Shown: piece after piece, positions 1-50,838 of the stretch | How positions within the stretch are numbered: the stretch's first letter is position 1 | Layout: each line of letters opens with the position of its first letter | Origin: Octopus bimaculoides | Lineage: Eukaryota | Direction: 5' to 3' | NCBI RefSeq assembly: GCF_001194135.2 | Contig: NC_068995.1 | Span: 57,638,788 to 57,689,625 of the forward strand | DNA: 50,838 nt | Translations under genes and position numbers: made by a program | The notes under the pieces: model-generated | Told to the model about the DNA's origin: nothing | Database searches by the model: none | What the model saw: the letters and a program-made list of their open reading frames with translations, nothing else

Positions 1-1931
1 TATATATATATATATATATCTATATATAATGTTAGTATGTATGTATGTATGTATGTATGTATGTATGTATGTATTACTACGAGGAAATCTCACCGAAATT
101 TCGGATGAGAAAGCGAAGAATTAAGTGTATAGCAATCAAAATCAAGATGGCAGCCACTAAAACAAGATGGTCGTAACTTAGTTAGAAATTGGGTTTGTAA
201 TTGTTTGGCACGACATTGTTATTTAGTTTCGTCAGATAATCGATCAGTTTAAAGAGAAAGTTGTTAGAAGAAGGAACTATTCTAATGGACGTATTCTTCA
301 TTCCAATTTACGCACTATTGTATCGTGTAAGAAATTCCATCAACCCTTTCTTCTTTCTTTCTTTTCTTTATTTCTTTCTTTCTTTCTTTCTTTCTTTCCT
401 TCCTTCCTTCCTTCCTATTTTCTTTCTTTCTTTTCTTTTTTTAAATCCCCTTTCATTTTTCTTTCAATATTTGGCTTGTGTGTAGGTTAGCGTCTTTTAT
501 TTCGAACCAAATCGTGACATTCTATCCTGCTCTCCAGATGCCGCGGCTGCTGCTACTGCTATTGCTTCTGCTATTGCTGCTGGTGTGGCTACTGCTACCG
601 TTGGTGGTGTGCCGTTGGTGTTGTGAACGACAAACAATAAGTTTATATACAAACCACGGTTTATAATCATTCAANNNNNNNNNNNNNNNNNNNNNNNNNN
701 NNNNNNNNNNNNNNNNNNNNNNNNNNNNNNNNNNNNNNNNNNNNNNNNNNNNNNNNNNNNNNNNNNNNNNNNNNNNNNNNNNNNNNNNNNNNNNNNNNNN
801 NNNNNNNNNNNNNNNNNNNNNNNNNNNNNNNNNNNNNNNNNNNNNNNNNNNNNNNNNNNNNNNNNNNNNNNNNNNNNNNNNNNNNNNNNNNNNNNNNNNN
901 NNNNNNNNNNNNNNNNNNNNNNNNNNNNNNNNNNNNNNNNNNNNNNNNNNNNNNNNNNNNNNNNNNNNNNNNNNNNNNNNNNNNNNNNNNNNNNNNNNNN
1001 NNNNNNNNNNNNNNNNNNNNNNNNNNNNNNNNNNNNNNNNNNNNNNNNNNNNNNNNNNNNNNNNNNNNTATATATATATATATATATCGTATATATTTGT
1101 ATACAGATGGCGACGATGATGATCACATCTTTCATTCGTTTGTGAGTTGTGACTTAATTCTGTAATTTCCGATGTCACTCTGCGTGCTCCATGCACACTA
1201 CATGCGCACCACATGTTATCACCACATGCTAGTCAGACTTATACAACGTTATTAGGTAACCCGAACGTTTAATGTTGTCTTAAAAATGAAGAAAGAAAAA
1301 ACTATCATCCATCAATTCACACTTCTTAAGGTTTCTTCCCTTGTTGCTGTGACTTGTTGTTTTTGTTGTTGTTGCTGTTGCTGGAGATGATATCGAAGCT
1401 GTTTCATTTTATACCAACATAGCATGAGTTGAGTTACTTGTTTAAGAAATGTCATTGCAATTTGCTCGTGTCACATGGTATTTCTTCGACATTTTTAAAT
1501 AGTATTTTTTTTTTAAATGTACTAACGAAAACAAAAAAACAAAAAGAAATTAAAAACGAAAACAGAATTAAAACACCCCTTCCCACCTCAGTAAGAACAC
1601 TCCTGCCCCACCCCCGTCCCTACTTCAAACCTCCAAACATACTCTGTTTACTGTGCATGACGTCATCTAATGCCGACTTCATTCACTCCCTTCCCACCTG
1701 TCGTGTCTCAATCATTCTATAATTCCGTGAAACGTTATGCTTGATGATCTCTACGGAACTGATTAGTTCGTCACGTGTCATTACTTCCGGATCCGCTGAA
1801 ATTTCACTTCCGTGTCAATTAAGGTCACACCGAATTCTTTTTCTCTGACACTTTTTAACATTTACTCCTAGATATGCTGGTACTGTGCTGACAATTATTT
1901 CAACTACCTCTTTCACTGCATACAATTAACA

Positions 1932-2140
1932 GGCGGAGAGCTAGCAAAATTGTTAGGCCGTCTAGCACATATATGCTTAGCAGCACTTCTTTCGAATCAT
2001 TACGTTCTGAGTTCGAATTACACTGAGATCAGCTTTTACTATCATGCTTTCCGGGTCGATAAAATAAAGTAGCAGTCAAGTACAGGAGTCGTTGTAATCA
2101 ATTCATCCTCCGCTCCCCTAAAATTTGCAGCATTTTGTGG
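1932..2140 (+). mobile_element. tRNA-derived SINE, family A (decayed)
   Basis: Head GGCGGAGAGCTAGCAAAATTGTTAG, B-box-like GTTCTGAGTTCGAATT, central CATGCTTTCCGGGTCGATAAAATAAAGTAGCAG; same architecture as about 10 other copies in the window. Confidence 0.8.
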
Positions 2141-2773
2141 GATTTCAGTCATCTACACGCCATGGAAACGGGAAACCGGACTCAATAGTCTTAAAGCTTA
2201 AAAAAAAAACTCAGCCCTTAAGTCAGTAACGGAGTCTCTTGGTTAGAATTAGAGACCCAATCTCCTTCAACTCAAATCATAGTTCATCGCCTTAAAAACC
2301 AAAGGACACAATGGACAATGGATCAACCGAACATCCAACAAGCCTAAAACTTTTTGAATTTCGGATACAGTCCACCCAGCTACTCAGTTTCCTTTGCGAA
2401 GCATGATTCGGACCGTGAATAGAGTAAAGGTAAAGTCATTTGATCAAAATACCACGCAGTGAGCTTTGTTAACTACGCAGTCACGTCTGCGTTCATATAT
2501 TTGCGATAATAGACGCTTCCGTTGATGTCGACGAATGAAAGTCGAATTAGTGTATCAAGTAGCTGAGTATTCCACAGAGAAGTGTGACCAGATGGGATCT
2601 ATGAATTACAGTCGGTACATGTGATTCCTCATAGTTTCCACCCACCCCCACTTTCATTCGCAAGACATGGGTGCAACTGAGACTATAGTAAAATCATATG
2701 GTCGGGATGCCATGCACACGCATTGAACTCATGTCCCCATAATTGCGAAATGAACTCGCTAGTGTCACAGCCG

Positions 2774-2775
<2 letters not shown>

Positions 2776-2851
<76 letters not shown>

Positions 2852-2897
2852 GTTATTGTTATTGTTATTGTTATTGTTGTTGTTGTTGTTGTTGTTG

Positions 2898-2937
<40 letters not shown>

Positions 2938-2957
2938 CATTATTATTATTATTATTA
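2776..2957. repeat. Compound triplet microsatellite (CAT)n-(TAT)n-(TATTGT)n-(TGT)n-(TAT)n
   Basis: Read directly from the sequence. Confidence 0.97.
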
Positions 2958-2958
2958 A

Positions 2959-3139
2959 GGCAACATACTCGTAGAATCGTTAGCATGCTAAACGAAATTA
3001 TTAGCGGTATTTCGCCTGTTGCTACGTTCTGAGTTCGAATTCCGCCGAGGTCGATTTTGCCTGGGGTTGATGTAATTGACTTATCGCCTCCCCCAAAAAA
3101 ATTTCAGGCCTTGTGCCTTTAGTAGAAAGGATTATTATT
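2959..3139 (+). mobile_element. SINE family A, internally deleted
   Basis: GTAGAATCGTTAGC head and GTTCTGAGTTCGAATTCCGCCGAGGTCGATTTTGCC joined directly to TGGGGTTGATGTAATTGAC (central domain missing); 3' end CAGGCCTTGTGCCTTTAGTAGAAAGGATTATTATT. Confidence 0.85.
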
Positions 3140-4029
3140 GTTGTTTTTGTTATCATCAATTGTTTTCGTTTTGATGTTGTTGTACCTTTAGGTGCAAAGC
3201 TACTTTTGTAAACACTAACAATAAATTGAAACGAATTAGACTAAATTGAATTGATTTGAAGTATTATTGTAGTTGCTAGGTTATTTATGTATCTGTTTAT
3301 TTATTTTGTAGCGAAAAGTACGTAGAATCGATCCTGGCAAGATTTTGAAGTCCTCTTGAAATAACAGAAGAAAATTGCTTCTCAGCTGTGAAAAAAAAAG
3401 ACATCGAAGTAATGAAGTATAAGTGAAAACAGACGTTGCAACATTGTCACTTCCATTGGAGATCAAATGTAAAGCTACAAAACTTACAAAGCTACAAAGC
3501 GATCATTGACTTAGTCATTCATAAAACACACACACATACACACACACACACACACACATATATAAATGGATATACACACGCACGCAAACAGCAGATATCG
3601 AATGTTATTATCTGACATACGTATCACATTCTTGCATCACAGCTCAGACTGGCATAAACTGTATATTTCTGCTAAATTGATTTCCTTTGATAAGACATTA
3701 TACCAGGTATAGTGGGTGGTGCATGGCGATGAGGGTTTTTGAAGAACGAAATCTAGAGACTCAGTAAAATACTGGTATAATGGTGAGTTTATTAAACCTG
3801 GCGTAATGAAAGGAGGCAAACGACACAAGCGACTTTAATCACGTGACTTGCTTCTTCACAAGATACTTTTAAGTATACACACATACATGTGGAGACGCGC
3901 GGGGGTATATTTAGTTCATATATGATGTATAATAAATAATTATAGTCACATGAGGGCATTTAACCATTTACAAAGTGAAGTAGGACTACACTTGGGAACC
4001 ACGTTCATTCAAGTTTCTACAGAATTCCT

Positions 4030-4048
4030 TGTGTGTGTGTGTGTGTGT

Positions 4049-4114
<66 letters not shown>
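4030..4114. repeat. (GT)n microsatellite running into an assembly gap
   Basis: Read directly; representative of dozens of (GT/CA)n, (TA)n, (CT)n and (TATG)n tracts in the window. Confidence 0.97.
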
Positions 4115-6081
4115 NNNNNNNNNNNNNNNNNNNNNNNNNNNNNNNNNNNNNNNNNNNNNNNNNNNNNNNNNNNNNNNNNNNNNNNNNNNNNNNNNNNNNN
4201 NNNNNNNNNNNNNNNNNNNNNNNNNNNNNNNNNNNNNNNNNNNNNNNNNNNNNNNNNNNNNNNNNNNNNNNNNNNNNNNNNNNNNNNNNNNNNNNNNNNN
4301 NNNNNNNNNNNNNNNNNNNNNNNNNNNNNNNNNNNNNNNNNNNNNNNNNNNNNNNNNNNNNNNNNNNNNNNNNNNNNNNNNNNNNNNNNNNNNNNNNNNN
4401 NNNNNNNNNNNNNNNNNNNNNNNNNNNNNNNNNNNNNNNNNNNNNNNNNNNNNNNNNNNNNNNNNNNNNNNNNNNNNNNNNNNNNNNNNNNNNNNNNNNN
4501 NNNNNNNNNNNNNNNNAGACCAAAGAAGGTGCACACACATTATGATGAAGAAAACGTATAAAATAGAAACGTCAAAATGTTGGGTTTTTTTACGTACATA
4601 AATTTTGAGAAATTAAAACAAGTCTAACTTTTTAACACAAGAGGAGAATGATTTGGTTCTGTGTTTATATGGGTGAAATCCACAGACTGTTTTTGTATCA
4701 TAATTCAACTGAAATAATACTGGAATATGTATTCTTAACGTGAGTTTGACATGTGTAATTTATATAAACATATATATATGTATCATATAACAGAAGTGAG
4801 AGGGTTGGAAGGGGACACGCGTGTATGTGTGTGTCTGTTTGTTTCCCCACTACCGCTTGACAACCGCTGTTGGCGCGTTTGCGTCCCAGTATATAACTGA
4901 AACAAGTAAAATTAAACGATAATTAAGCCACAGATATACAGACGATGAAAAGATCGGTCGGCCACCGACAAAATGGCAGCTGTGGTGCGCATGACTGAAA
5001 CGACCGACAGTGGAAACGGATGGTAAGCCTGGCCATCGCAGATTTAGCAGACACATCCACTACGACTTCTTGTGGCAATGTCATTACGTATTTACATACG
5101 TATATAAATGTGTGTGTGTGTGTGTGTGTGTGATTGGTACTGTTTTAGTTATTTTAATCCTTGGGAGCCGGTCAGTGTTTGTTAGAGTCATCCGTTGTTT
5201 GCTTGTCAGTCTGATTGAGTTGATAGGATTATAAAACATGCATACGCAAACAAACACACTGCCACACATAAATACACACACCGACACACATACACATATA
5301 CACATATACATAATATATATATATANNNNNNNNNNNNNNNNNNNNNNNNNNNNNNNNNNNNNNNNNNNNNNNNNNNNNNNNNNNNNNNNNNNNNNNNNNN
5401 NNNNNNNNNNNNNNNNNNNNNNNNNNNNNNNNNNNNNNNNNNNNNNNNNNNNNNNNNNNNNNNNNNNNNNNNNNNNNNNNNNNNNNNNNNNNNNNNNNNN
5501 NNNNNNNNNNNNNNNNNNNNNNNNNNNNNNNNNNNNNNNNNNNNNNNNNNNNNNNNNNNNNNNNNNNNNNNNNNNNNNNNNNNNNNNNNNNNNNNNNNNN
5601 NNNNNNNNNNNNNNNNNNNNNNNNNNNNNNNNNNNNNNNNNNNNNNNNNNNNNNNNNNNNNNNNNNNNNNNNNNNNNNNNNNNNNNNNNNNNNNNNNNNN
5701 NNNNNNNNNNNNNNNNNNNNNNNNNNNNNNNNNNNNNNNNNNNNNNNNNNNNNNNNNNNNNNNNNNNNNNNNNNNNNNNNNNNNNNNNNNNNNNNNNNNN
5801 NNNNNNNNNNNNNNNNNNNNNNNNNNNNNNNNNNNNNNNNNNNNNNNNNNNNNNNNNNNNNNNNNNNNNNNNNNNNNNNNNNNNNNNNNNNNNNNNNNNN
5901 NNNNNNNNNNNNNNNNNNNNNNNNNNNNNNNNNNNNNNNNNNNNNNNNNNNNNNNNNNNNNNNNNNNNNNNNNNNNNNNNNNNNNNNNNNNNNNNNNNNN
6001 NNNNNNNNNNNNNNNNNNNNNNNNNNNNNNNNNNNNNATACATGTATATGTATGAATAAATATGATACATATATATATATA

Positions 6082-6117
<36 letters not shown>

Positions 6118-6143
6118 ATATATATATACATATATATATGTGT

Positions 6144-6182
<39 letters not shown>

Positions 6183-6609
6183 TGTGTATATGTATGTATG
6201 TATGTGCGTGTGTGTGTATGTACCTGTATGTATGTATGTATACTTTTTTGTTTCGATGTCTGTTCTATGGAGCAAGAATAACTGAAATAGTTTACCTGGC
6301 ACAACTAAACCGGGAAACCAATCAAAGCACTTGTTACAATTTATAGCAAGAAACACGCATACAGATCAATATGCGTGCGCTCACACACATACATAGACAT
6401 ACACACACACACGTCTGTATATGTGTATGTATGTGTGTATGTACATTTGCACATGTGTACGTGAATATGCGCTTATAGTCATCAAATTTAACTCTAAACG
6501 TCAATGTCAAATAGGCTATCTTCAAGAGAGTTTCTCTGCATTCCTGTACGTACATATGTAAGTGAGAGTGTGTTTGTATGCATCTCTGTCTCGGTCTGTC
6601 TCTCCTCCC

Positions 6610-6667
<58 letters not shown>

Positions 6668-6901
6668 NNNNNNNNNNNNNNNNNNNNNNNNNNNNNNNNN
6701 NNNNNNNNNNNNNNNNNNNNNNNNNNNNNNNNNNNNNNNNNNNNNNNNNNNNNNNNNNNNNNNNNNNNNNNNNNNNNNNNNNNNNNNNNNNNNNNNNNNN
6801 NNNNNNNNNNNNNNNNNNNNNNNNNNNNNNNNNNNNNNNNNNNNNNNNNNNNNNNNNNNNNNNNNNNNNNNNNNNNNNNNNNNNNNNNNNNNNNNNNNNN
6901 N

Positions 6902-6950
<49 letters not shown>

Positions 6951-6988
6951 ACACACACAGAGTAAGAGAGGGAGAACTTAAGTCAGAG

Positions 6989-7043
6989 GAAACGGCGCTA
7001 AGCATTTCGTCCCGCGTGCGAGCGATTCTGATAGTTCGCCGCT
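6989..7043 (-). mobile_element. SINE family A head fragment
   Basis: Reverse complement reads GCGGCGAACTATCAGAATCGCTCGCACGCGGGACGAAATGCTTAGCG. Confidence 0.75.
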
Positions 7044-7073
7044 TTTCAAAGTTTAATAATATTATTCAAATAA

Positions 7074-7260
7074 GGTGGTAAACAGGCAGAATCGTTGCCG
7101 CACCTAAAAAGTTGCTTAGCGGAATTTTGAGTTCAAACGCTGCTGGGATCGACTTTGTCTTTCATTGTTTTGGAATCGATAAAATAAATACCAGTTGATG
7201 TAATCGACTTATCCCTCCTCCAAACTTGCTGGCCTTGTGCCAAGACTTGAAACCAGTTAT
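7074..7260 (+). mobile_element. SINE family A
   Basis: GGCAGAATCGTT...TGAGTTCAAA...GACTTTGTCTTTCATTGTTTTGGAATCGATAAAATAAATACCAG...GCTGGCCTTGTGCCAAGACTTGAAACC. Confidence 0.85.
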
Positions 7261-7751
7261 ACTCTAACCGCAACCCTTACGACTATATGTATCTGTGTCG
7301 ATTGAAGGACAGAACAGAAAGAATAGCGTTTTATGTTTACATTCAAATTGCGTCTATTGTGAATATCAGTGAAAAGTAGAAAAGTAATTAGTTTGTTTCA
7401 TGAATTGTTAATTATTATTTCTAATACGAATTGTTATTTATTTTAGTTTAGCAATTAACCCTTTCAGACTTGAATTATTTCTTTATGGTGGTGAAAAAAT
7501 GCTTTAGTTATTGAACAATAGACCATGCACTGAATTGATAATTACTGTATAATATATGACGTGTAAAAATATACAGATAACGGGGAGAATTTTGAAAAAT
7601 TACCATTTGGAGGCTATCTTGTATAAATTTACACCTGATGTATTACATGGCGACTCGGAATTGGTTATTGATTTTAGGCTATGTATAAGGAAGTGCAAAA
7701 TGTCGGACGACAGATAGCGGAGAGAATTTTGAAAAATTACCAATTAGAAGC

Positions 7752-7900
7752 GTTGGTTCTGAGTTCAAATATCGCCAATGTCGGCTTTGTCTTTCATCCT
7801 TTCTGAGTCGATAAAAAAAAGGACCAGTTGAGCACTGGTATCAATGTAATCAACTCCCCTAAGACTATATGACCCTCTGCTAAAATTTGAAGTTATTATT
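7752..7900 (+). mobile_element. SINE family A, 5'-truncated
   Basis: GTTCTGAGTTCAAAT...CTTTCATCCTTTCTGAGTCGATAAAA...ACCAGTTGAGCACTGG. Confidence 0.8.
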
Positions 7901-7902
7901 AC

Positions 7903-8250
7903 ATGAATTCTCCGAATTCTAAACTTCTGGCATTCGAAGTTTCCATGAGAAACATCTCTATTTGCTGTTTAGCTAACATTATAGAATACGTGAACGGAAA
8001 AAATGTGGCTGAGAGCTGAGCGATAATTTGTAAAATTTGTCAACTTTTACTAGTAAATCTGGCAACATCTGTTTCATCGGAACGAATACTTTCTCTAGCA
8101 AAACAATTAAAAATGTGTCTTCGATCAAGATGGCACACAGGAGATGAAATTCTCTAGCTACAGTTTACTAGCGGACGGACAAAATAAATCTGATTGTAAT
8201 TGCTGTAGAATTGGTTTGCTGAAAATAAGAGCGGCAAAAGAATTTCCACA
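7903..8250 (+). pseudogene. hAT-family transposase C-terminal (dimerisation domain) relic
   Basis: Hand translation from 7903 gives ...FEVSMRNISICCLANIIEYV...*AIICKICQLLLVNLATSVSSERILSLAKQLKMCLRS..., then after a frameshift TDKINLIVIAVELVC. Matches the hAT Dimer_Tnp pattern (CxLLLVxPATSxxxERSFSxxxxLKTWLRS). Stop at 8017-8019. Confidence 0.75.
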
Positions 8251-8712
8251 GACTCCGACTGGAGGCATAGAAACAATAAAGTTTTATAATTACAAATATC
8301 TCTCTGAGAATAACATTCTATAATTCAAACCTTATTCTACGCTCGTTACAAGTTTTAATCAGCTTATATTCACATAGAATTTGCCATTTTTCCACGCATG
8401 CGGTTACAGTCGATAGCATTTTAAGATTAGTTTACGTTACAGAAATTGCTAGAAAAGAAAAAACTGGGCGTTGGCAACCATTTTGGTCATACTCACTGCA
8501 AGCTAACACTAAATTTATTAACCACCCTGCACTGAATAACAGGTCTGCGCGCGACACATGCACACACGCGCGCGCATCTATCTATACATACACCACACAC
8601 ACATATAAGCATGAATGTATGTATGTATGTACATATGAGTGTATATGAGTGTGTATGCACAAGTACATATATGCATGTAAATATATATATATGTGAGTAT
8701 ATATATATTGTA

Positions 8713-8750
<38 letters not shown>

Positions 8751-9191
8751 GTGTGTGTGTGTGTGTGTGTACGCAATATACAATTATTAACCCGAATTTC
8801 TTTTTGTGACTGTTTAAAGTAACGAACCACACCCAAATGTTTGGCCGAATGTTTTTTCATGAGAAATACCTTCATGTTAAGTGCTTCTCACAAATCGATT
8901 TTGCCGACCGGTTGACAGATGGTCAACTTATAGCAGAGGACTGTAGAATAACATATGAAAAGCTTTATTCTTCTGTATTCACGCATGAAAGAAAGAAAAA
9001 AACAAACTCAAATTAGTAATCAATTTATTGAGTCATAATAAATACATTACTGCGTACTAACTTAACACTGAGATCTTTAAGTTGCATTTACTTGTTCTAA
9101 AGAAGATTTTACATATGTTTGAGCGTGTGTACACACGCACACACATAAATGCATGTGTATAGATATATGTATGCAATGCATGTGTACATGT

Positions 9192-9382
9192 GTTTGATCC
9201 AAACTCGGTTAGCAACTGGTGTTGGTTTGTTTATATCCGTCTTTTGGCGAAAGAGACCGAGAGTTGAAGTATCGGATTTAAAAATAAGTATTGGAGTCGA
9301 TCTGTTCGATTAAATCTCTAAAGGCGATGCCCCAACATGGCCGCAGTCCAATAATTAAAAGGAAAGGTAAAATATAAAAGAT
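9192..9382 (+). mobile_element. SINE 3' module (tail T), decayed
   Basis: GCAACTGGTGTTGGTTTGTTTA...GAAAGAGACCGA...AATAAGTATTGGAGTCGATCTGTTCGATTAAA...GGCGATGCCCCAACATGGCCGCAGTCCAAT. Confidence 0.75.
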
Positions 9383-9412
9383 GTGTGTGTGTGTCTGTGT
9401 GTCTGCGTGGAT

Positions 9413-9545
9413 GGTCGCAGGCATGATGGAGTGGGTTAAAAATTCGCTTCGTTACCATGAGGTGTGGGTTTCGATGTCACTATCTGGCATATAATTTTTG
9501 TGAGTCTAACCGAATAATCGGAAACTATGTAGAACCCCAGCGGAT
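9413..9545 (+). mobile_element. SINE family B head (very decayed)
   Basis: GGTCGCAGGCATGATGGAGTGGGTTAAAAATTCGCTTCGTTACCATGAGG...TTGTGAGT...GGAAACT resembles the better copies at 35265-35428 and 48678-48758. Confidence 0.45.
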
Positions 9546-9693
9546 AGATTGTACCTGCAATTCACTCTATCATACTGAATTTACACCTGAATAATATTTT
9601 TTAAATAATAATAAATACGTTTTCCACAAAAATTATTGAATAATCCTTCCGTCAAATATAAATTTTTTTTTTTTTATTATAATTCGTTATGAA

Positions 9694-9880
9694 GGCGACG
9701 AGCGGGCAGAGACGATAGCACTCCGGTCAAAATGCTTAGCGATATTTCGTTCGTCTTTACGTTCTGATTTTATATTCCACCGAGTTCGACTTTTTCCTAT
9801 CATCCTTCCAGGGTTGATAAAATAAGCACCACTCAAGTACTGGGGTCGATGTAATCGACTTATCCCCTCCCCTCAAAAAC
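9694..9880 (+). mobile_element. SINE family A
   Basis: GGCGACGAGCGGGCAGAGACGATAGC...TCATCCTTCCAGGGTTGATAAAATAAGCACC...TACTGGGGTCGATGTAATCGACTTATCCCCTCCCC. Confidence 0.85.
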
Positions 9881-10644
9881 GGCTTATGTTTGTATGTTTG
9901 TATGTTTTGGATGGAAAATATTTACCTTTCTTCAGATCGAGGATACTTCAATGTGTGCAGCGATCAAATGTATCTGTCATATGCAATGGTTCCTCTTTAA
10001 AATACAGGCTCGTCATCTTCGATCAATTCGGCGGCGAAAAGTTTTCGTGTAATTACCTGATTCAAATCGAGACCATTATACAATACGATTCATCAATTCC
10101 TTTAAACGAGCAAAGATTTTCATCAGATAAAGAAAAGCTATTCAGCGTCTGAAATTCCATCTGATGCAGAACTGCCCGGTTTTTAGAGTGGTGGAAACAC
10201 GTATGGGACAAATAGTTTTACATTTTAGCGCTTATCTAGTTGCAATAAGTAAATGTTTCTATGTTTATGTTTCGATTCGAACACATTATTGATGCAAATA
10301 TAATTTCCCTTAAAATATATATTTTTTTACATTTGTAATAATGATTTTTCTGAGAATCGAAACTACTCTATAAGACATAAAAGAATGAGAAAACTCTTTA
10401 AATACGATCTAGGTTCATTTTATCACCGGCTTATTAACTTGCTCAAGCAAAACTAACGTAAGAGAATTGACTTGTCGCTTATAAATCTAAGGCAGTTGCT
10501 TTATCGTCTAATTAAGACGATGACGAAGAAGAGAGAAGAACACTAAACACAAGAAAGAGGAGAAAGAATCCTTTACAAGTGAATGATCCGCTGTGTGTGT
10601 GTATGGGGTGATTACATGCATAGCTATCTATCTATCTATATATG

Positions 10645-10687
<43 letters not shown>

Positions 10688-11160
10688 TGAGCAACGAGAG
10701 TGAGAGAGAGAGAGAAAGAGAAAAAGGAGGGGGAGAGAGACAGATAGAAAACGGTGAAGGAGGGAGGGGGGGAAAAGGGTATTATAAAAGGATGGAGGAA
10801 GAAAAAAGTATAGAGTAGAGTGTTGCTTCAAAAAGATAAACTTAATTGGAAATGGTTGCGTCGCGTTCAATTAAACAATAAATAATAAATAATAAATATA
10901 ATTATTCAACCACTCACAAAACAGTCACCTGCATAATTTTAGTTCTATACAATAAGTTCTTCAAAAAAAAAAAAAATCTATCATCTGCTCCCAATTCCGA
11001 ACTGCATCTTATTTATGTCAGTGGCCAGATCGTAAGGTGTCTAACAGAAGCTTTTTAACACTTTCTAGCGCCCGATATCGTTAAGTAGCAAATTAATGTA
11101 AATACAACTCAGTTTATGTAAATGACATGGGTTAACGTGACTCTTCCGCAGTGTAACGGT

Positions 11161-11428
11161 TTTAGCCCTGAGCGCTGCATCATTTGCATGATATGGAGAA
11201 TGTACAACCAACATTGCCTGAACGACCTTAACGTCAGATTCAGAATTCATCCGACACAATTCAGGCTCACAACGCATAAATCCACTGAAACACAATTTCG
11301 TTTCCGCAACAAGTCCGGCTTTGTTTAACATTTTCCCAAAACCAATCAAAAGAAAAGGTCTCAGCATCTTCAAGCGAAATCTGGACAAATTCCTTCAAGC
11401 GATACCAGATAAGCTACCTATAGCTGGA
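11161..11428 (+). pseudogene. LINE ORF2 C-terminal fragment (CR1/L2-group-like, clade not assigned)
   Basis: SPERCIICMIWRMYNQHCLNDLNVRFRIHP, frameshift, then LKHNFVSATSPALFNIFPKPIKRKGLSIFKRNLDKFLQAIPDKLPIAG; matches the post-RT pattern SLxRRRERYxIxxxWK...GPxLFNxLP...FKxxLDxFLxxIPDxP. Confidence 0.75.
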
Positions 11429-11774
11429 CAAGAAGAAGGAGGAGGAGGAGGAAGAGGAGGAGGAAGAGGAGGNNNNNNNNNNAGGAGGAGGAAGAGGAGG
11501 AGGAAGAGGAGGAAATGATACGCGTTTGACCTTCATTCTGGTCAAAAGGGATAAGCATCCCTGTGTTGTACATCCATTAATGTTATATCGACTGAAGAAA
11601 TGAATCTATGAAGATGATCAACCCACGGGTACTACGGACTACACTGTAATCATCCCAGAAATACGGACTTGGATCTTAAGAAACATGTGATTTGTCGAAA
11701 CGCGCGTAGCGATGCATTATTGTTATTATATATATATATATATATATATATAAGATCTTTGGCGATAAACCATG

Positions 11775-11895
11775 CTTGTGTAAAACTGTCAAGCCAAGTG
11801 AGACCGTAGTCGTGACCGATGCCGGTGTCAAGTCATTGGCACCCGTGCCGGTGGCCCGTAAAATCATCCACTACACTCTCGGGGTGGTTGGCATC
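11775..11895 (+). mobile_element. Interspersed repeat fragment, unclassified
   Basis: GCCAAGTGAGACCGTAGTCGTGACCGATGCCGGTGTC...CACCCGTGCCGGTGGC...CCACTACACTCTCGGGGTGGTTGGC resembles a recalled octopus non-LTR repeat; single copy here. Confidence 0.35.
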
Positions 11896-12143
11896 TGTAT
11901 GGAGATTAGAGGACAACTGAGGATACGTGTTTCTGCTTCAACAGCCGCCATCAGAGCGACAATTGTCCAGCCTTGCAGCCTGTAGCCAAGGAACTTAAAT
12001 TTATTCAAAAAAGTGTAGAAAACATTTATGGCCCAGGTGATTTGCACAATTTAAACTCAGGACGGCCAATGTGTGTGTGTATGTATGTGTGTGTGTGTGT
12101 GTGTGTATGTATGTGTGTGTGTGTGTGCGTGTACACATATATA

Positions 12144-12186
<43 letters not shown>

Positions 12187-25319: not shown

Positions 25320-25440
25320 GAGGCGTAATGGCCCAATGGTTAGGGCAGCGGACTCGCGGTCATAGGATCGCCTGTTTCTGTTGTGCCTGTAACTCAAAGG
25401 GTCAGCCTTGTCACACTGTGTCACGATGAATATCCCCGAT
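25319..25440 (+). mobile_element. OR-like tRNA-SINE, internally deleted
   Basis: GGAGGCGTAATGGCCCAATGGTTAGGGCAGCGGACTCGCGGTCATAGGATCGC joined directly to CTGTTTCTGTTGTGCCTGTAACTCAAAGGGTCAGCCTTGTCACAC. Confidence 0.8.
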
Positions 25441-26489
25441 TTGTTGCATGCATATATGCATATGAGTGTATGTAATAAGAAACTCCTGTTTCTGCTGCAT
25501 ATATTGAACTTATTTTGATAGGCAAACAGAAAGCCAATGCTTTCTCCGGCTAAAATATAGAATATAATATTCATAGTTGACAAAAACAATTATTGCTGTT
25601 GGATTTGATATATTTTTATAATAATTAACATTAGCTTGATATTGGAGACAATTCTGCGAAAACAGACACCAAAGTGGAAAATGGTTAAGCAGCGTATTTA
25701 CATTGTCTGCCTCAGAGCATGAACTTGTTTTGTTGTTATTTTATCTCTTTTTCTATTCATATATAATTTAAATATATATTCACACTTATAAATCTGTGTT
25801 GTACATACATGGATATGTATATATATATATATATACACAATTTAAAAATAGGATAAAAAATATATATGTATGTATGTATGTATGCATATGTGTATGTATG
25901 TATGTATGTATGTATGTATGTATGTATGTATGGCATTGTTCAGTTTTATTTCAAGATTTCTTGCCAATAGAGAAAGAGCCGGTTTCTAACCCAGATTCAA
26001 GGCTCCTTCATTGGAATTTCAACAACACTAACAGGGTATTGTTTTATGTATGTATTATTATGCATATAGTTGCATGTCTAGACATGCTCATATATACTTA
26101 AATGGTGTATGTCTGCATGTATGTATGTGAGTGTATATCTATGTACCAACGTATTTTTATGTGTATCTATGTATGTACGTATGGAGGTATGTGTTTATAC
26201 ATTTATTTTCTACCTCTTGCACAAATAGTAAATTATAACAGTTTTATTTGATAAAAAATGAATTTTAAACGAAGTTGGCAATTTGCATTTTACCCGTTAC
26301 CCTAGTTATTACTAAATAATTGAATTAGATTGCTTACAACTATTTCGTGTTAGATGAATAGAAGTTTTTAAACCGTTTGTATTTAATATATTTATAGTGT
26401 TTGACCTTGCCGGTAACTTGGAGAAAGAGACTGAATTTTAAATCTATTATATCATATTATAATATCTTGGTGTCATAGAATGTGTTAAT

Positions 26490-26519
26490 GTCTTGCCGTT
26501 TAGACAATGGAAGGGTTAA
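26490..26519. mobile_element. Possible piggyBac-like right end
   Basis: ...TAGACAATGGAAGGG|TTAA (AGGG plus TTAA signature); no partner end found nearby. Confidence 0.3.
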
Positions 26520-26881
26520 AGGGGGAAGCATTGTTAAGCTGCACTTAGATCATTTGTTGGCTTTAATCCAGTCCTTGATTTGCATATAGCTAGAAACATA
26601 TACACAGAAGCATATATGAATGCACAAATATAATATATACGTTCGTAGATATAATAGGCCGTTTAACATTTAAAATATATTGTCTTGTTAGTGAATATAT
26701 GAGACAGCTCAACAAACGGGCAATGAAATAAAATGACAAGTATAGAGCGCAGTGATTCACGAGTAGGTCTAGTCTGCAAATAAATCTAATAATGTTTTTG
26801 TTATATCATATATGTATATATGTAAATGTGTGTGTGTGTGTGTGAATAAGTGTATATACATGAATTTGTATTATATATGTA

Positions 26882-27409
26882 CAGGGTATTCGGGAAAAAT
26901 TCGACAGTTTGCATAAAAGGAAATAATAAAGCACAATATCCCATCCAAAACTAAAAGTATTTAAAAAGAAATCAACTCGATTTTGGCTGGAAGATAAACG
27001 TTTACTCAAAGCAACCGATCTCAGCTTCCAGGACGGCCTCAAGACGGTTCCAACCACGGCCTCAAGACGGTAAACTTGTCATCCTGCAGCTGGATGGATT
27101 CCAGCGCGCGGCCGCGGCCAGAACGCCTGCTATGTCCCTTCTTGCAAGAAGCGCCTTCGTAGTGTCCGTTGCGGCTCTCCATGTCACGTCTTATGACTTT
27201 CATAGCGTTCATGGAGCATTGCGCAGCAGTCACGATGTCGCCATTTTGACACCCGGCGCCAATGGTCTTCTTGCTGCAGACAACTCTTTTCCAACATACA
27301 GTTGACTTCCAGTCCTCAATGTCAGCTGATCTTTTCTCAAGTACAATCTTAATCTTTATGTTCTCCAACGCAGTTGATGCTTCACCGATCCATCAAACTG
27401 GTCCTGAAG
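26882..27409 (-). mobile_element. Tc1/mariner-superfamily (probably DD37D/maT-type) internal-deletion derivative
   Basis: TA|CAGGGTATTCGGGAAAAATTCGACAG terminal at 26882. Minus-strand C-terminus RLEAVLEAEIGCFE* (stop 27002-27004), cf. RLEAVIEAEGGYFE*. N-terminal segment IGAGCQNGDIVTAAQCSMNAMKVIRRDMESRNGHYEGASCKKGHSRRS...IQLQ joins almost directly to it. Family assignment from memory. Confidence 0.65.
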
Positions 27410-27488
27410 AAAGGAGACAAAATTCGGCAAATTTTGTCTCCTTTTCTATGTGTTTATTTTTATTTGCGTACGATTGTAAACATAATAG

Positions 27489-27537
<49 letters not shown>

Positions 27538-27585
27538 GTTTTTATACACAGTACTTCCATAAGAAATATTCTTTTCTTTTCTACT

Positions 27586-27693
27586 CTAGGAACAAGGTCT
27601 GAAATTTTGGGGGAGGGGCCAGTTGATTTGATCGACACCAGTAGGCAACTGGTACTTAATTTATCGAAATGCAAAGTCGACCTCGGCAGTTCC
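27586..27693 (-). mobile_element. SINE family A, 3' part
   Basis: Plus strand ACAAGGTCTGAAATTTTGGGGGAGGGG...CAACTGGTACTTAATTTATCGA...GCAAAGTCGACCTCGGC. Confidence 0.8.
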
Positions 27694-27889
27694 ATAAGAA
27701 ATATTATCTAAGGATAAGTCTGACGTTGGTAATAGTGGTGGCTGTAGCGACGGCGATTGTGATGGTGGTGGTGATATTGAGGGAGATGATGATGGTGGTC
27801 ACGGTGGCGGCGGTTGTGAAGGTGGTTGTGATGGTGGCGATGGTGTGTTGACTGGGCCCTTCTGGTCAATAAGCAAATGATGATGATGA

Positions 27890-27905
27890 TAAGGATTGAT
27901 GATGG

Positions 27906-27936
<31 letters not shown>

Positions 27937-28020
27937 GAGGAGAAGGAGGAGGAGGAGGATAAATATCGTCGTCGTCGTCATCGTCATCGTCATCATCATC
28001 ATCATTATCATCACCATTAT
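27890..28020. repeat. Compound (GAT)n-(GAG)n-(CGT)n-(CAT)n triplet repeat
   Basis: Read directly. Confidence 0.9.
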
Positions 28021-28356
28021 CGTCAGTATGAGTCGCAGTGTCAAGAACAGGAACATCATCAACATCAACATCAACAGTCGGCTGCCTTGTTGGCCCTTTA
28101 ACTCACGAGTTTACAGAGTAGTCGACTGATCGATCGACCAACGAAGCAACCAACACAACCATTTAAGTGACCATCTAAATGAAAATCCCCACCACCCGCC
28201 TACCCAGGCATCCCACTGGATGCTTGGGGCAATCATCATCCAGCGAAGTCTTCCTCTCCCCTTCCCCTTATTCATGCTACTCCCCCCACTCCCACAACAC
28301 CTGCGACTTACCTTTACCATATTACACACACCTTTTCAGTTTTCTCTTAACTCCTT

Positions 28357-28395
<39 letters not shown>

Positions 28396-30007
28396 ACACA
28401 CACACACACACGCACGAGGACATCCACTCGCAATCGCACGCATCAACGTATGTACGCACACAACCATGCGCATACGCCATCACACACACAAAAGCGCACA
28501 TGTACACAACGACACACACACACACACAAACAATCACGCACACATACATACACATACTTATATCCACGTGTATACGCACATGCACACAACAGCACACACT
28601 TCATCACACACACAATCACACACGCACATATAAACGTATATACACAGCCACGCACATACACCACGCACACACACAAATACTTACCAAAGCATACACATTT
28701 ACAACCACAACCACACACTGAGAAACGAACAGACTAACACACACACACAGTCGCACACTCACACACACTCACAAACGTGCGCGCACACACACACACACAC
28801 ACACACTCACACACACTCACACATACGCACACACACATCTTCCCTTTTATCTTTCTTTGTTTTCCATTTCTTTGTTTCTTCTTTCGTTCGGAACAAGGGA
28901 CCAAACCCAAAGAAAGGGCAAAAAGAAAAAAAAGGGGAAACATAAAAATAAACAAAAGCAACAACAACAAAGGACAGGGCACAAAGAACAACAACAACAA
29001 CAACAAACGTAAACAATTAGAAATAACAACAACACAACATAAAACAACATAAAGAAACCCCTTTTTTTCTCTGCACCTATTGGCTTTTATCCCTTTCAAT
29101 TAGCAAACCAGCCGCTGGAACCCCCACCCCCATCTCTCTCTCTCCCTCTCTTCCCGATTCATCCCCACCATCATCATCACTACTACCACTTCACACATCA
29201 TTCCTCCTCCTCCTCCTCCACCTACTACTACTACTACTAGATATTAATGTGCCGTTTCATTAGCGCCTTGCTCTACAATTATGTTTGTGAATGGACGAGC
29301 ATGTGTGTGTATGTGTGCATGTATGCGTGCATGTATGTGTACATGTATGCGTGTGTGTGTGTGTGTGCGTATGCGCTTTGTTTTTGTGTGCGCATGTGCG
29401 TGCGTTGAGTTTGTGTGTGAGGGTCTGTGTGTATGTATATGAGAGTGGGAGAAAGACAGGTTTGAGTATGCGTGTGTCTTTCAACACAATGTGAACTTTG
29501 ATTGAGCAGAATTAAAGGATTAAAGGTAATCCGGGTAATCTGGCAATGGCCATCCCGTCATTTTTCGGAGTTTATGACTAATATTTTCCAAAGTTTCTTT
29601 TCCTTATCCAAGATCATAGTGTACGAATGGAGGGAGACTGGCTGCTATTTCCAGAAGATCGAGCGACAACAGAGAGCAGTCATGGATAAGAGTTGCGGTT
29701 CACGGGTCTTTCCAGATGTCTCAGCGAAAATTTACTTTGAATATTTTAAGATGTGCAGCCCTCCTGATGATGAGCCACGGGTGTTACCCACCCCCACACT
29801 TCTCTGCCTGACTTGGAAATTCCCTTCTTGACTCGCCTTTCTCCTTGTGTTTGTGTGTGATAGCTGCATGTATATGTGTATGCCTGTGTCTAGTTGCATG
29901 ATGTGTATGCATGCTTGTCTGATTCTGTGTGAATGCGTGTGTGTGTCATGGGCGCTTTCGTGTGTGGATTGTCATCGTCGGTTTTTGCCGATATCCATGT
30001 CTTTTTT

Positions 30008-30212
30008 TAAGTCTGGCACTTACACTTCCGTCCCCTTATACCGAACGGCAATGTTACGAGGACACAAACAAACTAACACCAGTTGTCAAGCGGAGGGATT
30101 GTGACAAACACAGGCACAAAAAGCACGGGCTTCTACACAGTTTTCCTCTACCAAATTCACTCACAAAGCATTGGTCCGTCGCGGGGCTTCTTAACCACAG
30201 TCATAGCCGCAC
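30008..30212 (-). mobile_element. SINE family B (internally deleted) joined to tail T
   Basis: Plus strand TACCGAACGGCAATGTTACGAGGACACAAAC...GTTGTCAAGCGG...GACAAACACAG followed by ACGGGCTTC...TCTACCAAATTCACTCACAAAGCATTGGTC...TTCTTAACCACAGTC. Confidence 0.7.
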
Positions 30213-30357
30213 CTTTGAGAATGACCCTTCGAGCGTTCACGCATGCGCATATGTGCGCGCGTGCTGGTGTCGATGCTTAGCCGTCAGTGTTCACTGAATA
30301 AGGTGTTTGTGTATGAACAGTTTCACATTTTTTGCATGACATTTATCAGAGCATTAA

Positions 30358-30692
30358 GTTGCAGTGAAGGCTCAGTGGTTAGAGCATCGGGCTGACAATG
30401 ATGAGTTAGTGAGTTCGATTCCAGGACTAGGCTGTGTGTTGTGCTCTTGAGCAAGACACTTTATTTCATGTTGCGCCAGTTCACTCAGCTGTAGAAATGA
30501 GGTGCGACATGACTAGCGCCAGGCTGTATCGGCCCCTTTGCTTTTCCCTTGGATAACATCGGTGGCATGGAGAGGGGGAGCTGATATGTATGGGCGACTG
30601 CTGGTCTTTCCATAAGCAATCCTGTCTGGACTTGTGCTTCTGGACTTGTGCAATCCCATGGTCATTCATGATTGAAGGGGGTCTTTACCTTT
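30358..30692 (+). mobile_element. tRNA-SINE with CORE-like domain, family E
   Basis: GGCTCAGTGGTTAGAGCATCGG (A box), GAGTTCGATTCC (B box), TTGTGCTCTTGAGCAAGACACTTTATTTCATGTTGCGCCAGTTCACTCAGCTGTAGAAATGAG, distinct 3' body. Confidence 0.8.
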
Positions 30693-30851
30693 GACTTTAC
30701 TATGGTGCGCTAAACCATACTCACGTGCACATAAACACATACAAGCAGTAGGGGATGAATAACCGAGTCGGGGCCCATGGTAATATGCGTAAAAATATCG
30801 CACGCAAATCACCAAGGAACATAAACCCTCAATATATATTGGGAAGAATAA

Positions 30852-31235
30852 AGCGACGAGCTGGTAGAATCGTTAGCACGTCGGGGGAAAATGGTTGGCC
30901 GCATGTCCTGAGTTCAAATTTCCCCGAAGTCGACTTTGCCCTTCATCGTTTCGGGGTCGATAAAATAAGTACCAGCTGAGCACTGGGATCAATATAACCA
31001 CGTGTGTGTGACTCTGTGTCTGTATTTGTAGCCTCGCCACCGTTTGATAACCGGTGCTGATGTGCTTACGTTCCCGTAACTTAGCGGTTTGAGAAAAAAA
31101 GAGACCGATAGAATAAGTACCAGGCTTTTAAAAAATAAGTACTGTGGTCAATGCGTTCGACTAAAAATTCTTCAAGGCGGTGCTGCCCCAGCATGGCCGC
31201 AGTCTAACGACTGAAACAAGTAAAAGTTAAAAGAT
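30852..31235 (+). mobile_element. Composite SINE: family A head and central domain, (GT)-rich linker, tail T
   Basis: GCGACGAGCTGGTAGAATCGTTAGC...CTTCATCGTTTCGGGGTCGATAAAATAAGTACCAG, linker, then GATAACCGGTGCTG...CCCGTAACTTAGCGG...GAGACCGATAGAATAAGTACCAGG...CAAGGCGGTGCTGCCCCAGCATGGCCGCAGTCTAACGACTGAAACAAGTAAAAG. Confidence 0.85.
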
Positions 31236-31989
31236 ATATTGCGTACCACATTTCCTTTCACGTCCACCCCACCCACCCCTGTTCGATGTGGCGACTTTGG
31301 TTGCCACATTGAAGTTCTTCGAGTGTAGGAATATATGTATGTGTGTGTTTGTGAAGTAGAAGAAAAAGAAGCGAGAAAAAACGAGGAAGAGGAGGCAGAA
31401 GAGGGTTAAAAAGAAGGGAGTAGAAGAGGAGGGAGAGGAGGAAAAGAAGAAAAGTAGAAGAAAAAAGACAAGGGAGAAGAAGGAGGAGTCTTGCCATTAA
31501 AGACATCGACATCACCGTCAAAGAGATAACTTTGGCAACAGCATGTTTTAGATAAAGTTCCAACTCTGCCAGGAAGCGCGATTCTGCGCCCCTGTACAAG
31601 CAAACTCCTCCACAGTTTTAAACAAACAATCAACAAAGTTGGCCACTTGAATACACAGTCTACTCTGAGTGACAGTCGATCAATCACTCACTCACTCATC
31701 CGTCACTATTTCCAATACTTTTATTTGCCAATCGCTATTTGTATTTGTGACAAATAAATAATAGGTCTCCGTGTCTTTGTAGAGTTTAGTGTTTATTTAT
31801 GAATAAAAAAAAAAAAAAAATGAAACGACAAAAAGTCAAGGTTATGCTGGAATACCTACGTCGGATGTTACGTCGTATTTGGAAACATGTCTGCTTTTCT
31901 GTCTACCACTCTTTTTCGTCTCTATGTTGGGGCCCTCCTCCGACATCTCACTCTCTCCTTCTCTTTTCCTCCATATATGGGTATGTCTG

Positions 31990-31990
31990 T

Positions 31991-32056
<66 letters not shown>

Positions 32057-32080
32057 GTCTGTCTGTCTGTCTGTCTGTCT
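31990..32080. repeat. (TATC)n-(TGTC)n tetranucleotide repeat
   Basis: Read directly. Confidence 0.95.
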
Positions 32081-32937
32081 CTTCTCTCTTTCTCCATCTC
32101 TCTTTCTCCGTCTCTCTTTCTGTACAAATACACACACGCACGCACACACGCTCGCGCGCACATTTGTTCTTTCCGTTTGGTTTGCAGGTTTCTAAATGTG
32201 AACTCGTGTTTCAATATATTCTGCTGTATTACGGGTGGGTCACTAAGCCATTAGTAAACACACTCACTGGTTTTCTCTTACTTATTTGTTTTTTCATTTG
32301 TCAATCGGTTGACTATTCAACCAATTAACTAATCGATTGTTTGATTAATCGCTCGGTCAATCAATCAGTTTCTCAAAGACTCTTCGTCGTCATTCACGAC
32401 TCCAATGACATCCTTTCTACTCCGGTTCTGCTTCTGGTCTATCTCATCACCCTCTCTCTTTCTCTCACTCTCTCCCTATGTATGTATACATACGTGTGTG
32501 TGTGTGTATATATATATATATATNNNNNNNNNNNNNNNNNNNNNNNNNNNNNNNNNNNNNNNNNNNNNNNNNNNNNNNNNNNNNNNNNNNNNNNNNNNNN
32601 NNNNNNNNNNNNNNNNNNNNNNNNNNNNNNNNNNNNNNNNNNNNNNNNNNNNNNNNNNNNNNNNNNNNNNNNNNNNNNNNNNNNNNNNNNNNNNNNNNNN
32701 NNNNNNNNNNNNNNNNNNNNNNNNNNNNNNNNNNNNNNNNNNNNNNNNNNNNNNNNNNNNNNNNNNNNNNNNNNNNNNNNNNNNNNNNNNNNNNNNNNNN
32801 NNNNNNNNNNNNNNNNNNNNNNNNNNNNNNNNNNNNNNNNNNNNNNNNNNNNNNNNNNNNNNNNNNNNNNNNNNNNNNNNNNNNNNNNNNNNNNNNNNNN
32901 NNNNNNNNNNNNNNNNNNNNNNNTATATATATGTGTG

Positions 32938-32968
<31 letters not shown>

Positions 32969-32980
32969 ATATGTTTGTGT

Positions 32981-33180
32981 GTTTGTCCCCCTCAACATCG
33001 CTTGACAACCGATGCTGGTGTGTTTACGTCCCCGTAACTTAGCGGTTCGGCAAAAGAGCCCGATAGAATAAGTACTAGGCTTCCAAAGAATAAGCCCTGA
33101 GGTCGATTTGCTCGACTAAAGGCGGTGCTCCAGCATGGCCACAGTCAAATGACTGAAACAGGTAAATGAGTAAATGAGTA
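32981..33180 (+). mobile_element. SINE tail T (well preserved; 5' part probably in the gap)
   Basis: GTTTGTCCCCCTCAACATCGCTTGACAACCGATGCTGGTGTGTTTACGTCCCCGTAACTTAGCGGTTCGGCAAAAGAG...GGCGGTGCTCCAGCATGGCCACAGTCAAATGACTGAAACAGG. Confidence 0.9.
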
Positions 33181-34045
33181 TATATATATAGAGAGAGAGA
33201 TAGATAGATAGATAGATAGATAGACATAGCGATAGATTGATATATAGAAAACTAATTAGACAGATTCGCGCATACACACACGTACACTTATATACATACA
33301 CACACAAACACGTACACACACACATACACCACATAATTCTCTGTATATTTCATCATACCTCCGAATCTTCTGCATCTCCCCACCTGCATCACAAATAACA
33401 TAAGTTACCCCAGCCACCCACCCACCTAACCATCCATCCAAACCATCAACCAACCAACCAACCAGCCAACCAGCAAAGAAACAATATCACTATCGCCTAC
33501 ACACACACACACACACGCAACGGTATCATTAACCTCCAGTGGTAGCCTATCATAAAACAAACGTGCCTTTCAATATGGCGCCAGAACGTGTTGTTCGTAA
33601 GCTGTTGACGTGGCTGGGAGTGGTGTTGGTGTACACGGTTGGTGACGACAGATCAATGACATCAGGGTAGCGGTAGGTAAGAGGATATCCGGATGGCATG
33701 AACAGATCTGGCACCAGATGGTGTCTTTCTATCAGTTTCATTTCGGCATAACATCCTCGACATTTCAACCGCTAGCACCGCTACTACCACATCCAATACC
33801 ACCACCAGCACCACCACCACCACCACCACCGNNNNNNNNNNNNNNNNNNNNNNNNNNNNNNNNNNNNNNNNNNNNNNNNNNNNNNNNNNNNNNNNNNNNN
33901 NNNNNNNNNNNNNNNNNNNNNGCCACTCTCAATGCATCCAAGATTACTACTACGGCGACGACGACGACGACGACAGCCGACGAAAGCCAAAACATCTGAC
34001 TCCGAAACTCAATCACTATTTCTTTCTTTCTTCGCACACATATAC

Positions 34046-34089
<44 letters not shown>

Positions 34090-34269
34090 GTGTGTGTGTG
34101 TGTGTATGTATATATGTATATATATATATGTATGTATGTATGTGCATTTGTGTGTGCACGTACATGTGTGAGTGTGCGTGCGTGCGCCTTTGTGTGTTTG
34201 CAAACACACCCTTTCATATTTAAAATATTTTTCAACTTTTACTATCACTATTGAAAGTGAGAATGCTTC

Positions 34270-34323
<54 letters not shown>

Positions 34324-34678
34324 GTGTGTGTGTGTATGTATGCATGTGTATAGACATAAATAGTTCACATTTATATATTTATACATACACTCACACACGC
34401 ACACACGCACCCACCCCTCAACAACCCCCGACTCATCTGAGCCCCTCTTCCTCCTGCCTTTTGCTGACTTCCTCCTCTTCACACCAACCACTTCTACCCT
34501 TTCTTCTCTTCTCTTCTCCATAAACCTTTACACCTCCTACTCCCACACCTCCTCTCCTCTCACTCCTCTTCTCATTTACCTTCATTACTCTCTACTTCTC
34601 CCTCGTTGCATTCGTTTTTCTGCTTTCTCTTCCCCCTTTATTCACTTCATTGTCCAGGGTCCCTTCAACATATGTATG

Positions 34679-34741
<63 letters not shown>

Positions 34742-34790
34742 ACAAAAACTTCTGCAAACTTTGTTTGTTTGTTTTTTTTTACTTCTTTTT

Positions 34791-34972
34791 TTTTCTTGTT
34801 TCAGTCATTGCACTGCGGCCATGCTAGAGCACTGCCTTCAAAGGTTTAGTTGAACAAATCAAATACTTCTTTTTTTCCCAAAATCTGGTATCTGTGTTAT
34901 TGATCTCTTTTGCCGAACCATCAGGATACGGGGACGTAGACAAACCAACACTGGTTCTCGAGCAGTTGTGGG
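34791..34972 (-). mobile_element. SINE tail T, reverse orientation
   Basis: Plus strand CTTGTTTCAGTCATTGCACTGCGGCCATGCTAGAGCACTGCC...TTTTGCCGAACC...ACGGGGACGTAGAC. Confidence 0.85.
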
Positions 34973-34984
34973 ATGAATGCATCA

Positions 34985-35205
34985 CGAACACAAAAAAACA
35001 CACACATACATAGTGAGAATTTACAAAAATACAAAAGACGAAGACGGGTGTGGAAACAACGAACCGATGTATTAGTTTAACGCTCGGGAAGTGAGAAAGT
35101 CTTTTACGTTTCGAGCCTACGCTCTTCACCAGAAAGGAACACAGAAAGAAACAGGGAGACAAACTAGATAAAGGTTTAGTGGCTAGCGATCTATCATGGC
35201 GAATC
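34985..35205 (-). mobile_element. Penelope-like element terminal (pLTR-like) fragment
   Basis: Carries a minimal hammerhead motif followed by GACTTTCTCACTTCCCGAGCGTTAAACTAATACATC on the minus strand; hammerheads of this type are established features of Penelope-like elements. Boundaries approximate. Confidence 0.55.
35101..35136 (-). ncRNA. Minimal type-I hammerhead ribozyme motif (core variant CUGGUGA)
   Basis: Minus strand 5'-CTTT CTGGTGA A GAGC GTAG GCTC GAAAC GTA AAAG-3': stem I CTTT/AAAG, extra A after A9, stem II GAGC/GCTC with GTAG loop, GAAA, palindromic AC-GT stem III, GUA cleavage triplet. Confidence 0.7.
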
Positions 35206-35227
35206 ATATATAAATACACACACACAT

Positions 35228-35262
<35 letters not shown>

Positions 35263-35264
35263 CG

Positions 35265-35428
35265 TACGACGGTTATTTTTCAATTTACGTTTATCAATCC
35301 ACTCAGAAAGCTTTAGTCGGTCAGAGGCTGTAGTAGGAGACACTTTCGAAGGTGCCGCGGAGTGGGACTGAACCGAAGACCACGTGGTTGAGAAGCAAGT
35401 TTCTTAAGCACACAGTCACGCATGCGTC
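35265..35428 (-). mobile_element. SINE family B head plus CORE-like domain
   Basis: Plus strand TACGACGG...ATCCACTCAGAAAGCTTTAGTCGG...GACACTTTCGAAGGTGCCGCGGAGTGGGACTGAACC...CACGTGGTTGAGAAGCAAGTTTCTTAAGCACACAGTCACGC. Confidence 0.85.
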
Positions 35429-35718
35429 TATTCTTAACCATGCAGACACGCCAGGGCCTATTTTAGGAGCCCTTTTTNNNNNNNNNNNNNNNNNNNNNNN
35501 NNNNNNNNNNNNNNNNNNNNNNNNNNNNNNNNNNNNNNNNNTTTGTATTTATCCAATCAGAAAAATATGTAAGTTTGAAGCCAAAAAAGGCAAAGACTTG
35601 AAACTACTATTTCAGAATTTCAGAATGCCGTAGACTTAAGGAATAATCTTTATTATATTTTAGTTGTGCCGAACCGTTAATTTACAGGTGGAGTGGAGGC
35701 GTATATACATGGGGACGT

Positions 35719-35822
35719 ATGTTGAAAGCACCGGTTTTTGTCCGATCACCGAGGGTTAAGCAACATCGAACCAAGTTAATACTTTGCTGGGCGACCGCTT
35801 GGGAAACATAAGTGCTGCAAGC
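35719..35822 (+). pseudogene. 5S rRNA-derived sequence (approx. nt 16-118 of 5S), decayed
   Basis: ATGTTGAAAGCACCGGTTTTTGTCCGATCACCGAGGGTTAAGCAACATCGAACCAAGTTAATACTTTGCTGGGCGACCGCTTGGGAAACATAAGTGCTGCAAGC aligns co-linearly by eye to invertebrate 5S (ACGTTGAAAGCACCGGTTCTCGTCCGATCACCGAAGTTAAGCAACGTCGAGCC..GTTAGTACTTGGATGGGTGACCGCCTGGGAATACC.GGTGCTGTAAGC). Box A and box C recognisable but mutated. Confidence 0.9.
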
Positions 35823-35831
35823 GTCTCACTT

Positions 35832-35901
35832 TTCAACCCGGTGTCCCAGCATGGCCGCATCCAATGACTGAAACAAATAAACGATTAAAGATAAAAGATA
35901 A
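35832..35901 (+). mobile_element. Terminal 70 nt of SINE tail T, fused to the 5S copy
   Basis: TTCAACCCGGTGTCCCAGCATGGCCGCATCCAATGACTGAAACAAATAAACGATTAAAGATAAAAGATAA versus 31170-31235 TTCAAGGCGGTGCTGCCCCAGCATGGCCGCAGTCTAACGACTGAAACAAGTAAAAG. Confidence 0.85.
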
Positions 35902-36635
35902 ATGAATTTGTGTATCTATGTTTGTATGAGTGGGCACATATATACGTAAACTCATGTGTGTATGTGTGTACGCGTATGCGAGCGTAAGTGCGGATGTGTG
36001 TTAGCGTAAGTGTATACAAATGGACACGTCAAATGTACCAAGCACTTTGTATATTCGCTTCACATGTGTTGTGCAGAACAAAACTAACAGTCCAACAGAG
36101 ATAATGCTGTTGCTATAGTTACCGAAACAAACAATAACATCATCCTCCTGATATTTGAGCCTCTATTGTTGTGTCAACTTGACGCTTGTTTCGTATCTAA
36201 GGCACATCATGCTTCCACGTCCGCTTCAGCTATTGTATGACGGAATATCGTATGCACAAGTGTTCTGACTAGAAGCTTTTGTCAAGTCTTACTCAAGCGA
36301 GAGATTTGAGTTTTCTATTGTGACGAAGTTGCACTCAAGTTTCATTGCCTTCGAAATTTTTTCTTTCTTTTTATAGTTTTAATGTATTTTTGTTATATAT
36401 GTACATATTTCTTTTTCATTGTTTTTGTATATTACAAAAAGAAAAAGAAAAAGAAACTGATGTACGCAAAAAATAACAGTAACATACACACAAAAGAAAA
36501 AGCGAACACCTACAACTGTGTAAAAGGTAGACAGGAAAAAAAGTAGATGAATACATTTGATGTGGAAGAGGTGGGTGGCAGCCAATGTTTGCAAATTGTT
36601 TTGTGTAAAATATGTTGATGATAGTAACATTACCA

Positions 36636-36701
<66 letters not shown>

Positions 36702-36805
36702 TCATGTACATAAATATGAATATGTATGTGAGATTGTGTGTGTGTCCGTGAGTGTGATATCAGTCATAATGTGGATGTTCATAAACAGCTTCTTTACTTT
36801 CCCTC

Positions 36806-37240
36806 TGGCTGCGTGGTTAAGAAATTCGCTTTGTAACCTTCGGAACCTTGAGCAACTGACTTTTGCTAAAAAGACACAGAACCACAAATGCCTCCAGAGT
36901 AAATTTGGTAGGCAAAAACACTGTGTGCAAGTCCGACGTATACATACATGCATACATACATGAATGCATATATATATATATANNNNNNNNNNNNNNNNNN
37001 NNNNNNNNNNNNNNNNNNNNNNNNNNNNNNNNNNNNNNNNNNNNNNNNNNNNNNNNNNNNNNNNNNNNNNNNNNNNNNNNNNNNNNNNNNNNNNNNNNNN
37101 NNNNNNNNNNNNNNNNNNNNNNNNNNNNNNNNNNNNNNNNNNNNNNNNNNNNNNNNNNNNNNNNNNNNNNNNNNNNNNTCGATTAAAATTCTTCAAAACG
37201 GTGCTCCAGTATGAGCACAGTCTAAAGTAAAATATAAAAA
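36806..37240 (+). mobile_element. SINE family B head ... gap ... tail T (probably one element)
   Basis: TGGCTGCGTGGTTAAGAAATTCGC...CCTTGAGCAA...GAGTAAATTTGGTAGGCAAAAACAC...CGACGTATA before the gap; TCGATTAAAATTCTTCAAAACGGTGCTCCAGTATG after it. Confidence 0.6.
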
Positions 37241-39768
37241 ATAAAATAAATAAAATGGTTTGGAAGATATGGTTGAACTTATAATCTCTGGTTGCTGCTT
37301 TAAGTTAGTAAGCGCCACTTTGGAGGGAATTCCTTGGAAGGAGAATGGCATGGAAAATCTCAGATAATTAAAATGTTTCGTCTGATTATATTGCTGGAAG
37401 TCTTCCGTTGTGGCATCTAAACTGGAACCATGTGACTGGAAAGCGAACGTCTTAACAGAAACTGTATTTGCCATTATACAGTTTTGTACCATATAAATCC
37501 GAAATTGTTTTACTTCACAGAATGATCTATATTTTTATACAGCGTTAATTTATAAGCTTTATGGTGCGTAACGTAATTTCTTCCGAAGACTAATATTCGA
37601 ATCTATATCACCAGGTGATTTGTTATAGATATTGACAGATATATAAATAAATTTACTGCGATATTTTATATGATTATGACTATCGGAACTGTGATTTAGC
37701 TAGATCTAAATTTCTCAATACTACAGTTGTAAGACTTAAATTTTTTTGGAGAAATTTTGACCAAAAATTATTTTAGAGCAAGTTTAAGATACTTTATTCG
37801 TATAAGACACAACCAAACTCTGGCTTTACCATCAAGCTATTCAAGAGACCATACTTGCGTCTAAATTTGTCAAAGAAATTTCATTTAAAATGACCGACGT
37901 CAAACGTATAATGTTGAAATCTCTCTTTGCAATCTCTCTCTAATACACACAATCATTCACATAATATGCACACGTAATAAACACACACACACATGTATGT
38001 GTGTGTATCATACATACGTATACATAGATATACATATATACACGTATACATACATGCATTCATATACATACACATATATATACGTTTATATATACATACA
38101 TATATATNNNNNNNNNNNNNNNNNNNNNNNNNNNNNNNNNNNNNNNNNNNNNNNNNNNNNNNNNNNNNNNNNNNNNNNNNNNNNNNNNNNNNNNNNNNNN
38201 NNNNNNNNNNNNNNNNNNNNNNNNNNNNNNNNNNNNNNNNNNNNNNNNNNNNNNNNNNNNNNNNNNNNNNNNNNNNNNNNNNNNNNNNNNNNNNNNNNNN
38301 NNNNNNNNNNNNNNNNNNNNNNNNNNNNNNNNNNNNNNNNNNNNNNNNNNATATATATATATATATATATATATAGGTCCACCACGTTTGAGTCACGTAT
38401 TTCCATTAGATGAGTAGTTTCCATTTCCGTAACTGTGTTCACCTTCTCTCACATCCGCCATTATTTCAGCAGCGCAATAAATTCACAGCTTCTATTATCT
38501 CTCGACCGGAAGTGACGACAGGACACAACGATTTATTTGCATGACGTACTTTTGGGTTGTTTGAAATCGGTGAATATAACGGATAACACAATTATTTTTT
38601 TTTGTTATTTCATTTCTTTGTGTCCTTTTGAAAATAACTCTGATACTAAAAGGGACCAGGTAAACCCTAACTTTACTCGATGTCAAATTTAAAAGCAGAA
38701 ATGTCTCTTTAAGAATAAGATTGTATTGTGTGACCGACCAAATCGGTTGCAGATATTCTGTAGCTTATTTGGACAAGGCACTTAATTCCATGCACTTCAG
38801 TTCACCTAGTTGTCCTTCTGGAATATGTACCAAACTTATGAATGTTACCTGCCTTATATTGGTGTTCTCTCCAGAGCGAGATTCCTTTCTGCTTTGCTTG
38901 TTTCCTACGGAGAGAAAGCTTTTATGTAAGTCGTGGGCAAACTGAGGCTCGCGGGACTTTCTGAGTGGGACACCTAACGAAAAATTACCTTGATGATGAA
39001 CCAGGCCTCATGCGGCCCGCTTCTCCAGAAAGACTGCTCAATACCAGTTCTATGTTTTTGTTAGTTCTGTTAGAAATAGCAGTCAAATTTTCTTCAAATC
39101 ACACCGGTTTTGATAACTTATATGTGCGTGCGTGCGTGCGTATGTGTGTGTGTGTGTGTGTGTGTGCGTGCGCATGCGCGCGCGTAATTTCTTTAATCAG
39201 GAGGAAAGGAATATGGTCATGGTTAGTGCAGATCCTCTGAGAGTGGCGCCATCAACGCGGTTAATGCTCGTAGAATTTTAAGAAGTGGAGAGGCCATGCG
39301 TATTCAAGATAATGTTCGCCAAGGGTATGCTGTGGCCTGGATAAANNNNNNNNNNNNNNNNNNNNNNNNNNNNNNNNNNNNNNNNNNNNNNNNNNNNNNN
39401 NNNNNNNNNNNNNNNNNNNNNNNNNNNNNNNNNNNNNNNNNNNNNNNNNNNNNNNNNNNNNNNNNNNNNNNNNNNNNNNNNNNNNNNNNNNNNNNNNNNN
39501 NNNNNNNNNNNNNNNNNNNNNNNNNNNNNNNNNNNNNNNNNNNNNNNNNNNNNNNNNNNNNNNNNNNNNNNNNNNNNNNNNNNNNNNNNNNNNNNNNNNN
39601 NNNNNNNNNNNNNNNNNNNNNNNNNNNNNNNNNNNNNNNNNNNNNNNNNNNNNNNNNNNNNNNNNNNNNNNNNNNNNNNNNNNNNNNNNNNNNNNNNNNN
39701 NNNNNNNNNNNNNNNNNNNNNNNNNNNNNNNNNNNNNNNNNNATATATATACTAACATATACATGTAA

Positions 39769-39828
39769 ATAAGTACCAGTCTAGTACTGGAGGTCGATGT
39801 GATCGACTTTCCCCTCCCCTCAAAAACC
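39769..39828 (+). mobile_element. SINE family A 3' fragment
   Basis: AATAAGTACCAGTCTAGTACTGGAGGTCGATGTGATCGACTTTCCCCTCCCCTCAAAA. Confidence 0.7.
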
Positions 39829-40619
39829 ACTATTAAGCCTCCTCAGCAAGCCCTATTCTACTTAACATAAATGGATTTTGAAGAATATTCGGTGCTATTT
39901 TTTGAAACTAGGCAGAGTCTCCCCGAACGCTACTTGTTGTTATTGTTGTTGTTGTTAATGATGATATGGTTGCTGTTGTGACTGTTGTAGTCTAGCCTCC
40001 AGTCAGTCCTGATCCCAACCGATCTATAATCCCCTGTACCCATAGGCATTCCAATCGAGGCCATCCCGTCATTTTCTCAACTATCCAACGTCTGCTACCA
40101 TGTCTGAGACAGTAAGCAATGACGTCACAGAGGTTTGGCTTGTAATCTTAACAGGTCGAGCAATCGCTGAAAGGCGTCGGTGGGAAACACCATTTGTTGC
40201 ATGTTTAAGGCGGTGGCTTTTAAGTTTTAATATTCGAGAATAATCAAGTATGTTTACAAGTTGGCCATGGCTGGTCGTCTCAGTCGACAAGAGTCAACAG
40301 AGCAGAAACATTAAAAAAAAAAAGCAGCAATGACAATGAAACAACGAAGCCAGGTTAGTTTATTGAAAGGAAAGGCGTGCTATGGGTGTGGCATTTGTGG
40401 AGAGTTTGTTGTGTTGCGAAGGAAAAGCATTGTTCGGAATGATTTGTTTGAGGTGTGCACAAAGAAAGAAAGAAAGAAAGAAAGAAAGAAACACGTTTTT
40501 TTTTTTTTTAATGGGAGTCAGGGTTGGGGGGAATAACAGCTTATGTGGTGAAAGAATGATATATGAATGAAAGAAAGCATGAGGGAAAGAAAAAAGGAAA
40601 GACAAATGATTCTGTTAGG

Positions 40620-40660
<41 letters not shown>

Positions 40661-40986
40661 TGTGTGTGTGTGTGTGAGTGTGTATGTGTATGTGAGGGAG
40701 GGAGAGAGAAAGGAAGGTGAGTAAATGAGTGAGCAAACGAAAGAGAAAAGAGAGAGAGAGAGAAGGAGGGAGTGACAGAGAGAGGGGGGAATGGGGTGGA
40801 TAGAACGAAACGAAAGACAATGCGAATGGCTCGAAGTAAAATTGATGGAGTACGGAAGTAATAAAATGAGAGAAGAATGGAATGTAAATAAAGAATCGGT
40901 GAGGAAAGTGTAGAGATAAAAGAGGGGGAAATATTGATAAGAGAAAATGAAGAGGAAACTGAAAAGGATGAAGTAAACAGACATAC

Positions 40987-41038
<52 letters not shown>

Positions 41039-41281
41039 TATACATACGCACACACACACATACGTCCGCGCACACACGTACATATACGCACACTCCCATA
41101 CCCATATAACTATATAAGGACAGACAGATGAAATGGATAGACAGATAAGCAGGACACATAAACGTGTTTGAGTGTGAATTTATCTGTTTGTGTAGCTTTC
41201 TGTGTAACTTCATCAGTTTATCCACGAATGCTTCTGTTTACCTACAGAAGCAGTATCTGACTGCTTTCACATATGTCTATA

Positions 41282-41479
41282 CGAGGCGGTACCCAAAAGA
41301 AACCGGAATTTTGCAACATCATTTCATTCACTTAATTTTACATGTTTACACTTTTATCGCCTTCAAAGTATTCTCCATTTGAAGCAATGCGTCAGTCCAG
41401 ACACGTTTTCCACGATTCGAAACAGCGTCGGAACTCTTGCAAAGCGATGCCTTTTAACACCTCCATCGTTTTCTTCTTC
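41282..41479 (-). mobile_element. mariner right end: TIR plus transposase C-terminus
   Basis: TA|CGAGGCGGTACCCAAAAGAAACCGGAATTT terminal at 41282; minus-strand KKKTMEVLKGIALQEFRRCFESWKTCLD*RIASNGEYFEGDKSVNM* (cf. W..RL.KCI..NGEYFEGD). Confidence 0.9.
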
Positions 41480-42463
41480 ACGTAAAGAATCGGAAGAAAT
41501 AGCGCTAAGCATTTTGTCCGACGCATTAAGACCTCTGTCGTCTCGCTGCCTAATAATGATTTCTTATATTTACCACCCGGGGTACGTAGATGAGGGTACG
41601 ATACGCAGGCAAACACTAAGTGAAGGGATTTATATTAAATGGAATGATTAAAAAACACAGAAAAAAAAGCAACTCACGTGTTTATTGGTATATATATACA
41701 TATTTGTACTTTAGCGGCCATTTTATATAGTACACATCTGTATTTTCGTACGGTGGTGTATTAGTACGCACTAGGACTTTAATACGGCTGAATATTAGTC
41801 GACATTTGTATTTCAGTACGGCTTGTATTAGTAGACATTTATACTTTACTTCGGCTGAAAGTCTTACTAGTAATCTTTGTTGTAATGTCTGCGACAGTTT
41901 GAGAGACTGAAACAACTGAAGCGAAACAAATAAGTAAAAAAAAAAAAAAAAGATCTATTTTTAGTTTTCTTGCAAGTCAGTGCTAGTGACTAGACTATTA
42001 TGTGCAAACGCAATGCTTAATATTCGGTCTTCTTCGTTGGTGAAGGCGTTGGGACCGACTGGTCGGTGCACTCTTACAATGGAGCTTGGCGAATGTTCGC
42101 CCCGAGGTTATAGTGTCAAATTTGATGTCAACATCTTTATTTCACCGAGTGGACGAAAGCTGTCCCATCTTAACCGATTCGGTGATCAGCTTGCTCACAT
42201 GTATTACCTTTGAAGTATGTGTGAGCGTGTTTCTTTTTATGTGTGTGCGTGTGGGGCACTGTATGTGACATCGTGTGAGTGTGTATGTGTTCATGTGTGC
42301 ATATGTGTGCATATGTGTGTGCACATGTATATAAAAGATATTGTCCGTATCCTCTGTCATGGTATGCACATAAATATGTGTGTGTGTGTGTGTACATGTG
42401 TGTATGTTTATATGGATATCTGCGCGCATATATATATGTGTGTATATGGGTATATATTTATAC

Positions 42464-42511
<48 letters not shown>

Positions 42512-42517
42512 AAATAA

Positions 42518-42550
<33 letters not shown>

Positions 42551-43769
42551 CGTGTAAGCACAGGGATGCAAAACAACGTGGGAAAATGCTACTCGATTAC
42601 CGAGGGTAGAGTAATATACGTTTTTATAAAAAGTNNNNNNNNNNNNNNNNNNNNNNNNNNNNNNNNNNNNNNNNNNNNNNNNNNNNNNNNNNNNNNNNNN
42701 NNNNNNNNNNNNNNNNNNNNNNNNNNNNNNNNNNNNNNNNNNNNNNNNNNNNNNNNNNNNNNNNNNNNNNNNNNNNNNNNNNNNNNNNNNNNNNNNNNNN
42801 NNNNNNNNNNNNNNNNNNNNNNNNNNNNNNNNNNNNNNNNNNNNNNNNNNNNNNNNNNNNNNNNNNNNNNNNNNNNNNNNNNNNNNNNNNNNNNNNNNNN
42901 NNNNNNNNNNATATATATATATAAAGACATGGATGTGTATGATTGTTTATAGTAGAATATATTACTCAAAGAAATCGCATCTTTGTTTGATTTCCACGTT
43001 TTATTTACAATCTTATTATAAGATTGTAAATTAAGATTTAATATAAGATTGTAATATAAGATTTCTTCGTTTTTTGGGATTGATTATATATATATATACG
43101 CACACACACATACAAACATAAGTACATACATACGTGTATGCGTGTATATGTATACATGCATATGTGCATATATATGCATATATAGGAACATATATATACA
43201 TATGCATATACGCACTCACACATATATAAACACATACAAAGCTGCACACATATTTACATAGAAAAACACATTTATGTATATTTGTTGTAATTTTTTTGAA
43301 TATGTCACTTAATGAAAACGATGGTTTTAAGGAAAGAACTATATAAATATACAAAGTTATATCGCGAAAGTTTAGATAACAGCACGAAAGAATGGTTAGT
43401 CACTGAATTTTGGAAAAGTCTTGCAATAGCGATGCTGTAACATGTCTACCGGCTTATACATTTTTTGGCGGAAATTCTCAGCTTCTCGACATTACAAATT
43501 TTTGTTAACATTTCCCGAGTGCACTTGTAATGTTGAGGACAAATGTAAAATATATAATCTGGGTACTGAAGCTGCGGGTTGCGAGGAAAGTGTCCATAAA
43601 TATTCTCTTTCTAACTTCTTTTCAAAGAAATGTCCACATCTGCAGGGCAGCTGAACTTCCTAACTCAACATACTATTGATAATATTCTGCAAACAACTAT
43701 ATCAGGAATGTACGTCTGCTTATGAGTGAGTATATATGTATAGTCACACACATAAACTCAGTGTATACT

Positions 43770-43829
<60 letters not shown>

Positions 43830-44057
43830 NNNNNNNNNNGTGTGTGTGTAAATATATATGTATGCATGTATGTATTGTATGTATGTGTATGTATATATAT
43901 GTGTGTGTATATATATGTATATTTATGTATATATATGCGTATGCATATATGTGTGTATACACACACACACACACACACACATATGTATAAGTGTGCGTCT
44001 TCTGTTTGCGTATGCGTTTTATGAAACTCTTTTGTGTATATGAAGTTCTGCCTGTTT

Positions 44058-44113
<56 letters not shown>

Positions 44114-44427
44114 GTGTGTGTGTGTGCGTGTGTGTGCGTGTGTGCGTGCGCGTGCGTATTTACATAAGAAAAATAATTCTGTTTTGAAGCTTATTGTATT
44201 GCAAGACGCGTCTATAAACATAAATTTATTATCAAGTTTTTCCAACTTGCATATTTAACTTCTGAGATTAAATAGAATATAAATATTAAGCAATATTTTT
44301 CGACGTTTCCAGCATTCAAACATTTCAACGTTTCAAGAATTGTAGCACTGAAACCTTTGAAAACATGTGTTTAACTGAGTTTCATAGAAAAATTAGAATA
44401 ATTATAGAACCTAAATTCTTATCTTTG

Positions 44428-44760
44428 ATCTTTTACTGGTTTCAGTCATTAGACTGCGTCCATGATGGGGAAACCACCTTGAAGTTGTTCAGTCAAAGCA
44501 AATCGATTCAAGTACTTTAAGTGTAGTACTTATTCTATCGATATCTTCGCCGAGCGTGAAGAAACCTCTCATCAATCGCTGGAAGTTGGGACAAACACCG
44601 ACACAGTGACACACAAACGTATATGCACACACACACATACACACACACGGAGCTTTAAGTGTTTTCGCTCAATAAACACACACAAGCCCCGTCTGGGAAT
44701 CGAAACCGTGATCCTCCGACTGTGAGTCTGCTGCCCTAACCACTGGGCCATTGCACTTCC
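44428..44760 (-). mobile_element. OR-like tRNA-SINE head, (TG)n linker, tail T
   Basis: Reverse complement starts GGAAGTGCAATGGCCCAGTGGTTAGGGCAGCAGACTCACAGTCGGAGGATCACGGTTTCGATTCCCAGAC and ends ...CATCATGGACGCAGTCTAATGACTGAAACCAGTAAAAGA. Confidence 0.75.
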
Positions 44761-45103
44761 ACAAATATATTCAATATATAATGAAGCTTAGGGATCCTTA
44801 GACCGATATAGCCATAATACATCTCTGCCAGGAACATTTAATGTTAAGTCCATCAGTTATCCGGTGATAGGATTCCAGCTGTATTTCGTAAGTGATTCTC
44901 CTAAGTCTGAAACCCATAAAGTTCGCCTAAGAAGATTCTGGACTCAATATTAAAAGCTGATATCGTTAAGATCAAATCTCTTGATTACAGTGAATTATAA
45001 TTATGTTCAAACTTACGAACACTCTACACCAGACATTACTGAATAAGGCTTGAAAGTTTAAAGGAATAGTGTAGCGGGTTTTTATATTAAGTATATAGTT
45101 TAA

Positions 45104-45318
45104 GGCAGCGAGCTGCTAAAATGATATGCAGACCGGAAAAATTGCCTAGCAGCATTTAGTCCGGCTTTACGTTCTGGGCTCAAATACTGCCAAGGCCGAC
45201 TTTGGCTCTCATCTTTTGGCGGTCAACAAAATACCAGTCAAATATAGGAGTTGATGTGATCGGCTAATTCCACCCTCCTAAAATTGCTGGCCTTGTGCCA
45301 AAATTTGAAACGGTTATT
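45104..45318 (+). mobile_element. SINE family A
   Basis: GGCAGCGAGCTGCTAAAATG...TTTACGTTCTGGGCTCAAATAC...GACTTTGGCTCTCATC...GCTGGCCTTGTGCCAAAATTTGAAAC. Confidence 0.8.
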
Positions 45319-45496
45319 AAGTATTTAGTTTACTTAAATTCTAACTTCAGAGTCTGCAATGGTCAGATTTGTTCTTGAAATCTTACCAAAGTCGAAAATA
45401 ATCCTCAGTTTTGACCCACATTATAGACTGTAATTCAGAATTTTGATTAACGCCAGATTTAGATTGCTCTAAAGTCGCTTTTGATGCTGACTTCAG

Positions 45497-46005
45497 ACCT
45501 TTGAGCTGCCTTTTCATCTTGAGGAAGAGATGGCAGTCTGCAGGCGCTAAATCTGGCGAATTGGGCGGCTGCAGAAGCGATGCCATTTTTGTTTATTAGC
45601 GAGAAAATCACGAGTGAGGAGAACTCGGTGATAGAGTGCCTTGTCGTCCTTTGCCCTCCACAGATCCGGGTCGCTTTCGACGAATGTTCCCCTTCAAACG
45701 CTTCAAAATGTCGCAGTTGAACTCTCGATTGACGGGTCTGGCCCTGGGTGGGGCAAGAATTCTCGATGCATAATACCGCGGGTGTCGAAAAAAAAAACCA
45801 TGAGCATTCTCTTGACTGAGCTGCGGTTCTGTCGTGCCTTCTCCGGTCGTGGATGTGAAGCCCTCTTCCACTGTAACAACTGCTACGTCATCTCAGGGTC
45901 TCATTCGCATAAATCCAACTCTCTTCACCGGTGATAATCCTGGACATGAAGGATGGGTCATCAGTGACACGCTAACGGAGATCATGACGCGATGTTCTTT
46001 CTACA
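45497..46005 (-). pseudogene. mariner (DD34D-type) transposase catalytic-domain relic
   Basis: Minus strand, several frameshifts: DPSFMSRIITGEESWIY; DPE..Q..QWK...PRPEKARQNRSSVKRMLMVFF; FDTRGIMHREFL; VNREFNCDILKRLKGNIRRKRP; QPPNSPDLAPADCHLFLKMKRQLKG (ITGDESW and YSPDLAP motifs, first catalytic D changed to E). Confidence 0.92.
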
Positions 46006-46009
46006 CGCT

Positions 46010-46125
46010 GGTTCGGCAAAGAGAGATCGATGAAATAACTGCCACACTTTATATGAGTTGAGTCAAGAATTGGAGTCGGTATTTTCGACTTAATCTTTCA
46101 ATGCGTTGCTCCAGCATGGCGTAGG
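46010..46125 (+). mobile_element. SINE tail T fragment
   Basis: GGTTCGGCAAAGAGAGATCGATGAAATA...GGAGTCGGT...CGACTTAATC...GTTGCTCCAGCATGGC. Confidence 0.6.
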
Positions 46126-46554
46126 GACGATTACTAATACGAGTAAAAAATGTGTGCGTGTGTCTTTGTGTGTATGTGTGTGTACACACACACACATACA
46201 CTGGGAGAAAGAGACATGTGTATGAACTTGTCTGTATAAATATAAATATTTATATGTGTATGTGTGTGTACGCACGCATGAACATGTATACATATCTACA
46301 TATATATCTGTGCATATGTATATAAGCTTGAATGCATTTATCTACATATATACGTAAGTATTCATGCGCACTTTTATTTGTTTCATTCGTATACAAGATG
46401 GCGGCGGAAAATAATAACAGAAAATTCGTGAGGGTGGAAGGAGCGATTTTTGTCTAACGTTCTTTTCTTTTACTTATGTATTCTTTATTTCTATATTTTT
46501 ACCGTTTTATTTTCATTCATTGTTTTTTTTCCTATTCATTTTCCTTTCTCTTCT

Positions 46555-46591
46555 CTCTCTCACTCTGTCTCTCTCTCTGTCTCTCTCTCTG

Positions 46592-46680
<89 letters not shown>
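46555..46680. repeat. (CT)n / (CTGT)n tract
   Basis: Read directly. Confidence 0.97.
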
Positions 46681-46681
<1 letters not shown>

Positions 46682-46877
46682 ACTCCTGCCAATCGTCTGC
46701 TATCTCAGCTTCATTCTTCTCTACAGCCGACATCACTAAACGTCATCGATAGGAGTGAATTGCAGAAAATAAGGCCAATTTTCCACTTCACTAACAACAT
46801 CGATACTGCCGATTGTTTCTATGTAGTTGTTGTTCTTCGCCTTCTTGTTCTTGGTGTTATTGCAGTTTATATATATA

Positions 46878-46921
<44 letters not shown>

Positions 46922-46999
46922 TATATATATATAGTCAAGTATGGTTTTTATTTTTTCATTGTTTCTTATTCCTAGATTTTTTAATCCATCTCTCCCCTC

Positions 47000-47067
<68 letters not shown>

Positions 47068-47166
47068 AGGTGATTGTCGAGTTTTCTTTAATCTCTTGTT
47101 GCTTGTTTTTATGTTTCTTTTTGTACACACTCACAGACACACACATATATATATGTATTTATTTAT

Positions 47167-47211
<45 letters not shown>

Positions 47212-47609
47212 CGTATACATATAAATGCGCATATACATATATATATATATACGTATTCATATATACGTATATATACATATACACCTATATATATTTATAC
47301 TAATGCCTACATACACACACATACACGTGTGTGTGTGTGTGTNNNNNNNNNNNNNNNNNNNNNNNNNNNNNNNNNNNNNNNNNNNNNNNNNNNNNNNNNN
47401 NNNNNNNNNNNNNNNNNNNNNNNNNNNNNNNNNNNNNNNNNNNNNNNNNNNNNNNNNNNNNNNNNNNNNNNNNNNNNNNNNNNNNNNNNNNNNNNNNNNN
47501 NNNNNNNNNNNNNNNNNNNNNNNNNNNNNNNNNNNNNNNNNNNNNNNNNNNNNNNNNNNNNNNNNNNNNNNNNNNNNNTATATATAGGAGAAGAAAATGG
47601 ATATAATAA

Positions 47610-48412
47610 CAATGGGTAACTCGTGGTTTTCACTGGTATGCCTACTGGTTTAAGTAAATGTCTTCAGAATGCGAATATAGAGAGATGTATCGGTTAGGAT
47701 GCGAAAATAATTGATACATATGTGATGGTAATATAAACAAAGGTAGTAAGTCTAACATTAAATTTTGTTCTTGCACTCGTAAATTTGCTGGGTAGAGGTT
47801 TGATTGTGGTAGACTGGCTAGTTTCGTTGGGTAATTAGGGCGGGGTGACTATTATTTAGGTGCGGGGTTACTAGTTTAATTAAGCACATGTTTTTTCGCA
47901 CGTGTGTATTCAATTTGCTTATATTCTGCGATTAGTTATCACCGGCGGTGCAGGTGAAAGGGGTAACTCTAACAGGGTGAAAAGGGAGCTAACTCATACC
48001 AAATCTTGGGTGGTTTAAAAATGTATTATGGCTAATAATTATCTTATTGCTAGAGTTTAGGAAGTTCTTGGTGCTAGGAGGGGCCCTATGTATGTCCAAA
48101 GTGTATTATTATGGAATTGGGGGCGAGTGGGTTTGCAGGGTTACTATTTGTGCGTAAGTGTTTAAGGTGTTTCCCAGTTAATTAGACTTATATAGATGAG
48201 TATTCAAGCTTGTGATTATGAAAGGCATAGAGGCCTGCATGAAGACAAGAGGGGCTATTCTACCGGTATTTTGAAAATACATAGAGGCCCGCGTGAAAAC
48301 AAAAGCAGTCGTTCTCAAATTTTCTGTTCAGAATGAGTTGTTTAGCCGTAAGTATAGCTAGGCGTTCTGACAGGCAAAGATCGCAGCGTCTATTTGCGGT
48401 GTTGTAGAAGGT
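47610..48412 (-). mobile_element. Penelope-like element 3' fragment: GIY-YIG endonuclease C-terminus plus 3' region
   Basis: Minus 48412-48260 translates TFYNTANRRCDLCLSERLAILTAKQLILNRKFENDCFCFHAGLYVFSKYR*, matching the Penelope C-terminal Zn-binding pattern Y....KRCxLCLxEKxxI......LNxRxE....CxH. The downstream ~650 bp is strand-skewed and non-coding; its boundary is approximate. Confidence 0.8.
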
Positions 48413-48677
48413 TGTTTTTGTGGCGGTGGCGGCGGCGGCATATGTGCGTTTATATATATGTATATATTTGTGTGTATATATATATACACTGCCGCCGCCG
48501 CCACCGCCACCGCCATCACAACCATGCTCTACGTTATATATTTTAATAATTACTGGTATTTTTATATTTTATATACGTAAAGCGTAATATGTCATATATG
48601 TATGTATATTGCTATAATTGTCTTTTTAAGCAAATAAATAAATAGACATAATATAGTGCCTATAAGTTGATGAATAC

Positions 48678-48758
48678 CACACTTGCCCAAGGTGTCACGC
48701 ACTGGGAATGAACCTGGAACCATGTGGTTGGGAAGCAAGCTACGTACCACACAGCCAC
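48678..48758 (-). mobile_element. SINE family B head
   Basis: Plus strand CACTTGCCCAAGGTGTCACGCACTGGGAATGAACCTGGAACCATGTGGTTGGGAAGCAAGCTACGTACCACACAGCCAC. Confidence 0.9.
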
Positions 48759-48763
48759 TTATG

Positions 48764-48802
<39 letters not shown>

Positions 48803-49180
48803 NNNNNNNNNNNNNNNNNNNNNNNNNNNNNNNNNNNNNNNNNNNNNNNNNNNNNNNNNNNNNNNNNNNNNNNNNNNNNNNNNNNNNNNNNNNNNNNNNN
48901 NNNNNNNNNNNNNNNNNNNNNNNNNNNNNNNNNNNNNNNNNNNNNNNNNNNNNNNNNNNNNNNNNNNNNNNNNNNNNNNNNNNNNNNNNNNNNNNNNNNN
49001 NNNNNNNNNNNNNNNNNNNNNNNNNNNNNNNNNNNNNNNNNNNNNNNNNNNNNNNNNNNNNNNNNNNNNNNNNNNNNNNNNNNNNNNNNNNNNNNNNNNN
49101 NNNNNNNNNNNNNNNNNNNTCTATCTGTCTGTCTGTCTGTCTGTCTGTTTATTTATCTATCGATATATTTTATCTCCCTG

Positions 49181-49232
<52 letters not shown>

Positions 49233-49309
49233 GCTATTTGTCTCTCTGCCTGCCTGTCTGTCTATGTGTCTATCAATAAATCTATCTATCTATCTATCTA
49301 TCTATTTGC

Positions 49310-49398
<89 letters not shown>

Positions 49399-50838
49399 CA
49401 TCCATCCATCTATCAGTGTATCGCTTTGTTCCACAGAAGCAGGTCTAGATTCATATTCTCATCTGTATGACTTAACGCATGATTATCGTCGAAAGCTCGG
49501 TAATTAGCGTGGTCGTGTGAAACATGATTCCTTTACAGATTTACTGTGTTTAAACACAGTATACTTCAGAGCCAGGCAGAACGAAATCAACCCGGAAGCA
49601 ACCCCCAGAGTAACAGATCGCATTTCACCGTCAATGCAGCTTGTCAATACCATGCACCCGGGATGGTTTCGTTTCGGAGGTAACCCGAAAGCGTGGCATT
49701 GAAAAGCCGGCAAACTGGTCCCATTTGATTCTGTGACTCTCGCGATTAATTCCGTGACTCTCGCGATTGATTCCGAGTTGCACCAACCAAGGACAGTTTG
49801 ATGCTGAACAATATTTATACGGAGCGGGGGAATCACAAAACACAATAAAGTGCATAATATACATTTTAATTCTTATTACATTTATAATGCACACTTCCAA
49901 TCAATGGAAATAAAATTACGAAATTTATTCTTTCTCTGCGGCCCGTTACTGATTTGCATGCCCAACGTCCGGGGTTGGGCATGTAATGAATGTCTTTGCA
50001 CCCCATCCTCGCAAATTAGGCAAATTCGGTGTTGGTCTCCCACAATTTATAATTAATTGTTTTCCATCGAAGTCTCTTTTCGAAAAACTATTTCTCAAAA
50101 TATCGTTTATAACACTCATTTCGAAAAAGGCTGCTCTTATATAAGAACACACGTATAAGCGTCTGCGTAAATTGTAAGTCAATTGCAACAAAACGGAAAA
50201 AATAACCTTAGTGAAATTAATTTAAGATTAATTAGCTACTTCTGAAATAAGAAATATAATATAGGTAATATTTTTGTTTTCAGAATTAATCTCACACTGA
50301 GGGTGACCACACACACACACACATCTGTATATACGGAGATGGAGATATGCGCAAAGAATTACATTTACTTGCTAGGAAATTTATTCCCAACAATGTAATA
50401 TACATCTGTTTATATTATTGGGTGTTTGTGTGTATGTTTTTCTGTGCATTACGAAGGCACATATGAAAGAAAAAGAGCGGGCGATAGAGAATGCAAAAAA
50501 AGAATCAAGGTGAGACAGGTGTGTGCGTATATGTATGCGTGTGTTTGTATGTATATATGTGCATGTATATATTTGTATATGAGCTACTGCATTCATACTC
50601 ATACATTATACATCCAGTCATTAATACACACACACACACACATACACACACACTTACCTACGCACTTGTAAACGGACACACTTGCGGCCATACAGGTATG
50701 AATAAGTTTTGCTGTACATTCTAAGTATACAAAATCAGAGAGGATCGTGTACACAAAAGACAGAAAGGACGAGAGGAAAGAAAAAGAAGGAAAGACCTGA
50801 AGAAAGAACATAAGAAACAAAGGATATATATATATATA

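What the first reader, a model, noticed from the sequence alone, without database searches (positions are those of the whole stretch)
35665..35901. 5S rRNA-headed SINE-tail chimera (candidate SINE3-like element)
A near-complete decayed 5S sequence (35719-35822, internal type-1 Pol III promoter region included) is followed within about 9 nt by the last 70 nt of SINE tail T in the same orientation, ending in AAAGAT-type repeats. That is the architecture of a 5S-derived SINE (SINE3, known from fish and a few other groups; I know of none described for cephalopods) or of a template-switch chimeric retrocopy like U6-L1. Immediately upstream, an inverted piece of the same tail family (TGCCGAACCGTTAATTTACAG...GGGGACGT, 35666-35718) replaces the first 15 nt of 5S, reminiscent of a twin-priming or inversion junction.
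Basis: partly seen in the sequence, partly recalled or inferred. Interest (0 to 1): 0.75.

Follow-up and report, generated by a model that had tools for sequence, protein, structure and literature searches.

The report
5S rRNA fused to SINE tail
A decayed copy of 5S ribosomal RNA is joined head-to-tail to the 3' end of the common octopus SINE, which is the design of a 5S-headed SINE or of a one-off reverse-transcriptase template switch; this is a known kind of element, and its copy number in the genome could not be checked here.

Summary
Rfam finds one 5S rRNA match in the window (35707-35823, + strand, 48.8 bits, cut-off 38). A profile of the resident octopus tRNA-type SINE matches the same strand just downstream (35797-35897, E 5e-13), ending in A-rich 7-mer repeats. 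The join is not sharp: 35806-35829 fits both 5S and SINE body. The first 15-19 nt of 5S are not recognisable, and no target-site duplication was found. The "inverted SINE piece" upstream reduces to one 24-nt block (35665-35688, local E 0.006), which is marginal.

The window is octopod: the same SINE occurs in Octopus sinensis and O. bimaculoides loci.

The deciding question is whether this is a dispersed family or a single chimera. I could not test it. The other roughly 110 kb of octopod DNA I could read (rest of the window plus 63 kb) holds no second 5S-like sequence.

My estimate: a dead copy of a SINE3-type family about 0.5, a one-off template-switch chimera about 0.35, chance or artefact about 0.1.

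The kind is known. HaSE3/HaSE1 in moths has the same design, and about 24,000 5S-derived loci are reported in giant squid. Modest interest.

The parts
35665..35688 (-). 24-nt block resembling the body of the resident SINE (profile positions 70-93), in antisense orientation. Probably a fragment of an older SINE copy in the flank; membership in the element is doubtful.
   Evidence: nhmmer local E 0.006. 7 of 2000 genomic controls score as well as the 35645-35718 piece that contains it. Whole-window E is only 0.81. BLAST to 33055-33031 is 84% over 25 nt, E 0.05.
35689..35719 (.). 31 nt with no convincing match to 5S or SINE. It sits where 5S positions 1-19 should be and contains GGGGACGTA, the reverse complement of the SINE 9-mer TACGTCCCC.
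   Evidence: Sequence. cmscan aligns 35707-35719 to model positions 1-13 with few matches and broken helix I pairs. The SINE profile needs a 25-nt insertion to bridge it.
35720..35805 (+). Unambiguous 5S rRNA-derived segment (about 5S positions 17-101). It covers the type-1 internal control region: box A about 35754-35768, intermediate element about 35771-35776, box C about 35784-35801. Several former CpG sites now read TpG or CpA.
   Evidence: Rfam RF00001, 48.8 bits, E 3e-7. The box coordinates are transferred from the Xenopus/human numbering, which is my own knowledge.
35806..35829 (+). Ambiguous junction zone, ACATAAGTGCTGCAAGCGTCTCAC. GTGCTGCAAGC fits the 5S 3' end (GTGCTGTAGGC). ACATAAGTGCTG fits the SINE body motif AATAAGTACTG. 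TCTCAC is filler or SINE body with deletions.
   Evidence: cmscan aligns it to model positions 102-120. nhmmer aligns the same bases to SINE profile positions 127-158 with two 5-nt gaps at posterior 0.5-0.9. The human 5S alignment shows a 6-nt mismatch patch here.
35830..35833 (+). Run of four T between head and tail. In many eukaryotes this is a Pol III termination signal. Other SINE copies have TTC or TTT at this place.
   Evidence: Sequence. Alignments A1 and A2.
35830..35906 (+). 3' module shared with the resident octopus tRNA-type SINE: conserved CCCAGCATGGCCGCA, a short hairpin CAGTC-NAAT-GACTG (here CA-TCCAATGACTG at 35858-35870, with one stem base deleted), then A-rich 7-mer repeats (35876-35906).
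   Evidence: BLAST 83-93% identity to four copies. nhmmer E 5.4e-13. The hairpin pairs are kept in 8-9 of 10 copies, but with weak energy and almost no covariation.

Best explanation
This is a dead retrocopy with the architecture of a 5S-headed (SINE3-type) SINE. A 5S rRNA-derived head carries the type-1 internal promoter region. It is fused in sense to the 3' recognition module of the abundant octopus tRNA-type SINE.

Proposed origin. The reverse transcriptase of the partner LINE primed at the target nick on the tail of a SINE (or LINE) RNA. It copied about 70-100 nt, then switched template to 5S rRNA. A fusion of this kind that stays transcribable by Pol III and keeps the tail can be copied again by the same LINE.

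I think it somewhat more likely (about 0.5) that this locus is one decayed copy of a family that amplified from such a fusion than that the switch happened at this very insertion (about 0.35, first rival).

Shown: 5S homology, tail homology, shared strand, and adjacency far tighter than chance. Inferred: the template switch, the LINE partner, and above all amplification. This copy is not a source gene. Its 5' end, helix I and promoter boxes are mutated, and a T4 run lies between head and tail.
For: The architecture is verified. Ordinary copies of the SINE give no 5S signal on either strand at E<=10, so the 5S part is a real addition and not a property of the SINE body.

Chance adjacency is about 0.3%.

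There are direct precedents for 5S-headed and tRNA-headed SINEs sharing one 3' part. HaSE3 and HaSE1 in Helicoverpa are explained by template switching from SINE RNA to 5S rRNA. CoeSINE5 and CoeSINE4 are a second pair. SINE3 families are said to have arisen many times. Lepidopteran SINE3 heads are also diverged upstream of the promoter boxes, so an unrecognisable 5' end need not mean truncation.

Precedent in cephalopods: about 24,000 5S-derived loci in giant squid, 'likely SINEs'.

Sampling argument (inference). One-off 5S chimeras are rare where they have been counted: about 10.5% of 253 in the human genome, mostly antisense and truncated. That is roughly one per 100 Mb. Meeting a sense, near-complete one in a 46-kb window is then a few-in-10,000 event, unless such elements are numerous in this genome.
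Against: No second copy is available. There is no other 5S-like sequence in the rest of the window or in 63 kb of O. sinensis and O. bimaculoides DNA, which hold 3 copies of the tRNA-type SINE. This only excludes densities near 1 per 25 kb.

Other points against:
- A T4 run lies between head and tail.
- The first 15-19 nt of 5S are missing or replaced.
- No target-site duplication was found.
- The promoter boxes are mutated.
- No paper I could search describes a 5S SINE in octopus.
- The sampling argument fails if the window was chosen because of this element, or if octopus LINEs switch templates far more often than human L1.
Confidence: 0.5

Rival explanations
1. One-off chimeric retrocopy. 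In this single insertion event the LINE reverse transcriptase copied the tail of a SINE or LINE RNA and jumped to a 5S rRNA molecule, as in human U6/L1 and 5S/L1 chimeras. The product never amplified.
For: It has the same verified anatomy. Chimeras of 5S with LINE 3' ends are documented and do not propagate. The T4 run and mutated promoter would not matter for a dead-on-arrival product. No second copy was seen in about 110 kb. Retroposed 5S promoters are expected to be weak without their upstream signals.
Against: Such events are very rare per genome where counted, and in human they are mostly antisense and truncated at 5S positions 46 or 90. Here the 5S part is sense and spans about positions 17 to 101-120. 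No flanking duplication was found, although that weighs equally against the family reading.
Confidence: 0.35
2. Chance juxtaposition of two independent events. A 5S pseudogene (retroposed or a DNA-level orphon) happens to lie next to an independently inserted, 5'-truncated copy of the SINE.
For: SINE copies and fragments are dense here, with 11 significant profile hits in 46 kb, several of them 5'-truncated. The junction zone is untidy. No single duplication brackets the whole.
Against: The expected frequency of a same-strand SINE 3' fragment starting within 30 nt of the 5S end is about 0.3%. A LINE that recognises a specific tail gives a 5S RNA no other route into the genome than such a fusion (inference). 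There is no 5S rDNA spacer or second 5S unit nearby.
Confidence: 0.07
3. Assembly artefact. The draft assembly joined reads from a 5S pseudogene and from a SINE copy elsewhere, or the right flank beyond the high-copy tail belongs to another locus.
For: The window is a gap-rich draft, with 18 N runs covering 9.5% of bases, one of them 125 nt upstream of the reported start of the finding (35665). A wrong exit from a high-copy repeat would explain the missing duplication.
Against: The tail is only about 70 nt, short enough for single reads to span from the 5S part to the right flank. There is no N run between 35542 and 36982.
Confidence: 0.04
4. Side claim, not exclusive of the above. The upstream antisense SINE-like block (35665-35688) was made in the same event by twin priming or inversion.
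For: The block corresponds to SINE positions 70-93, upstream of the part present in sense, which is the order twin priming would give. Antisense small-RNA pieces in LINE chimeras have been ascribed to twin priming.
Against: It is only 24 nt at local E 0.006, plus a 9-mer, and it needs a 25-nt unexplained insert. A 5S segment lying between the two SINE parts is not what simple twin priming yields. SINE fragments are common enough here for a pre-existing one to sit in the flank.
Confidence: 0.15

Closest known systems
HaSE3 / HaSE1 of Helicoverpa armigera (5S-headed and tRNA-headed SINEs sharing body and tail; PMC3272025)
   Same: A 5S-derived head replaces the tRNA head of a resident SINE while the 3' part is shared. 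The proposed origin is template switching from SINE RNA to 5S rRNA. HaSE3 is much rarer than its tRNA-headed sibling, and some copies lack target-site duplications.
   Different: HaSE3 is a demonstrated multi-copy family with a consensus, an identified RTE partner and conserved promoter boxes. Here there is one decayed copy, an unidentified partner, a shorter shared part (about 70-100 nt) and a different phylum.
SINE3 of zebrafish and other 5S-headed SINEs (Kapitonov & Jurka 2003; CoeSINE5, SINE-1_Pmo, lepidopteran SINE3)
   Same: A 5S-derived head with box A, intermediate element and box C, followed by a LINE-type tail that ends in short repeats. In several families the region upstream of the boxes is diverged from 5S.
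   Different: Those are families defined by many copies. Zebrafish SINE3 carries a Deu-type body. No such body is evident here, where the head runs almost directly into the tail.
Human U6/L1 and 5S/L1 chimeric retrocopies (Buzdin et al.; PMC11838501)
   Same: A small Pol III RNA fused 5' to the 3' end of a retroelement, made in one target-primed reverse transcription event with a template switch.
   Different: In human the 5S pieces are mostly antisense and cut at positions 46 or 90. The tail is L1 with poly(A), and 6 of 8 checked loci show duplications. Here the 5S is sense and nearly complete, the tail is a specific non-poly(A) module, and no duplication was found.
5S-derived loci of the giant squid Architeuthis dux (PMC6962438)
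   Same: A cephalopod genome with very many dispersed 5S-derived sequences, interpreted as SINEs.
   Different: These were only counted with Rfam. No structure, tail or consensus is given. Squid and octopus lineages split long ago (about 220 Ma), and the tail here belongs to an octopod SINE.

Membership tests
SINE3 (5S rRNA-headed SINE) | 5' part derived from 5S rRNA, including the internal type-1 promoter region (box A, IE, box C) | tested here: met
   RF00001 at 48.8 bits against a cut-off of 38. Homology covers about positions 17-101 and includes all three boxes.
SINE3 (5S rRNA-headed SINE) | 3' tail shared with a partner LINE (or with other SINEs that use it), in the same orientation, ending in short repeats or an A-rich run | tested here: met
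   The tail is shared with the resident tRNA-type SINE, E 5.4e-13 on the same strand, with terminal 7-mer repeats. The LINE itself was not found, and no LINE 3' end with this tail occurs in the DNA available.
SINE3 (5S rRNA-headed SINE) | Many dispersed copies sharing the same head-tail junction, each in its own flanks | not testable with these tools
The metagenome, viral and prokaryote collections hold no octopus DNA. Protein-based routes found nothing. In the remaining roughly 46 kb of the window plus 63 kb of other octopod DNA there was no second 5S-like sequence.
SINE3 (5S rRNA-headed SINE) | Uninterrupted Pol III transcription unit (no T-run terminator between head and tail) | tested here: inconclusive
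   TTTT lies at 35830-35833. Sibling SINE copies read TTC or TTT there, so it may be a later mutation of this copy. Some tRNA-SINE copies themselves contain TTTT in the body.
SINE3 (5S rRNA-headed SINE) | Target-site duplications flanking the element | tested here: not met
   No direct repeat of 8 nt or more, and no near-match of 12-16 nt, between 35545-35725 and 35870-35990. The only exact shared word is the low-complexity 7-mer TATATAC, and it is not at the ends. Decay, a partner that makes short duplications, or a misassembled flank could each hide one.
Template-switch chimeric retrocopy (U6/L1 type) | Small RNA joined at its own 3' end to an internal point of the retroelement's 3' part | tested here: inconclusive
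   35806-35829 can be read as 5S positions 102-120 plus a 6-nt filler, or as SINE body with two deletions. An octopus 5S reference was not obtainable.
Template-switch chimeric retrocopy (U6/L1 type) | Unique junction (single event, no amplification) | not testable with these tools
   The same limits apply as for copy number above.
5S rDNA array or orphon | Tandem 5S units, or 5S flanked by its own spacer | tested here: not met
   There is a single 5S hit in 50.8 kb at both thresholds. The 3' side is SINE tail and the 5' end of the gene is missing.

The most novel reading that the evidence does not exclude
This locus is a copy of an undescribed 5S-headed SINE family of octopods, the first characterised SINE3 in molluscs. 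The family would have been born when the reverse transcriptase that copies the octopus-specific tRNA-type SINE switched to 5S rRNA, and it would have amplified through the same tail. That would give a natural pair of SINEs with type-1 and type-2 Pol III promoters competing for one LINE partner. It would also offer a likely explanation for the large counts of 5S-derived loci seen in cephalopod genomes.
Probability: 0.5. Interest if true: 0.4.

Novelty: new member of a known kind. Interest (0 to 1): 0.3.

Why it matters
If the junction is multi-copy, octopods join the patchy list of lineages in which 5S rRNA was recruited as a SINE head. The octopus SINE expansion would then have a second promoter class riding on the same tail. 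That is useful for repeat annotation, because such loci are otherwise counted as 5S genes or pseudogenes. It is also useful for asking why type-1 promoter SINEs stay rarer than tRNA-headed ones.

If it is a single chimera, it is a small but clear record that the octopus LINE machinery switches templates onto abundant small RNAs, which is the step from which new SINE families start.

Either way it does not change what is known about how such elements work.

Tried and rejected
I did not try to get round this.

Metagenome scan for the junction pattern: 11 hits. All are the same GC-rich bacterial coding gene, so they are irrelevant.

Viral and prokaryote collections: neither the junction nor the SINE tail alone is present, so these negatives say nothing.

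Exact look-up of five window ORFs, including the 34-aa ORF across the junction: none is on record.

Protein search with the 42-aa junction-spanning frame: no candidates.

Sampling more octopod DNA through annotated proteins: 42 kb of O. sinensis and 21 kb of O. bimaculoides hold three SINE copies and no 5S. This is too little DNA to decide.

Idea that the SINE body is itself antisense 5S, suggested by an nhmmer alignment across 35719-35746: rejected. Ordinary SINE copies give no 5S hit at E<=10 on either strand.

Idea that the 5S-tail unit was inserted into a complete antisense SINE: rejected. No antisense SINE remainder lies to the right of the tail.

Octopus 5S reference sequence: the 1983 paper and the 2015 octopus genome paper are not held.

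Target-site duplication search: negative.

Tail hairpin covariation: too weak to claim.

Full report
WHAT IS THERE

The window is a gap-rich draft: 18 N runs, 4838 N in total, 38.8% G+C.

Rfam at gathering thresholds finds a single family in all 50.8 kb. It is 5S rRNA at 35707-35823 on the + strand, 48.8 bits against a cut-off of 38, E 3e-7. A permissive scan adds only microsatellite-driven microRNA noise and no further 5S.

By plain alignment the 5S homology is solid from about 35720 to 35805. The matching stretch reads TGTTGAAAGCACCGGTTTTTGTCCGATCACCGAGGGTTAAGCAACATCGAACCAAGTTAATACTTTGCTGGGCGACCGCTTGGGAA. It covers the places of box A, the intermediate element and box C of the type-1 Pol III promoter. 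Several former CpG sites read TpG or CpA.

The first 15-19 nt of 5S are not recognisable. cmscan aligns 35707-35719 to model positions 1-13 with few matches, and most helix I pairs are flagged non-canonical.

THE TAIL

The window holds a dense family of tRNA-type SINEs. Each has a tRNA-like head, a (TG)n stretch, a body, and a tail ending CCAGCATGGCCGCAGTCTAATGACTGAAACAAGTAAAAGATAAAAGAT.

BLAST of the finding against the window matches 35839-35894 to four such tails at 83-93% identity. An HMM built from five copies (alignment A1) finds 11 significant hits in the window. One of them is 35797-35897 on the + strand, E 5.4e-13. Head and tail are therefore on the same strand and effectively contiguous.

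With 10 other SINE hits in 46 kb, a same-strand SINE fragment beginning within 30 nt of a given point is expected about 0.3% of the time. Adjacency by accident is unlikely.

Ordinary SINE copies give no 5S signal on either strand, even at E<=10. The 5S part is therefore a genuine extra component.

THE JUNCTION IS NOT CLEAN

Bases 35806-35829 (ACATAAGTGCTGCAAGCGTCTCAC) can be read in two ways.
- As the 5S 3' end: GTGCTGCAAGC against GTGCTGTAGGC, followed by a 6-nt filler.
- As SINE body: ACATAAGTGCTG against AATAAGTACTG, with two 5-nt deletions.

Without the octopus 5S gene, which I could not obtain, this stays open.

A run of four T lies at 35830-35833. Sibling copies read TTC or TTT there, so it may be a later mutation.

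The tail has a short hairpin, CAGTC-loop-GACTG, kept in 8-9 of 10 copies. Its energy is weak and there is almost no covariation. In this copy one stem base is deleted.

No target-site duplication was found.

THE UPSTREAM 'INVERTED PIECE'

Only one 24-nt block stands up, at 35665-35688 (SINE profile positions 70-93 in antisense). Its local E is 0.006. 7 of 2000 random genomic 74-mers score as well as the 35645-35718 piece that contains it. Its whole-window E is 0.81.

The profile alignment that also runs through 35719-35746 reflects a chance resemblance between the SINE body and antisense 5S.

SINE fragments are common here, so an older fragment in the flank is the simplest reading. Twin priming is possible but weakly based.

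WHOSE GENOME

A Tc1-type transposase remnant in the window (20941-21321) has an Octopus sinensis homologue. The O. sinensis locus around that homologue, and an O. bimaculoides locus reached through a LINE endonuclease fragment, both carry full copies of the same SINE. The window is octopod.

THE DECISIVE TEST COULD NOT BE RUN

- The metagenome scan for the junction returned only a bacterial coding gene.
- The viral and prokaryote collections hold neither the junction nor the SINE tail.
- Window ORFs are not on record.
- A protein search with the junction-spanning frame found nothing.
- The 63 kb of other octopod DNA I could fetch has three SINE copies and no 5S-like sequence, by Rfam or by nhmmer. 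This excludes only very high densities.

HOW IT MOST LIKELY CAME ABOUT

The anatomy is what target-primed reverse transcription with a template switch produces. The partner LINE's enzyme starts on the tail of a SINE or LINE RNA and continues on an abundant small RNA.

The same route is proposed for two kinds of element. One is one-off chimeras such as human U6/L1 and 5S/L1, which do not propagate. The other is the birth of 5S-headed SINEs that share their 3' part with a tRNA-headed sibling: HaSE3/HaSE1 in Helicoverpa and CoeSINE5/CoeSINE4 in coelacanth. SINE3 families are said to have arisen many times, and their heads are often diverged upstream of the promoter boxes.

This copy is dead in any case. 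Its 5' end and helix I are lost, its boxes are mutated, and T4 lies before the tail.

FAMILY OR SINGLE EVENT

I lean slightly to a family, at about 0.5 against 0.35, for two reasons.

First, cephalopod genomes can carry very many 5S-derived loci. The giant squid paper reports about 24,000, 'likely SINEs'.

Second, one-off 5S chimeras are rare where they have been counted. They make up about 10.5% of 253 chimeras in the human genome, and most are antisense and truncated. Meeting a sense, near-complete one in a given 46-kb window would be a few-in-10,000 event unless such elements are numerous. This second argument is inference. It fails if the window was picked for this element, or if the octopus enzyme switches templates much more often than L1.

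Against a family:
- no second copy in about 110 kb;
- the T4 run;
- no duplication;
- no report of a 5S SINE in octopus in the papers I could search.

Chance juxtaposition (about 0.07) and assembly misjoin (about 0.04) remain possible.

COMPARISON AND NOVELTY

The closest known relatives in design are HaSE3/HaSE1 and zebrafish SINE3. The closest in mechanism are the human small-RNA/L1 chimeras.

Membership in SINE3 is met for the 5S head and the shared tail. It is untested for copy number. It is not met for duplications, and it is inconclusive for an uninterrupted transcription unit.

Whatever the outcome, this is a new member of a known kind. If the family exists it would be the first described 5S-headed SINE of octopods, of moderate interest to transposon specialists and useful for repeat annotation. 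If not, it is an ordinary retrocopy chimera.

Noticed in passing
window 32962-33190(+), 31005-31244(+), 35000-34776(-), 9179-9395(+), 44615-44408(-), 30120-29995(-), 46007-46151(+), 4821-4892(+), 37179-37229(+), 9815-9863(+): Ten further copies or fragments of one tRNA-type SINE family, about one per 4.6 kb. Most are preceded by a (TG)n stretch. The same family occurs in O. sinensis (L013 6897-6683 and 9635-9411) and O. bimaculoides (L015 19546-19303). Neither ARAGORN nor Rfam recognises the tRNA-like head at 44750-44690(-).
   Followed up: partly
window 30900-30990, also 2004-2075, 7149-7198, 7756-7852, 9761-9854: A second repeated module (GAGTTCAAATTTCCCCGAAGTCGACTTTGCC...TCGATAAAATAAGTACCAG) sits directly upstream of the SINE copy at 31005 and recurs at least four times on its own. 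The motif TCGATA-AATAAGTACC-AG occurs three times along the composite, which suggests internal duplication or a dimeric SINE.
   Followed up: no
window 20941-21321 (+): A 126-aa ORF that is the N-terminal DNA-binding part of a Tc1/mariner transposase (Pfam HTH_Tnp_Tc3_2 on its homologues). It is 75% identical to Octopus sinensis LOC118762572 and 84% identical to an unnamed ENA protein. Close relatives are also annotated in the mantis shrimp Oratosquilla oratoria (73-74%), which hints at horizontal spread.
   Followed up: partly
window 27898-28003, both strands: A sub-threshold Rfam mir-598 hit (46.8 bits, cut-off 69) lies on a (GAT)n...(ATC)n inverted microsatellite, so it is a hairpin artefact. 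The giant squid paper lists mir-598 at 172 copies. Hits of this kind may inflate such counts. Dozens of mir-297, mir-466 and mir-3149 sub-threshold hits elsewhere in the window lie on TG/TA microsatellites.
   Followed up: partly
window 35478-35541 and 17 other N runs: 9.5% of the window is assembly gap. One gap lies 125 nt upstream of the reported start of the finding (35665) and removes whatever preceded the antisense SINE-like block. Many gaps are flanked by microsatellites or SINE copies.
   Followed up: no
L013 7140-7550 (-), = L014 about 22300-22700 (+): A LINE endonuclease (Exo_endo_phos) fragment in an intron of the O. sinensis Peptidase_S28 gene, 77% identical to an O. bimaculoides protein annotated 'craniofacial development protein 2-like'. 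It is cut by a 100-N gap and followed by a SINE copy. Whether this LINE carries the SINE's tail could not be seen.
   Followed up: partly
window 35720-35823: Decay within the 5S part looks uneven. There are about 3 changes in the first 34 nt against about 17 in the remaining 63, judged against protostome-type 5S recalled from memory. This could mean the source was already diverged in its 3' half, as in an evolved SINE head. It could equally mean that octopus 5S differs there.
   Followed up: no
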